Assembly (NCBI GenBank): GCA_016933575.1
Contig: JAFGAR010000163.1
Coordinates: 1 to 54,728 of the forward strand
Direction of reading: 5' to 3'
Length of the DNA: 54,728 nt
Source of the DNA: Candidatus Thorarchaeota archaeon
GTDB lineage: Archaea > Asgardarchaeota > Thorarchaeia > Thorarchaeales > Thorarchaeaceae
Shown here: piece by piece, positions 1 to 54,728 of the stretch
How the letters are laid out: every line of letters starts with the position of its first letter
How positions within the stretch are numbered: the first letter of the stretch is position 1
Notes under the pieces: generated by a model
What the model saw: the letters and a program-made list of their open reading frames with translations, nothing else
Told to the model about the DNA's origin: nothing
Databases searched by the model: none
Translations under genes and position numbers: made by a program

Positions 1-147
1 ATAATTATTTATTAATAATAAAACTTATATAATAATGATTATCTTCAAACATCAACAAACTTGGAGATGATTCTTGGGCGGGACATACTCAAAGATTCAT
101 TACCAGGTAGAATCAATACATATTACCAACAATGGAGATGTAAAGAA

Positions 148-798
148 ATGGAAGAAACAAAAGTTGAGAAGAGAATGCTTCTGATTGGGGAAGAAGCACC
201 AGATTTTGAGGCTGTCACTACTGACGGTCCAATCAAGTTCAGTGAGTGGGCAAAGGGTCATTGGGTCATATTATTCTCACACCCTGCTGACTTTACTCCC
301 GTTTGTACCACTGAGTTCATGGCATTCGCTGATATCTATCCGGAACTGAAAGAGAGAGGAGTCAAACTCATCGGACTCAGCATTGATAGCATCTATTCAC
401 ACATTTCGTGGCTTAGAACCATCAAGGAGAAGCTCGGAAAAGAGATTCCATTCCCAGTCATCGAAGACCTGAGCATGAACGTTGCTTCAAAATACGGAAT
501 GGTTCATCCGTCACAGAGTGCAACTGCTGCCGTACGTGCAGTGTTTTTCATTGATCCTAACTTCAAGCTACGCGCATTGGTCTACTACCCATTGAGCACT
601 GGTCGTAACATGGCAGAATTCCTTCGTGTCATTGACGCATTTCAGACAGCTGACAAGCATAACGTTGCAACCCCAGCCAACTGGCACCCCGGAGATGAGG
701 TCATTGTACCTCCTCCAAAGACATCTGCTGCAGCAGAGAAACGCATGTCAGAAGGATATGACTGCACTGACTGGTTCTTCTGTAAGAAGAAGCTCTAG
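148..798 (+). CDS. Peroxiredoxin (Prx6 / archaeal thioredoxin peroxidase type)
   Basis: FSHPADFTPVCTTEF peroxidatic-Cys motif, YYPLSTGRN, TPANW, C-terminal CxDWFFC. Start moved to ATG 148, which follows GGAG at 134-137. Confidence 0.93.
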   Translation: MEETKVEKRMLLIGEEAPDFEAVTTDGPIKFSEWAKGHWVILFSHPADFTPVCTTEFMAFADIYPELKERGVKLIGLSIDSIYSHISWLRTIKEKLGKEIPFPVIEDLSMNVASKYGMVHPSQSATAAVRAVFFIDPNFKLRALVYYPLSTGRNMAEFLRVIDAFQTADKHNVATPANWHPGDEVIVPPPKTSAAAEKRMSEGYDCTDWFFCKKKL

Positions 799-811
799 GA
801 TTACTATTCTT

Positions 812-845
812 GTGGGGTAATTATGCCCCACGCTCTTTTTATTTT
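812..845 (+). terminator. Hairpin plus T-tract after peroxiredoxin
   Basis: GTGGGGTA-atta-TGCCCCAC stem (812-831) followed by CTCTTTTTATTTT. Confidence 0.65.
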
Positions 846-965
846 CAATCACTTGTTTATGCTCTATTTTGAAATCATAGAACACGTGTTCTAATTTTTT
901 AATCATACTTATAGGTATGTTCAATCAATCTTCTTGAAATTGAAATTACTTGGAGGAACGAGCAA

Positions 966-1757
966 TTGGTATTCAATCCTTTAGGCCCAGGTCTTGAAAT
1001 CGTCTGGGACATCATTGCAATGATCATTTCAATCGTTGCAGTCATGATGGTTGTTATGATCAATGGAGCAATTCAGAAGAGTGGGAAACTATCTTCTGAT
1101 GTAACCCGTAAGATTGTGCACATCTTTGCTGCACCAGTCTTTCTGGTTACTTGGCTGTTGTATAGTGGTACTGTATTCAGTCGGTATCTTGCTTTAATCG
1201 TACCCATTCTATTTGTCCTACTCTTCGTAGGAATAGGTACCGGCAAAGTCGTAAATGAGGCCTTTGTAGGTTCAATGTCACGATCAGGTGATGCAAGTGA
1301 GCTCTTGAAAGGAACACTCTACTATGCTTTGATGATCTGTATCGTAACACTACTCTGGTTCTATGCCCCTGCTGGAAATCCAACAGCGTTCGTCATACTT
1401 GGTTGTCTTGCAGGCGGTGATGGATTAGCGGATGTTATAGGACGTAAATATGGTGGAGAACGTAAGTTTGGTGTCGGTGGTGCGGAAAAGACAGCTGCAG
1501 GGTCTATTGGTATGTTCATAGGTTCATTCCTGTTCAGCTACATTCTAATTGCAATCTTCTCATTGGAATATGCAACGTTCGATATTGTAGCACTATTTCT
1601 GCCGATACTGATAATCTCCCTCGTGGCTACAATAGTTGAAGCGCTATCACCAAAGAACCTTGACAACTGGACAGTTCCGATTGCAGTAATTGTGATGGTT
1701 ATTCTATTCATCTATCTGACTCCTGCTTGGTGGCCTTTCGCAGTACTGACAATCTAA
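966..1757 (+). CDS. CTP-dependent prenyl-alcohol kinase (phytol/farnesol/dolichol kinase family), integral membrane
   Basis: TRKIVHI, LKGTLYY, GDGLADVIGRKYG, KTAAGS and LDNWTVP motifs; multiple TM segments; TTG start after GGAGG. Confidence 0.85.
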   Translation: MVFNPLGPGLEIVWDIIAMIISIVAVMMVVMINGAIQKSGKLSSDVTRKIVHIFAAPVFLVTWLLYSGTVFSRYLALIVPILFVLLFVGIGTGKVVNEAFVGSMSRSGDASELLKGTLYYALMICIVTLLWFYAPAGNPTAFVILGCLAGGDGLADVIGRKYGGERKFGVGGAEKTAAGSIGMFIGSFLFSYILIAIFSLEYATFDIVALFLPILIISLVATIVEALSPKNLDNWTVPIAVIVMVILFIYLTPAWWPFAVLTI

Positions 1758-1778
1758 TAATCGGGTGGTAACTGAAGA

Positions 1779-2597
1779 ATGGAGAAAGAGCTCACGGTAA
1801 TCAAGTTGGGCGGGTCGCTTCTCACTGACAAGTCCAAGCCTTATGAGGCAAGAAAGTCCATAATCGCGGCCACTGCAAGGGAGCTCAAGGAATGCATTGA
1901 TGAAGGTCTTATCGAGTCCCTAGTCATTGTTCATGGCGTAGGGTCTTTTGGTCACCCACCAGTCCTTGAACATAAATTGTACAAGGGATTCACAGGGCCT
2001 GAACAATTCATTCCTCTCTCCAAGACTCAAGGCATCGTGAATGAATTTCGTCTGATGATTACAAAGGAATTCCAAGATGCTGGGCTACCAGTGAACCTTC
2101 TTCACCCGTCCTCAATGCTCGTAGCAGAGAAGATGCGAATAACCAAGACGTCATTCGAGTCCCTACGGGGTTGGATGACCTTAGGGATGATACCCCTTCT
2201 TGGAGGCGATCTTCTCTATGATCGGACTATGGGGTTCTGCATAGGAAGTGGTGATGAGTTAGCTATAGTCTTGGCTCGAGATCTTCGTGCAAAGCGTCTG
2301 ATCTTCGCCTTAGATGAGCTTGGGGTCTATGATGGTGACCCAAAGAAGAATCCACAAGCAAAATTGATGACGCGTATCGATATCAATGACCTTGATAGCA
2401 TTCTAGAAGGATTAGAACAGCTAGGGAAGGGAGATGCAAGTGGGGCAATGAAGGGTAAACTATCATACATCTCCGTTGTCAAGGACCTGATTGAAGGCGG
2501 TCTAGATACAACCTTGCTTTCAATGATGAAATATGGAAACTTGAAGGCTCTACTAGAGGGTCAAGATATTCCATGCACTAGAATAGTAAGCAAGTAA
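1779..2597 (+). CDS. ipk: Isopentenyl phosphate kinase (amino-acid kinase fold)
   Basis: IKLGGSLLTDK, VHGVGSFGH with the IPK-specific His, SGD, GVYDGDP, GAMKGK. Confidence 0.88.
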   Translation: MEKELTVIKLGGSLLTDKSKPYEARKSIIAATARELKECIDEGLIESLVIVHGVGSFGHPPVLEHKLYKGFTGPEQFIPLSKTQGIVNEFRLMITKEFQDAGLPVNLLHPSSMLVAEKMRITKTSFESLRGWMTLGMIPLLGGDLLYDRTMGFCIGSGDELAIVLARDLRAKRLIFALDELGVYDGDPKKNPQAKLMTRIDINDLDSILEGLEQLGKGDASGAMKGKLSYISVVKDLIEGGLDTTLLSMMKYGNLKALLEGQDIPCTRIVSK

Positions 2598-2603
2598 AAC
2601 GTA

Positions 2604-2627
2604 GTGTGGGACTCTAATGTTCCACAC
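2604..2627. terminator. Hairpin between convergent genes
   Basis: GTGTGGGAC-tctaat-GTTCCACAC inverted repeat in the 32-nt gap between convergent stop codons. Confidence 0.55.
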
Positions 2628-2629
2628 AC

Positions 2630-3853
2630 TCATTTTCTTTGAGCATGAACCAGAGAATCATAGATGGTGAGCATCTCTTCAGAATGATTCTTGATATTAA
2701 ATCGTGATTCAGCGGTTCTTCTTGCATTGACACCTAGTCTTTTTTGAAGATTATCATCCTGTAATAAGGACCGGATGCTATCTACTAGCTCCTTCAAACT
2801 ATCCGGAGAAATCATCAGTCCATTCTCGTTATGCGTAACTATCTCACTTGGGCCAAAGACATTCGTTGTAATTACAGGCACACCACAGGCCATAGCTTCG
2901 ACTATTGAGAGTCCAAATGGTTCCTCTCGCGATGGGTAGATGAATATTCTACTCTGGTTGATAAGCTCAGGTACCCTCTTGGTGTCCACTACACCTAGAT
3001 AGTCCACCAAGTTAGATACTCCTGCAGTTTTGAATTGCTTCAGCAAGCCTTCTCTAAGTAATCCTTCTCCTGTCATCAAGAAGCGCAGATTTGGGAAGTC
3101 ATCTCTCAGGTTTATTAGCATCTCAGGAAAGAGATCCACTGCCTTCATCCTCTCAAGCCGCCCCATGAAAGCAATATCCCATCTCTTTTGAGTTATAGTC
3201 TGCGGAGTAAAGACTGATAGGTCAATACCAAGATAGCACGTGCGTACTGGAGTGACGATTTTTTTCTTCCCAAGATAATAACGCAATACTTCAGTCACAT
3301 TCTTACTCACTCCCAGAACCAGATCAAAAGGACAAGCACTGACAAATTCGTCATAATCAGTAGTCTTCTTTTCTCCTGGTAAAACCAGTGGTTTGGGTCG
3401 CCCGTGAATAGTGATAAGGAGCGGGATGTTGCTAATTCTCCCCTTCTCTCTCAGACCCATAAGCACTCTATTGAAAATAACATAGGTACTGTGCGCATGA
3501 ATGATGTCCGGTCTGGTTTCATTGATGGTCTCTAGCAGTTGTTCTTGTAATGATTCTACGTTCTTCTCTAGGTCGTCATCCCTAAACATCTGCGAAGCCT
3601 CACGTTCTCTTTCTTTTTCAGGAAGGGAATAGAAAATCCATTTTCTTGCTTCGAGAAGATTTCCTTGGAGGTACCTCACTGTGTAGTGAGTGTAGGCTAT
3701 TGATGCTGGCGTGTCCTGTCTAGGTGCCTGAGTGACGACTATTGATTCATGCCCAAGTCCTGCTAGATGTTTTGACAGATAATGAAGGTATGACTCATAC
3801 CCCCCAAGACCGGCAGGATTAAGGCTGTCACATAGATGTAGAATCTTCATCAT
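2630..3853 (-). CDS. Glycosyltransferase family 4 (GT-B)
   Basis: GG.E N-terminus, PDIIHAH, FMGRLERMKA, PSREEPFGLSIVEAMACGVPVI. Confidence 0.92.
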   Translation of the reverse strand: MMKILHLCDSLNPAGLGGYESYLHYLSKHLAGLGHESIVVTQAPRQDTPASIAYTHYTVRYLQGNLLEARKWIFYSLPEKEREREASQMFRDDDLEKNVESLQEQLLETINETRPDIIHAHSTYVIFNRVLMGLREKGRISNIPLLITIHGRPKPLVLPGEKKTTDYDEFVSACPFDLVLGVSKNVTEVLRYYLGKKKIVTPVRTCYLGIDLSVFTPQTITQKRWDIAFMGRLERMKAVDLFPEMLINLRDDFPNLRFLMTGEGLLREGLLKQFKTAGVSNLVDYLGVVDTKRVPELINQSRIFIYPSREEPFGLSIVEAMACGVPVITTNVFGPSEIVTHNENGLMISPDSLKELVDSIRSLLQDDNLQKRLGVNARRTAESRFNIKNHSEEMLTIYDSLVHAQRK

Positions 3854-3914
3854 TCAACCTCCAGTATCGTCCAGGTTTAAGTTAGAGTAGTGTCTTTCTA
3901 ATCTATCTAGCTAT

Positions 3915-4994
3915 TTGATGACCCTGTTCTCTGAGGTCAAAGATGTGCCAGAAGAAAAAATCGTGAAATCTCCAATAGAACCACGTGATCGTGATATCTT
4001 CAGAGACCACCAGCATAGACTATTTGTTGTCCTCGGGTATATTCAACCCACTGATAGAGTACTATCTTATCTAAAGTACGTTCCCGATGAAGATGGAATG
4101 TGGAAGACTGCTGATACCCATTACCGTCGTGTATTTTGGGGAAGTGTCGACTCAACAGTTGAGGGGATGACAATCCTCCCCGAGGATTACATAATACTAG
4201 ACACCCATTTCAATACAAATCTTGTTGAACCTCCCTGTGAAGCAGTTGAGAAGTTCTATTGTCCGGAAGAACGGCTTCAGGAGATTCTCAATGATTCTCA
4301 GGATGCACTCGAAGAACTAACGAAAAAAGCTGCAGAGCTTCTCCATGATAGACTTGGGATTCCTATGAAGAATCTTGGAGTTGCAGGTAGTATTCTCTGG
4401 AGAGGTCATAGTCCCACCCGTTCAGACATAAACATGAACATCTATGGATATCAAGCATCCAGAGATCTTTTTGAGAACCTTGCTAACCTTGAGGGGGTTC
4501 CCGGTCTGGCCAGATTAAGGGAACTTCCTGAATGGGGAAACACAATCAAAAGAGTGCGTGAACGAATTCCCGTTCTCCAGTCAGTCGACCTCAACACCCT
4601 CTTCTCTCGACGACGAGCTCTCTGTCTTGAGAATAGATGTATAGGAATCACTCCTGTTCTCTATAACCAAGAGGCTCCAATCCACCATGGGTCCGAGTCA
4701 TATACCACACTGAAGAGTGACCCTGTCAAATGCAGATTGACCATTGAGAATGCGGATTATGGCATCTTCCATCCAGCCATCTATGGAACCTCTCCTGTCA
4801 TATATGATGGTCTGACCATTGATCGCATCTTGGTCTTTGATGGAGCCTTTGGAGGGCTTTTTGTTGAGGGCGACTCTGTAGAGGTTTCTGGTACACTTCA
4901 AAAGGTCTTGGTATCTGAGGACCAACGAGAGTTCTATCAGATAATGGTGGGTACTAAGGCTGGCTCAGGAAAGGAATACATTCGATTTCTCTAG
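3915..4994 (+). CDS. Predicted archaeal nucleotidyltransferase-fold protein (COG1665-like)
   Basis: GVAGSILW...SDINMNIYG (GS plus DxD-like, here DxN), SYLKYVP, C-terminal OB-like VEVSGTL. True start may be GTG 3945 after GAGGT. Confidence 0.65.
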   Translation: MMTLFSEVKDVPEEKIVKSPIEPRDRDIFRDHQHRLFVVLGYIQPTDRVLSYLKYVPDEDGMWKTADTHYRRVFWGSVDSTVEGMTILPEDYIILDTHFNTNLVEPPCEAVEKFYCPEERLQEILNDSQDALEELTKKAAELLHDRLGIPMKNLGVAGSILWRGHSPTRSDINMNIYGYQASRDLFENLANLEGVPGLARLRELPEWGNTIKRVRERIPVLQSVDLNTLFSRRRALCLENRCIGITPVLYNQEAPIHHGSESYTTLKSDPVKCRLTIENADYGIFHPAIYGTSPVIYDGLTIDRILVFDGAFGGLFVEGDSVEVSGTLQKVLVSEDQREFYQIMVGTKAGSGKEYIRFL

Positions 4995-5039
4995 AGAGTA
5001 CCATCACAACTATCTTAGGTAGCTTGTCATATTCCGAGG

Positions 5040-6101
5040 ATGATGTCATCTGAGCGATTTTATGTCAGTGTCCCAGTTCGATATGGAGAGCAGATACGGA
5101 AGATTCTATCAGAGATGAATCTTCTTGATGGCGATTTCAAGATAATCTCAGAGAGCGGCACCTTATTTCTCCCAACAACCAATGAGATAGCTCTGAATAG
5201 AATTCATGCAATAGCCAAAGATTTACCATTAGAGATAGGCAGACGCTCCTTTGAAATGACGAATCAAGGTCCTCGGACATTATCTGAGGCATTAGATGGA
5301 AGACTTCCCTCTGAGAAACTTGCTCTTCTTCCAAGAGCCTATGACCTAGTAGGCGATATTGCTGTTCTGGAGATCCCAGACGAGCTCGCTTCTCACTCCA
5401 AACTTATTGGTGAAGTCTTTCATAGCATACATCGGAATTTCAACGTGGTTCTTGCGAAAAGAGGTGCTGTTTCAGGAGTTACACGTGTCCGACAATATGA
5501 TTTTCTCTCTGGAGAAGAAAGAACAAAGACAATCCATACCGAGTATGGATGTCGTCTAGCGGTAGATCTCGAGAAGGCATACTTTAGCCCCCGTTTACTT
5601 GAGGAGCATAATCGAGTTGCACAACTAGTAGAGGAGAATGAAGTCGTTATTGATATGTTCTGTGGAGTTGGTCCTTTTGCAATTCATATTGCACGGCTGA
5701 AACAGGCTCAAATCATTGCTATAGATGTTAATCCTGCGGCAATCGCACTTCTCAAGGAGAGTATCTCACTTAATCGACTTGTTGGATCAATTATTCCAGT
5801 AGTGGCGGATGCTCATGAATACATCAATGACCACGAATTGCATGCTGACCGCGTCATAATGAACCATCCTTCAGGTGCATCCAATTTTATCCTTGACGCA
5901 TGTAGAATCTTGGAAGCTGGAGGCATCATTCATTACTATGATTTCATCGGGGGTGACAATCCCGAGAATACATTGACTGAGAAGATATGTAAGTTGATAG
6001 AAGAAGGTGGACGTTCAGTAAAACAGGTCTCCACTATTAGAAGAGTACGAGATAGTGCTCCTTATGAGTATCAAATGGTAGCAGACATTATTCTCGATTG
6101 A
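5040..6101 (+). CDS. trm5: tRNA (guanine37-N1)-methyltransferase Trm5 family
   Basis: YDLVGDIAVL, YFSPRL..EH.R, DMFCGVGPF SAM motif, DRVIMNHP. Confidence 0.88.
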   Translation: MMSSERFYVSVPVRYGEQIRKILSEMNLLDGDFKIISESGTLFLPTTNEIALNRIHAIAKDLPLEIGRRSFEMTNQGPRTLSEALDGRLPSEKLALLPRAYDLVGDIAVLEIPDELASHSKLIGEVFHSIHRNFNVVLAKRGAVSGVTRVRQYDFLSGEERTKTIHTEYGCRLAVDLEKAYFSPRLLEEHNRVAQLVEENEVVIDMFCGVGPFAIHIARLKQAQIIAIDVNPAAIALLKESISLNRLVGSIIPVVADAHEYINDHELHADRVIMNHPSGASNFILDACRILEAGGIIHYYDFIGGDNPENTLTEKICKLIEEGGRSVKQVSTIRRVRDSAPYEYQMVADIILD

Positions 6102-6516
6102 TGAACTGAATCTCGCAATGAAGAATAGAATCAGGTCTTTTGAGATGATTGATGAATTCTTTGTTCAGGTCAGAAGCTGCCTTATCTGCTTTCACCATGA
6201 GAGTCCGACCGCATTCAAATAAGCTCGTTCTTGTAACCATACTAATTGAGTCTGAATAGGTGAGTCTCTTACTACCAGTCCCTGTCACCTGTTCAGTAAT
6301 ACCTTCTATCTCCATGATAAGTACTATTGTAGTAGTTTCCAATTTTGCTAGGTTCTTCATTTCTGCATCAATATCTAATAGAGTAAGATTCGACCGCACT
6401 CCAATAATGCAAGTTCCTTGTTTTGTGAGGTGGCTCTCTGAGGTTATCTCAATAGTAGATTTATGATCTCCAATTACATTCTCGTGTCCATAGGCAGTGA
6501 ATCGTATTTTTCGCAT
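6088..6516 (-). CDS. DUF371 family protein
   Basis: GHENV...HKSTIEIT.E..LT..GTCIIGV and ADKAASDL motifs. Confidence 0.85.
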   Translation of the reverse strand: MRKIRFTAYGHENVIGDHKSTIEITSESHLTKQGTCIIGVRSNLTLLDIDAEMKNLAKLETTTIVLIMEIEGITEQVTGTGSKRLTYSDSISMVTRTSLFECGRTLMVKADKAASDLNKEFINHLKRPDSILHCEIQFINRE

Positions 6517-6574
6517 GAATTTCTACTTCTACCAATCCTTTTATGAATCCATGTCCTCTCAGTTTGTGATTTGT

Positions 6575-7252
6575 ATGCCTAAGGAACAGTTCAGTAAAGC
6601 AGTGGATGATTTAGTACAGAGGCTACGAAATGCTGGATATCTTGTTAGCGATGAGATGGAACGAGCAGTCCGGGCTGTTCCAAGGGAGGAATTTGTACAT
6701 CCATCGACAAGAGAACATGCCTATCGAGACAACCCACTCTCTATAGGACTTGGGCAGACAATATCTGCTCCTCATATGTGTGTAATAATGTGTGAAGGCT
6801 TGAAACTGAAACCAGGCTTAAAGGTCCTCGAGGTAGGGGCAGGTTCTGGTTACCATGCAGCTCTATGTGCGGAAATGGTTGCTCCTAAGAGGTCTTCAGA
6901 ACAGGGCCATGTATATACAATCGAAATAGTCGAAGGACTAATCGAGTTCTCTCAGAAAAACTTGGAACGTACTGGTTATGCTGATCGGGTCACATTGGTT
7001 CGAGGGGATGGCGGATTAGGTCTTCCAGAACATGCACCCTATGATCGCATACTTGTTGCTGCAGCTGCACCAGATATACCACCTCCACTTATTGAACAAC
7101 TAGCCCCTAATGGAATCATGCTCATTCCTATCGGAAGCAGAGGATTCTTCCAAGACTTGTTTAAGATCGAAAAAGACAAGGATGGGAAAATCACTCGCCG
7201 CAATTGGGGTGGTGTAGCATTTGTACCTTTGACTGGAGAGTATGGTCACTAG
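6575..7252 (+). CDS. pcm: Protein-L-isoaspartate O-methyltransferase
   Basis: VPREEF, GQTISAPHM, VLEVGAGSGY, APYDRI, VAFVPL. Start set at ATG 6575 to avoid overlap with the DUF371 gene. Confidence 0.93.
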   Translation: MPKEQFSKAVDDLVQRLRNAGYLVSDEMERAVRAVPREEFVHPSTREHAYRDNPLSIGLGQTISAPHMCVIMCEGLKLKPGLKVLEVGAGSGYHAALCAEMVAPKRSSEQGHVYTIEIVEGLIEFSQKNLERTGYADRVTLVRGDGGLGLPEHAPYDRILVAAAAPDIPPPLIEQLAPNGIMLIPIGSRGFFQDLFKIEKDKDGKITRRNWGGVAFVPLTGEYGH

Positions 7253-7254
7253 TC

Positions 7255-7944
7255 CTAGGTCACCATATGAAGTGGAATGACAGTCAAAGTCACCTTGTCA
7301 TCATCACCAATATTCAATGTCTTTCGAATGTCCACTGGCGCGACAACTTCGAGAATATCTTCGCTATGATGAGTTCTCTGAGCCATCACTACCGCTGCTT
7401 CTATCTCATTGTTCACCTTTACACGGTAACAGATGACATCTCCGAATGTACGGCCCTTGTGCTGAAATCCATTGAGAACGAGTGGTGGTGTACTCTTCAT
7501 TCTTCCAATGGCTCTTCGTGCATCCTCATCCATGACCTTGACATTCAGAGTTCCAAGGTGTGGTCTGAAACCCAATGCACTCCTGAGCTTTGATGCATAC
7601 ACATCTACATAGTACGCACCTTCGCCTATTCCTGTGACAATCTTTCCTTCGATGACAATCTCATCCCGCGGCGGAGTGAAAGCCACCTCAAGATTTGTTA
7701 GAATCTGTACAAGTTCCGTTCTTCCTTTTTCAGTAATCTGTAGGAGCATTCCCTCTGCAGTATGTATCCTCATTATGTATCCCTGTTCTACACACTCCAC
7801 AATCCGTCTTGATGCAGTCTGTTGACTGACATCCATTATCTCCCCCAGCTCTTTCGTTGTAAGCACTGTCTTATTATGAATTGCTCCCTTATTTGCCAGC
7901 GAGTACAATGTAAACCATATTTCTGGTGTGATCATCTCAGTCAC
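7255..7944 (-). CDS. ribK: CTP-dependent riboflavin kinase with N-terminal HTH (RbkR-like)
   Basis: SQQTASRR HTH, G.GEGAYYV, LGFRPHLGTLN, RTHH...LEVVAP. Confidence 0.9.
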   Translation of the reverse strand: MTEMITPEIWFTLYSLANKGAIHNKTVLTTKELGEIMDVSQQTASRRIVECVEQGYIMRIHTAEGMLLQITEKGRTELVQILTNLEVAFTPPRDEIVIEGKIVTGIGEGAYYVDVYASKLRSALGFRPHLGTLNVKVMDEDARRAIGRMKSTPPLVLNGFQHKGRTFGDVICYRVKVNNEIEAAVVMAQRTHHSEDILEVVAPVDIRKTLNIGDDDKVTLTVIPLHMVT

Positions 7945-7963
7945 TCTCTATACTACTCTGTTA

Positions 7964-8596
7964 CTAATCACCTTTTATTCGCTTTTCAAAATCTGAGAGT
8001 TCCCTAACAAGTCTACTCTGACCGACTGCTCTTGTTAAATCCCCTCTTGTACGTTCAACTAGTGATCTACCCACATCACATTTTCTTCTCAAATCCGGGA
8101 CAAGTGCGTTTGGATAATCGAAATTCTGAAGACCTTCAAGTATATCCTCCATAAGATTCAACATGGTTTCTGCTCGATTCACATCATCTTTTCGTAGAAA
8201 GTCTAGTGCTGCTCTCCTCAGCTCACCGATAACATCTGCAAGTCCAGTTAAATACGGTCTAGATGGGATTTGATACTCACTGGGCATTGTGTATTTGCCT
8301 TTTTCAATTAGAGATAACAAATTCACAGCCTCAGCAAGTTCTTGATAAGCCACATCTAGGACTCTTGATGCTGACATGAAACTACTATCAACAATTGATT
8401 CCGTGGCTTCATCTACTATCTTACGAGCATCGGAGATCAATTTCCATGCATCTTCGTATGCTCCTTTGTGAGTCTTCTTGATAGATTCACTACATTTACG
8501 AATAGCTTCCCTACTTAGCGGAAGTACCTTCTCTCGAACCTTGTCATCCGCATCAATTTCATCGCGCAAGCCCTGAAGTATCTCTAAAAATTCCAT
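7964..8596 (-). CDS. Translin/TRAX (C3PO-like) family protein
   Basis: QELAEA, YLTGLADVIGELRR, LRRKCDV.R. Confidence 0.88.
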   Translation of the reverse strand: MEFLEILQGLRDEIDADDKVREKVLPLSREAIRKCSESIKKTHKGAYEDAWKLISDARKIVDEATESIVDSSFMSASRVLDVAYQELAEAVNLLSLIEKGKYTMPSEYQIPSRPYLTGLADVIGELRRAALDFLRKDDVNRAETMLNLMEDILEGLQNFDYPNALVPDLRRKCDVGRSLVERTRGDLTRAVGQSRLVRELSDFEKRIKGD

Positions 8597-8608
8597 ATCT
8601 GTTCACCT

Positions 8609-9580
8609 TCAAAGTGTCTGAATCTTCTTTATGTCTTTACTCTGGGACAATAATACTACTCTACTTTCAATCTGTTCGTCAACTAGATAGTAACCAGTTA
8701 AATCTGCAAGTTTCTTTGAAAAGGCTCGAATATCTCTATGAGATGGAGCATTCTCGCTGGCAAGACGACCTCTTGACGAGCCCAGGAACATATAGCCTTT
8801 GACTTCAACAAAATCAGGCTCGCCTCGCAGAATAAGATCCGAATACTTTCTTGGGCTATGCATATTCTCTCTTGCAACCATCGTTAATCTGTTAACAGTC
8901 CTAGTAGAAAGAGTACGAAGCACTTCTTGACTCTCAAGAATATTCTGCCATCCATCCTTGATACCGGGTCTGCATAATGTTTTGTAGGTCTTTTCATCAG
9001 GGGCAGCAAGTGTGACATATAGCTGCGTCGGTTCAGTCATCTCTCTAAGCACATTCGGTCGTGTTCCATTCGTCACCAGAAAAGATGTCATCCCCCGATT
9101 ATGTACCTCATCAATCAGCTCGCTAATCAGAGGGTATAATGTGGGTTCACCAGCTAGAGAGATAGCAACATGTCTTGGTTCTCTTGCTTCCAAATACTTG
9201 TTTCTTGAAACATCTGCACCAGCATCTGGGTTGTACCCGCCGAGTGACCTCAAATTAGCCATGAGCACTGCATCCATTAACTCATCCACGGCAACAACAT
9301 CCTCTCTTGACACACTTGTCTGATCCCAGGTAATCCCGATATCATGAGGTGTGACTCGCCAGCAAAAGGAGCATGTCTGTGTGCATTTGTCAACAACTGG
9401 TGTCATCTGGAGACAACGGTGTGATTCAATACCATAGAACTTCTGTTTGTAGCAGACGTCACCATATACAAGAGATTTCTTCTGCCACTGACATGCTTTG
9501 TAAGCCCCTCTCTTACCAAGTAGATGATACCCTTGTCTCTCAAGTTTCTCTCTTAGTTCAATAGGCATGTCTGAGTTCAA
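8609..9580 (-). CDS. taw1: 4-demethylwyosine synthase (radical SAM)
   Basis: CYKQKFYGIESHRCLQMTP, CTQTCSFCWR (CxxxCxxC), AISLAGEPT, FLVTNG, EVKGYM..G.SR. Confidence 0.93.
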   Translation of the reverse strand: MNSDMPIELREKLERQGYHLLGKRGAYKACQWQKKSLVYGDVCYKQKFYGIESHRCLQMTPVVDKCTQTCSFCWRVTPHDIGITWDQTSVSREDVVAVDELMDAVLMANLRSLGGYNPDAGADVSRNKYLEAREPRHVAISLAGEPTLYPLISELIDEVHNRGMTSFLVTNGTRPNVLREMTEPTQLYVTLAAPDEKTYKTLCRPGIKDGWQNILESQEVLRTLSTRTVNRLTMVARENMHSPRKYSDLILRGEPDFVEVKGYMFLGSSRGRLASENAPSHRDIRAFSKKLADLTGYYLVDEQIESRVVLLSQSKDIKKIQTL

Positions 9581-9647
9581 TATGGTTCATTGATTGTTTC
9601 TTAGGATGTCTTATCAGCATTTAGCAAGGTCCATGATTTCAGAATGG

Positions 9648-10916
9648 TCATTCATCTAACTTGTCCATATTCGACAAATCCTGTGCCAGCTTCTCCTGCG
9701 TGCTCCAAGAACCAGTCAAATCTTTCTTTCTTGATAACTCTCCAAGCAGTCTTCGACTCTCTGCATCCAGCTTACTTGGGGGCATATTCTCATACGCACT
9801 TCCAGGTAGAGGCATGAATACATGTCCGTGGGTCTTAGCTCCCATCTCAACCAGAGTATAACAGAGTTCTACGTTCTTATGCAAATCATCTATTGTTTCT
9901 CCAGGGAGCCCAAAGATCATATCCACATGGGGTGTAAAGCCTGTATCCAATGCTATTCGTACTGCTTCAATTCCCTGTTCCACAGTATGGTGCCTGTTTG
10001 CTAGCTTCAGGACTTTGTCGCTACTTGATTGAAGGCCAATTTGCAGAGTCGCGTTAGCGACATACCCTCGTAACAGATCAAGAATCGGCTTTGTGACAAA
10101 TTCAGGTCTAACTTCTGATGGAAATGATCCAAAATAGATCTCCTCAAGTCCCTCAACCTTACTAGTTTCCCTCAATAATCTCTCGAGTTTTTCAGGTTCT
10201 GGCTTTCTACCTATTCCTCCATAGGAGAGAGCGTTTGGTGAAAGAAACCATGTACGTGTAAACCCGCTCTTCTCCACAGCAAGTTTCAACCATTTTGTAA
10301 TCGATTCGACTGATCGGTGTCTGACCTTACACCCAGTAAGAACTGGAGTGCAACAGAATTTACATTGAAAGGGACACCCTCTTGTGACCTCGACAGGTCC
10401 CACTATGTTCATACCCAGAGCAAATGGTGGATAGTCATCTAGATTCACAATGGGCAGTTCTTTTGGAAGTGGAAAGTGGTCCGAATCTTTTCCTACTACT
10501 CCCTCAATATTCAAAGGGTCATATCCATTCATTAGAGACCATACCAATTCTGGGAAGATGCGCTCGCCTTCTCCAATGACGACATAATCGAATCCATTTT
10601 TGAGCAACTCTTTGGGTCGAATCGTAGCATGCGCACCACCGCCAATTATGACAACATCGTTTCCGAATCTCTTTCTTGCCTGTTGGACTTCTCGATACAC
10701 TCTACGCCATTGTGTACTCATGACAGAGTGAGCAATAATTGTGGGTCCATTCTTTATACTCTCTTCAATGACATCTATCGCTATTTCTATAGGTGCCTCT
10801 ATCTGAATATCTGCCAGTCTTTGGTCAGCTTCAAGACTACCTATTAGAGCTGCCACACTATACCGAGATGATGGATGCGTTCTAAAGATGAGGGATTGCG
10901 GGTACAATTGGAACAC
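9648..10916 (-). CDS. B12-binding-domain radical SAM protein (TIGR04013-like)
   Basis: GGAHAT/IGEGE B12-like domain, EVTRGCPFQCKFC, FGSFPSEVRPE, DMIFGLPGE, HVFMPLPGS. Confidence 0.82.
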   Translation of the reverse strand: MFQLYPQSLIFRTHPSSRYSVAALIGSLEADQRLADIQIEAPIEIAIDVIEESIKNGPTIIAHSVMSTQWRRVYREVQQARKRFGNDVVIIGGGAHATIRPKELLKNGFDYVVIGEGERIFPELVWSLMNGYDPLNIEGVVGKDSDHFPLPKELPIVNLDDYPPFALGMNIVGPVEVTRGCPFQCKFCCTPVLTGCKVRHRSVESITKWLKLAVEKSGFTRTWFLSPNALSYGGIGRKPEPEKLERLLRETSKVEGLEEIYFGSFPSEVRPEFVTKPILDLLRGYVANATLQIGLQSSSDKVLKLANRHHTVEQGIEAVRIALDTGFTPHVDMIFGLPGETIDDLHKNVELCYTLVEMGAKTHGHVFMPLPGSAYENMPPSKLDAESRRLLGELSRKKDLTGSWSTQEKLAQDLSNMDKLDE

Positions 10917-10921
10917 ACGCT

Positions 10922-11512
10922 TTAGTTAGCCACACGCTCAGTTACTCCATCTTGGGTAACACTCATGACCCGAATGCTTCCGCCTGACTGGATATCTCTC
11001 GCGATTCCAGCCTTCACTGCTTTAATCGCTATTTCTTCTGCTTCTTTCACAGTAATTTCCGGTTTGACATGGCTCTCAAGAACACCATATGCAGGTCTGT
11101 CTCCAGTACCTGTTGCTGTGAACTCGTCAGGAATGAGTGAACCTCCCATATCAAGCGTGTATAACTGAGGTCCCTGTGCATCAACACCAACAACAACAGT
11201 CTGTACATAGAGTGGAGTCATTCTTATTGAGTAAAGCATGTTAGCAATCATCTTTGAGAGTGCCTTAACAGTGATTGCTCTTTTCTGATTGAGTTCATAG
11301 AGTTTGATCTGAGCCTGCAATCTATTGACAAGCATCTGATAGTCTGATGTCAATCCAGCGGAGGCTAAGACAATTGTATCAGTTAATTTGAATGCCTTGA
11401 CTCCTTTCTCACTGAGAATCATAGTACCCCAGCTGATAAGTGAGTCAGTAGCAACTACAACACCATCAGTGCATTTTATTCCAACAACAGTTGCACCAGT
11501 AGGAAATGACAT
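10922..11512 (-). CDS. psmB: 20S proteasome beta subunit (Thr1 replaced by Ala, probably non-catalytic)
   Basis: GATVVGIKCTDGVVVATD, AGLTSD, GVD..GPQLY..D..GS, ATGTG, RDIQSGG. Confidence 0.9.
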   Translation of the reverse strand: MSFPTGATVVGIKCTDGVVVATDSLISWGTMILSEKGVKAFKLTDTIVLASAGLTSDYQMLVNRLQAQIKLYELNQKRAITVKALSKMIANMLYSIRMTPLYVQTVVVGVDAQGPQLYTLDMGGSLIPDEFTATGTGDRPAYGVLESHVKPEITVKEAEEIAIKAVKAGIARDIQSGGSIRVMSVTQDGVTERVAN

Positions 11513-11599
11513 AGTTAATGAGCCTCCAAATAGGAGTTAATCAAGTTTGGTCACGTCCACTCGTTTTAAAACGTTTGTGACCTGTTCGAATTGTAAGAA

Positions 11600-12670
11600 T
11601 TGGAGATGAGTATAGTGCGCCAACTTAATCCCTTTGCAAATATTCCAACAATCATGTCAGCAGAGGAGATTATCGAATTTGCGCACAATCGGTCTAATCG
11701 TATCAGTATGAAGAGTTCTCTTCGAATGAAGCGAGATGAACGTACAAGAATCCGGGAAATAACTAAACTGCAAGAATTCTCACAGCAGGTGAAAACAAAG
11801 CTTAGTGAGGCGGTAGAACAATTTCCATCAATTGATAGGCTTCATCCTTTCTATCTTGAACTTACAAAAGTTCTAATCGGAACTGACCGTTTGAAACAGG
11901 CTCTAGGAGCAGTTCATAACTGTCAACCACTCATTGATGATATTACGTCCAAGCATCTTCAGGCATTAAAATTAACTGACGATTTTCGCCAGATGAAGAG
12001 AACACGGAGTGCTGCAAAAGGAAGGATATCATCCATTTTACGAGCAACATCTGATAATCTAGACTTCATAATCAATGCAAGACAGGTTCTTGCTCGATTA
12101 CCTGGAATTGCCCCTAATATTCCTTCAATTGTCTGTGCAGGATTCCCAAATGTCGGTAAGTCTACACTTGTGAAGACAGTTTCCACTGCTGAACCAGAGA
12201 TTGCCTATTACCCTTTCACAACACGTAGTGTGATCATTGGTCACCTGAAGATAGACAATCAGAGTGTACAGATAGTCGATACACCTGGAATTCTTGACAG
12301 GCCAATGGCAGAGCGAAATGAAATCGAGCTCCAAGCAGTTGTCGCATTAAAGTACCTAGCAAATGTGATTATCTTCATGATAGATCCCTCTGAAACATGC
12401 GGCTGGACGTTTGAGCAACAGGTCAACTTGCTGAATGAAGTACAGAGAATGTTTCCCTTGAATCCACTCTTTATCGTCATCAATAAAATTGACATCACTC
12501 CTGAAGACAGATTGCAGATTGCTCGGGAGAAACTTCCCAATGCTTACGAGATTATAGCCTCTGAGAGAATTGGTGTTGATGAGTTATTGAAGGATGCTGT
12601 GGAAGAGGTTGATCTCATTTCACTACAGGAATCCATTGATGAACATCGCAGATTACTCTCAGGCAAGTAG
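11600..12670 (+). CDS. NOG1 family GTPase
   Basis: LHPFY, GFPNVGKST, YPFTT, DTPGILDR, NKID. Confidence 0.92.
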   Translation: MEMSIVRQLNPFANIPTIMSAEEIIEFAHNRSNRISMKSSLRMKRDERTRIREITKLQEFSQQVKTKLSEAVEQFPSIDRLHPFYLELTKVLIGTDRLKQALGAVHNCQPLIDDITSKHLQALKLTDDFRQMKRTRSAAKGRISSILRATSDNLDFIINARQVLARLPGIAPNIPSIVCAGFPNVGKSTLVKTVSTAEPEIAYYPFTTRSVIIGHLKIDNQSVQIVDTPGILDRPMAERNEIELQAVVALKYLANVIIFMIDPSETCGWTFEQQVNLLNEVQRMFPLNPLFIVINKIDITPEDRLQIAREKLPNAYEIIASERIGVDELLKDAVEEVDLISLQESIDEHRRLLSGK

Positions 12671-13720
12671 CTCTTTTCCATTTACGACAAGTTCTCCAGG
12701 CTTACCAAGCTCTCCTTTTACATCAATTCGAACGCCAAGTATCTGTTCAATAGTCCAAATATTAGTCATGAGATGTGAAGTCATTTCAGTAACCCCAATC
12801 CTACTCTTGCCAGGAGCTATCGCAAGATATGGAACTAACATGTCGCAGAGATGGGAATCAATTGCTCTTCCTGTGGAAACCTCCTCCACAAGACGTATTC
12901 CAGCTCTACTTCCCACGCTTTCAGCTCGTTCTCCTTTTTCTCCAAGCCTATCTGCACCCAAAATAGCCCCACTCTCGGTCTCTGCCCATATTACAATGCC
13001 ACTGCCTGGACCAAGATGGGGGTCATCATCCTTGGAATACGATTCACTATGTATGTTTGCAGCAACTCCTAGTTTATCTTGGATGATTTCAGCTGCAGAT
13101 GCTGCCTGTCGTTCTGCAACATGTGCTGGAAGACGAACACAGTGAGAAATCCCTAGTACATCTATTACTTTGCCAGCTTGAACAAGTTCTATTGTCCTTA
13201 GTTGTTGTACAGGTTGTACCTTGCATAAGACTTGTCCACCACCCCGTGGATAGTGCCCTCGTCTCTCTTGATGTATCTGAATCGAGGGACCAAGCCTAGA
13301 AATCATAGGGACAAATACTTCTCTCAAATAATCAACAGGTGGACTCCATTTTACATCAGTCCCCCCTCTTAATCTGAAAGTCACTGGTTGAGGAGCAAGT
13401 ACTGCTGGTAATAATGCAGCTTGGAGCAGTAGTGATATTGACCCTGCGGTTCCGACATCCAAACCAAAGTCACCACCACGCCGCTGGTTTGGTACAAAGG
13501 CGACTTCAGTACTACCCACCTGAAGCCCGTCCACTTCTGCATCGACTAGTTTCGCGGTGAGTTCGATACCACCCATATGTTGATTTTTGAGACCGGGTTT
13601 AGGTCTTCCTGCTCGAATCCTGCTGATACGAACTGGTTTCATTGTAAGAGCTGATAGCGATATTGCAGTACGCAGTATCTGACCACCGCCTTCTCCGTAA
13701 GACCCATCAAGCTCAATCAT
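12659..13720 (-). CDS. rtcA: RNA 3'-terminal phosphate cyclase
   Basis: DGSYGEGGGQILRTA, RPKPGL..QH, GTAGSI, GGTDV, G.YPRGGG, DSHLCD, HL.TN. Confidence 0.95.
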   Translation of the reverse strand: MIELDGSYGEGGGQILRTAISLSALTMKPVRISRIRAGRPKPGLKNQHMGGIELTAKLVDAEVDGLQVGSTEVAFVPNQRRGGDFGLDVGTAGSISLLLQAALLPAVLAPQPVTFRLRGGTDVKWSPPVDYLREVFVPMISRLGPSIQIHQERRGHYPRGGGQVLCKVQPVQQLRTIELVQAGKVIDVLGISHCVRLPAHVAERQAASAAEIIQDKLGVAANIHSESYSKDDDPHLGPGSGIVIWAETESGAILGADRLGEKGERAESVGSRAGIRLVEEVSTGRAIDSHLCDMLVPYLAIAPGKSRIGVTEMTSHLMTNIWTIEQILGVRIDVKGELGKPGELVVNGKELLA

Positions 13721-13833
13721 TGCAAATACCTATGGTTTCAAATGATATCGCTGTTATGAACTTCATTGTTCATTTCTGTGTCAGATTACCAAGGCTTATT
13801 TGACATAACACACCACCAAAAAGACTGGTCAAT

Positions 13834-14358
13834 ATGAAATCGTTATTCATCGGGCGTTTCCAACCAATCCATAAGGGACACATCCATACAATCAAACAGA
13901 TTCTTGCTAAGGATGAAGACATTGTCATAGTCGTAGGTAGTGCACAATATTCACATACGCCTGATAATCCCTTTACTGGCGGGGAGCGTATTATGTTCAT
14001 CAAGCAAGCATTGATGGATGAAAAAATCCCACTCGAACGCATTGATATCATTCCCCTTACAGATATCAATATTCATCCTCTTTGGGTCAGTCACTTGCGT
14101 TCTTATGTTCCCTATTTTGATAAGGCATACAGTCACAATCCTCTTGTAAAAAGACTCCTTGAGGATGGAGGAATAGTAACTGACTCCACAAAGTTGCTGG
14201 AACGATCAACGTATTCTGGAAACCATATTCGCGACCTAATACGTTGGAAGAACAGTGAGTGGGAGAAATTCGTACCCGCGGGTGTAGTAGATCTCATCAA
14301 GAAATACAACCTTGAATCCCGTATTCAAGACATTGGGGAAACCACTACGAAGAAATGA
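13834..14358 (+). CDS. nadM: Nicotinamide-mononucleotide adenylyltransferase
   Basis: FIGRFQPIHKGH, GSAQYSH...NPFTGGER, SGNHIR. Confidence 0.93.
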   Translation: MKSLFIGRFQPIHKGHIHTIKQILAKDEDIVIVVGSAQYSHTPDNPFTGGERIMFIKQALMDEKIPLERIDIIPLTDINIHPLWVSHLRSYVPYFDKAYSHNPLVKRLLEDGGIVTDSTKLLERSTYSGNHIRDLIRWKNSEWEKFVPAGVVDLIKKYNLESRIQDIGETTTKK

Positions 14359-14406
14359 GGTCTGGAATCCCATTATGGGAGCCTTTAAATAACATCCATC
14401 TGGAAG

Positions 14407-14435
14407 AATGCTAGGTGAACGTAAATGCTAGGTGA
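14407..14435. repeat. 12-bp direct repeat upstream of proS
   Basis: AATGCTAGGTGA at 14407-14418 and 14424-14435 (17-bp period). Confidence 0.8.
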
Positions 14436-14517
14436 GCGCGTTCCGCAATATCGTTAAACAACTAATTCTTTATCCTAGCCAATTCCATAAATTTCAATCA
14501 GAACAGAGGATATTATC

Positions 14518-15996
14518 ATGAGCGGTGATAAAAAAGAACCAAAGGTTACCATCTTTGATATTGACAAGGAAAATAACTTTCCAGATTGGTACGGCGAAAT
14601 ATGTAAGGTTGCAGAGCTAGCCGATGTGCGATACGGCGTGAAAGGCTTTACACCATTTCCTCCGTGGAGTACCATGACCATGAACAATATGTTCGATATC
14701 TTAGAGGAAGTTCTCCAGCGAAAAGATCACTTGCCCATGCTCTTTCCTACTGTTATTCCTGAGAGTAATCTGACAAAAGAGGCAAAACATGTTGAAGGGT
14801 TTGTCCCTCAAGTGTTCTGGATTCAGGACATTGGTGATGGTGAGAAACTCGAAGAGCGTTTGGCGCTCAGACCTACAAGTGAGACCGCAATCTATCCAAT
14901 GTATTCACTGTGGGTTAGAAGCTGGCGAGACCTTCCTATGAAGCGATACCAAAGATGTTCTGTCTTTAGATCCGAGATTAAGAGCACACGACCATTCCTG
15001 AGAGGACGAGAATTTCTCTGGATTGAGAGTCACAATGTTTTTGCGACCCATGACGAAGTAAAGGCACAGGTTCAGGAAGACCTTGAAACAACAAAAGAAG
15101 TAGTCACAGATAACTTTGGCATACCAGTGATGGTCTTTCGTAGGACACAATGGGACAAGTTTCCCGGGGGTCTCAATACATATGCTGCAGATACTCTAAT
15201 GCCCGATGGTAAGGTTCTCCAGCTACCTTCTACACACGATCTTGGCGATAACTTTGCAAAGGCCTTTGATATAAAATATCTAAATGAGAACAATGAGACC
15301 GCGTATGCCTGGCAGACCTGTTATGGTCCTGCAATCTCACGTATCTTTGGTGCCTTAATCTCTGTTCATGGAGATAACAAGGGTCTAAGACTGCCTTTCA
15401 AGGTTTCACCCTATCAAGTTGTTATCATCCCAATCTACAGAGAAAAAGACGCTCCTGTGGTCTTGCAATACTGTCAAGATATTCTGAAGACACTCCGAAA
15501 AGCTGGTATCAGAGTCTATCTTGATAATCGGGATGATAGTCCTGGTTGGAAATACAATTTCTGGGAGATGAAAGGCGTTCCAATCCGGGTTGAAGTTGGT
15601 CCTCGGGACATCAAGGCAAAGAAGGTTGTCCTATTTCGTAGAGATACTATGAAACGCATAACAATAGATCTCAAGGACCTCAAGAAGACCGTTCTTTCCC
15701 TTGGAAAGGAAATTGATGGAAATCTCAGAATGAATGCGGAGTCTAAGTTTGTTGGACTGGTTGTTGATGCTGATAGTTTTGGTTCCATAGAAGATGCACT
15801 TGAGAAAGGAAAGATTGCAAGAACGCCTTTCTGTACAACACAGATGGAAGGTCTATCATGTGCTGAGGAACTCAAGGACCGTACTGGAGGCGAAATCCGA
15901 GGCACGCGAATAGATGTTGATGAAACTCCAGAAGGTGTATGTGTGGTCTGTGGCAAAGTAGCCACCGAAGTGGTCTACATTGCAAGATCCTACTAA
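14518..15996 (+). CDS. proS: Prolyl-tRNA synthetase (archaeal/eukaryotic type)
   Basis: LALRPTSET, FLRGREFLW.E.H, PGWKYNFWEMKGVP.R.EVGPRD, C-terminal CxxC and ARSY. Confidence 0.97.
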   Translation: MSGDKKEPKVTIFDIDKENNFPDWYGEICKVAELADVRYGVKGFTPFPPWSTMTMNNMFDILEEVLQRKDHLPMLFPTVIPESNLTKEAKHVEGFVPQVFWIQDIGDGEKLEERLALRPTSETAIYPMYSLWVRSWRDLPMKRYQRCSVFRSEIKSTRPFLRGREFLWIESHNVFATHDEVKAQVQEDLETTKEVVTDNFGIPVMVFRRTQWDKFPGGLNTYAADTLMPDGKVLQLPSTHDLGDNFAKAFDIKYLNENNETAYAWQTCYGPAISRIFGALISVHGDNKGLRLPFKVSPYQVVIIPIYREKDAPVVLQYCQDILKTLRKAGIRVYLDNRDDSPGWKYNFWEMKGVPIRVEVGPRDIKAKKVVLFRRDTMKRITIDLKDLKKTVLSLGKEIDGNLRMNAESKFVGLVVDADSFGSIEDALEKGKIARTPFCTTQMEGLSCAEELKDRTGGEIRGTRIDVDETPEGVCVVCGKVATEVVYIARSY

Positions 15997-16002
15997 GCAG
16001 CA

Positions 16003-16041
16003 ATACCCAAGGGCTCAATAGGGTCCTTGGGTATCTCTTTT
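16003..16041 (+). terminator. 14-bp hairpin plus T-tract after proS
   Basis: ATACCCAAGGGCTC-aata-GGGTCCTTGGGTAT (16003-16034) followed by CTCTTTT. Confidence 0.7.
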
Positions 16042-16055
16042 CAGGTGCTAATAGA

Positions 16056-17039
16056 GTGAAGATAGTAGTTTCTGCAAATGACAAGTATGCGGCTATCTTT
16101 CGTGAAATAATTAGAGATGAAGCAGAAGTCATTCTTACTGATAGAACTCCTGAGTCTATTCTGGCAGGACTGAAGGATGCTGAGATTCTTGCCTCAAATC
16201 GCGTTCCACGTAAATACATCGAAGCAGCTCCAAAACTACAATTCATACAGACATTCTCTGCAGGCGTAGAAGATATTGATTTCGAGTCCATTATGGAGCG
16301 GGGAAATATCACAGTCAGTAACTCTCATATCAATGCTGCAGAAGTTGCTGAATATGCAATCACACTACTCTTTACAGTAGCAAAGAACATTATTGTAAAT
16401 GATAGAGAGTTACGAAAGGGCAATTGGGAATATGCCTTTGGTGGACCCAGCCCCAATATAGAAATTCGTAACAAGACCTGCCTTATTATTGGTCTGGGAA
16501 ATATAGGATCTGAAATAGCTAGGAGATTGAGGGCTTTTAATATGCGTCTACTTGCTGCCACAAGAAGTGGTATCTCTGAATATTCGGATCTTGTGGATAA
16601 TTTGGTGAAGATCAGTGATGCACAACCACTTGTGGAGGAGTCTGATTTTATAATCCTCTCTTTACCGCTCACTCCAGAATCTGAAGGTCTTGTTGATAGT
16701 ACTTTTCTCTCATGGATGAAACCAACTTCCATAATCGTGAATATCTCAAGGGGTCCCATAATCAATGAGAGAGCACTCTATGATGCATTGAAGGAAAAGC
16801 GAATCTACGGTGCTGGACTTGATGTGTGGTGGAGATATCCATCTAAATGGCGCGGAAAGGGTGTTCCACCTTCAGATATTCCCATTCAGGACCTTGACAA
16901 TATTGTAGTTTCTCCTCATCGTGCGGGGTACTCTGAGAACACAGAACGTGAGTATTTTCGATTTGCTGCTGAAAACATCCTGCGTTTCATACATGGCGAT
17001 AAGCCCTTGAATATTGTAGATCCTAAAAATGGGTACTGA
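16056..17039 (+). CDS. D-2-hydroxyacid dehydrogenase family (NAD-binding)
   Basis: VAEYA, IIGLGNIG, LPLTPE, VNISRG, GLDVW, SPHRAG. GTG 16056 chosen as start, after AGGTG. Confidence 0.9.
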   Translation: MKIVVSANDKYAAIFREIIRDEAEVILTDRTPESILAGLKDAEILASNRVPRKYIEAAPKLQFIQTFSAGVEDIDFESIMERGNITVSNSHINAAEVAEYAITLLFTVAKNIIVNDRELRKGNWEYAFGGPSPNIEIRNKTCLIIGLGNIGSEIARRLRAFNMRLLAATRSGISEYSDLVDNLVKISDAQPLVEESDFIILSLPLTPESEGLVDSTFLSWMKPTSIIVNISRGPIINERALYDALKEKRIYGAGLDVWWRYPSKWRGKGVPPSDIPIQDLDNIVVSPHRAGYSENTEREYFRFAAENILRFIHGDKPLNIVDPKNGY

Positions 17040-17115
17040 ATTAGAGTAATTATCGAAAATATAGGAGTACTTCAATGCTCTTGTATAATCAGAATATATA
17101 CGGGAGCAATGCATC

Positions 17116-19401
17116 ATGGAGCGTTCGATACAGCTTGATGAACCAGAGAGTCAAGACTTTAAGGAAAGTCTAAATCCTCTCAAAAGGAATGGCCCTGAGT
17201 CGGGTGACGTTGAATTGACTATAGAAAGTCTATCTGAGATCCCTGGTGTTGGAGAGAAAATTCAGAAGGCGTTAATTGATCACTTTGGAAGCGAAGCTGT
17301 TGCACTAAAGGTGATACGCGATTCGAGAGTAGATTTAGTAGCCGCTGTGCCGGGAATCGGATCCCGCCAGGCAGTCAATCTGGTGAAGGGCGCCTTTGAA
17401 CAGCAATTTGGTGTAAATTCCAACTTGTTGCTCAGGAGCGTGGATATCCGCAAGATATTCGAGAGTGTACTGGAGATTATGCAGAGGTATGCCAATACGA
17501 CCTATGCAAAAGATAAGCTCTTTCTCTACTTTCCGCTTCCTCCTGAGAAGCTCGATACGATTCTAGAGCGACAGAGGTACTTTGCGGATGCTGCTAAGAT
17601 GGCAAGTAGTCTATCTTCTGACCAGCGTGAAACATTGAAGAGTCTATTAACGCAGATAAGGGGTCTCTATAGGAGGGCAAAACCTCGTCGAATTGAGGGA
17701 CGAGTCATAATCACCAATGATGATAAGGTCTTTGACAAGCTAGTTACTGAAGGCATTGACAAATGGTGTCCTGTCTATGTTCTCTCGGATGGAGAGAGTG
17801 GTGCTGACTATGCTCAAGGTTATGACCTAGTCCTCTTTATTTCTCCCTTGGGTATGTTTGATGACTCGATGGACATGTTAGACAATGTAGAAACCCTTGG
17901 CAAAGACTGGTCTCTTGAGGATATTTTACCTGAACAAACTGTAAGCTTCTATGCTCGTAACTATCGAGTCATTGATGCCTCATGTAAATTGGCTGAGTTA
18001 TTTGGTGGCCTCCCCTCAAATGAGTCTATGAATAGTTTCAAAGAGGGTTTAGACTTCGAAGGACTCAGCAATGTTGGGGAGATTCTAAAGAATCTGGATG
18101 AGAATGGTGATCTAGCTCAGGGAATAAATGCAGATATTGACAGGTATCGAAAAGCAGTCAAGGTATTTCCTACAGCAATCGCTGAAACAGAAGCCTGGCT
18201 GAATGAAGAGATTACAGGTCGGATTTCTAAAAGCCATGTAACTCTTGGAGGACAACAGATTATCACAATCCTTCAATCTGCTGATATGGATGGAACTGAG
18301 AGTAGCTCACTTAGGAACATGCTCCCTGCTGAAATCGTTGAAACATTCACATCTACTATTCAGGAAGCCGAGGATAAGCTTGCTCAGATGCTGGGACTGA
18401 CACCACGAGAAGCTGACTGGGTGACAGGTGTAATCAGTGAAGAGATAGCCCTCCCAGCAAAATTAGTCCCTGCACAGATCAATGACTTGGAGGACAAATT
18501 ACGTAGACTCTTTGCTGATAAGCAATTCAGTCTTATCAAAAAGATTGCAAATGATCTTGATAGATTGAAAGATGTTGTATCCAATGCAGTTCAAACACTA
18601 CTTGAGTTTGATCTGTTTCTCTCTGTTGGTCTATTTTCCCATGATTATTACCTTCAGACACCCAACATCTCTTTGGAGTACTCAGGAGTAGGGGTACAGA
18701 GCGCAAACAACATATTTCTGACAGAGAGTTACTTGAAAGGAAAACACGGGAAAGTCCAACCTATCGACTATTGCATTGGGAAGACACCATTTCAACCAGA
18801 AGGAACGCATGGTGAGAATTGTGCTCTGTTATCGGGTGCAAATAGTGGTGGAAAGACTACCACAATCCAGACCTTAGCGCAAATCGTCACAATGGCACAA
18901 TCCGGATTTCCAGTACCAGCTAAGACTGCATATCTCCCTGTCTTTGAGGAGCTCTATTTCTTCTACAAGAGTAGGGGAATGGTTAGTGCTGGAGCGTTTG
19001 AAACCACACTCAAACAGTTCGCTGAGATTGTAGTATCTGAGAAATCAAAGCTAGCCCTCTTTGATGAAGTTGAAGCAATTACAGAGCCCGGGAGCGCTGC
19101 AAATGTGATTGCTGGTCTAATCGAGATACTTCAGAGTGACCCTCGGACCTCTACGGTAATCTGTAGTCACCTAGCTAAAGAGATTCAAGAAGTCACCTCC
19201 GTACCTATCCGAATTGATGGCATTGAAGCTCGTGGCCTCGACGAAAATCTCGACCTTGTTGTAGATAGAACTCCTCGATTTGGAGTACTGGCAAGAAGTA
19301 CCCCTGAGCTCATCGTAGAGAGGCTCTCGAAACTAACAAAAGGTCCTAAGAAGGCAGTCTATGAGAAGATCTTGGAGAATCTCAACAGAGCGCGAAAGTG
19401 A
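17116..19401 (+). CDS. Archaeal MutS2/MutS5-like ATPase with N-terminal helix-hairpin-helix
   Basis: IPGVGEK and VPGIG HhH motifs, Walker A GANSGGKT, AGAFE, Walker B LFDEVE, CSHL. No mismatch-recognition or Smr domain seen. Confidence 0.85.
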   Translation: MERSIQLDEPESQDFKESLNPLKRNGPESGDVELTIESLSEIPGVGEKIQKALIDHFGSEAVALKVIRDSRVDLVAAVPGIGSRQAVNLVKGAFEQQFGVNSNLLLRSVDIRKIFESVLEIMQRYANTTYAKDKLFLYFPLPPEKLDTILERQRYFADAAKMASSLSSDQRETLKSLLTQIRGLYRRAKPRRIEGRVIITNDDKVFDKLVTEGIDKWCPVYVLSDGESGADYAQGYDLVLFISPLGMFDDSMDMLDNVETLGKDWSLEDILPEQTVSFYARNYRVIDASCKLAELFGGLPSNESMNSFKEGLDFEGLSNVGEILKNLDENGDLAQGINADIDRYRKAVKVFPTAIAETEAWLNEEITGRISKSHVTLGGQQIITILQSADMDGTESSSLRNMLPAEIVETFTSTIQEAEDKLAQMLGLTPREADWVTGVISEEIALPAKLVPAQINDLEDKLRRLFADKQFSLIKKIANDLDRLKDVVSNAVQTLLEFDLFLSVGLFSHDYYLQTPNISLEYSGVGVQSANNIFLTESYLKGKHGKVQPIDYCIGKTPFQPEGTHGENCALLSGANSGGKTTTIQTLAQIVTMAQSGFPVPAKTAYLPVFEELYFFYKSRGMVSAGAFETTLKQFAEIVVSEKSKLALFDEVEAITEPGSAANVIAGLIEILQSDPRTSTVICSHLAKEIQEVTSVPIRIDGIEARGLDENLDLVVDRTPRFGVLARSTPELIVERLSKLTKGPKKAVYEKILENLNRARK

Positions 19402-19976
19402 TGACCTACAGAGTACTGGTATTCGGAGATGCTCACATTCCGACTCGACGTGACAGTATTCCCGAGGACTTTTACCAGCACATCCTAGAATCCAACTATG
19501 ACCTAGCTCTCATCACAGGCGATCTTGTACGAGAGTCAGACATGAGAGCGGCGATTCCACCACTTCCCAGAAGCTTTATTGTGACAGGTAACATGGACTA
19601 CGGAAGTTCGTACAATTTCCATGAACAGATTCAGCTGGATGATTTCAACCTCCTTCTCCTTCATGGTACACAACTTCGCCCCCGTGGAAATATTGAACAG
19701 CTTCTTGAAATACTCCATCAGATTGAGGGCGATGTTGCAGTCCATGGGCATACCCATGAATCTGCAATCATTTTGCACAGAGGGAAACTCTTTCTCAATC
19801 CCGGAACAATCTCAGGAGCAACAGGTGGTTGGGGCGGTCGTACAGATGCGAGTTTCATCGAGCTGGAAGTGGCACACAATGAACTGAAGGTAGTTCTTCA
19901 CAAGACAGACTGGAAGACCACCGAGCATTTGAGTAGTTCATTTAGAAAAGAAGACAACGTAATCCTCAAAGATTAA
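19398..19976 (+). CDS. Vps29-like / YfcE-MJ0936 family metallophosphoesterase
   Basis: GDAHIP.R, TGDL, GNMD, LHG.Q..P.G, GHTH, NPGT..GA. 4-bp overlap with the upstream gene. Confidence 0.88.
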   Translation: MMTYRVLVFGDAHIPTRRDSIPEDFYQHILESNYDLALITGDLVRESDMRAAIPPLPRSFIVTGNMDYGSSYNFHEQIQLDDFNLLLLHGTQLRPRGNIEQLLEILHQIEGDVAVHGHTHESAIILHRGKLFLNPGTISGATGGWGGRTDASFIELEVAHNELKVVLHKTDWKTTEHLSSSFRKEDNVILKD

Positions 19977-19982
19977 TGAGAA

Positions 19983-20591
19983 TCAATATGTACCCCAGGG
20001 GTCTGGGCTGGTAAGTCGCATGTAGAGTTTCTTGAGGACATTAGAACTCTCAAGTAGTGCTGCTTGTAAAGTACTCTTCTTGTCTACATTGACCTTTTTT
20101 GATTTTGAACCAACAAGTTTTCCCAGTAATCCACTTGACGAATCCGAGGATAAGGTCACCTTTACAGGGATGATGCCTAGTACATCTTCCTCTGGAAAAA
20201 TATCCCGTGTGAATTTTAGGTCTCTAAAAAATATAGCAAGTGTTTCCTTTACAGCAACCCTCTCTTTGGAATTACTTGGAAGCTCTTCAACTATAGCTAG
20301 AGCTCGTTTTCTAAGGTGATCCGATACCACACCCTGCACTTGCTCTGCTAGGGCGCGATTCATACCACAGGCGATTCCAATGTTTATCATGAGAATTCGA
20401 ATTCTATCGAGTAAAACTCCCACGTCCGCACCAATGAACGATTTTCCCCTCATCGAAACAAGCCAGTCTTCATAAGCTTCACTCACATTTCTCAAATCAT
20501 CCTCATACTCAATAAACCGATTCAATTCTTCTGGTGGTATGAGTGTGCACCATACAGCCATTGAAACATGGTCATTATTCATGGGTGCCAT
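19983..20591 (-). CDS. Hypothetical protein
   Basis: 202-aa ORF filling the gap, helical soluble composition, no recognised motif. Confidence 0.7.
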   Translation of the reverse strand: MAPMNNDHVSMAVWCTLIPPEELNRFIEYEDDLRNVSEAYEDWLVSMRGKSFIGADVGVLLDRIRILMINIGIACGMNRALAEQVQGVVSDHLRKRALAIVEELPSNSKERVAVKETLAIFFRDLKFTRDIFPEEDVLGIIPVKVTLSSDSSSGLLGKLVGSKSKKVNVDKKSTLQAALLESSNVLKKLYMRLTSPDPWGTY

Positions 20592-20701
20592 ATTCGTTTC
20601 ACGTCCCCGTTCGTTTTCAGTATTGCCTGTGTGTTCTTGCTTGAGAGAATTCTTTCTAATACTTCTTTTACATAGTTAGCTGTGATGTCTGGGTGGTATC
20701 T

Positions 20702-20977
20702 ATGTCAAAATACAAGGTAACAATCGAGGTAATTGATATTTTGGGGGACGGTAGGTGTTCCATGGATCAGAAGATCGGGACAGTATACAAGTATCCTGAG
20801 GATCTTGGTAAGATGTGCCCAAGTTCTCTCTATATTCTCTATCCTTGGATAATGGTGATGAGTTCTGGAGGAAGCTTTACAGACACTGGAGATGGACATG
20901 ATTTCATGACAGTTGGCTGCAGCGATTACACTCATCAGGTCGTATACAAAATATCCAGAACTCCTGTGGATGAGTAA
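20702..20977 (+). CDS. TIGR04076-like small Cys protein
   Basis: K..IEV.....G.C, MCP, V.CSD..H.V.YKI pattern. Confidence 0.7.
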   Translation: MSKYKVTIEVIDILGDGRCSMDQKIGTVYKYPEDLGKMCPSSLYILYPWIMVMSSGGSFTDTGDGHDFMTVGCSDYTHQVVYKISRTPVDE

Positions 20978-21005
20978 CTCTTAATTCGTTGATTCGAACG
21001 GATCC

Positions 21006-21389
21006 ATGAAGGAATTGACAATGGACTATGACAGATATTCAATCAATACGGAGATCAAGTATCAACCTCTAGAGATCATCAACATACCTTCTCTGATTGA
21101 CGAATGCGCAAAGGCGTGGCAAAACTACTCTCTCTGCAAAGTAAATGACTGTGTCATTCGCCTTGGAGTGATAAATGGTGAATTTCACTGGCATAAGCAT
21201 GATACTGAGGATGAGTTCTTCTATGTTATTGATGGTCTACTCCATATTGATCTAGAAGACAAGAGTATAGACCTGAAACCCGGACAAGGGCTCATGGTAC
21301 CGAGGAGTATTGTACACCGCACAAGAACCACAGGGCGAACATCAATACTAATGGTCGAAGGAAGCTCAGTCACACCTACTGGAGACTGA
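21006..21389 (+). CDS. Cupin domain protein
   Basis: GEFHWHKHDTEDEFFYV..G, LKPGQ...VPR...HRT. Confidence 0.9.
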   Translation: MKELTMDYDRYSINTEIKYQPLEIINIPSLIDECAKAWQNYSLCKVNDCVIRLGVINGEFHWHKHDTEDEFFYVIDGLLHIDLEDKSIDLKPGQGLMVPRSIVHRTRTTGRTSILMVEGSSVTPTGD

Positions 21390-21578
21390 GAATGATTGAT
21401 CTTACATCCGGTACTAAATTTGACAGATACATATCGTCGACTTGGAGTATGTCTCGCCGTCCTGCACGTATTTGTAGTTCTCTCTACTTTTGAACACTAC
21501 CGAGTATCTCTCTATTCCAGTACGTAAATACCAAATGTTAATGGGAACGGAACTTCATACCATACAGGGTGAGGTATC

Positions 21579-22667
21579 GTGGTAGGAACCAACTCCTTTC
21601 CAAGACTTACTCTTAATATGGGTATCTTTCTAGTGGGTCTACTTCTCTTTAGCAGTGTGTTTCTTAGATCTGGGAATTATTTAGGTCCCTACACTTATTA
21701 TAACGCAACTCCAATAACTCAGGGCGCAACTCTTACTGAAGAAACACCAGCCCTCTGGTTCAATTCTAGCTATATGACCGCAAAAATTGTAATCACAGGT
21801 CTCAGCACAAACAACACCCCCGTCACCCTAGTAGTTGGCGAGTCTGCCCAAGTTCTCTACAAGGCTACAAATATCACTGGAATGACTGGATTCTCTGTGG
21901 ATGTTCAAATAGGTGGAGCTGTTGAAAATTGGGTCGGAGTGATACGTCAGGAATCTGACGCAGAAGTTACAGTTCAGATAGTTCGTTATTTCATATACTA
22001 TTATACACCACCTCCTGCAGCACCGCCTCCTTATATCAACCTACTAGTATTTGTAGGACCCATTCTATGCGTATTCGCTGTTATCAGGATGATGCAGCTC
22101 ACATCAAAGTTCGAATACCCCCAGAATTCAGGTACAAAGATTTTCGCAGTCATTCTATTGTGTCTTATTGGCGTGAGTAGCTGCTTCTCGCTGCTAAATG
22201 GTCAAGTGAAGGGAGATTTTATCCCTGTGAGTACTACAGTAATCCTGCCAAGTGACAACTATTCTCTAACAATAAACACGACAAATCCTTCTGCGCTACT
22301 CAACATGTCCGAGTTCTATCCTGAGGATGCGATTGGGACAAGCTATAGAATCTACTCCCTTGTATCAGATCATTATCCAATCCTTGTCACAATCTCAAAT
22401 GGAACCATATCGGAACTTGTACTTGAATCAGAGAGCAAGTACAATCCTTGGTCATTTACTATCCCTCGAAGCTCGAGCAGTTCAATTTACATTAATATTG
22501 AACGTGGCAGCATTGATACAAAAATTGCTCTAGCTATTGAGAGGAGATATCAGGTTCCACTACCAAAGATGGACATCACATTTCCAGCAATCGAGTTTGC
22601 TCTTGGAATCTCAATGATAGTTATTGGTTTTGTAATTGTCTTTAAAATCGATAGACACTCTGAATAG
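21579..22667 (+). CDS. Hypothetical membrane protein, internally duplicated (TM - beta domain - TM) x2
   Basis: Four hydrophobic segments and two similar soluble domains with several N-x-S/T sequons; GAGGT RBS before GTG. Confidence 0.7.
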   Translation: MVGTNSFPRLTLNMGIFLVGLLLFSSVFLRSGNYLGPYTYYNATPITQGATLTEETPALWFNSSYMTAKIVITGLSTNNTPVTLVVGESAQVLYKATNITGMTGFSVDVQIGGAVENWVGVIRQESDAEVTVQIVRYFIYYYTPPPAAPPPYINLLVFVGPILCVFAVIRMMQLTSKFEYPQNSGTKIFAVILLCLIGVSSCFSLLNGQVKGDFIPVSTTVILPSDNYSLTINTTNPSALLNMSEFYPEDAIGTSYRIYSLVSDHYPILVTISNGTISELVLESESKYNPWSFTIPRSSSSSIYINIERGSIDTKIALAIERRYQVPLPKMDITFPAIEFALGISMIVIGFVIVFKIDRHSE

Positions 22668-22714
22668 ACCTGACTTCTGGGTTTCCTCAAAGACGATCGT
22701 GCAGGTGAAATCTG

Positions 22715-23371
22715 TTATTCCGTTGAATAGGTCCCTGACAGCGTACCTTCAATGTACTCTATTCGCTTAGTAAATCTCTTCTTGATATATTCATCAATCT
22801 CAGGCAACTCAGAGAGTCTTCGTAAGATGTCAGAAAATGAGGAATCCTTCCTGACTGCTTCAAGGTCCGCATTTCTCTTCTGCAGCATTGATTTCCTATA
22901 CGTATGAATGCCAATGATACCTAAAATTGGAGTGAGAATATACACAGGTATAATTAGAAACGCCAATGTGATGAGTGCTCCTTCAAAAATCACGAAATAA
23001 GATAGGACTGTAGTAGTTAGACCCAATGCTATGGCAGCTCCATATTGAGCGGCTTCAGCATCTGAGAGCGGCTTGTCTATTATTTGTTTTACTTCCATAT
23101 ATGACAGAAGTTCGGAAGGGCTCAACGTATCGACCTCCCAGGTCTCGAGAAGGACAATACTCTCTTCGCTCTCGTCAACCACATCAAATGGATTAGTGTC
23201 CACATCCCCCCACTGGACACGTTTCACTTCACACTCAGCATATTTTGGATCATTCTGAAGGGTCTTCTCTAATTCCTTACATTTTTCATCTCTATAGTAA
23301 ATTCCATACTCTACTTCAGATGCATCAATTTCGACTTTCACTCTTGTATCACGTACTTGTGACAAGACCAT
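22715..23371 (-). CDS. Membrane protein resembling a degenerate M48 (HtpX/Ste24-like) peptidase without HExxH
   Basis: Two TM helices. LSPSELLSY, QKRNADLEA and ILRRL...KRIEYI match M48 segments in order, but no zinc ligands are present. The ORF is solid; the family assignment is tentative. Confidence 0.5.
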   Translation of the reverse strand: MVLSQVRDTRVKVEIDASEVEYGIYYRDEKCKELEKTLQNDPKYAECEVKRVQWGDVDTNPFDVVDESEESIVLLETWEVDTLSPSELLSYMEVKQIIDKPLSDAEAAQYGAAIALGLTTTVLSYFVIFEGALITLAFLIIPVYILTPILGIIGIHTYRKSMLQKRNADLEAVRKDSSFSDILRRLSELPEIDEYIKKRFTKRIEYIEGTLSGTYSTE

Positions 23372-23463
23372 GAAGCAAGTTATACTTTCGCGATAATCCC
23401 CGAGAAGTGTCGCGTAACCACTCTCTCAAGAGTATTGATGATATAGCCCACATCTGTTGAGTG

Positions 23464-23512
23464 AAAACTAGAAGAAAGGGATGAAGTCGCTGAGAGATTG
23501 CATCCCTCAGCG
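23464..23512 (-). terminator. Hairpin plus pyrimidine/T-tract closing the peptide operon
   Basis: Minus strand CGCTGAGGGAT-gca-ATCTCTCAGCG (23488-23512) overlaps the TGA stop and is followed by CCCTTTCTTCTAGTTTT. Confidence 0.65.
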
Positions 23513-23596
23513 TCTGTAAGTGTAAGCGTAAGTGATCGCATCAGTAGAGATCTTCTTGTCAGAAGCCTTGATTCTCATATCCTTAACTAGAGCCAT
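23507..23596 (-). CDS. Micro-peptide 2, MALVKDMRIKASDKKISTDAITYAYTYRR (29 aa)
   Basis: Translated by hand (below the ORF-track cutoff). GGAGGT RBS at 23606-23611, 9 nt before ATG. Clear paralog of the upstream peptide. Confidence 0.8.
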   Translation of the reverse strand: MALVKDMRIKASDKKISTDAITYAYTYRR

Positions 23597-23603
23597 TGAT
23601 GAT

Positions 23604-23705
23604 TTACCTCCGGTACAAGTATGCGTATGCTACAGCCTCTGTGGAGAGGGGATTGCGTTTCTGCTTCAGTTCAGAGTTGGTTCGGTTGTTCGTTGTTAGA
23701 GCCAT
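23604..23705 (-). CDS. Micro-peptide 1, MALTTNNRTNSELKQKRNPLSTEAVAYAYLYRR (33 aa)
   Basis: Translated by hand. TATA box about 33-40 nt upstream. Shares MAL and ST.A..YAY.YRR-stop with peptide 2. Confidence 0.8.
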   Translation of the reverse strand: MALTTNNRTNSELKQKRNPLSTEAVAYAYLYRR

Positions 23706-23737
23706 AATAGTTCACAAGAGATACTGCTCAGAATTAG

Positions 23738-23792
23738 TATATATAGCAGAGGCACTTTTCAGGGACACAACTTGAAGTCACATCTTGTGACT
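23738..23792 (-). promoter_or_regulatory. TATA box and 7-3-7 palindromic operator for the peptide operon
   Basis: TATATATA at 23738-23745; perfect inverted repeat AGTCACA-tct-TGTGACT at 23776-23792. Confidence 0.6.
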
Positions 23793-23933
23793 AGCTAGAG
23801 AGGGCTCTGGGAGCATACCATCTAGCAAACTCATTATTAGAAGTCCAAATTGACATTAATGAAGAATAAAGCGCGGTCGGGAGTTTTACATCTCATCTTC
23901 AACAGAAATTCCATGTTCTACCTGGGAAAACCC

Positions 23934-24236
23934 TCAATGTTTTTCAACAAATATCACTAGCATTATAATTCCCATAAAGAGGACAACTCGTCCTAAGTAG
24001 TATCTCAAGTACAAATCGTATTCTGACCCACTTGTGAATGTGAAAATAAATAGAAAAAGAAACATGTCTGATATCTGCCACATTATCAAGGATACAAGAA
24101 ATTCAATAACTGATACCAATCTGTTCCAGATGTCGTCAGCATTTCTCTTGTAAGTAAATATCATGATTACAACTATGAGAACCGAAATTCCAATGAGTAA
24201 GCCATGTGGGTCTATCCCATGACCATACAATTGCAT
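23934..24236 (-). CDS. Small 3-TM membrane protein (paralog A)
   Basis: Three hydrophobic helices; aligns without gaps to the neighbouring ORF. Confidence 0.75.
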   Translation of the reverse strand: MQLYGHGIDPHGLLIGISVLIVVIMIFTYKRNADDIWNRLVSVIEFLVSLIMWQISDMFLFLFIFTFTSGSEYDLYLRYYLGRVVLFMGIIMLVIFVEKH

Positions 24237-24331
24237 GTTTTGATTCCCTTCAATCTCTTTGACAGTAGGAACTTTCTAGGTGTATTCTCCCTTTTCACCT
24301 CGCTATATATCATACCTGCATCACAGATTGT

Positions 24332-24697
24332 CTATGAGATTATAGCCTGAGTTTTTTCATGTTTTGTCTTGGTGAGTTCACGGCGCATCTCAATATATAC
24401 CAGAAGGATGCAAAATCCCAGGTACGATATGATTTTTGCAGCCTGTATAACGATAGGTTTGATATCTATTGGTAAGCTAATATGTGTGTAGACGATTAAG
24501 TCTGTTAATAGTACCAAAAATAGCCACGATACTGTAAACACAACAACTTCAATTGATGCAATAATCCAGTAACGGGGTCTGGTTGTTCGGTTCGTATAAC
24601 CAAGTACTACAACCAATAGCACTAAGATTACAATTGCAGTCCCGAGTTCGAGGGGACTTAGAGGATAATCCGGTTCAATCGTTGGAATCTCTTGCAT
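24332..24697 (-). CDS. Small 3-TM membrane protein (paralog B)
   Basis: Start reassigned to ATG 24697 (MQEIP), after GAGGTA; the longer ORF-track start runs into the tRNA. Three TM helices. Confidence 0.75.
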   Translation of the reverse strand: MQEIPTIEPDYPLSPLELGTAIVILVLLVVVLGYTNRTTRPRYWIIASIEVVVFTVSWLFLVLLTDLIVYTHISLPIDIKPIVIQAAKIISYLGFCILLVYIEMRRELTKTKHEKTQAIIS

Positions 24698-24854
24698 TGA
24701 CTTACCTCTCTCATTTTTACTACCATCCCGGCCAGCGATGTTCTGACTAAGATGTGCACCGTAGAATGGATACCAAAGAACCTTGAGAACTTTGCTGATA
24801 CTATGCTGAGTAGTACCTATTGTTGCAGAGAAATAATTAACTATAGAAAAGAAG

Positions 24855-25078
24855 CGCCATCGGGAGGGCTCGAACCTTTGGCCGCGCACCACGAAGTGTA
24901 GTGCACTCCGACCATTCGTCACGCACCACGAAACGTGATGCGTTACAACTGTCTGGCTCTCAACCAGTCGATTGAAAGATAACAGGCTTTAGCGGTATAA
25001 CGTGAAGCACGTATATGCTGTCGCTATCGATTGTGTGTTTCTGAAGAAACACACAGCTACCGACTGAGCCACGATGGC
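24855..25078 (-). tRNA. tRNA-Asn(GUU) with five BHB introns (22/23, 28/29, 37/38, 43/44, 50/51)
   Basis: Introns 25026-25056 (31 nt), 24989-25019 (31), 24951-24979 (29), 24915-24944 (30) and 24878-24907 (30). Removing them gives GCCATCG TG GCTC AGTCGGTA GAGC G ACAGC CTGTTAA GTTGT TGGTC GGAGG TTCGAGC CCTCC CGATGGC G, a 73-nt cloverleaf with G73. Anticodon GTT at 24981-24983. CCA is not encoded. Confidence 0.9.
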
Positions 25079-25105
25079 TTAATTGGGCAATCGGTGTTGA
25101 AAGCA

Positions 25106-25116
25106 ATATTAACGTT
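25106..25116 (-). promoter_or_regulatory. Putative tRNA promoter (AACGTTAATAT)
   Basis: TATA-like 11-mer 28-38 nt upstream of tRNA-Asn; the identical 11-mer lies upstream of tRNA-Ile2. Confidence 0.6.
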
Positions 25117-25142
25117 GCTGTTCAGTCCAATGTTCGAAATCG

Positions 25143-26072
25143 CTATTGCAGAATGCATTCTGGTCTGAGATAATAGAGTTCTCCTGCTCTGCGCAGAAAT
25201 ACCATACCTCCATGTTCTAATGCTGCTCTGTACGCTTCTGCAATATTAGTATTAGAGTCAATGACAAAGCCGCGTTTCATTATTGGTCGCAATCGGTCTT
25301 GTAGTGGGTCTAGGGATATCGAATCATGGTCGAGAAAGCTATCAAGAGCGAGACAGAAGAAAATATTCAACAGAGCCTGATTCAAGAAATAGATGTTATC
25401 GTCGGAACCTGCAACGACAATTGGTTCTGGTTGTTTTACACTACGATTTTCTACGAGTCGAATCGCATCACTCAATGTGTCAGAAGGATCTAGGACATCA
25501 CTGATCTTAGAAGCTAGAAGATATGCTGATGCTTTATACAAATCATCGAAATGTCTTCTCCACATTATTACGGAGTACGCAAAGAGGTTCATCGCTAGAT
25601 TACCATATTCTCCCGTACCATAGATACCAAGAGTCTTTCGGCCGATGATTTTGTACTCATTCATATGATCAATGGTGCTTGAAACATTCTTCTGTTTCGT
25701 GTTCAAGAAATCTGCAAGATCCTGTGTTGTAAACAGACCTGGTTTCCAGAGTTTGTTGATGATGAAGAGCTTTCCTGCATTATTCAGATTCTTGAAGACA
25801 TTATCTACATCAGGTTCACCCCCATAGAACTCAAGTAATTTCTGATAAATTGGTTGAGCTCGGCCAAAGCCGATGTTGAATATGATGAACTTCTTTGGTA
25901 TTTCATTTCCCGCGACAAGTGAGTTTCTGATGTTCTTTGAATAGGTGCTTATCTCTTCGAGTGTCTTTCTGAATATGGATGGTGGTGCTTTCTCCAGATA
26001 TCTTATGATCTCAAAGAATTCCGTCTTTAGCTTATTATCCAACTCAATGTCTATTATTTCGGACATCATCAA
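25143..26072 (-). CDS. Putative transcription regulator: winged HTH plus degenerate CBS-pair
   Basis: FTTQDLADFLNTKQKNVSSTIDHMNEYKII wHTH. LDPSDTLSDAIRLV...PIVV and IDSNTNIAEAYRAALEH are CBS-like repeats. Confidence 0.6.
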   Translation of the reverse strand: MMMSEIIDIELDNKLKTEFFEIIRYLEKAPPSIFRKTLEEISTYSKNIRNSLVAGNEIPKKFIIFNIGFGRAQPIYQKLLEFYGGEPDVDNVFKNLNNAGKLFIINKLWKPGLFTTQDLADFLNTKQKNVSSTIDHMNEYKIIGRKTLGIYGTGEYGNLAMNLFAYSVIMWRRHFDDLYKASAYLLASKISDVLDPSDTLSDAIRLVENRSVKQPEPIVVAGSDDNIYFLNQALLNIFFCLALDSFLDHDSISLDPLQDRLRPIMKRGFVIDSNTNIAEAYRAALEHGGMVFLRRAGELYYLRPECILQ

Positions 26073-26090
26073 TCAAACATCCTTTTAATT

Positions 26091-26144
26091 ATCGTGATTT
26101 TTCATTTTCACGATTAAATAGTGTGGAAGTCTTATAAGATTTCC
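26091..26144. promoter_or_regulatory. Divergent promoter with two palindromes
   Basis: ATCGTGA-N10-TCACGAT (26091-26114) and GGAAGTCTTATAAGATTTCC (26125-26144), which has a perfect TCTTATAAGA TATA-like core. Confidence 0.6.
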
Positions 26145-26160
26145 TTATTGTTTCAAAACA

Positions 26161-27132
26161 GTGGTTAGAGGAGAATTTGTTGGTTTGATTCGAGAAGCAG
26201 CCATAAATGAACACAAATCTAAGTATGAAAAGTGGATCTTTGATACTACACTTGATTACCAGGAGTATTCTCTTTCAAAAGGACTTGGAAAGCGAATCAG
26301 ATATCTCTCAGAGGAGCCACTATTAGTAGTACTAGGCGCGGGTATGTCTGAGACCACTGGGCCATTCTATAAAGAGTGGGAACAATACAAAGAGGATGTG
26401 ACTTCGGAGGATCCTGAGTCACTAACTGGATTCTGTGATTATTTTGAATATGGTGGTATTGAAGCAATTCCAAAGAGTGGAATCGAAGTCATCCCTAATC
26501 TTGTGAGAATGGGAAAGATGCCCGTATTTCTCGTATTCAACTATAATTGCCACCTAGAACTCTGTCTGGTCCTGTGTGATGTTGGATATGAATCGATTTC
26601 ATACAATGGAAAGAACACCTTTGAGGTCACTCGAGTAGGAAGACCAAAATGCACAATCTTCAAACCTCATGGGTCTTCAAGACTGATTGATAGACCGACC
26701 CAGATAATTTGGCCTGACTGGCCATCAAAGAAAGGTGAACCTGAAAATCGAGGACAATTCGAACTTCTGAATCATAAGATTCGGGAGAAGAAGATCAAGA
26801 ATAGCGCGATTCTTGGGTACTCTGGAAATTGGGATCCATACATGAAGAAACATATGCAGAGAATCTCAGAAAAATGCTCAATGATTCAATTTGGTCTGCC
26901 ACGTAATGTGGCTAGACCTCCTGCCACAACAAAATGGGGCATCTTAGAGAAGAATGGATTCATCACCGATTTTGACAAGGGTGGTACTGATTTTCTATAT
27001 GGTCTTTCAAAGCTAAATGGATTATCAAGACAATGCACAACGAAACAAAAGAGCCCTCTATCGACCCTATCTGAAAAGCTTGAACAGATTGATATTGAAA
27101 CAACATCGCTTTCTATCGAATCTACCCATTGA
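26161..27132 (+). CDS. SIR2-like (SIR2_2) domain protein, putative defence NADase
   Basis: VVLGAGMS, VFNYN (TNYD-like), IFKPHGS, ILGYSGNWD in canonical order. Start may be TTG 26185. Confidence 0.75.
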   Translation: MVRGEFVGLIREAAINEHKSKYEKWIFDTTLDYQEYSLSKGLGKRIRYLSEEPLLVVLGAGMSETTGPFYKEWEQYKEDVTSEDPESLTGFCDYFEYGGIEAIPKSGIEVIPNLVRMGKMPVFLVFNYNCHLELCLVLCDVGYESISYNGKNTFEVTRVGRPKCTIFKPHGSSRLIDRPTQIIWPDWPSKKGEPENRGQFELLNHKIREKKIKNSAILGYSGNWDPYMKKHMQRISEKCSMIQFGLPRNVARPPATTKWGILEKNGFITDFDKGGTDFLYGLSKLNGLSRQCTTKQKSPLSTLSEKLEQIDIETTSLSIESTH

Positions 27133-27272
27133 TATCTGATAGTCTGGAAGAATGAAGATATCCGCCTAGACTACATTATAACATTGGCATTACCTTCCTG
27201 CCAATTCTGTTCTATCAATACTACTAAGAGCCTTGATCACTCTACTCTACATTGGTTTCTAGGGTGATTTGA

Positions 27273-28016
27273 GTGAAAGATGCGATCCAAGAGTCTAGAA
27301 GAATAATTTCAGAAGCCAGAGAGCGGGGTGTGACCCTTCGACTGATAGGCGGTCTTGCCTTTCGGCAACATTGCAATGAACTTGCTTTCTGCGAGCGTGA
27401 ATATGGCGATATAGACCTAGTTGGTCTGTCGCACGAATCCTCTCGAATAATTAATACTCTGACAGCCCTAGGATACAAAGAAAATATCACCTACACGCTT
27501 GCCTCTGGGGGAAATCGTCTCTTATTTGAGAAACCGGACTCACAAGACCATGTTGACATCTTTCTCGACAAATTACGAATGGAGCACGATATCACTCTAA
27601 GACATAGACTCGACATTGAAGAATTCACAATCTCTGTGAGTGACCTCTTAATATGCAAGTTGATCATTATGAATCTGAACGAGAAGGACTATCGTGATAT
27701 CATCACCATTGTAAAGGACCTCACTCTTGGAGAAGTTGACGCTCCATCTGTGATTAATACTAAGTATCTAGCTAAGATTTGCTCCAGTAGATGGGGTCTC
27801 TACTACGATGTCATCGCATCTCTTGATAAATGTATAAAATTTCTAGACTATTATCAACTTGATGAAGTAGTAGCTAGAGAGGTTTTAAAGCGGCTTGCAC
27901 TGATTAAGCAACGTATTGTTGACCATCCGAAATCTTTACGATGGAAACTCCGGAATCATGTTGGAAAACGGCTTCAATGGCGAAAAATAGTTGAGCTTGA
28001 ACATATTGCAAGATAA
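27273..28016 (+). CDS. Nucleotidyltransferase-superfamily protein
   Basis: LRLIGGLAF...REYGDIDLV (GG plus DxD), HVDIF, DLL..KL, KDYRD. Confidence 0.72.
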   Translation: MKDAIQESRRIISEARERGVTLRLIGGLAFRQHCNELAFCEREYGDIDLVGLSHESSRIINTLTALGYKENITYTLASGGNRLLFEKPDSQDHVDIFLDKLRMEHDITLRHRLDIEEFTISVSDLLICKLIIMNLNEKDYRDIITIVKDLTLGEVDAPSVINTKYLAKICSSRWGLYYDVIASLDKCIKFLDYYQLDEVVAREVLKRLALIKQRIVDHPKSLRWKLRNHVGKRLQWRKIVELEHIAR

Positions 28017-28304
28017 GAAACCACAAAAATGCATCACGTCAAAATCTGCGGGCTAGATGAAACCACATCAATTTACTACTTTTTCGAGAAGTGGACTTTT
28101 ATTAATGGGGCTATTCTTGAATCTAGACCAAAATAGACCTATACGGTTCCAGGAACTACAAACGAAAAGTATAGCCCTCAATAACAGAAGCAATCTCAAA
28201 TCACATTTGGGGCCGCACACACACAATCACAACTAATCATTCTTTGTAACAACTTGCTTCTGACCAATAATACTATTTAATGGGAATTGATATTCGCCCA
28301 ATCT

Positions 28305-28502
28305 ATGAGTTCATTCTGGGATGATCTTCCGAGAGTAGCCCCTATCTGCCTGATTGTGTTTTTCGGTGTAGTAATTATTCTTGTGGGCTTTATCTTTCAG
28401 CGATTTCTTCCAACAGCTGGAAGCGCTGTTTTTGTTCTTATGGTCCTCCTGTTCAGCATCTCACTCTGCATATTTGGAATTAGACAGGGTGCCCTAGATT
28501 GA
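28305..28502 (+). CDS. Small 2-TM hypothetical protein
   Basis: Two hydrophobic helices; TATA-like TATTTAA upstream; ATG 28305. Confidence 0.55.
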   Translation: MSSFWDDLPRVAPICLIVFFGVVIILVGFIFQRFLPTAGSAVFVLMVLLFSISLCIFGIRQGALD

Positions 28503-28503
28503 A

Positions 28504-29304
28504 CTATCCCGCTCCAAATAGGAATGTAAACACATTATCTAGCGACATCATGATGAGAAAACCAACCATTAATCCCCATGTTGCTAATCTTTCATTACCC
28601 CCAGAATGGCTCTCGGGGACCATTTCATCTCCTACGACATACACCATCGCACCTGCAGCAAATGCAAGTCCATATGGTAAGAGTCCAACTGCGAATGTGA
28701 CCACTGAGACCCCCAGTAGACCCCCAATCGGTTCTACGAGGCCTGTTACCAAAGCCAATGCTGCTGCATACTTTCGAGAGTACCCTTGTCTCACCAATGG
28801 TGCTGCTACTGCAAGACCTTCCGGAATATTCTGCAATCCTATCGCCACCGCAACAGAGAGTCCTGTCAATATCTGGTCTCCACCGAACGACACACCTACA
28901 GCAAGCCCCTCTGGAAAATTATGTATCGTTATCGCAATAACAAGAAGCCATACCCTACTCAACTTTGAATCTGGCCCCTCATGTCCCTTCTTGAAATGCT
29001 CGTGTGGAAGAAATCTATCTGTGGCATATACAAAGAGAGCACCTAGCATAAATCCAAAACCAACTATCGTAAAGACCCCAGTCCACCCCGCAATTTGTAC
29101 TGCTTGTTCTTCAAATGCTGGGACGAGCAGACTGAATGCTGAGGCCGCCAGCATGACTCCAGCTGCAAAACCAAGCATGAGGTCAAGAGTTCTTCTACTG
29201 AAGTCTTTCTTGATAAATATTGGAATCGCTCCTAGTCCTGTTGCGGTCCCAGCTAAAAGACTCGCAATAATTCCCAATGAAAAGGGATCTGAGAGAAGTT
29301 GCAT
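28504..29304 (-). CDS. zupT: ZIP family (ZupT/GufA) divalent metal transporter
   Basis: GFAAGVML, HNFPEGLAVG, QNIPEG, AAGAM.YVV..EM.PE. Confidence 0.93.
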   Translation of the reverse strand: MQLLSDPFSLGIIASLLAGTATGLGAIPIFIKKDFSRRTLDLMLGFAAGVMLAASAFSLLVPAFEEQAVQIAGWTGVFTIVGFGFMLGALFVYATDRFLPHEHFKKGHEGPDSKLSRVWLLVIAITIHNFPEGLAVGVSFGGDQILTGLSVAVAIGLQNIPEGLAVAAPLVRQGYSRKYAAALALVTGLVEPIGGLLGVSVVTFAVGLLPYGLAFAAGAMVYVVGDEMVPESHSGGNERLATWGLMVGFLIMMSLDNVFTFLFGAG

Positions 29305-29620
29305 CGTTGCTGCCTCGAATGGAAGCCGACATACTTATGCACTATAAGGCACTTACTGTTGATTGATTAGCTTGAGTCAATAGATAAAATGATGAGGTGG
29401 CCTCAGTTTTCCGAGGCTTGGAACGACAAACGAGTTACTGGTGGACGCAGAGCTATACTCGAATTTTCAAAGTGCCTCCAAATACTTCATCATGATATAG
29501 TTCGTATGATAGCTTATTAGCTCCTACCTCGGAAAGAATGAGCTAACTCTGTTTTGGAAGATTCAATATGCAAGTTTGTATATACAACACTCAGAGTCTT
29601 ACTACTGGAAGTGATGTGAA

Positions 29621-30109
29621 TTGTCAAAACAGGAACAATCTATGCCAAAAGAGAGATGGCGGAGGTCCCCTGAACTCCTTGAGGATGCCTTCTCGGCTTG
29701 GAAAAAAGCTGATGGTGCACTCAACCCGAGTTCTGTTGTTGCAACTACCGATGAGGATGGTGCCCCTCGTGTAGCACCATTTGGCAGTATGCGAGCAGTA
29801 ACACCGAAACTACTGCGTTTCATTGCGCATCGCTATCATGACACTCTAGCCAACTTAAAGAGAGACCCTCGAGTCATGGTCGCAATGATTTGCCCTCCAG
29901 ATCTTGCTTTGAGCGCTCGAGGAAAAGCTCGTATTATTGAGGAACCTTTTTCCCTTGATAACAACTATGCCCTGATAGAGATTGACATCGAAGAGGTCAA
30001 GAATGATATGCCAGTCAAAATCGGTATTGACTCTGGCATTACAATCTCGCCAAGTGGTCCCTTTGTAGCATGGTGGAATTCTCTCTGGGAGCGAATGGGT
30101 AAAGATTGA
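29621..30109 (+). CDS. Pyridoxamine 5'-phosphate oxidase-like FMN/F420-binding protein
   Basis: VATTDEDGAP.VAP, TLANL.RDPRV, GKARII. Confidence 0.8.
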   Translation: MSKQEQSMPKERWRRSPELLEDAFSAWKKADGALNPSSVVATTDEDGAPRVAPFGSMRAVTPKLLRFIAHRYHDTLANLKRDPRVMVAMICPPDLALSARGKARIIEEPFSLDNNYALIEIDIEEVKNDMPVKIGIDSGITISPSGPFVAWWNSLWERMGKD

Positions 30110-30150
30110 GACTGGTATTCGCTTGTCAAACTGGTGTGAAGAGGACTCAA

Positions 30151-30648
30151 TTAATCTGCGCCAGTTTGAGCTCTATTCAATTGACCGATTCCTGAAGAAG
30201 CCGCTTCCTTTGCAAGAATCCCATAAAAGGGGGGCGAAATCAGAGTAGTTGCAATACCAAGTTGGAACTGTAACAATGAGCCAACCTGTGTGCCTCCATC
30301 TATTTGTATTGTATAGACTGTTGTAGTGACTCCGAGAACAATCACAGACATGAACATCAGAAGCAAACCTTGCCCAAGGAGGAAGAGTTCCGAGTATCTA
30401 CTATCATAGGACCAGAGGTAATTTGTAAGTCTACAATTGATGATGCCCAGTATATATGAAACGAATACAAAACCAAGTGTCATCCATATCATTTTGTAAT
30501 CAGGAAGTAGTAACAGGTAAGTTGTATAGTACAATCCTCCAGAGATGGCTACAACTAGTCCCTGTAGATATACTTTCAAGGCTTCCATCAGACATGACTG
30601 TATTAATGCCTTGGAATCAGGGACTTCTCCTCCAATGGGTTCCACCAT
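30151..30648 (-). CDS. Hypothetical 4-TM membrane protein
   Basis: Four hydrophobic segments; strong GGAGG RBS upstream. Confidence 0.7.
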   Translation of the reverse strand: MVEPIGGEVPDSKALIQSCLMEALKVYLQGLVVAISGGLYYTTYLLLLPDYKMIWMTLGFVFVSYILGIINCRLTNYLWSYDSRYSELFLLGQGLLLMFMSVIVLGVTTTVYTIQIDGGTQVGSLLQFQLGIATTLISPPFYGILAKEAASSGIGQLNRAQTGAD

Positions 30649-30769
30649 TATATTCTCTCCCTCCGCAAGATGGATAATACTAGGGAGTAGTTTTGATTAA
30701 GACTTTCGGAGATTCTGAATTATTCTGAAAACATAGAAAGAACTAGAACTAGCAAATTTTGAAAAAGCA

Positions 30770-30875
30770 TGGTGGGCCCGGGGCGATTTGAACGCCCGGC
30801 CGACAGGTTATGAGCTTCAACACACCAGCGAAGTTCTGAGTGTACTGCTGCTCTACCAAGCTGAGCTACGGGCCC
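30770..30875 (-). tRNA. tRNA-Ile2(CAU) (agmatidine-type) with a 29-nt non-canonical intron at 30/31
   Basis: GGGCCCG TA GCTC AGCTTGGTA GAGC A GCAG[intron 30816-30844]G CTCATAA CCTGT CGGCC GGGCG TTCAAAT CGCCC CGGGCCC A CCA. BHB helix CAGC/GTTG with AG|T and AA|G bulges. A GGGCCC acceptor is typical of archaeal Ile tRNAs rather than Met. Confidence 0.85.
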
Positions 30876-30913
30876 TTTAACTATGCAGGCAGATGTTGTG
30901 CATTTAGTTTACG

Positions 30914-30924
30914 ATATTAACGTT
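30914..30924 (-). promoter_or_regulatory. Putative tRNA promoter (AACGTTAATAT)
   Basis: Identical to the 11-mer upstream of tRNA-Asn. Confidence 0.6.
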
Positions 30925-31091
30925 ACGAATGGAAATCATATTCGCCCAACACAGCAGTGGAATGAGATATTGTAAAAGAGAGAGCCTAAATTTTCATAGA
31001 AGTTGCCTATACCTGTGGTCTCTGTTTGGTGTTTTCTCCGACTTTAAATTCCATTAGCAGAACTACGAGAAAACTCCTAGTGTGATCTCAA

Positions 31092-31442
31092 ATGATTCTA
31101 TTGTTCACATCGAATCACTGTGCATGGTGTGAGGTTCTCAAGAACATGCTACTTGAGAAATACGAGGAGTTTGGTCAGCTGGATACTATCTACGAGGTCA
31201 ATGTTGATGTACACTACCACATAGCTGAAGCCTATGGGATATTAGTAGTCCCAACTCTTGTTGCAGGGATGCAGAAGATTACGGGAGTCCCCACTGAAAC
31301 TGACTTGAGATCATTCATTCTGCAGATAACTTCTGGTGCAAAGGCTAAAGGAAAGAAAGTACCAGCAAGCTCGTTCTTACGAGAGGCTCGAAAAATCCAG
31401 AAAACCCAGGTGCAAGAGGAATCGCCTCTGCGTTCTACATAA
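31092..31442 (+). CDS. Thioredoxin-family protein
   Basis: FTSNHCAWC (CxxC), VNVD, AEAYGI..VPTL (cis-Pro). Confidence 0.85.
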   Translation: MILLFTSNHCAWCEVLKNMLLEKYEEFGQLDTIYEVNVDVHYHIAEAYGILVVPTLVAGMQKITGVPTETDLRSFILQITSGAKAKGKKVPASSFLREARKIQKTQVQEESPLRST

Positions 31443-31498
31443 AATCGGGTCCCCTACGCAATCTTAATAACCGCTTGGCAGAGTTCGCTGTCAATACC

Positions 31499-31576
31499 GC
31501 CCCGGTAGTGTAGTCCGGCCCAGCATCTAGGCCTTTCGAGTCTAAGACCCGGGTTCGAATCCCGGCCGGGGCACCA
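31499..31576 (+). tRNA. tRNA-Glu(UUC), intron-less, CCA encoded
   Basis: GCCCCGG...TAGGC CTTTCGA GTCTA...CCGGG TTCGAAT CCCGG CCGGGGC ACCA. Confidence 0.95.
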
Positions 31577-31597
31577 CTCTTTCTATAACTTCTTTGA

Positions 31598-32455
31598 TCA
31601 GTTTAGTGAGAGTCTCATATTGAAATTCGCAGCATTATACGAATGAGTCAGTGCTCCTGAAGAGATGACATCTATTGTGTTCCGTGCATAGTCTCGGATA
31701 TTTCCTTCATTAATTCCACCAGAGACCTCAAGGATTACCTTCTTACGAAGGCCTTCATGTTCAAGGACCTCGATCACACCACCAACATCCTTTGGTTTGA
31801 AATTATCAAGCAGTATTATATCAGCCCCTGCTGCAATCGCTTGCTGTACCTCTTGCAAAGTTCGTGCCTCACAAGAGATCTTCTTACTGAATGATACAGA
31901 TTGTCTTGCTGCACTCACCGCAGCGTGAACTCCTCCTGCGGCGGTAATATGGTTGTTCTTAATGAGCACCATATCATCAAGCGCATAACGATGTGGGTCC
32001 CCTCCACCAATGACAACAGCTCGTTTCTCAAAGAATCTAAAGCCTGGAGTTGTCTTTCTTGTGCATGCGACTCGTACCTTGGGATTCACCTCTCTAGCCG
32101 CACTGATCATTTTGTATGTCTTTGTGGCAATTCCACTCATCCGTTGAATGATATTGAGACAGACTCGTTCGATTGTGAGTAGAGTTCTTGCCTTTCCCTT
32201 CAATCGCATGACTGGGTCTTCGGGATTGACCCAGTTCCCCTCGAAGGCAAGTATTTCATAGGTGAGCCCTGAGAATTCAGCTATAGCCTTGATTTCTTCG
32301 ATTCCTGCTAAGACCACCTTTTCTCTTGCATAGATGGTTGCCACTGCTGTTTTCTCTGCTGGTATTGTTATTTCTGTGGTCAAATCTCCTGACCTGACAT
32401 CCTCAGCAATGAAATTCTTCAAAATATCAATGATATCTGGTGGAAGTTTGGTCAT
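31598..32455 (-). CDS. nadC: Nicotinate-nucleotide pyrophosphorylase (carboxylating)
   Basis: ED...GDLTT, ER..LN....SGIAT, TRKTTPG, HR..LDD.VLIK.NH, LLDN, SGGI. Confidence 0.95.
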   Translation of the reverse strand: MTKLPPDIIDILKNFIAEDVRSGDLTTEITIPAEKTAVATIYAREKVVLAGIEEIKAIAEFSGLTYEILAFEGNWVNPEDPVMRLKGKARTLLTIERVCLNIIQRMSGIATKTYKMISAAREVNPKVRVACTRKTTPGFRFFEKRAVVIGGGDPHRYALDDMVLIKNNHITAAGGVHAAVSAARQSVSFSKKISCEARTLQEVQQAIAAGADIILLDNFKPKDVGGVIEVLEHEGLRKKVILEVSGGINEGNIRDYARNTIDVISSGALTHSYNAANFNMRLSLN

Positions 32456-32468
32456 TTTATCACTCTAC

Positions 32469-33098
32469 CTACTTTCTTGGATGCTTTGGATCTCTCATGA
32501 TAGATCCCTTTGGTTTCTCTTCACCAAAAATCTCAGCTTGAAAGGACATGAACTCTGTCTTTAGGTCCTTCCATGCATCTGGCGGAAGTCCTGCCTTGTT
32601 ACATGTATGTTCTAAGAATTGCTTAGTATTCCATTCCCACTCAACAGGGACTTGTGGGAGAAGGAGTCCTCGCCACATGCCACGACTAGCAATAAGTCCA
32701 TCACGTCCAACTTCTACTTGATTAAGGAGTTCTTCTGGGTTTGAATATTTTATCTTCTTTGGAGGAGTTAAAACACTGAGTTCAACCAATATTGTGTCAA
32801 GTTCTCTTGGAGATACAGGGGGAAACCGCGAATCATGTACTGCCGAATCAACTGCAGAATCAATTACTGCTTCAACAAGAGGTTGAGTTGGATAAGGTCT
32901 TCCAATACATCCACGAAGTGAAACATGATTACCAGTTATGGAGTTCAGGGTCACGAAGACTCCGGATTTAGTAGTTAGATGTTTAGGCACATCATTTGGT
33001 ACACTTGGCTTGATTCTCTCTGCGACGTATTTGTCGACAGTGTTCCTTGCAAGTTTCACGAGTATTGCACCATCATCATCAGAATATGCATGTGACAC
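32469..33098 (-). CDS. AMMECR1 / AmmeMemoRadiSam protein A
   Basis: GVFVTL, LRGCIG, D.RF.PV...EL, GLLLPQV, C.KAGL. Confidence 0.92.
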   Translation of the reverse strand: MSHAYSDDDGAILVKLARNTVDKYVAERIKPSVPNDVPKHLTTKSGVFVTLNSITGNHVSLRGCIGRPYPTQPLVEAVIDSAVDSAVHDSRFPPVSPRELDTILVELSVLTPPKKIKYSNPEELLNQVEVGRDGLIASRGMWRGLLLPQVPVEWEWNTKQFLEHTCNKAGLPPDAWKDLKTEFMSFQAEIFGEEKPKGSIMRDPKHPRK

Positions 33099-33153
33099 TT
33101 GGTTTCAACTCAATCTTTCCTGTGTAACTCTACCGTTATTTGTTTTGCACTAC

Positions 33154-34467
33154 TCATCCTTTTCGTACTGGCACTCTTCCTGCAATCCCTGGTCCTATAA
33201 CGAATCTTCCATTACTATAGACAATCTCTCCCCCCACAATTGTTGTAATAGGACGAGCAAGAACCCGACGCCCCTCGAATGGTGTAATCTTTGCCCTCGA
33301 GAAGAAATGGGCCCCTTTGATTTGCCATTCCTCTTTCCGGACAAGAACGATATCTGCATCATAACCCTCTGCAAGGATGCCCTTGTTTGAAATCCCTAGA
33401 ATGGTTGCAGGCCCTGAGCAGCAGCACCTCAGATAGTCGACCCACATCAATCGTCCTTCAAAGACCTCAGTCAGCATTAATGGTAGGGTAGTTTCAAGTC
33501 CAGGAATTCCTGATGCTGCCTCAAGGAATGGTGCCAGCTTCTCTGATTCCTTATGAGGTGCATGATCTGATGCAACACAATCAATTGCGCATTGTTGGCA
33601 CAATGCTTGGGAAAGCATCTTACTATCATATGGTGACCTCAATGGAGGTAGCATCTTTGCAACTCCATTGTCATGAGCAAAATCCCCTCCTGAGAGAAAC
33701 ATATGATGTGGTGTGACTTCTGCTGTTAGAGTGTGCTCAGCTCGATGTTTGAGAATCAAACGTGCTGTAGCCGCACAACTCACGTGGCAGACATGCATTC
33801 TCGCTTCATACTCAACCTTAGCATCTAGGAATGCTTGTAGAGAACTAACTTCGCTCTCACAACTGTGTATCGAAAAGAATTCTTCTTGGTCATCAGCGAT
33901 GTCATCCTTCTTTGATGAATCCGGATGGAAAAGAAGAGGCAAATCATTCTCTTTTGCCAGTTCCAAGCAGTCTTTGATTCGTTTCTTGGTGTATTCAGTT
34001 CCTTTAGTAAGGGGCGAATGCGGATACACCTTAAATCCCAGAATGTTAGGGACTATCGAGCGCTCAAAAATAGGGATGCTCTTTGGTATACCTGCATAGA
34101 ATCCAACATTCACATAGCGTTTTGCACTTGCACTTTCTATTTTCCTATCTAATACTTTTCTAGAAAGAACAGGCGGGTTCGAGTTCGGCATATCTACGAC
34201 GGTTGTAACACCTCCCGCAGCTGCAGCCATAGTGCCTGTTTCATAGTCCTCTTTCTCACATTGGTCCAAGTCTCGAAGATGCACATGCATATCGATAAGT
34301 CCCGGAAGGATGTATAGCCCTCTACTATCTATGATCTTTCGAGACTCGGGTTCCTCCCCATGCTTGTAAATACCCTCTATTTTACCCCTGTCGATGGATA
34401 CGGATAGAACCGTTTCTCTATCTCTTACAACGACTATACCATCTTTAAGGACCAAATCAACAGTCAT
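33154..34467 (-). CDS. pyrC: Dihydroorotase (amidohydrolase)
   Basis: PGLIDMHVHLR, AAAGGVTTV.DMPN, EVTPHH, K..PPLR, SDHAPH, GIPGLET, S....TPF.G. Confidence 0.88.
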   Translation of the reverse strand: MTVDLVLKDGIVVVRDRETVLSVSIDRGKIEGIYKHGEEPESRKIIDSRGLYILPGLIDMHVHLRDLDQCEKEDYETGTMAAAAGGVTTVVDMPNSNPPVLSRKVLDRKIESASAKRYVNVGFYAGIPKSIPIFERSIVPNILGFKVYPHSPLTKGTEYTKKRIKDCLELAKENDLPLLFHPDSSKKDDIADDQEEFFSIHSCESEVSSLQAFLDAKVEYEARMHVCHVSCAATARLILKHRAEHTLTAEVTPHHMFLSGGDFAHDNGVAKMLPPLRSPYDSKMLSQALCQQCAIDCVASDHAPHKESEKLAPFLEAASGIPGLETTLPLMLTEVFEGRLMWVDYLRCCCSGPATILGISNKGILAEGYDADIVLVRKEEWQIKGAHFFSRAKITPFEGRRVLARPITTIVGGEIVYSNGRFVIGPGIAGRVPVRKG

Positions 34468-34521
34468 CTGTCAATCACGCCAATGATGTTAGCAGTTGAA
34501 CATAGCTAACATTGAACAATC

Positions 34522-35340
34522 TTATTCAGATGCACTCTGCACCTTAAACTTGTTTGCCACAAAGCGTGTGAAATCTGTTGCACTGATCATGCCAACTAAT
34601 CTGTTACCCTTTCCAACAACTGGAAGTGTATTTAGCTTGGCTTCTAGCATCTTGGCTGCGGCTGTTGCAATAGAATCTTCTGGAGATACTAATGGTGGTT
34701 GCTGGAGCATTGCATCAACAACGCGTATCTGTCTTACTTGATTTGCTCTATGCTTATCTGGCACTTCAACAGTGAATCTCGCCATTGCGTCTGCAACCAT
34801 TCGTTCTGTGATGAGGCCTAAGACCCTACCACCATCGGTAACTGGCATACCAGAATAACCTGCTGCAAGCATATCGCCTCTTGCCTTTATTAGACGTGCT
34901 ACTGGATTGACTTGGAGGATGTCCTCTTTAGTCATGAGTTCCTCTACTTTGACTTTATCAAATCTTTCAACAAGTCTGGATATCTCAACTTTGGTTATGA
35001 CACCCACAAGTGCTCCTTCTGCATTAACAACTGGGCATCCACTCATTCCTCTCTCAATCATTAATTGAGCCACATCAGTTACCTCATCATCCGGGCTCAC
35101 TGTAATTACTGTGTCAGTCATTGCGCTGGATACATGGAGTCTTTTAATCGAGAGTGCTACTACCTTACTTACACCTAATCTATCAGCGATGTCCGCATAT
35201 GTCAAAATACCTTGAAGCTCTCCATTTTGAACTACTACTAATCGTTCTACACCTTTCTTCTCAAGTAGTTCAAGAGCATGGGATAGACGTTGATCCTTAT
35301 CAATTGTGACTGGTTCAACCATAATTTGGCTTACTTGCAT
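34522..35340 (-). CDS. CBS-domain protein (4 CBS repeats)
   Basis: Four repeats of the pattern M...(V/L)...PV....LVG.IT..D. Confidence 0.9.
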   Translation of the reverse strand: MQVSQIMVEPVTIDKDQRLSHALELLEKKGVERLVVVQNGELQGILTYADIADRLGVSKVVALSIKRLHVSSAMTDTVITVSPDDEVTDVAQLMIERGMSGCPVVNAEGALVGVITKVEISRLVERFDKVKVEELMTKEDILQVNPVARLIKARGDMLAAGYSGMPVTDGGRVLGLITERMVADAMARFTVEVPDKHRANQVRQIRVVDAMLQQPPLVSPEDSIATAAAKMLEAKLNTLPVVGKGNRLVGMISATDFTRFVANKFKVQSASE

Positions 35341-35389
35341 ACTTACATCCTCCTCTGTTGTATAGTGATTGGAGCGTGACTAGAGCCGA

Positions 35390-35998
35390 TTATTCAGTGT
35401 CTTCCCAACCCTCACGGCAGGACTCGCAAAGATACTCACCATTTTCAAGCACTAAATCAGTTGAGTATTCACCACAGCTATCACATTCGCCTCCATATGT
35501 GATGAGGTCTTCATCATCCTCTACAACTCTATTTTGAGATGTTTCCTCATCTCTCATTCGAAGCGATTCGACGAGAATATCAATAAGCTCTGGAGACCAA
35601 CGAAGTAGGTCTCTTGAGGTGATTATTCCAGCAAGAGAGTTATTCTTCAATACCGCAATACGTCTGATGTTACTCTTTGCCATCACTCGCATAGCATCGG
35701 TCAGCCCTGTTCCTGGTTCAACATGGATGATTGGTGATGACATAATCTCAGAGGCGGTGGTGGTCCTCGGGTCTCTCTCTACTACAATGACTCGTCTTAC
35801 AATGTCTGCCTCGGTGATAATTCCAAGAGGTCTTTCTTCATCAGTGATGATTACTGAGCTAATGTCCATGTCTGCCATTGATCTGGCAACTTCAAGTACT
35901 GATGCATCTGGTGGCATCGTTACAACATTAACAGCCATGATATCTCGTACAAACATCGAATGAGTAGGAGTTGGATCGGACATGAATTTGACCTCCAT
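35390..35998 (-). CDS. CBS-pair protein with C-terminal Zn ribbon
   Basis: Two CBS repeats; GECDSCG...YLCESC. Confidence 0.88.
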   Translation of the reverse strand: MEVKFMSDPTPTHSMFVRDIMAVNVVTMPPDASVLEVARSMADMDISSVIITDEERPLGIITEADIVRRVIVVERDPRTTTASEIMSSPIIHVEPGTGLTDAMRVMAKSNIRRIAVLKNNSLAGIITSRDLLRWSPELIDILVESLRMRDEETSQNRVVEDDEDLITYGGECDSCGEYSTDLVLENGEYLCESCREGWEDTE

Positions 35999-36140
35999 AC
36001 GTCAGAAGTTGGTTCAACACTCAAGATACCAACCGGCAGAGTGTCTTCTCAAGATGGTCTTCCATTACTCCGATTTTAAATGTGTCTGTATCAATCAAAC
36101 CTGAAAATATGCTCCATATACCAGATTTGTAGCAGAACCT

Positions 36141-38165
36141 CTACGAAACATTGATGATTCGGCCCTCTCCTGAAGGCAAAACCCTCATCATATCCTCTTG
36201 AGGGACTTGTTCGATCAGAACGACCTGATCTTCAGGAACCAACTGCTTAAGACGGCTCAAGACATCCTTGACCAATTGTCCCTTCTTGGTCTCTCCAGGA
36301 ATGACTTTTACAAAATAGTCAGTCTGTGATTCAACTGCAGTCGGAGGGCCTGAGATTGGTATTGCATACTCACCATCGATAAGTATACCTACAGATAGTT
36401 CAACTGGTACATTACGTATGTAGTTCTTAGTCCCATAGAGCATCACTGAACCCGCAGGCAGGTATTCTCCAGCTGGCGGAGTGAAGCTTACTTGTTCTGG
36501 ATTCACCCAAAAGGCATCTCCTCCAGTGAGTCCGTCCAGCCAGGCTCGAGAGAATGTTACAGCAAATTGAGCTGCTTCCTTGAGAGTGGTCTCTCCTGGA
36601 GCTTCATCTGGAACTTTAATTACTGTATATGGCGCTCCATGAATTGTTGCATGTAGGAAGATATCGTTTGCACTCATCTGGCGTTTTGCTAAAGTTTCAT
36701 TACTCTTTGCATCCCGCCCTCCTATGACAAGATACCCCTCTGATGAAATGAACCAACGATACTTCTCATACCATTTCTTTGTTCGCTTCTTTATGGCAAC
36801 CTTCTTCGTTTCTGGCTCTGCAATAATAGACTCCAGTTTTGCCAGCTTTGCCTTCGTTTTATCAATCTGGGTCTTGGCTCCATTAATCTTGGACTCGGCT
36901 TTCTTTGCTTGGTCATAGGCTAAGGAAGCATTATCCTGTGCAGTCAGTCTAACATCAAGTATAACATCTGAACCATTCAATTGAACAACGATTTGGCCTT
37001 GCGATGGAATAATCCGCTCTATATGCAGAGCTGTAGAGATTCCTTTCTTCTTGCCTTCTTCTATCCTCTTTATGATATCATCCCAAGGAATACCATCTGT
37101 TCTTGCTTTCGTGATCGTATCCAGTATCTCTTGGGCAATGGTAAAATGAGAATAGATGAGTTCACCCACCTCTCGCATTCTCTCAGCCTTTTCTGCAAGG
37201 CTATGAATACTCTCTTCTTGCTTCTCGATGATTCTTTGCAGGCGTTTCTCTTCTTTCGTCTGTGCATCTTCAAGTTGCTCATCTTCGAGCTCACTCTCTG
37301 ATACTCCAAAGAACTCGTCAACAGCTTCACTAAAAGTATCAAATGTTTGACAAGGTTGTTCTCTGTAAAGTTCGAATCCAAATGGTAAGAACGCAACATA
37401 GTCTGGCTCATCATCATCTTCAGAGGGTTCATTATCAAGCACAACGTTTGCTCCAGACACACCTCTCTTGAGACGCTGAGTGAATTCCAAGTAGCCCTTA
37501 TTGAGATCTGCCAAGGACTGGCTATCTATCTCGGGAACCATGAGCCTTGGTGACACGTTTGCGAGTGCGCATATCTCTTCACAACTATGAGAATCAAGAT
37601 TGAGTCTACTGGCCAATGTCCGTACAATATTTGCATTGGATCCCTCTAGTAGAGAATCCAGTGACTCTTCAGAGATATTGAATATATCTTCGCCGCGTTG
37701 AGGTGGAAATTCATACACAGCCTTTGGAATAATATCCCTGTCACGCATCTTCTTGTAGTGCATAGCGATGAATATGGTGTCCTTGGGATCAAGAAGTAAC
37801 AGATTTCCAGACCCAAACATCTCTGCTACAAGCTTATAGGTCTCATTATCATCACCGACTTCAATTATTACAATTCTATCAAGATCGTGTTGTTTGATTG
37901 AAATGACACGTTTCTCTCTGAGATATTTTCTTAGAACAGTACAGAAATGCGGTGGTTGCCGTGGTGCTTTTCGAGCATATTCTGTCAGATGAATCCGTGT
38001 CCCTAGTTGGATTAGTAACTGAGCGGTTCCACCACCAGGTTGGTACAATTTGAGTACGAAGATCGAACCATATTGATATACATTCTTAATGAAGGCTCCT
38101 TCTCCAACTTCACGTAGTTCGGGCAGAATTAAGCGAATGTCAGTGTTGCTCATCGAGTCCTTCAT
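36141..38165 (-). CDS. rqcH: Ribosome quality-control factor Rqc2/NEMF (RqcH)
   Basis: F...LRKYL, DRI, E.FG.GN..L, KWYEKYRWF.SS.G.LVIGGRDA..NE, FLHA..HGAP. Start ATG 38165 (ORF track has 38174). Confidence 0.92.
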   Translation of the reverse strand: MKDSMSNTDIRLILPELREVGEGAFIKNVYQYGSIFVLKLYQPGGGTAQLLIQLGTRIHLTEYARKAPRQPPHFCTVLRKYLREKRVISIKQHDLDRIVIIEVGDDNETYKLVAEMFGSGNLLLLDPKDTIFIAMHYKKMRDRDIIPKAVYEFPPQRGEDIFNISEESLDSLLEGSNANIVRTLASRLNLDSHSCEEICALANVSPRLMVPEIDSQSLADLNKGYLEFTQRLKRGVSGANVVLDNEPSEDDDEPDYVAFLPFGFELYREQPCQTFDTFSEAVDEFFGVSESELEDEQLEDAQTKEEKRLQRIIEKQEESIHSLAEKAERMREVGELIYSHFTIAQEILDTITKARTDGIPWDDIIKRIEEGKKKGISTALHIERIIPSQGQIVVQLNGSDVILDVRLTAQDNASLAYDQAKKAESKINGAKTQIDKTKAKLAKLESIIAEPETKKVAIKKRTKKWYEKYRWFISSEGYLVIGGRDAKSNETLAKRQMSANDIFLHATIHGAPYTVIKVPDEAPGETTLKEAAQFAVTFSRAWLDGLTGGDAFWVNPEQVSFTPPAGEYLPAGSVMLYGTKNYIRNVPVELSVGILIDGEYAIPISGPPTAVESQTDYFVKVIPGETKKGQLVKDVLSRLKQLVPEDQVVLIEQVPQEDMMRVLPSGEGRIINVS

Positions 38166-38237
38166 TTTTCTCACTCTGTCTTCAGACCGACATGATTATA
38201 ACATAGTCGATTGAACCACCATCAACTGGACCGGTGA

Positions 38238-38594
38238 GTGACAATGGCTATGACCCCACTAAAGAAATTCTTCAATCGACTTTTTGGAAGATGGGCAAAC
38301 TCGCCAAACGACCAACAATACTATGTCAAGATGCTTTTTGCACTCATTAGTGGCTTAATCTGTGGTCTTGGTGGTCAGTTCTTTGCTGGTACTAGAGGTG
38401 TTATGCTCGGTTTTCTAATATACATCCTGACCCTCTTCGTCATTCGCTACCTTCTAGATGTAGAGCCCAAGAAACTTGGAGGTATGCAGAAGCTGATCAC
38501 AAACAGTCTATTCTCCTATCTGATGCTCTGGGTTGTCCTGTGGACCCTCCTCTATGCATTTAGCATTCCTCCAGACATTCTCGCTACATTGTAG
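38238..38594 (+). CDS. EMC6/Rab5ip-like 3-TM protein
   Basis: YYVK...ALISG..CG....G..G, and C-terminal LFSYLMLWVVLWTLLY, which resembles EMC6 LFTYVLFWTFLY. Confidence 0.65.
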   Translation: MTMAMTPLKKFFNRLFGRWANSPNDQQYYVKMLFALISGLICGLGGQFFAGTRGVMLGFLIYILTLFVIRYLLDVEPKKLGGMQKLITNSLFSYLMLWVVLWTLLYAFSIPPDILATL

Positions 38595-38727
38595 AATACT
38601 GAAATTGTGAGAATCTCAGGTTTCTCCAGAGTTTTATACCATAACATATGAAAATATTGTAATCTTCACTCGATTTTAACACGTCTGGCATTGAAATCAA
38701 ATCAAAATCGCGACCTAAACACAGCGC

Positions 38728-39216
38728 CTAGAATATGGCTATAATCTGAATGAGCAAGTACGCTCCCAGAATAATAGGAATGAGGGGGATAGGCTTCTCT
38801 ATCTTGCTTTGATTATAAAATCTTGAATATACATACGCTATCAGAAGAACGCTTGATAGGATAATTCCTGATATCACAACTCCTTCCAGTATTGGATCAT
38901 TCCATTTCCCAAATTCCAATCCTGGACTCACAATTGCCATTGTAATGACAGATTTTGCGTCAGCTCCACCAAAGGAACCTATTCTGAAAAGGGTATACCC
39001 AAAAAGAATCATGATGGTACCAGCTGTCAGATGTAGGATTATGCGTTCAAACAAATGTCCTGAAGTCAATACGACAACAAATCCAATGACAGCCCCAGCA
39101 ATCATGACACGATTAGATACCCGTCGATTACGGATGTCGAGAATACTATAGATGAGTAACAAGCTGGTTAGTACCACAAAGGAAATGATTGAGGAACCAG
39201 TTATCTCAAATGCCAT
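38728..39216 (-). CDS. Prepilin/preflagellin peptidase (A24)
   Basis: YSILDIRNRRVSN, FGGADAK (GxGD-like), IPLIP.I. Confidence 0.85.
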   Translation of the reverse strand: MAFEITGSSIISFVVLTSLLLIYSILDIRNRRVSNRVMIAGAVIGFVVVLTSGHLFERIILHLTAGTIMILFGYTLFRIGSFGGADAKSVITMAIVSPGLEFGKWNDPILEGVVISGIILSSVLLIAYVYSRFYNQSKIEKPIPLIPIILGAYLLIQIIAIF

Positions 39217-39366
39217 CGATAGGCCAACTCCACTCTCTTATTGTGTATTCGCCCGTATATAGTCCCCGTGGTTGAACAGTAACACAGATTAATGACTCAC
39301 TAGCCTCTCGACCATGTCTGGGAAGTCTAATGATTTCCTATAAACCACTGTTCAGAAGCTGATCGG

Positions 39367-40254
39367 ATGAAAGATCCTTACCAAGTTATGCACGATACAA
39401 CTGTTCGTCTACTCACCAAGGCTGCTACAATTCTTCCTAAAGATGTGAAGGAAGCTCTGAAAGCAGCCCATGCACGTGAAACGAACGAAACCGCAAAGAC
39501 CCAGCTCTCAGCAATACTCACGAATATTGACATTGCTGAAACTGGTGTACCAATGTGCCAAGACACGGGAATCATGATTTTCTATGTCAAGGTTGGAAAC
39601 AAATTCCCCTTCATAGGTGAGATAAAGAATGCACTCACGGAGGCTACTAGAAAAGCGACAGCTGAGGTTCCATTGCGGCCCAATGCTGTGAATCCTATTG
39701 TTGGCGGAAATTCCGGTGATAATACTGGTGTCAAGATACCCTGGATAAATTGGGAGATTGTTGACAGTGACTCTCTTGAGATTACCGCATTTCCTAAGGG
39801 TGGCGGCAGTGAAAATGTCTGTATTGTTGGAATGCTTAAGCCCGGAGTTGGCCTCACTGGTGTTAAGAAACTGGTTGTGGATAATGCGATAAGCTACATG
39901 GGGGCGGCATGTGCACCAAATATCATTGGCGTTGGAATTGGCGGTGGCTCCGATATTGCCATCAAGATTGCAAAACAGCAACTTCTGCGTCCTCTTAATG
40001 ACAAACATCCTGAACCTGAGGTTGCACAGATAGAGAAGGAAATCATGGAAGCAATCAATACAACTGGAATCGGACCAATGGGTCTTGGTGGTGATACAAC
40101 TGTCCTCGGTGTTAAAGTCGACTACGCAATGAGGCATCCTGCAAGTCTACCTGTTGGAGTTGCTGTACAATGCTGGGCAGCGCGACACAGTAAGGCCATC
40201 ATCTCAAAGGATCTCGATGTTACATATGTGACTCATCCACTGGAGGGAAACTAA
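39367..40254 (+). CDS. Fe-S class I fumarate hydratase, alpha subunit
   Basis: PMCQDTG, PLRPN, KGGGSEN, AC.P...GVGIGG, GPMGLGG, QCWA.R. Confidence 0.92.
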   Translation: MKDPYQVMHDTTVRLLTKAATILPKDVKEALKAAHARETNETAKTQLSAILTNIDIAETGVPMCQDTGIMIFYVKVGNKFPFIGEIKNALTEATRKATAEVPLRPNAVNPIVGGNSGDNTGVKIPWINWEIVDSDSLEITAFPKGGGSENVCIVGMLKPGVGLTGVKKLVVDNAISYMGAACAPNIIGVGIGGGSDIAIKIAKQQLLRPLNDKHPEPEVAQIEKEIMEAINTTGIGPMGLGGDTTVLGVKVDYAMRHPASLPVGVAVQCWAARHSKAIISKDLDVTYVTHPLEGN

Positions 40255-40255
40255 A

Positions 40256-40864
40256 GTGGTAGAATATCATCTTAATACACCAATATCTGAAGAAGATGCA
40301 AGAAAACTAAAGGTTGGTGACATTGTCTATGTCACTGGAGAACACGTCTACACTGCTAGGGATGAGGCTCACGAACGAGCTCTGAAGATGTTTGAAAAGG
40401 GTGAGAAACCCCCTGTTGACTTTGAAGGAAGTGTTGTTTACCACGTTGGTCCAGTCGCATGGCAAAAGAATGGTAAATGGATAATTGTTTCTGCAGGTCC
40501 TACAACCAGTGGTAGAATGGAGCTCTTTGAGGATGAATTCTTACGGAAGTATAAGGCACGAATCATCGTTGGCAAAGGCGGTATGGGTAAGAAGACACTT
40601 GGTGCACTGAAGGAAGTAGGTGCTGTCTATACTAGTTATACAGGCGGCTGTGGGGCACTTGCTGCAAAAGGCTTGAAGGAAGTCAGAAGCTACGAATGGC
40701 AAGATTTAGGGATGCCTGAAGCTCTCTGGGTCATCACAGCTGAGGAGTTTGGTCCTCTCCTAGTAACCATGGATTCGCATGGAAATAGTATGCATGAAGA
40801 TATGAACAAACTCATAGCAGATCGCAAGTCTGAGGTCTACTCAAAGATTGGCATCAAAATGTGA
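40256..40864 (+). CDS. Fe-S class I fumarate hydratase, beta subunit
   Basis: L..GD.V, TARD.AH.R, GPTTS.RM, GKGG, LGMPEA.W, D.HGN. Confidence 0.92.
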   Translation: MVEYHLNTPISEEDARKLKVGDIVYVTGEHVYTARDEAHERALKMFEKGEKPPVDFEGSVVYHVGPVAWQKNGKWIIVSAGPTTSGRMELFEDEFLRKYKARIIVGKGGMGKKTLGALKEVGAVYTSYTGGCGALAAKGLKEVRSYEWQDLGMPEALWVITAEEFGPLLVTMDSHGNSMHEDMNKLIADRKSEVYSKIGIKM

Positions 40865-40900
40865 TTGTCCATGGGGCCTTATTTGGCCCCAACCAATCAC
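40861..40900 (+). terminator. Two-part hairpin after the fumarate hydratase genes
   Basis: GTGATTG..TGGGGCC-ttattt-GGCCCCA..CAATCAC, with a T-tract at about 40910-40922. Confidence 0.6.
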
Positions 40901-41032
40901 TTAGAATCACTTTTTCTATTTCATAGCATCTCACTTTATCGACCTACAATAGACCCTCAACAGTAACTCTTAAACGGAAGACGAAAGCTCGAACCGTTCA
41001 CCAATGGAGAGCTCTCTACTGGAGGTCCTTAG

Positions 41033-42721
41033 TTGGATTACAAGACAATAATGTGTGATGTCCTCGTTGTTGGCGCAGGTGGAGCTGGGTGCCGTGCTGC
41101 AATAGAGGCTGCAAAACACAATCTAGATGTTATTATGCTCAGCAAAGAGCTCCTCGGCAAGGCACATACTGCAATGGCTGAGGGTGGATACAATGTCTCC
41201 TTAGGCAATGTTGACCCAGACGACAATCCAGAAACTCACTTCAAGGACACTATTGTTGGAGGAAATTACCTCAACAATCAGAAATTAGCCGAGATTCTCG
41301 TCAACGAGGCTCCCCAGCGAGTCTTTGATCTTGAAGACATGGGTGCTGTCTTTGATAGAACTCCTGAAGGTAAGATTGCCCAAAGGCCATTTGGAAAACA
41401 GAGCTGGCGAAGGACTGCCTATGCCTCTGATAGAACTGGGTCAGAGATAATGGTCACATTAACGGAGGCTATCCGAAAGACTTCTGTGAGAGTTTTCGAT
41501 GAGGTCTTTGCAACCAAGCTTCTGGTCACAAATGGAACAATCTCGGGAGTCTGTGCTGTTGACTTGAAGTACGGTGATTATCTGGTTTTCAGAGCGAAAT
41601 CTGTTGTCATGGCTACTGGTGGGGCAGGTCGTATCTTCAAGGTCACTAGTAATGCACAGTTGGATGTAGGTGATGGTTATGGTATGGCCTATGAAGCAGG
41701 TTGTGAAATGATTGACATGGAGATGATTCAGTTTCATCCTACAGGCATGGTCAAGCCTGAATCTGCAAAGGGCCGACTTGTCACAGAGGCTGTGCGTGGA
41801 GAGGGTGGAATTCTTCTTAACAATAAAGGTGAGCGCTTTATGAACCGCTACTATCCTGAAGTGATGGAACTTGCAGGTCGTGACCAGGTTGCTAGATCAA
41901 TAATGACTGAGGTCTTAGAAGGAAGAGGGTCTCCAGATGGCGGAGTGTATCTAAGTATCGCACACTTGCCCAAGTCTATTGTTGAATTCCGTCTTGAGAG
42001 CATGATCGAGCAGTTCGAAGATGCTGGTATTGATATCCGCGATGAACCCATGCAGGTCTCTCCCACAGCTCATCACTTTATGGGTGGAATCCGTATAGAT
42101 GAGACCGCAGCCACATCTATTCCTGGACTCTTCGCTTCTGGTGAATGCACTGGAGGTGTCCATGGAGGAAATAGGCTTGGAGGCAATGCTCTAGCAGACA
42201 CTCAGGTATTTGGTGCAATCTCTGGAGAGAGTGCTGCTAAATTTGCTAAGAACAAGAAGCATCTCGGAGTAAACCGTGAAGAAATCAACAATGAGTTTGA
42301 ACGTCTTGAGGCGATGCTCAATAGAAAGGAAGGAATCTCTCCATCCGATGCAAGAGGCGAGCTAACAGAGCTCATGTGGGAAAAGGTACAGATCTTCCGA
42401 AAGGAGGATGACATGCAATATGCTGTCAAAGAGCTCCGTCGTATTGAGAAAGAGGTTGTACCGAATATCAAGGTTGATGTACCTGTAAAGAGGTTCAATC
42501 CTGGGTGGCACCAAGCTATGGAGTTTGTCCATATGGTCACTACCGCAAGGATGGTGGCAGAAACTGCAGTCATACGAAAGGGAAGTAGGGGTGCACACTA
42601 TCGCATTGATGCTGACCCAGCAGACAAAGGTTACTACAATATTGTAATCCGTAAGGGCAAGAATGGTGAGATGGAATTGCAGAAAGAAAATCTCCTAATT
42701 ACCAAGATTACTCCACCATAA
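41033..42721 (+). CDS. tfrA: Thiol:fumarate reductase flavoprotein subunit
   Basis: GAGGAG FAD motif, QFHPTG, TEAVRGEG, HHFMGG, HGGNRLGGNAL. MAEGG replaces the covalent-FAD His motif. Paired with a CCG-domain subunit B. Confidence 0.85.
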   Translation: MDYKTIMCDVLVVGAGGAGCRAAIEAAKHNLDVIMLSKELLGKAHTAMAEGGYNVSLGNVDPDDNPETHFKDTIVGGNYLNNQKLAEILVNEAPQRVFDLEDMGAVFDRTPEGKIAQRPFGKQSWRRTAYASDRTGSEIMVTLTEAIRKTSVRVFDEVFATKLLVTNGTISGVCAVDLKYGDYLVFRAKSVVMATGGAGRIFKVTSNAQLDVGDGYGMAYEAGCEMIDMEMIQFHPTGMVKPESAKGRLVTEAVRGEGGILLNNKGERFMNRYYPEVMELAGRDQVARSIMTEVLEGRGSPDGGVYLSIAHLPKSIVEFRLESMIEQFEDAGIDIRDEPMQVSPTAHHFMGGIRIDETAATSIPGLFASGECTGGVHGGNRLGGNALADTQVFGAISGESAAKFAKNKKHLGVNREEINNEFERLEAMLNRKEGISPSDARGELTELMWEKVQIFRKEDDMQYAVKELRRIEKEVVPNIKVDVPVKRFNPGWHQAMEFVHMVTTARMVAETAVIRKGSRGAHYRIDADPADKGYYNIVIRKGKNGEMELQKENLLITKITPP

Positions 42722-42734
42722 GGAGGTTCACAAG

Positions 42735-44294
42735 ATGACAAAGATGATCAAAACAAGTGTGCTCAGATACAACCCTGACCAAGACGATGAGCCCTATTTT
42801 CAAGATTTCGATGTAGAATATGAGCCTGGCATGACAGTCCTTGACGCACTATTATATATCCAAGACAAATATGACTCGAGTCTCGCATTCCGTTGGGAGT
42901 GCAGAGGTGGTCAGTGTGGGTCTTGTGCTGTACGAGTGAACAAGACTGCACGGATTGCATGTCGGACAAAAGTTGAACCTGATAAGGCAATGGTTCTCGA
43001 ACCTTTAGAAAAAATGCCGGTCATCAAGGACCTCGTGACAGATATGTCCCAGGTGACTTATCGTCTTCGTAGAATCCGCCCATACGTTGCACGCGACAAA
43101 CCAGTCCAACATCCCGAGATTATTCATGCTGAAGAGATTGAGAAGCTTCGCGAGATTCGTAAATGCATCGAGTGTAGTGCCTGTATATCCAATTGCCCTA
43201 TTGTTCATGAAACATGGGACTATCCCGGTCCGATGATTATTCGTCAACTGGCACGTCTTGAGCTTGATCCAAGAGATGTTGAAGATCGTGTCGCTATGGC
43301 AATGAATGAAATGGTCTATAGTTGTACAACATGTAAGATGTGTGAGGACATCTGCCCGAAGAATATCAAGATACCTTCACTTGCGGTTGAGTTACTGCGA
43401 GCAAAGGCAGTCGAAGCCGGGTATACTCTAGCTGAAGGTCAGCAAGCCTTCATAGACTCTGTTAATAAGACCGGTCGGGCAGTTCCCGAGAAGGACACTC
43501 CTCTTCTTCACAATCTCGGAACTGAGGAGTTCTTAGTGGATAATCCACGAGGTCGTGTTGGATTCTTCACAGGTTGTCTGATTGATTATAGGATGCAGAG
43601 TACGGGCAAGGCTTTGATTGATGTTTTGAACCGGAACGGTATCGATGTAATCGTACCAAAAGAACAATGGTGTTGTGCCAGTCCTGCGTTTAGAACTGGT
43701 GACTTGAATACAGCTCATGCAGCAGCTCGTAGAGTCACAGAGATCTTTGAAACTGCAGGAGAGAAATACAACTTTGATACTGTAGTCGTTGCTTGCGCAG
43801 GTTGTGGCAAGACCCTTCGGGAGGACCACTATCCCTTCATCGAAGAGGAACGCGGTGAACCACCCAAGTTCAAAGTCTATGATATGGCAGAGTACATGCT
43901 TGATGTCATAGGAAAGGAGAATATTGTACCACCAAAGGGTGAAATCGATTTGAAGATCACCTATCACGAGCCTTGCCATCTGGGAAGGGGTCAGGGTGTA
44001 GTAGATCAACCAATCGAGCTTCTGAAAATGATACCCGGTGTTGAGTATATTGATGATCCAATGAAGAACAGGTGTTGTGGCGCAGGTGGCGGTCTCAGGG
44101 CGGGGCAAAGAGAACTCTCTCAAAAGATTGCTCTCACGAAAAAGGAGTACATCGAAGCCACAGGTGCCGATATGGTCACTACTGAATGTCCTTTCTGTAC
44201 CATTCAATTGAATGATATGATGAAGGATACTCAAATGAAAGTTCGATACATCCCTGATCTTCTAGCCGAGTCTTATAGAAAAGGCGATGAATAG
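42735..44294 (+). CDS. tfrB: Thiol:fumarate reductase Fe-S subunit (SdhB-like plus HdrD-like CCG domains)
   Basis: CRGGQCGSC 2Fe-2S, two CxxCxxCxxxCP motifs, QWCCA and RCCGAGGG CCG domains, YHEPCH. Confidence 0.87.
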   Translation: MTKMIKTSVLRYNPDQDDEPYFQDFDVEYEPGMTVLDALLYIQDKYDSSLAFRWECRGGQCGSCAVRVNKTARIACRTKVEPDKAMVLEPLEKMPVIKDLVTDMSQVTYRLRRIRPYVARDKPVQHPEIIHAEEIEKLREIRKCIECSACISNCPIVHETWDYPGPMIIRQLARLELDPRDVEDRVAMAMNEMVYSCTTCKMCEDICPKNIKIPSLAVELLRAKAVEAGYTLAEGQQAFIDSVNKTGRAVPEKDTPLLHNLGTEEFLVDNPRGRVGFFTGCLIDYRMQSTGKALIDVLNRNGIDVIVPKEQWCCASPAFRTGDLNTAHAAARRVTEIFETAGEKYNFDTVVVACAGCGKTLREDHYPFIEEERGEPPKFKVYDMAEYMLDVIGKENIVPPKGEIDLKITYHEPCHLGRGQGVVDQPIELLKMIPGVEYIDDPMKNRCCGAGGGLRAGQRELSQKIALTKKEYIEATGADMVTTECPFCTIQLNDMMKDTQMKVRYIPDLLAESYRKGDE

Positions 44295-44311
44295 AATTCA
44301 TCAAAAAACTT

Positions 44312-44343
44312 GAGAGGGGGTATCCTCTCTTTTCTTTCTTTTT
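44312..44343 (+). terminator. Hairpin plus long T-tract after tfrB
   Basis: GAGAGGG-ggta-TCCTCTC (44312-44329) followed by TTTTCTTTCTTTTT. Confidence 0.6.
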
Positions 44344-45622
44344 AGGGTCCTTTTAGTTGTTCTCTAAGATATCTGTGCACTTGTAATGCCGCAAGGGATT
44401 CTGGTATTAGGTTGTTATCGACAAGTCCCCAGACCGCTTGAGTAAAGATAGATGGATGAGAAGTCTCCATATTTCCATAACCTCCAGCCAGAAAATACTG
44501 TAAGGTACGTATATGTGACCAATCCCGATCTTGTGAATCCAAAATTATCCTTTCAAATGATGATGCCTTTTGCTCAGTCATAGAACTCCAGAGGTCTTCA
44601 TGCTCTCTCGAAATCCACTCTTGGATATCCTTTGTATGCGGAAGACTGATTTCTGTAGGTATATTATCCCAGTTTGTACCTTCATTCTGATTAATTATGA
44701 ACTCTGTATTGAGTTTTTCTAACTCTAGCAGTTCTGTGCCAATATTACGTGTGAGTTTCTCCATGAGCCACGTAATTGTTTCTGCATTGACAAGACCAAG
44801 CCGAGCTGCCTCGGATATCCTATGTGCAAAGATAGCATTATGTCCTAATGTACCGTACCTTACTACTGCATTCATGTAGAGTTCCCTATGCGCTGATACA
44901 TCCGTAGGTCTTGCGTACTTACCAATTTTCTCGTCCATACTAAATTCTAGACCCGCTTTTGAAGGGACCTTTCTGATCATGTATTCTGTCAGATGCCATA
45001 ATGATGCAATGTGCGGGCGAGTATATACCACTGGAGGCAACTCCTGAATCAGAGATATTGGCATTATGAATGCATGACCTAGTCTATCTGGTTCCTCAGA
45101 AGCTACTGATGCAGTTGCCCTTACAAGCATTGGAGAATCCTTCTTGGCCCCAAGAACAGCTGCCGCTTTCAGAGCACTCATCTGACTCTTCTCTCTGATT
45201 GATTGAATATATACCTGAACAGCATTTCCCTTGGAATCCAGTCTGGTCTCAATATCATATCTTGGTCCCTGTTCTGGCTTCCAGTGATCTGTATCTGCAA
45301 GGTAGTATGCTAAACGTTCTACTAATAACTCCTGTAGACTGATTTGAACCTCAGTATCCATGGTGATGACGGGCTTAGCTAGAGCAGAATCATCTACAAG
45401 AGATCTATGTTCTCCAAGACTCTCTATCATTCTATGGACTGTATATACCATAATTGTTGAATGTGGCGTATCGTACGAACGCTCTTCATGCCAAGCTGCA
45501 GCATGCATCATGACTGCCCATAGAGCTGACGGGCGAACAGTAGGTAGCATTGTTCTCACTGCTTTGACAGCAGCTCTTCCATTTGCATGTAAGCAGGCTT
45601 CTACAAGATCCATGTGAGTCAA
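44342..45622 (-). CDS. Hypothetical helical protein with four H-x-x-I motifs
   Basis: 426-aa ORF containing PHSTIM, GHAFIM, GHNAIF and SHPSIF. Confidence 0.7.
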   Translation of the reverse strand: MTHMDLVEACLHANGRAAVKAVRTMLPTVRPSALWAVMMHAAAWHEERSYDTPHSTIMVYTVHRMIESLGEHRSLVDDSALAKPVITMDTEVQISLQELLVERLAYYLADTDHWKPEQGPRYDIETRLDSKGNAVQVYIQSIREKSQMSALKAAAVLGAKKDSPMLVRATASVASEEPDRLGHAFIMPISLIQELPPVVYTRPHIASLWHLTEYMIRKVPSKAGLEFSMDEKIGKYARPTDVSAHRELYMNAVVRYGTLGHNAIFAHRISEAARLGLVNAETITWLMEKLTRNIGTELLELEKLNTEFIINQNEGTNWDNIPTEISLPHTKDIQEWISREHEDLWSSMTEQKASSFERIILDSQDRDWSHIRTLQYFLAGGYGNMETSHPSIFTQAVWGLVDNNLIPESLAALQVHRYLREQLKGP

Positions 45623-45641
45623 TCACCTGAGAGTAGTACTG

Positions 45642-46184
45642 CTACGACACAATGAATGATTCTCTGCAAACTGAACAGGTAACAGTTTCACCTTTTACTG
45701 CGACTCTTTCCAGTTCTGTTCTACAGTATGGACATCCGTGAATAGTCTTCGGTGCTGGACCTGTTCCTGTACCGAGAATGAAATCTCCTGAGTCATGGTC
45801 AATACGACCAGACAATTCTCTGCCATCAAGCAAATCCGTGATGATCTTGGTCACATTATGAGATGAAACGCCAGATTCTTGAGAAATTCGTTCAATAGAT
45901 ATTTTTCTCATGGCTTGAATGGTTCTCTTCACAGCAGTGACCGGATCCACAGTCGCCTTACCTTCTCTTTGTGGAGGGCGAAGCTTTGCTGCCTGGAGTT
46001 CCGCTGAGTCGATTCTGTGCATTGATGGTATTTCTGATGGAGTCACTCCAGCATCTTGAAGTTGTTGCCGTAGGTCAGTCATCTTAGTCCTATATTCTTC
46101 TTCTGAAACCCAACCCCGCATATAATCCAGTTCTAGATCTTTTATTGCAGCTTCAATCTTTGTGACATTATCTCCGGGATTCAT
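45642..46184 (-). CDS. SHOCT-like + PCI-type winged helix + Zn-ribbon protein
   Basis: DLELDY..G.VSEEEY (SHOCT-like); KISIERISQESGVS...V..II.DL...REL.GRID...G (PCI-like); CPYC...CSVC. Start ATG 46184. Confidence 0.65.
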   Translation of the reverse strand: MNPGDNVTKIEAAIKDLELDYMRGWVSEEEYRTKMTDLRQQLQDAGVTPSEIPSMHRIDSAELQAAKLRPPQREGKATVDPVTAVKRTIQAMRKISIERISQESGVSSHNVTKIITDLLDGRELSGRIDHDSGDFILGTGTGPAPKTIHGCPYCRTELERVAVKGETVTCSVCRESFIVS

Positions 46185-46274
46185 ATCAGCACATTCCTGT
46201 TTCAGTTTGCTAGGTATGTAGGTCAATCCCAACAATATAAGCGGAGCTATGTCATAGTCTTCCTGATTTCCTCC

Positions 46275-46862
46275 CTATTCTGACAGTCTGCGTCCCTCTG
46301 GAAGGTCATCAAGAAGCAATCCCTCTTTTTCTGCCTTTGTTACTGCCTTCTTTGCCTTTGTGCCACCTATATTCTCTAGAGCCCCTGCAGCGGTCTGTCT
46401 CACAAAAACAGACTCGTCTTCAAGTGATTCAATTAGCGCATCAACCGCTTTTGGATCCTTTCTCTCTCCAAGTTGCGCCGCTATATGGATTCTGACCATC
46501 TGCCTACCGTCTTTCAATCCTTGAGTTAGTAAATCTGTTGCTCTCGAGTCTTCTAATCGACTCAATCTCTCTATAGCACCAAGACAGACCTGTTCATCGT
46601 CACTCTTAATCTCGGTTTCAAGTTCTTGTAGGATTCCCTCTGTTTCCACACTGACAACTTTCCTCGAGGGTCTTACCTTCTTTGTTGCCTTTGTCTTGGA
46701 TTTCTTGGTCGCTGTCTTCTTGCTTGGAACTTTCTTTTTTGGAGGGCTTTGTTTTTTGGTCTTCTCAACTGCGGATATCTTCGAAGCCTTACCAGAACTT
46801 GTCTTACTTGCACTCTTCTTGGGTTTACTCTCCTTCTTTGGACTTCGACCAGATTTTGACAA
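46275..46862 (-). CDS. HEAT-repeat protein with Lys/Ser-rich N-terminal tail
   Basis: L.D....VR..AA..LG repeats; the first ~70 aa are very rich in K and S. Confidence 0.82.
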   Translation of the reverse strand: MSKSGRSPKKESKPKKSASKTSSGKASKISAVEKTKKQSPPKKKVPSKKTATKKSKTKATKKVRPSRKVVSVETEGILQELETEIKSDDEQVCLGAIERLSRLEDSRATDLLTQGLKDGRQMVRIHIAAQLGERKDPKAVDALIESLEDESVFVRQTAAGALENIGGTKAKKAVTKAEKEGLLLDDLPEGRRLSE

Positions 46863-46994
46863 GGTTCTATCTCCTTTCTCTCCAAAAGCTAACTAATGCT
46901 TTCGACACGCATTCATATAAAGTGTCGGAGAATGCACTGCCATAGCGGAAACACCTTAACACCAATCAAATCATAGAAATTTGGATGTGAGATA

Positions 46995-47387
46995 TTGCAC
47001 GAATTCTCCGCTGCCTGTTCAATTGTTGATACTGCTCTGGAAGCTGCCAAATCAAATAATGCAACCAGAGTCACCGTTGTCAATGTCGAACTAGGTGAGT
47101 TTACGTTTCTTATTCCTGAGCAATTAATCTTCAACTTTGAAATTGCCAGTAAGAATACTATCCTCGAGGGTGCAGATTTACGAATTCAAAATATCAAGGG
47201 GCGATTGGCATGCAATGACTGCGGATTCCAAGGGGAATCGAAAGTTGATCCTGATATCCCACCTCAGATTGCTGTTTTTGCTCCAATGAAATGCCCCAAA
47301 TGTGGAAGTAGCTCTACGAGGATCATTGGGGGAAAAGACTTCATCATCACTAACATAGAAGCTGAAATCAACCAATCTAATGCGTAA
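46995..47387 (+). CDS. hypA: Hydrogenase maturation Ni metallochaperone
   Basis: MHEFS, ELGEFT...PEQL.F.F, CNDC and CPKC, GGKD..I. Confidence 0.93.
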   Translation: MHEFSAACSIVDTALEAAKSNNATRVTVVNVELGEFTFLIPEQLIFNFEIASKNTILEGADLRIQNIKGRLACNDCGFQGESKVDPDIPPQIAVFAPMKCPKCGSSSTRIIGGKDFIITNIEAEINQSNA

Positions 47388-47419
47388 TGACGATTTGTTC
47401 CAGGACGAAAGCATAGTCA

Positions 47420-47797
47420 CTATATCAGAATAGCGTTCATGATACCATCCTGTCCAGGACGACTTGTGACCTTTGCACGACCCTTTGAGGTCTTAATTAT
47501 CGTGCCTCGTGTAATGACTTTTCTTCGCTGGTAGTCCATATTTGCGGGATTCATTTCCACATCTTGAATCTCTGCACGACTTGTCGTATTCTTTGAAGGA
47601 TCAGTCACATTGACATATTGAACCCTGAGTGCTGGGTTCTTCTTTGATCTTCCTTTACTATCGATTCTTCTTCTCTTGGTCTCACCTACAAGTGTTTCAG
47701 TAGGAGTACGACCCATCTCATACTTTCTCTTACTCTTGAATCGTCTTAATCGTGCACCCGTGTTGGTTCGATTAGACCTTCTGTGCCAGACGCCCAT
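47420..47797 (-). CDS. rps8e: 30S ribosomal protein S8e
   Basis: TG.R.....KRKYEMGR, NPAN..Y.RR..IT.G..I.T..G.A.VTSRPGQDG..NA. Confidence 0.96.
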   Translation of the reverse strand: MGVWHRRSNRTNTGARLRRFKSKRKYEMGRTPTETLVGETKRRRIDSKGRSKKNPALRVQYVNVTDPSKNTTSRAEIQDVEMNPANMDYQRRKVITRGTIIKTSKGRAKVTSRPGQDGIMNAILI

Positions 47798-47957
47798 TTT
47801 GGACTACCTCTTGTTAAGTCACTCACGCTCTCTGTAGTGTGGTTTTAAATCTTGCTTAGTGGCTAACTTCTAATCCTAATCTTATGTACAAACAGTCCCC
47901 TTCAAATACAATAAAATCAGTTTTACACCCGTACATAACCCTCCTGGAGGATTCTAT

Positions 47958-48971
47958 ATGTCCAAGATTGAGTCAGCACATGGCGCAGGCGGAAGGGTGA
48001 TGCAACGTCTATTAGAAGACATCATCATTCCATCATTTCACATCAGAAAAATAGGGAGTATTGGTCTAGATGAGATGGATGATGGTGCGACTCTACAGGT
48101 TGCTGGAGCCAATCTGATAGTCTGTACTGATGCGCACACAGTATTTCCAGTCTTCTTTCCAGGGGGTAATCTTGGCACCCTTACTGCTTGTGGCACTGTG
48201 AACGACTTGGCTGTGATGGGTGCACGGCCAATTGCTATGACGAATACAATCATCATTGAAGAAGGCACTGATATCGAAACACTCCAGACAGTCCTTCGTT
48301 CTTTGAATGATGTCATTGAACCTTTAGGTATCGCAATGATAGCTGGAGATACAAAGGTCATGCCTCCAGGCACATTAGATGGTATCGTCATGTCAACTAC
48401 TGGCATTGGTGAAGTATACCTAGATCAACCAATTTCAGATAGTGGTGGCAAGGCTGGCGATGATGTGATTGTCACAGGACCAATTGGAGACCATGGTACC
48501 GTCTTACTTGCGCATCGTGAAGGTCTCGAGTTTGAAACAAGTCTAACCAGTGACGTAGCTCCACTATGGTCACCAATTCGCGCCTGTCTAGACATTGGTG
48601 GGGTTCATGCTATGAAGGACCCTACTCGGGGTGGCACTGCTGTTGCTTTAAACGAGATTGCCTCTAAGTCAGGAGTCGAGTTAGAACTTCAAGAAAATCT
48701 CATTCCTGTTCGACCTGCAGTACAGTCACTATGTGATGTTCTTGGTCTAAATCCACTTCATATGAGTAGCGAAGGAAAGGCTGTGATGGTAGTTGACCCT
48801 GACTCCACTGATGACATTCTTTCAGTCCTTCAAGGCTTTGAACAAACACGAGAAGCAAAAGTCATTGGAAACATACAAAAAGGATCCCCGCGAGTACTAA
48901 TGAAAACAGCAATCGGGGGACGAAAGATCATTCAGGTGCCTTATGGCGAACCAGTTCCTCGTGTCTGCTAG
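47958..48971 (+). CDS. hypE: Hydrogenase maturation carbamoyl dehydratase
   Basis: HGAGG, P.FFPGG..G.L..CGTVNDL, GDTKV, MKDPTRGG, C-terminal PRVC. Confidence 0.95.
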   Translation: MSKIESAHGAGGRVMQRLLEDIIIPSFHIRKIGSIGLDEMDDGATLQVAGANLIVCTDAHTVFPVFFPGGNLGTLTACGTVNDLAVMGARPIAMTNTIIIEEGTDIETLQTVLRSLNDVIEPLGIAMIAGDTKVMPPGTLDGIVMSTTGIGEVYLDQPISDSGGKAGDDVIVTGPIGDHGTVLLAHREGLEFETSLTSDVAPLWSPIRACLDIGGVHAMKDPTRGGTAVALNEIASKSGVELELQENLIPVRPAVQSLCDVLGLNPLHMSSEGKAVMVVDPDSTDDILSVLQGFEQTREAKVIGNIQKGSPRVLMKTAIGGRKIIQVPYGEPVPRVC

Positions 48972-48983
48972 ATACAGACTTAT

Positions 48984-49547
48984 TCACTCTGAAGAGGCTT
49001 CTAAAGACTCCTCTGCGTCACGCTGTTCTTCTAGAATCTTTTTCATTTTGAATTTTAACTGTGCTTTCATTTTGATACGGTCATTTTCAAGTCCAAAGTA
49101 ATCTGCAAAGAGCGGAGTGGTAGTCAACAACCTAGACCTTCCCTCTGGTATTGACTCGACGAACTTCTTTTCTATCAACTCTTTTACATGATCATAGCAA
49201 TGTGTTCCTCTCTGAGTCACTAATTCAGATTGGACTAATGGTTGTTTCAATGCAATATAGACAAGTGTCTGTAACGTTGCATATGAAAGAAGTCCACCGG
49301 GTATTAGCCTTCCTACCCGTGGGGTCAGTTCTGGTTTCAATTGCAATGCATAGCGGTCACGAGGAAGAGCCACCACCTCAAGGGCTCCTTCTCTCTTGTT
49401 ATATTCAAATCCTAAATCATCTAACAATTTTTGAGTGGTTGTCTGAGATTTTCCTATTAGATTAGACAGCTCGTCCAATGTCAGGGCTCTCCCTGACACA
49501 TAGAGCGCTGCTTCGAGTGTGACCAAGTCCTCCTCCAAATCTGTCAC
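48984..49547 (-). CDS. scpB: SMC-Scp complex subunit ScpB
   Basis: LEAALY.SG, L.TL.YIA..QP, RG.....HV.EL, TT..F.DYFG. Confidence 0.92.
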   Translation of the reverse strand: MTDLEEDLVTLEAALYVSGRALTLDELSNLIGKSQTTTQKLLDDLGFEYNKREGALEVVALPRDRYALQLKPELTPRVGRLIPGGLLSYATLQTLVYIALKQPLVQSELVTQRGTHCYDHVKELIEKKFVESIPEGRSRLLTTTPLFADYFGLENDRIKMKAQLKFKMKKILEEQRDAEESLEASSE

Positions 49548-49548
49548 C

Positions 49549-50256
49549 CTACCCTCTTACTTTTGCCTTGAGTTCTTTCTCTTTTCCCTTCTTAGGAGGC
49601 TCAAGCATTTTCAACATGATTGTATTCTCTTCATTCATCCAGATATCTATGAAATCTCTGGCATATAGAAACAATATTGAAAAGAAGACCCGGACAATCT
49701 CCTTTCGTGTATTGTTCATCAGTATGTCTGTGAATTTGACCACATCTCCAATCTTTAGGATGCGTTTCAGGTCATCATACACATCAGCAATGGTTTCCTC
49801 GATATTTGCTTGGTCTATATCCATTGTAAAAGTGAGTGGTTCGACCTTTACTCGTGCTTTATATTTTGTAGGTGTAGTTCTCTGTTTCTCTCCTTTGCTC
49901 AATACCTGATCCATTGCAACAAGTAACTCTTCAATTGTGACTCTTCTATTGGTGAGTCTGAAAGGAGGACGAATTAGTGGAATCTCAAATTCATCACCAT
50001 CATCGTCTTCCTCTGGAGGTAAAACCCCAAGAAGAACGAGTTCTCGTGTTTTTCGCATGAAAATGACTGAGGCTGAATAAAGTGCATTCCCGGATATTCT
50101 GAAGTCGATATCCCCAAGTCGTTTCATCTCGTTTAGGAATCCAACAACCAATTTTCCAACATCAACATTCCAAGGTTCAACTTTGTCTAGTTGCAGTACA
50201 TCTGTAAGCAGAATATAGGGTGGAGCTGTCCAGAAGGGGGCCTCATCATCCATCAT
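49549..50256 (-). CDS. scpA: Kleisin ScpA
   Basis: V.PW.VD, DFR.SG.AL..AS, R.VT..EL..A, V..F..ILFL; lies between smc and scpB. Confidence 0.9.
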   Translation of the reverse strand: MMDDEAPFWTAPPYILLTDVLQLDKVEPWNVDVGKLVVGFLNEMKRLGDIDFRISGNALYSASVIFMRKTRELVLLGVLPPEEDDDGDEFEIPLIRPPFRLTNRRVTIEELLVAMDQVLSKGEKQRTTPTKYKARVKVEPLTFTMDIDQANIEETIADVYDDLKRILKIGDVVKFTDILMNNTRKEIVRVFFSILFLYARDFIDIWMNEENTIMLKMLEPPKKGKEKELKAKVRG

Positions 50257-53200
50257 GCCTCTGCTTCGGCCTCCTCTAAATCAACAGAAACTATCTTGGA
50301 AATACCATCTTGATTTGCAACTCCAATAAGGAGGTCTGCCTTTCGTACGGTAGTGTCTCGTAATGACACCACAATGAATTGAGAAGCTTTTGCCATCTCT
50401 GATATGAGCAGAGCTACATTATGAGCATTTACGTTGTCTAATGCAGCATCAATCTCGTCGAATACATAGAAACTGGCTGGATTATACATCTGTATCGCAA
50501 ATATTAACGCAAGACCTGTAAGTGTCTTTTCTCCGCCACTCATTGCATCTAGGGTCACAAGATCCTTGCCGCTCGGCTTTGACCTTACAGTTATGCCTCC
50601 CATTAATGGATGTTCTGGGGTTTCTAGCATGAGACTACCCTCTCCGTCCGGAGACAATTTTGCAAACACCTTCGAGAAATTGTCTGCAATCTCATTGTAT
50701 ACAGTAAGGAATTTTTGCGTCTTTTCTGCTTCAAGTTCCTCCATGAAGGCGAGAATCTCTTTCCGTTCGTTCTCAAGTTTTGTCTTTTTATCTACAATCT
50801 CATCATACTTTTCGCGTTCAAGTTCATAATCTGTGAGAGCTTTTAGATTTACAGGACCCATTGCTTCTAACTCTCTCTCAATCTCCTTAATTTTCTCTTC
50901 AATCTCCTCTAGCTCTCGATAGGTAAGCTCTCGTTCATCTTTCCTGTCCTCAAGAGCTTCTTCTACTTCAGTTAATTCACCAAGTTCCGCGATAAATGCG
51001 ACAATATCAGTATCAAGACGGTTCTGCTCTGTCTGCAATCGATAGACTGCTTTCTCATTGGATGTCTGAGCCTCGCGGATTTCCTCATGCCGGAGTCTGT
51101 AGTTTCTCAAGGTCTCTTTCAATTCTAATTGATACACGCGCTTATCTTTCACAGCCTCATCAATTCTCTCGCGTTCATTCTTTAATTTCAGGAACTCCTC
51201 TTCTCGCTCAGTCAGTCGCAGTTGATGCCGATTCACTTGCTCCTCTAGACCTGGGATGAACGCATCAATTGCATGAATTTTAGACTCCAAATCGATAGCT
51301 TTTGGACCCAAGCGTTCGTCAAGAGCAACCCTTACAGAGGTAAGATCGCTGTTCAACTTCTCACGTTGTTTTTGATATTGCTCTAAAACTTCCTTTAGAT
51401 CTTTGATATCTTGATTCAGTTTTGCAGAATCTGATTTTGTTAGTTCCTCATTGCAATGGTCCCGTTGAGCCATGACCCGTTCGCGTTGGGTTGTTAGTTC
51501 ACTGTCCCGTTGTTGAAGACTTGTGATTTGTGTTTCGAGTTCGCTGATTGTAAGGTTTGCCTTCTTAATTCTATCATTCAGTGTTTTGGATCTGTTCTCT
51601 TGTTCTTCTAATCGTTCTTCGAGTTTCTCAAGTTCAATTCTAGCCCTATAGTTTGTCTTTGCTAGTTCTTGAGCCTCTCCTTCCAGGGTCCTTCGTTGTT
51701 TTCTGAGAGTGTCTTGTTTCTCACGAAGGTCTGCCAATATTTTCTCAAGTCCTTCCAGTCGTTCTGAAATCTCTGGGCTAGTGTCTTCAACCTGCAATGA
51801 CAATCCTGCGGAGGCTCTCTGATAATAACCTCCTGTCATTAGACCAGAACGCTCTACGAGGTCACCCTCTAGAGAAACTGCCCGTTGCCCCTTGAATCCG
51901 AGTTGTTTCGCAGTATCGAAATCCTGAGTAACTATCGTGTCTGAAAATACAAACTCAAAGGCGGGTTGCATCTTCGCGTCAAATTTGACGAGATTAAGTG
52001 CAAAATCTATCACACCATTCTCCTTTGGAAGTTTTCCTGGTGGCTGGGTCTTTATCTTATCCAAGGGAATAAAGGATGCTCGACCGATATGCTCCCGTTT
52101 CAAAACATCTACACATTCTGTGGCTACCTTATCATTCTCGACAACGATATACGAAAGTCTGTTTCCTCCCGCAATTTCCATGGCTACTGCATAGTCAGGA
52201 TCTATTGTGCCTAATTCTGCAACAGTTCCATGAATTCCTTGAATTTCTCCTTCATTTCTAAGTTCTAATATTCTAGCTAATGCACGTCGTCTCTTTAGGA
52301 AGGCATCTTCGGCTTCTTTCAGAGCGTCCTGTCGTGCCTGAGTTTTGATTAATTCCTCTCGGGTCGAACGAACAATCTTGGCGGATTCGTTCACTTCTGC
52401 ATCTATTGTTGAAAGACGATTTGATACCTCATCAAACTCTTTTTTCTTTGCCTCTTCAAGTGCTTCATCTTTCTCTAATGCATTCCTTCTTTCAGGAATG
52501 ACTTCTCTCAATTCCTTTAGATCTGTTGTAGTCTTCTCAAGACTGTCATTGGAGTCTCTTACTTCCTCATATGCAAGCCCTAGTTCGCGATTATCTGACT
52601 TTATGGCCGATCGTACTTCTGAAACGCCTTCATCGAGAGCTCGCAGTTGATTGTTAAGATCTTGAAGTCGCAGAGTAGTCTCATAATAGGTAGTCTGTTC
52701 TTTCTGAGCACGCTCTTCCATCCTGATGATCTGGGCGGATGTATTTGCAATCTCCCTCTCTAAAGTGCTTAATTCATCACTCTTGCCTTTCATCAATTGT
52801 TCATTATGATGCATTTCGTCTTGAGTGAGTTCCAATTCGTTCTGAAAAGATTCTCTCTCACTAATAGCTTTATCATATTCTGTCTGGGCTCTCTCCAGAT
52901 CTGACCTCACATGATTGACAGCTGCAGAAACAATTCCATACTGCTCAGATACTCTGGCAGAGTCACCACCTGTTATTTGATCAATCTCATGATCAATTGT
53001 GTCAATCTCTGTTTCTGTTGTTTCAATTCCCGTTTCGACTGTTGCGAGTTCTTTTGTTAGGCTTTCTGCCTCTTCAGCTCGTTGGGCTAAGGTCTCATTG
53101 ATTGTATTGATTCGTAATTTGCCCTTTATTGCACTCCATGCTAAGATATCAATTCTATGTTTTTCTATCTGACTGTTCAAGCCCCTGTATCGGAGAGCAT

Positions 53201-53864
53201 CCGATCTTTCCTCTCCAAGTTTCTCAAGTTGACGTCTACGTTCCTGAAGTTGTGTATCAACTTTTCCCAGATTGGTTTCGCTCTCTGCAAGTTTCTTGAG
53301 TGCTCGATCCTTTTGTTCATCATATGCTGAGATACCTGCAATCTCTTCAATCATCTTTCGCCTTTCTATGGGGCTCACCTTGACCATTTGAGCAATCTCG
53401 CCTTGGAGAACTAGATTGTACCCGTTGGGATCTACTCCTACAGCACCCAATACATCAAGAACTGCACTTCGTGTTACAACTTTGTTGTTAATTCGACAGA
53501 CAGACTTCCCTGAGTCATCAAGTTCCCGCTCTATGACAACGCGATCTGCATCAACCTGTAACTTCCTGTCAGCATTATTGAAATGGAGTTCAACCACTGC
53601 TGATTTTGCCTTTGGCGGCATATTGGGTTTTGGCGGTGAATAGAGTAAGTCCGAAAAGACCGTTGCACGGAGGGTCTTGGCACTTAGCTGACCTAGGACA
53701 AACAGAACAGCATCAATAACATTCGACTTTCCTGAGCCGTTAGGACCCACAATGCACGTAAAACCGGGATTGAACTTGATTGTGACCGTGTCTCGGCCAA
53801 ATGATTTGAAGCCCTTGCATACTAGCTTCTCTATATACACCAAGTCCCGTACCCTTCCCGGCAA
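50253..53864 (-). CDS. smc: Chromosome segregation ATPase SMC
   Basis: GFKSF, GPNGSGKSN, hinge (GIHGTVAEL, GLMTGG), long coiled coils, MSGGEK, FDEIDAALD. True start probably 53843 or 53840. Confidence 0.97.
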   Translation of the reverse strand: MPGRVRDLVYIEKLVCKGFKSFGRDTVTIKFNPGFTCIVGPNGSGKSNVIDAVLFVLGQLSAKTLRATVFSDLLYSPPKPNMPPKAKSAVVELHFNNADRKLQVDADRVVIERELDDSGKSVCRINNKVVTRSAVLDVLGAVGVDPNGYNLVLQGEIAQMVKVSPIERRKMIEEIAGISAYDEQKDRALKKLAESETNLGKVDTQLQERRRQLEKLGEERSDALRYRGLNSQIEKHRIDILAWSAIKGKLRINTINETLAQRAEEAESLTKELATVETGIETTETEIDTIDHEIDQITGGDSARVSEQYGIVSAAVNHVRSDLERAQTEYDKAISERESFQNELELTQDEMHHNEQLMKGKSDELSTLEREIANTSAQIIRMEERAQKEQTTYYETTLRLQDLNNQLRALDEGVSEVRSAIKSDNRELGLAYEEVRDSNDSLEKTTTDLKELREVIPERRNALEKDEALEEAKKKEFDEVSNRLSTIDAEVNESAKIVRSTREELIKTQARQDALKEAEDAFLKRRRALARILELRNEGEIQGIHGTVAELGTIDPDYAVAMEIAGGNRLSYIVVENDKVATECVDVLKREHIGRASFIPLDKIKTQPPGKLPKENGVIDFALNLVKFDAKMQPAFEFVFSDTIVTQDFDTAKQLGFKGQRAVSLEGDLVERSGLMTGGYYQRASAGLSLQVEDTSPEISERLEGLEKILADLREKQDTLRKQRRTLEGEAQELAKTNYRARIELEKLEERLEEQENRSKTLNDRIKKANLTISELETQITSLQQRDSELTTQRERVMAQRDHCNEELTKSDSAKLNQDIKDLKEVLEQYQKQREKLNSDLTSVRVALDERLGPKAIDLESKIHAIDAFIPGLEEQVNRHQLRLTEREEEFLKLKNERERIDEAVKDKRVYQLELKETLRNYRLRHEEIREAQTSNEKAVYRLQTEQNRLDTDIVAFIAELGELTEVEEALEDRKDERELTYRELEEIEEKIKEIERELEAMGPVNLKALTDYELEREKYDEIVDKKTKLENERKEILAFMEELEAEKTQKFLTVYNEIADNFSKVFAKLSPDGEGSLMLETPEHPLMGGITVRSKPSGKDLVTLDAMSGGEKTLTGLALIFAIQMYNPASFYVFDEIDAALDNVNAHNVALLISEMAKASQFIVVSLRDTTVRKADLLIGVANQDGISKIVSVDLEEAEAEA

Positions 53865-54031
53865 ATTTCATTAGTTTAGGCGTGTCTGTGTGTTATTCCG
53901 ATGTTATACAGTCCTAAATACCATTGGTATGACCACGGTAATACCCAAGCCACATTTGGATATATCTCTGTGGCACTCGTTTCCATTTCACAAAGGGCAA
54001 AAAAGTGTAGCTCTGGCGGCGTGGTTGAATC

Positions 54032-54400
54032 CTATTTACCCAATATGTTGAGTAATGACCGGCGTAAGGCTATTCTAAGAAGCCCCATGGACTCGCGAGC
54101 TCCTTCACCTGCCACTGCGGCCATAACAAGCTTGACATCGCCAAGAATTATGACATATCCATGATCTGAGGCAATGCTCACTTCTTTCAGGCCTCCCTTA
54201 TCAAGTCCTGCGGCTAGTTGTGAGGAATTAGCTGCAATTTTCACCGCAAGGTCCGCGACATCAGAGTGTTTGATACCTCCAGTTATCATGTGGCCAAAAA
54301 GCACCTTTCCTTTAGCATCGCAGACAATTATTCCTTGAAGGTCTGCATTACTTGCCATAGTCTCTGCAATAATCTCTTCAATCTTAGCCTGATCTACCAT
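54032..54400 (-). CDS. Roadblock/LC7 (MglB-like) domain protein
   Basis: GIIVCDAKG..L, L.KG.L.EV.I....G.VII, MGLLR..LR; GGAGG RBS. Confidence 0.8.
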   Translation of the reverse strand: MVDQAKIEEIIAETMASNADLQGIIVCDAKGKVLFGHMITGGIKHSDVADLAVKIAANSSQLAAGLDKGGLKEVSIASDHGYVIILGDVKLVMAAVAGEGARESMGLLRIALRRSLLNILGK

Positions 54401-54575
54401 CTGTACGTTTTCCTCCTTGGAGGTCCAGAATGTCTACTTATGTTTTGAGAGCTGAAGTCTTTATATCTTATCCGCTAGACTACTATACTCAGCAAAGTAG
54501 TACATACTCTGGGGAAAGAGCGTCGATTGACTTAAAACCTCTCACGTGAAGGTTGGCCGAATAATTTTGGAGGCT

Positions 54576-54728
54576 ATGAATTAATGCCTATGTTTTCTTA
54601 AACTTGGACTGTTCAGAACTATGTCAAATCTGACAACCTCAGTTTCAACACAACATTAGTTCTTCTCAAACAAAAGAGGAAAGGCAGGATGGAAATGGTC
54701 GAGATTCGTTTCAACACAACATTAGTTC
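54576..54728 (-). CRISPR. CRISPR array, probable trailer end, truncated by the window edge
   Basis: 30-nt repeat GTTTCAACACAACATTAGTTCTTCTCAAAC at 54642-54671, 36-nt spacer at 54672-54707, and an identical repeat start at 54708-54728. The reverse complement GTTTGAGAAGAACTAATGTTGTGTTGAAAC ends in TTGAAAC. A decayed repeat ending at 54603 (TGTTTTCTTAAAC) leaves a 38-nt spacer. Confidence 0.78.

Follow-up and report, generated by a model that had tools for sequence, protein, structure and literature searches.

Two very short open reading frames lying in tandem on the minus strand of this stretch of DNA (54,728 nt in full, here called the window) raise the question of whether they are genes at all and, if they are, in what process their products take part. 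Annotation largely misses micro-proteins of fewer than 35 residues, and almost nothing is known of those made by Asgard archaea, which among prokaryotes stand closest to eukaryotes. The preliminary description of this DNA had reported the two micro-ORFs together with a palindrome, a TATA box, a GGAGGT sequence embedded in the Arg-Arg-stop codons of the first ORF, and a hairpin with a T-rich tract, and we located every one of these elements where it had been placed (Table 1).

Table 1. Positions in the window of the micro-protein gene pair and its associated signals, in the order in which they would be transcribed.
Feature	Position	Strand	Remarks
Perfect 7-3-7 palindrome AGTCACA-AGA-TGTGACT, candidate transcription-factor operator	23776-23792	minus	No variation in GTCAC/TGTGAC columns across 28 aligned promoters
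Third half-site TTGTGTCCC (consensus TGTGACC), between palindrome and TATA box	23762-23770	minus	GTG and CC columns invariant
TATA box TATATATA, archaeal promoter, 32 nt 5' of ATG	23738-23745	minus	Invariant in 28/28 promoters
TGTGAA box, at or near predicted transcription start, resembling an operator half-site	23711-23716	minus	GTGAA invariant
Peptide 1 gene (type A, 33 aa, stop TAA)	23604-23705	minus	Net charge +4, pI 10.2
GGAGGT, Shine-Dalgarno site for peptide 2	23606-23611	minus	Overlaps last Arg codon and TAA of peptide 1, 9 nt before second ATG
Peptide 2 gene (type B, 29 aa, stop TGA)	23507-23596	minus	Net charge +4, pI 9.9
11-bp hairpin, 3-nt loop	23488-23512	minus	Starts in last Arg codon and TGA of peptide 2
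T-rich tract (CTTTCTTCTAGTTTTC), likely archaeal termination signal (putative function)	23465-23480	minus	3' of hairpin

The two ORFs would encode peptides of 3.9 and 3.4 kDa, for which a single pairwise comparison gave 14/33 identity (E=9e-8). Both start with MAL and end in the core [LI]ST[ED]A[VI]xYAYxYRR, their final residues being L-Y-R-R and T-Y-R-R, respectively, and both are matched by a profile of the family described below (E=2e-16 and 3e-12 per genome). Some family members end in hydrophobic-Tyr-Arg-stop and recall HbYX, the C-terminal docking motif of the proteasome activators PAN and Cdc48, in which a Tyr or Phe preceded by a hydrophobic residue is penultimate. We rejected this likeness as a resemblance only, because the Tyr-Arg-Arg ends of both window peptides do not have Tyr in that place and Tyr is penultimate in just 13 of 69 family genes. 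The PAN and Cdc48-like proteins of the source organism itself end in ..MYC, ..SYI and ..MFA.

To evaluate coding content we analyzed 72 distinct nucleotide versions of the peptide genes from the source genome and its relatives. The invariant Ser is specified by TCC (14), TCA (20), TCG (17), TCT (17) and AGC (1), the invariant Thr and Ala by all four of their synonymous codons in nearly even usage, and all three stop codons occur. For pairs with 70-85% nucleotide identity, picked on that identity alone, differences at codon positions 1, 2 and 3 numbered 150, 96 and 399 in the core and 96, 99 and 181 in the first nine codons, and the pooled dN/dS was about 0.34, the pairs being non-independent. 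Length differences between copies are in frame, and the frame and stop position are retained in about 480 matches. Across the family conservation is found in the C-terminal 14 residues and in an N-terminal MA[LF], which is conserved at the protein level even in internal cistrons (GCT, GCA and GCG for Ala; six Leu codons), and the middle varies in both sequence and length. The preliminary description had argued for selection on the protein from the differing codons of conserved residues (RR as CGG AGG versus AGA CGC, ST as TCC ACA versus TCT ACT); those codons are correct, and the argument is borne out by the synonymous codon use, the third-position excess and the dN/dS value. The alternative that the module is a conserved non-coding RNA or promoter repeat and that its ORFs arose by accident gains from the promoter and leader being better conserved at the nucleotide level than the ORFs. 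It is nevertheless extremely improbable, and we consider it effectively refuted by the third-position excess, the full synonymous codon use, the in-frame indels and the persistence of frame and stop, and it is countered also by Rfam, a search of which across the window returned a single tRNA elsewhere and nothing at the gene pair. As judged by this codon evidence, both ORFs are genuine protein-coding genes for cationic, hydrophilic micro-proteins. Two metatranscriptome runs from the study that produced the source metagenome yielded no contig on the locus, which is evidence neither way.

The gene pair is one of several copies. In the source genome (3.47 Mb in 215 contigs, of which the window is contig C153) a module of about 300 bp is present at about seven loci with 13 peptide ORFs, and several contigs break within module copies, as a near-identical repeat would predict. 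The family was found in 24/24 genomes of the same genus; by profile search, 74/85 genomes from the GTDB family carried it, as did 15/17 genera in the order, with the qualification that the presence/absence profile scored as peptide-negative five genomes that carry diverged members. In a phylum-wide draw of genomes, 68/76 from the same GTDB family were positive versus 0/224 across 29 other families. A motif search across genomes, which the preliminary description had proposed, established that homologs exist: when 185,579 species genomes were searched with the strict DNA pattern ST[DE]A..YAY.YRR-stop, no more than 16 loci matched, which puts the motif well beyond chance, and every one of them lies in a MAG that bears the name Candidatus Thorarchaeota or "uncultured archaeon."

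A profile search of 1.84 billion representative proteins recovered about 50 short proteins, along with spurious repeat proteins. Some family members have been gene-called in metagenomes, none of them bearing a name. The spurious matches are long proteins with repeats of the ISTHALTWSAT type (P0034, P0047 and probably P0001 and P0011, the last two placed here on the basis of their many matched stretches). We also discounted six apparent fusions, of 69-90 aa, between a type-B peptide and a second peptide family (P0009, P0017, P0019, P0024, P0030, and P0058), since the two that were checked, P0009 and P0019, translate only if TAG is read as Gln and are gene-calling artefacts, not Rosetta-stone fusions. 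Pfam, NCBIfam and PDB sequences gave zero matches even at E values up to 10 or 1, the ESM Atlas no usable match, and the literature no paper containing the family motif strings and none joining archaeal leader peptide, MFS transporter and ribosome stalling. The earlier statement that the peptides belong to no described family thus holds for Pfam, NCBIfam, PDB and the literature, and we assign them to an undescribed, multi-copy micro-protein family that is restricted to one GTDB family of Thorarchaeota.

Family members are organized in arrays. A type-A peptide (MAL[TA]TN.R..) is the first in 44 of 57 distinct arrays and is followed after 4-8 nt by a type-B (MALAK..) or type-C (..AYFRR) peptide. 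Many relatives, and the source genome's own copy on contig C139, have a second, unrelated micro-ORF family 3' of the array, the products of which are mildly acidic and end in ..EEVL.LEAT-stop; the window pair is without it.

The conservation of the array promoter exceeds that of the genes it precedes. Across 28 promoters drawn from several genera, 45 columns of the approximately 95 nt 5' of the first ATG never vary, and conservation ends sharply just 5' of the palindrome. Genome-wide, perfect palindromic sites of the operator pattern are almost confined to the peptide arrays. A promoter more conserved than its genes, with so abrupt a 5' limit, points to a dedicated transcription factor that would recognize GTCACA/TGTGAC. 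Candidates for this regulator were considered and set aside: the divergent genes at the locus type with a pump (see below) encode proteins of 168 aa (no Pfam match; weak wHTH, E=0.2) and 119 aa (TFIIB-type Zn ribbon and weak wHTH), and an adjoining SMC operon may own them; the 309-aa gene of the window at 25143-26072 gave weak HTH hints only. The position of the TATA box implies a leader of only about 10 nt, taking the transcription start from the usual archaeal spacing.

The last codon is AGG in 54 of 69 family genes, with AGG or CGG before it, and the Shine-Dalgarno site built into the Arg-Arg-stop codons couples the translation of peptide 2 to that of peptide 1. The Arg-Arg end is retained where no downstream cistron needs such a site (AGA CGC in peptide 2), and it is therefore a feature of the protein as well as, elsewhere, a ribosome-binding site. 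The hairpin region folded at -23.6 kcal/mol (91-nt stretch, z=-3.06), and the hairpin at 23488-23512 was absent from the output of a bacterial-type terminator scan. An equally placed hairpin with a different stem sequence was present at each of five other loci (L001, L046, L048, L053, and L054; single folds), so that the window pair and five related arrays terminate in a hairpin and T-tract. Loop lengths vary among four of the terminator hairpins. Taken from its family-specific promoter to its hairpin and T-tract, the window pair reads as one short bicistronic unit.

The genomic neighborhoods of 43 arrays form a handful of syntenic locus types among unrelated housekeeping genes (SMC/AAA, profilin, transketolase/GNAT, desulfoferrodoxin, F420 ligase, TrmB regulator, and ABC ATPase), and the family occupies 5-7 such unrelated loci per genome. 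Because the sites are syntenic across species, we regard the arrays as stably inherited chromosomal loci and not as mobile elements. One possible partner in the window, a downstream 218-aa membrane protein, was rejected since an array or operator lies within 1.5 kb at 0/9 orthologous loci in relatives.

These neighborhoods bear directly on the suggestion of the preliminary description that the peptides resemble RiPP precursors (YxY cross-linking), and on the reading built on it, in which the Tyr-rich C-terminal core would be modified and the product exported by an MFS transporter. Short, precursor-like tandem genes with a conserved Tyr-rich C-terminus are what such a system would have, and MFS exporters are present in some RiPP clusters, such as those for microcin C and pantocin A. 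However, among four ORFs on either side of the 43 arrays, clustered and with representatives scanned against Pfam, no maturase gene (radical SAM, P450, YcaO, ATP-grasp, lanthionine synthetase, or peptidase) was recurrent. Nor do the peptides have a conserved leader region, their conserved parts being the core and MA[LF], and a family dispersed over unrelated housekeeping loci is not expected of RiPP precursors. We consider this suggestion unsupported and very improbable.

The only recurrent same-strand partner of the 43 arrays is an MFS transporter gene, which belongs to one of two lineages. The first, present in 44/85 genomes of the GTDB family, is an MFS_3 pump of the DHA3/Mef-EntS-like type, which comes closest to TIGR00900 (DHA3), Mef and EntS. 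In 10 fetched loci its gene starts 4-5 nt past a type-C (..YFRR-stop) peptide, and in 5/5 genomes that had been scored as peptide-negative the same promoter and diverged peptides still lie 5' of it. The second is a clade-specific MFS_1 lineage found in 73/85 genomes with one to seven matches each, and it lies 0.2-2.3 kb downstream of peptide matches on the same strand in about 20 genomes of three genera. In the source genome an MFS gene lies directly 3' at three of the seven loci, and there are about 13 peptide genes versus about six array-type MFS genes, most arrays not being beside a pump; none of the window genes neighboring the pair encodes one. Counts of peptide and MFS matches rise together (rho 0.70; 0.68 for genus means), a descriptive relationship that is confounded by relatedness and by poorer detection in distant genera. 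The promoter of the arrays also drives MFS pumps of two lineages, often within one operon with the peptides. The preliminary description had also offered a signaling or regulatory role; its regulatory sense stays open, on the basis of the promoter and operons that the peptides have in common with the pumps.

The pump loci provide the main rival to a function of the peptides as free proteins, namely that they are cis-acting leader peptides in which the core, at the stop codon, pauses or arrests the ribosome, perhaps in response to a small molecule, and gates termination-reinitiation or read-through into the pump gene in the manner of mef(E) or TnaC/SpeFL. At these loci the order is promoter, micro-ORF(s), a conserved spacer with inverted repeats, micro-ORF, 4-5 nt, and the MFS gene, and this layout is conserved across genera. 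The spacer (150-266 nt) contains an apparent ORF (M..SERLI.WL.SDP..) that we dismissed, because L024 and L027 do not conserve its frame but do keep the TGGTCAC repeats, as expected of a nucleotide-level element. The strongest conservation of the peptides is in the last 14 codons, their lengths of 27-36 aa presumably fit the ribosomal exit tunnel, and a ribosome held at the stop codon of peptide 2 would melt the terminator hairpin since that hairpin starts inside the last codon and stop. In addition, the pump is nearest to the DHA3, Mef and EntS group, and the DHA3 pump gene mef(E) is under leader-peptide and attenuation control (PMC4335068). The mef(E)/mel system and related resistance genes likewise have micro-ORF(s) between the promoter and the pump gene and inverted repeats in the leader (PMC4335068). 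They differ in that the Thorarchaeota peptides are 27-36 aa long and conserved at both ends, that stand-alone terminated units occur, that the last peptide abuts the pump start with no attenuator between, and that the host is archaeal.

While a cis-acting role fits the pump-type arrays, it does not fit the stand-alone ones. A short ORF between a promoter and a regulated gene is found at other loci of the family and not at the window pair, which, like many arrays, has no target in cis, being followed by a terminator, a convergent gene or a tRNA-like sequence. At the C139-type locus, in the source genome and its relatives, the first ORF of at least 80 aa past the array is on the opposite strand. 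Since the window pair is closed by a terminator and the C139-type arrays face an opposite-strand ORF, we infer that the products of these arrays act in trans. The retention of stand-alone arrays at syntenic sites across species, and the protein-level conservation of MA[LF] in internal cistrons, also speak against leader peptides, and we know of no arrest peptides from archaea. Overall, we give cis-acting leaders a low probability. A related proposal, that the peptides are nascent-peptide sensors whose core beside the stop arrests the archaeal ribosome and gates the efflux pumps, the stand-alone copies being extra sensors or decoys, is lower still in our estimation.

Properties of the peptides themselves were used to assess roles in trans. 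Family members carry a net charge of +4 to +9 with a pI of about 10.5 and are hydrophilic, Tyr-rich and without a membrane segment. The GRAVY values of the window pair are -0.96 and -0.51 (family means -0.5 to -0.7), and the core has a helical hydrophobic moment of 0.07-0.23. AlphaFold2 prediction for peptide 1 with the family alignment placed helices at residues 6-16 and 19-31, with a pLDDT of about 84 for the core and a mean of 68. In this model peptide 1 folds into a helical hairpin: ST[DE] would N-cap the second helix, A24xxxA28-Y29 would form a small-residue packing face, and the end would be rich in Tyr and Arg.

One role that these properties might suggest is that of exported leaderless peptides, bacteriocin-like, PSM-like or otherwise extracellular, that lack a signal and for which the MFS protein is the exporter, confers immunity, or both. 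Two to three tandem, coupled paralogs, each an approximately 30-aa cationic peptide with its own start, are encoded at many loci per genome, their middles are hypervariable and transporters belong to the regulon. In these respects (tandem paralogous cationic peptides of about 30 aa, no signal or leader, and a transporter in the system) the family resembles aureocin A70, enterocin L50 and garvicin KS of Firmicutes. However, the Thorarchaeota peptides are hydrophilic, and their GRAVY values and hydrophobic moments are not those of the amphipathic or hydrophobic membrane-active helix of leaderless bacteriocins. There is also no recurrent immunity-like gene and no ABC exporter; the transporter is of the MFS type and is present at some loci only. 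To our knowledge, the known leaderless bacteriocins use ABC exporters and the substrates of MFS transporters are small molecules. Finally, bacteriocins are patchy accessory traits, unlike this family, which is near-universal and syntenic in its clade. Export is thus unlikely, if slightly more probable than cis-acting leaders.

A second possibility in trans is that the peptides are made in abundance under stress and, being basic, with an Arg/Lys-rich middle and a Tyr/Arg end, bind to nucleic acids or to ribosomes; they would be co-induced with the pumps by the same factor but make no direct contact with them. The charge, pI, hydrophilicity and Tyr content of the family would suit such binding, the consensus TATA box and the many gene copies suggest a high output, and most arrays are not adjacent to pumps. 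However, nothing among the known nucleic-acid-binding or ribosomal proteins resembles the peptides, and this explanation leaves the translational coupling to two independent MFS lineages unaccounted for. We consider it improbable, placing it between the cis-acting leaders and the nascent-peptide sensors.

The most likely explanation, which we hold tentatively, is that the peptides work in trans as cationic micro-proteins with a helical-hairpin fold, belong to a pump-containing regulon and probably modulate its pumps. By analogy with SgrT/PtsG, MntS/MntP and AcrZ/AcrB, their job would be in the pathway of the co-regulated pumps: a transcription factor binding GTCACA/TGTGAC would switch on peptides and pumps together, and the peptides, as free micro-proteins acting in trans, would modulate or partner the pumps from the cytoplasmic side, at the pump itself or at the membrane. 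These bacterial systems, along with MgtS, similarly have proteins of <50 aa with a transporter in the same regulon or operon (PMC10710835), and the Thorarchaeota family also comprises small proteins, their translation being deduced from the codons, that share a regulon or operon with a transporter. A helical-hairpin model exists for SgrT, an inhibitor of a transporter, and AcrZ and MntS are co-regulated with a pump gene to which their own genes are not linked (PMC10710835); peptide 1 is likewise modelled as a hairpin. The bacterial proteins differ from the Thorarchaeota family in that the latter is archaeal, multi-copy, always arranged as tandem paralog pairs and without a membrane segment, and there is no sequence similarity between them, contact with the pump being putative here. 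Several observations count against pump modulation. The peptides are hydrophilic and, in contrast to AcrZ or MgtS, lack a membrane segment; most arrays are not beside a pump, and peptide genes outnumber array-type MFS genes. The tight 5' placement before the pumps and the structured spacers also fit cis-acting leader ORFs, and the mean pLDDT of the model is only 68. A complex prediction for the DHA3-like MFS protein and its coupled type-C peptide gave no answer (score 0.00, with no controls run).

In summary, small proteins tied to transporters and multi-peptide operons are known; what is new is a lineage-specific Asgard micro-protein family with a regulon of its own. To the earlier description our analysis adds the phylum-wide distribution, the diverged members before the DHA3-like pump, the link to a second MFS lineage and the helical-hairpin model. 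A clade-wide family that is maintained by selection, has a shared promoter and operator, and is genetically linked in a conserved manner to two MFS lineages constitutes a defined regulon, which is approachable by synthesis or heterologous expression with no need to culture the organism. If the peptides modulate pumps, the control of transporters by small proteins would be extended to archaea. If they are instead leader peptides, control by nascent peptides would have its first example among archaea, and that within the lineage nearest to eukaryotes.

Many of the arrays carry a second family of micro-ORFs, which starts 0–6 nt after the last of the peptides ending in a YxYR-type core. These ORFs encode 18–40 aa, are mildly acidic and, behind a variable N-terminal part, share a conserved ending of the form ..[TS]xEEVL[ML][LW]EAT-stop; the copy of the array in the window has none. 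Since the preceding stop codon is mostly TAG and the second-family ORF is often in frame with the preceding peptide, gene callers that read TAG as glutamine predict false fusions of the two.

Arrays of the pump type, in which an MFS efflux pump gene lies directly behind a family peptide, contain a spacer of 150–266 nt. In this spacer TGGTCA[CT] occurs three times as a direct repeat, at a spacing of about 11 nt, CCTGTGACC faces these direct repeats, and TCTGAG/CTCAGA form inverted repeats; all of these elements are kept whatever the reading frame. The spacer may serve as an operator inside the array or as an RNA element, and degenerate family peptides are also hidden within it. Elsewhere on contig C138 of the source genome is a single divergent family member, upstream of which is another small ORF ending in ..SLYYEYTHRGE, and this type of pair recurs in loci L052 and L066.

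Table. Locations of array-associated and promoter-like features (C, contig of source genome G000; L, fetched locus).
Feature	Location	Strand	Remark
Pump-type array spacer	L004:104-369 (C138)
Matching pump-type spacers	L011, L021, L024, L027, L034, L038, L043
Divergent family member	C138:67932-68018	+	ends ..AYAWLYREL
Second-family micro-ORF	L003:9693-9806 (C139)	-
Further second-family micro-ORFs	L040, L041, L044, L045, L049-L051, L055, L058, L060, L064, L065, L067
Tandem profilin-family genes	L064:6110-6493 and relatives		PF00235, E=1e-5
Palindrome, TTGTGAC half-site and TATA, as at peptide arrays	C101 ~17108-17122 (L095)		palindrome perfect
Weaker version of this layout	C78 ~74117 (L096)

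Around the pair in the window are seven consecutive ORFs of 100–362 aa (21579-28016), several of them membrane proteins, and Pfam matched none of them at E<=0.01. The ORF of 309 aa (25143-26072, minus strand) gave weak HTH-like hints (MarR/Crp, E ~0.1). At another array (contig C21; L001 ~9690-9740), opposite-strand sequence directly 3' of the array and immediately behind the terminator resembles the 3' half of a tRNA. Because ARAGORN found no tRNA there, this sequence may represent a tRNA gene that is split or contains an intron. One stand-alone array type has tandem profilin-family genes 1.2–1.6 kb upstream, profilin being a eukaryote-signature protein.

The promoter layout of the arrays also occurs upstream of a gene for a 417-aa bactofilin-domain protein (C101) and, at a site within chance expectation, of one for a 366-aa membrane protein with no Pfam match (C78). 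Both genes are possible further members of the regulon of peptide arrays and pumps.

Contigs C21/C16, C139, C138, C45 and C51 break off within promoter and first-peptide sequences that are nearly identical from copy to copy, and neighbor orthology joins C45 with C138 and C51 with C139. The identity of the promoters between C45 and C51, and of the first peptides between C138 and C139, suggests gene conversion among the family loci of this genome.

What the first reader, a model, noticed from the sequence alone, without database searches (positions are those of the whole stretch)
24855..25078. tRNA-Asn(GUU) gene fragmented by five BHB introns
Seen: the 224-nt locus reduces to an exact 73-nt tRNA-Asn after removing five 29-31-nt introns at 22/23, 28/29, 37/38, 43/44 and 50/51. 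Each intron has its own hairpin and a BHB-like junction, with central helices CGGT/ATCG, AGCG/CGCT, CTGT/CCAG (3 of 4 pairs), AGTT/GACG (3 of 4) and GGTC/GGCC, each with 3-nt bulges. The exons are 22, 6, 9, 6, 7 and 23 nt, so about two thirds of the gene is intron. Established: archaeal EndA cleaves BHB motifs, and multi-intron tRNAs are known mainly from Thermoproteales; the maximum I know of is three introns. Inference: this is an extreme case that standard tRNA finders would probably miss, and it implies a broad-specificity splicing endonuclease in this lineage.
Basis: partly seen in the sequence, partly recalled or inferred. Interest (0 to 1): 0.93.

Follow-up and report, generated by a model that had tools for sequence, protein, structure and literature searches.

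The report
Five-intron asparagine tRNA gene, Thorarchaeota
This 224-base stretch is a real asparagine tRNA gene of an Asgard (Thorarchaeota) archaeon, cut into six pieces by five tiny protein-spliced introns. That ties the highest count reported (a 2026 preprint on other Asgard lineages), so it is an extreme example of a known kind.

Summary
On the minus strand, 25078..24855 gives a 73-nt tRNA-Asn(GUU) with 21 of 21 cloverleaf pairs once inserts of 31, 31, 29, 30 and 30 nt are removed after positions 22, 28, 37, 43 and 50.

- **Junctions:** each one is contiguous in at least one orthologous gene of a related genome. The spliced product is identical to the mature tRNA-Asn predicted for another genus.
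- **Intron shape:** every intron has a 3- or 4-bp central helix, two 3-nt bulges and its own hairpin (relaxed bulge-helix-bulge).
- **Family comparison:** across 59 orthologous genes of the family, the hairpins sit in fixed register to the cut sites and show many compensatory changes.
- **Enzyme:** the genome encodes a two-subunit splicing endonuclease. Its catalytic subunit carries the loop and lysine known to give broad specificity.
- **Standard finders:** ARAGORN and Rfam miss or miscall the locus.

Novelty is limited. A 2026 preprint reports up to five introns per tRNA gene in other Asgard classes. This scan had already found a five-intron tRNA-Asn on other Thorarchaeota DNA, and I found two more here.

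The new part is the family picture: six intron sites in one gene, 0 to 5 occupied, in 21 patterns. No RNA evidence could be obtained.

The parts
25105..25121 (-). Conserved BRE/TATA-like promoter motif (ACAGCAAYGTTAATATT). The TATA-like part lies at about -34 to -27 from the first tRNA base.
   Evidence: The motif is present at the same place upstream of all 45 orthologous tRNA-Asn genes that had enough flank. Upstream conservation also shows in the BLAST hits.
25057..25078 (-). Exon 1: tRNA positions 1-22 (acceptor 5' strand, D-stem 5' strand, D-loop).
   Evidence: This is the only match to the family's 5' exon pattern in the genome.
25026..25056 (-). Intron 1: 31 nt at 22/23. It has a 10-bp hairpin and central helix CGGT/ATCG.
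   Evidence: It is absent, with a contiguous junction, in G017, G018, G023 and others. D-loop base 17 covaries with intron base -3 (C-G 8, A-T 5, T-A 2).
25020..25025 (-). Exon 2: 6 nt (positions 23-28).
   Evidence: The length equals the 4-nt central-helix strand plus the 2 bulge bases needed for intron 2.
24989..25019 (-). Intron 2: 31 nt at 28/29. It has central helix AGCG/CGCT and an interrupted hairpin.
   Evidence: It is absent in G004, G007, G009, G013, G017 and others. The central helix is 4 of 4 in 21 of 23 orthologues.
24980..24988 (-). Exon 3: 9 nt (positions 29-37, including anticodon GTT).
24951..24979 (-). Intron 3: 29 nt at the canonical 37/38 site. It has central helix CTGT/CCAG (3 of 4) and a 9-bp inner helix with a 4-nt loop.
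   Evidence: It is absent in G018, G023, G044-G048, G079 and others. The hairpin is paired in 91% of cells, and all 9 pairs show double changes.
24945..24950 (-). Exon 4: 6 nt (positions 38-43).
24915..24944 (-). Intron 4: 30 nt at 43/44. It has central helix AGTT/GACG (3 of 4) and a 10-bp hairpin.
   Evidence: It is 97% identical to the G017 intron at the same site and absent in most orthologues. The hairpin is paired in 95% of cells.
24908..24914 (-). Exon 5: 7 nt (positions 44-50).
24878..24907 (-). Intron 5: 30 nt at 50/51, inside the T-stem 5' strand. It has central helix GGTC/GGCC and a 9-bp hairpin.
   Evidence: Ten orthologues carry an intron at this site. The hairpin is paired in 99% of cells.
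24855..24877 (-). Exon 6: positions 51-73 (rest of the T-arm, acceptor 3' strand, discriminator G). CCA is not encoded. A T-rich tract follows at about 24845-24854.

Best explanation
This is the working tRNA-Asn(GUU) gene of a Thorarchaeota (Asgard) genome, interrupted by five short archaeal endonuclease-type introns.

**Shown:**
- Gene structure and exact junctions.
- Motif geometry at every junction.
- Conservation across the family.
- Presence of the endonuclease genes.

**Inferred mechanism:**
1. The gene is transcribed from a conserved BRE/TATA promoter into a precursor of about 224 nt.
2. Each intron folds into its own hairpin. Its last six bases supply one strand of a 4-bp helix (pairing with the four exon bases that end two bases before the 5' cut) and two bases of the 3' bulge.
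3. This makes five relaxed bulge-helix-bulge (HBh') motifs side by side.
4. [quoted passage not shown] Its catalytic subunit has the Crenarchaea-specific loop.
5. An RtcB-type ligase joins the six exons, and CCA is added.

The micro-exons of 6, 6 and 7 nt are close to the shortest length that still supplies the exon half of the next motif.
For: - **Structure:** 21 of 21 cloverleaf pairs and anticodon GTT after splicing.
- **Junctions:** each of the five is contiguous in some orthologue. G018 and G086 have the gene with no intron at all. The product is identical to the G069 mature sequence. Intron-less orthologues score 70-71 bits on RF00005.
- **Motifs:** central helices are 4, 4, 3, 3 and 4 of 4, with 3-nt bulges. 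The minimum-free-energy fold of the whole precursor is five such hairpins inside the acceptor stem, z = -6.8.
- **Family:** the helix anchored one base after the 5' cut and six bases before the 3' cut is paired in 84-99% of cells at sites 22, 37, 43, 50 and 59, with compensatory changes. Slid controls give 11-53%. The central helix is at least 3 of 4 in nearly all instances.
- **Promoter:** the motif is conserved in 45 of 45 orthologues.
- **Single copy:** no second archaeal-type Asn gene is in the assembly.
- **Enzyme:** there are two EndA paralogues. The alpha subunit matches the A. pernix alpha chain 3p1z_B at E 1.5e-44, ungapped through the loop region, with K43 and K45 at the places of K44 and R46 (PMC3241643). 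The second paralogue lacks the 9-residue loop and has N in place of the catalytic His.
- **Ligase:** RtcB is present in 26 of 27 congeners.
- **Assembly:** an independent Logan contig of the source run is identical over the locus. Every intron site also recurs in MAGs from other studies.
Against: - No RNA evidence exists. The mature tRNA, splicing intermediates and intron circles were not seen, and the two metatranscriptome runs of the study gave no cover.
- The outer exon-exon helix of a strict BHB is only 1-3 bp for all five introns, so cleavage relies on relaxed-motif activity that has not been measured for any Asgard enzyme.
- Two central helices have a mismatch.
- RtcB was not found in this 85.5%-complete assembly.
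- An intact bacterial-type tRNA-Asn lies on a 2.8-kb contig of the same bin.
Confidence: 0.88

Rival explanations
1. The locus is a decaying or silent copy. Asn codons are read by another tRNA-Asn, either the intact one on contig C90 or one on an unassembled part of the genome.
For: An intact 75-nt tRNA-Asn(gtt) lies at C90:14-88 and scores 72.7 bits. The assembly is only 85.5% complete. There is no RNA evidence of splicing.
Against: - The C90 gene starts with T and pairs T1-A72, which from my own knowledge is a bacterial tRNA-Asn trait.
- Its 2.8-kb contig has no homologue in 26 of 27 congeners, and the bin has 6.9% estimated contamination.
- The interrupted gene keeps a perfect cloverleaf, all five splicing motifs and the family-wide promoter.
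- Apart from truncated extra copies in a few genomes, orthologues with 1-5 introns are the only Asn gene found in their genomes.
Confidence: 0.06
2. The gene is functional, but the five introns cannot all be removed independently. Maturation needs a fixed order, or some inserts need a factor other than EndA.
For: - The first base of exon 2 (A23) and of exon 4 (A38) is both the third bulge base of the preceding intron and the first base of the next central helix.
- The outer helix of intron 3 (the anticodon stem) is complete only after intron 2 is removed.
- Ordered removal was shown experimentally for three-intron tRNAs of Cyanidioschyzon merolae (PMC3728597).
Against: The minimum-free-energy and centroid folds of the intact precursor already contain all five hairpins with their flanking helices at once. 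The pair that would clash at A38 is a mismatch anyway.
Confidence: 0.05
3. The locus is an assembly artefact or chimera of a metagenome bin.
For: The genome is a fragmented MAG of 215 contigs. Only contigs, not raw reads, of the source run could be laid.
Against: - A separately assembled 7.2-kb contig of the source run covers 24700-25250 with no difference, at depth 16.8.
- Every intron site recurs with related sequence in MAGs of other studies.
- Introns 4 and 5 are 97% and 83% identical to those of G017.
Confidence: 0.01

Closest known systems
[quoted passage not shown] 2024 (PMC11291895); Goswami et al. 2026 preprint (10.64898/2026.10.13.758758)
   Same: Both have short (about 20-30 nt) introns at many non-canonical sites, placed at BHB motifs. 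Both reach up to five in one gene and are missed by standard annotators. Both lineages carry a two-subunit EndA. None has been shown experimentally to be spliced.
   Different: This genome is Thorarchaeota, which the main text of the preprint does not name. Its overall burden is only about one intron per placed gene, against 2.2 in the preprint's focal families. The Asn gene is therefore an outlier in its own genome.
Five-intron tRNA-Asn genes of other Thorarchaeota
   Same: It is the same gene with the same sites 22/23, 28/29, 37/38 and 43/44, and five introns in all.
   Different: The fifth intron of G001 and G070 lies in the T-loop (59/60). Here it lies in the T-stem (50/51), and the T-loop site is empty.
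Multi-intron tRNA genes of Thermoproteales (Sugahara 2008; Fujishima 2010; summarised by Chan et al. 2021, PMC8450103)
   Same: Both have relaxed BHB introns at non-canonical sites, an (alpha-beta)2 EndA with the Crenarchaea-specific loop, and related intron sequences at different sites.
   Different: The maximum there is three introns per gene. It is a different phylum, and the ~30-nt length is more uniform here.
Disrupted nuclear tRNA genes of the red alga Cyanidioschyzon merolae (PMC3728597)
   Same: Both have multiple ectopic BHB introns. Ordered removal there was shown by RT-PCR.
   Different: That is a eukaryote with at most three introns, and splicing was proven experimentally. Here nothing has been tested on RNA.

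Membership tests
tRNA-Asn(GUU) | Cloverleaf with 7-bp acceptor, 4-bp D, 5-bp anticodon and 5-bp T stems, and anticodon GUU at positions 34-36 | tested here: met
   21 of 21 pairs after removal of the five inserts; ARAGORN calls tRNA-Asn(gtt).
tRNA-Asn(GUU) | Scores as a tRNA under a covariance model (Rfam RF00005) | tested here: inconclusive
   The tool cannot take the in-silico spliced letters. The natural intron-less orthologues G018, G086 and G093 score 70-71 bits. G086 differs from the spliced product at five positions: two compensated acceptor pairs and D-loop base 17. The unspliced locus scores nothing.
tRNA-Asn(GUU) | Orthology with the tRNA-Asn of related genomes | tested here: met
   The spliced product is 97-100% identical to the predicted mature tRNA-Asn of the closest family members. 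The upstream promoter motif is shared. The flanking genes are not syntenic.
Archaeal BHB tRNA intron (strict hBHBh') | 4-bp central helix flanked by two 3-nt bulges on opposite strands, with the cuts after the second bulge base | tested here: met
   Helices are 4, 4, 3, 3 and 4 of 4 with 3-nt bulges, in the register that gives the exact mature sequence. The family-wide helix is at least 3 of 4 in nearly all instances.
Archaeal BHB tRNA intron (strict hBHBh') | Inner helix h' directly adjoining the central helix | tested here: met
   There are 9-10 bp for introns 1, 3, 4 and 5, and an interrupted helix for intron 2. Covariation in fixed register is shown.
Archaeal BHB tRNA intron (strict hBHBh') | Outer exon-exon helix h of at least 2-3 bp | tested here: not met
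   Only 2, 1, 3, 1 and 1 consecutive pairs. The motifs are therefore of the relaxed HBh' kind, not strict hBHBh'.
Archaeal BHB tRNA intron (strict hBHBh') | Cleavage by EndA and ligation in the cell | not testable with these tools
   No RNA holder was listed for the stretch, and the two metatranscriptome runs gave no cover.
(alpha-beta)2 splicing endonuclease with Crenarchaea-specific loop | Two distinct EndA paralogues, one catalytic and one structural | tested here: met
   The two hits to PF01974 and PF02778 are G000:C57 (188 aa) and G000:C16 (213 aa). They are 31% identical, and the second has N where the first has the catalytic His.
(alpha-beta)2 splicing endonuclease with Crenarchaea-specific loop | Loop insertion in the alpha subunit carrying the conserved Lys (K44 of A. 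pernix EndA) | tested here: met
   The alignment to 3p1z_B is ungapped through the loop, and RKPKS aligns with EKPRG. The loop is a 9-residue insertion relative to the second paralogue. The role of K44 is from PMC3241643.
(alpha-beta)2 splicing endonuclease with Crenarchaea-specific loop | Heterotetramer assembly and broad substrate range | not tested
   This needs biochemistry. It has been inferred for Asgard archaea by Kaneta et al. 2018 (PMC5829648).

The most novel reading that the evidence does not exclude
The tRNA-Asn gene of Thorarchaeaceae is a hotspot of intron turnover that may show how archaeal tRNA introns arrive. Three observations point this way:
- It has six sites and 21 occupancy patterns in 59 species.
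- The introns at 43/44 and 50/51 belong to one sequence class. The same GGCT intron end can pair with both exon sites. That class also sits in the variable-loop and T-stem sites of tRNA-Gly(GCC).
- The five-intron allele of this genome looks like a mosaic. Its 5' part is closest to another genus (G058) and its 3' part is closest to a congener (G017).

If introns are copied between nearby sites and alleles recombine, this locus would give a concrete route of intron gain. The 2026 census calls that route the central open problem.
Probability: 0.3. Interest if true: 0.65.

Novelty: new member of a known kind. Interest (0 to 1): 0.45.

Why it matters
The locus shows that the most extreme tRNA gene fragmentation known in archaea also occurs in Thorarchaeota. 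Five introns fill two thirds of the gene and leave exons as short as 6 nt.

Standard annotation would leave this genome without a tRNA-Asn.

The 59 orthologous genes, with 0 to 5 introns at six sites, form a compact natural series. It can be used to:
- test how relaxed bulge-helix-bulge motifs are recognised;
- find how closely introns can be packed;
- ask whether introns spread by copying or by recombination.

The enzyme that must process these precursors is the archaeal counterpart of the eukaryotic tRNA splicing endonuclease, in the closest known relatives of eukaryotes.

Tried and rejected
- **RNA evidence:** no RNA holder was listed for the stretch. Two metatranscriptome runs of the same study (X2, X3, kept as contigs) laid nothing on 24700-25250. 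This says nothing either way.
- **Rfam on the unspliced locus:** at E up to 10 it gave only chance hits such as mir-9416 and CRISPR-DR45.
- **Synteny:** the four ORFs flanking the gene have no counterpart next to the orthologous genes, so orthology rests on the gene and its promoter.
- **Flanking ORFs:** the ORFs at 22715-24850 and 25143-29347 have no Pfam family, and no integrase was recognised nearby.
- **Contig C90:** its large ORF gave no informative family. Its foreign origin is inferred only from the tRNA type and the lack of homologues in congeners.
- **N-masked reference:** a spliced alignment against an N-masked reference mis-split introns 4 and 5 of this gene and blurred the T-loop boundaries. 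For those I relied.
- **Alternative reading:** an anticodon-like loop (TTGAGAG) inside intron 3 was dropped. Its stem is the conserved intron hairpin, and the Asn reading gives a perfect cloverleaf.
- **Direct copying of intron 4 to 5 within this gene:** I rejected it as proven. Introns of tRNA-Gly(GCC) in the same genome are equally similar, at 70-74% in gapped alignment.
- **RtcB:** it was not found in this assembly but is present in 26 of 27 congeners. I treat this as an assembly gap.
- **Not run:** tRNAscan-SE and SPLITS were not available.

Full report
**The observation**

The tRNA lies on the minus strand, from 25078 to 24855. Only the lengths 31, 31, 29, 30 and 30 give 21 of 21 cloverleaf pairs and the anticodon GTT. 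ARAGORN calls the resulting 73-nt product tRNA-Asn(gtt).

The unspliced locus is invisible to default ARAGORN and to Rfam, at the gathering threshold and at E up to 10. ARAGORN in intron mode miscalls it tRNA-Leu(cag) with a single 129-nt intron.

**Comparative proof of the junctions**

The window is contig C153 of a 3.47-Mb, 215-contig MAG, 85.5% complete with 6.9% contamination. Related contigs carry the title Candidatus Thorarchaeota archaeon. The class holds 87 species genomes, 86 of them in one family of 16 genera.

I searched the genus and the class for the 5' exon. I then aligned each hit to an intron-less reference with an intron-aware alignment, which recovered about 59 orthologous tRNA-Asn genes.

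- Four genomes (G018, G086, G093, G094) have the gene with no intron. G018, G086 and G093 score 70-71 bits on RF00005.
- Each of the five junctions of this gene is contiguous in several orthologues.
- The spliced product is 100% identical to the predicted mature tRNA-Asn of G069, a member of another genus.
- All 45 orthologues with enough flank share a BRE/TATA-like motif upstream.

Across the family the gene has six intron sites: 22/23, 28/29, 37/38, 43/44, 50/51 and about 59/60. Between 0 and 5 are occupied, in 21 patterns. Five introns occur in G000, G001 and G070. The latter two use the T-loop site instead of 50/51. No gene has six.

**Splicing motifs**

I used the register known from archaeal pre-tRNAs. 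The central helix forms between the four exon bases that end two bases before the 5' cut and the four intron bases that end two bases before the 3' cut. In that register the five helices have 4, 4, 3, 3 and 4 pairs, each with two 3-nt bulges. An intron hairpin of 9-10 bp starts one base after the 5' cut; in intron 2 it is interrupted.

The outer exon-exon helix is only 1-3 bp, so these are relaxed HBh' motifs. The minimum-free-energy and centroid folds of the whole 224-nt precursor are five such hairpins in a row, enclosed by the acceptor stem (-98.3 kcal/mol, z = -6.8).

In the family:
- The central helix keeps at least 3 of 4 pairs in nearly all instances.
- D-loop base 17 covaries with the intron base opposite it at site 22.
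- The anchored inner helix is paired in 84-99% of cells at five of the six sites, with double changes. Slid controls give 11-53%.

Exons 2 and 4 (6 nt) are exactly the four helix bases plus two bulge bases needed for the next intron. Their first base doubles as the last bulge base of the preceding intron. The region 22-50 is therefore packed close to the geometric limit.

**The enzymes**

The genome has two EndA paralogues.

- **C57 (188 aa):** it matches the catalytic alpha chain of Aeropyrum pernix EndA (3p1z_B) at E 1.5e-44. The alignment is ungapped through the Crenarchaea-specific loop, with Lys at the places of K44 and R46. That loop and K44 confer broad substrate range (PMC3241643).
- **C16 (213 aa):** it lacks the 9-residue loop and has Asn at the place of the catalytic His, as expected of a structural beta subunit.

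This agrees with Kaneta et al. 2018, who predicted (alpha-beta)2 EndA with the L1 loop for Asgard archaea (PMC5829648). RtcB is not in this assembly but is in 26 of 27 congeners.

**Is it the working gene?**

No other archaeal-type tRNA-Asn is in the assembly. The intact tRNA-Asn on the 2.8-kb contig C90 has a T1-A72 start, typical of bacteria (my own knowledge). Its contig has no homologue in 26 of 27 congeners. I regard it as a probable binning contaminant, though this is not proven.

A separately assembled contig of the source run is identical over the locus. No RNA data could be obtained, so splicing is inferred.

**Context in the genome**

I placed tRNA genes with a reference-guided, motif-free census. 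It used compact tRNAs of two relatives and of this genome as references, 13-nt end anchors and intron-aware alignment. The census placed 36 tRNA genes, all confirmed by ARAGORN after splicing.

| Introns | Genes placed |
|---|---|
| 0 | 14 (including the C90 gene) |
| 1 | 12 |
| 2 | about 9 |
| 3 | 1, Gly(GCC) |

One four-intron call looks spurious. This gives about one intron per placed gene, so the five-intron Asn gene is the outlier. The census is incomplete and biased against heavily split genes.

**Origin of the five introns**

The 43/44 and 50/51 intron families are 67% identical without gaps across the family. Each is about 30% identical to the 59/60 family. The same GGCT end occurs at both sites.

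Introns of tRNA-Gly(GCC) in this genome are equally similar in gapped alignment. They therefore form a wider class, and direct copying within the Asn gene is not shown.

Introns 1-3 of this gene are closest to those of G058, of another genus (81, 81 and 93% identity). Introns 4-5 are closest to those of G017, of the same genus (97 and 83%), which lacks introns 1 and 2. This fits either recombination between alleles or differential loss.

**Novelty**

However, Valentin-Alvarado et al. 2024 described Asgard genomes in which over half of the tRNA genes have several introns (PMC11291895). A preprint of October 2026 reports up to five in one gene in Jordiarchaeia and Atabeyarchaeia. It does not name Thorarchaeota in its main text.

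This scan had already confirmed a five-intron tRNA-Asn on other Thorarchaeota DNA (e1-5383486). The finding is therefore a new member of a known kind. The family-wide series and the packing limit are the added value.

Noticed in passing
window 30773-30875 (-): This is a tRNA-Met(CAU) with one 29-nt non-canonical intron in the anticodon stem (about 30/31). It has an encoded CCA, unlike the Asn gene. The tRNA-Glu(UUC) at 31499-31573 (+) is uninterrupted.
   Followed up: partly
window 24332-24922 (-): The mechanical ORF of 196 aa starts at a GTG inside intron 4 of the tRNA gene, so its first ~23 codons overlap the tRNA. The real start, if the ORF is a gene at all, must lie downstream of 24855. 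It has no Pfam family.
   Followed up: partly
window about 21500-29400: The stretch around the tRNA-Asn gene holds only ORFs without a Pfam family. It is not syntenic with the neighbourhoods of the orthologous gene in relatives, so it may be a variable island at a tRNA gene. No integrase was recognised.
   Followed up: partly
L039 (G007:C427), L040 (G015:C205), L041 and L042 (G014:C10): Some relatives carry extra truncated copies of the tRNA-Asn 5' part. One is an intron-less 34-nt fragment. Another carries introns 22/23, 28/29 and 37/38 and breaks off in the T-arm. These look like attachment-site remnants of integrated elements.
   Followed up: no
G000:C90:1-2843 (L106): This 2.8-kb contig has a bacterial-type tRNA-Asn(GTT) at 14-88 and a 631-aa ORF of no clear family. 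It has no homologue in 26 of 27 congeners and is probably a binning contaminant.
   Followed up: partly
G000:C16:35236-37144 (L104:1171-3079): The beta-like EndA gene overlaps the start of a 451-aa ATPase-like ORF, and a double-intron tRNA gene follows at C16:37195-37322.
   Followed up: no
G000:C7:86294-86456 (-): The tRNA-Gly(GCC) has three ~30-nt introns (about 13/14, 47/48 and 52/53). The last two resemble introns 4 and 5 of the Asn gene at 65-74% identity in gapped alignment.
   Followed up: partly
family-wide, tRNA-Asn orthologues: The intron at 50/51 never co-occurs with the T-loop intron at 59/60 (0 of 10). It co-occurs with the 43/44 intron only in G000 and G017. Phylogenetic non-independence was not controlled.
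   Followed up: no
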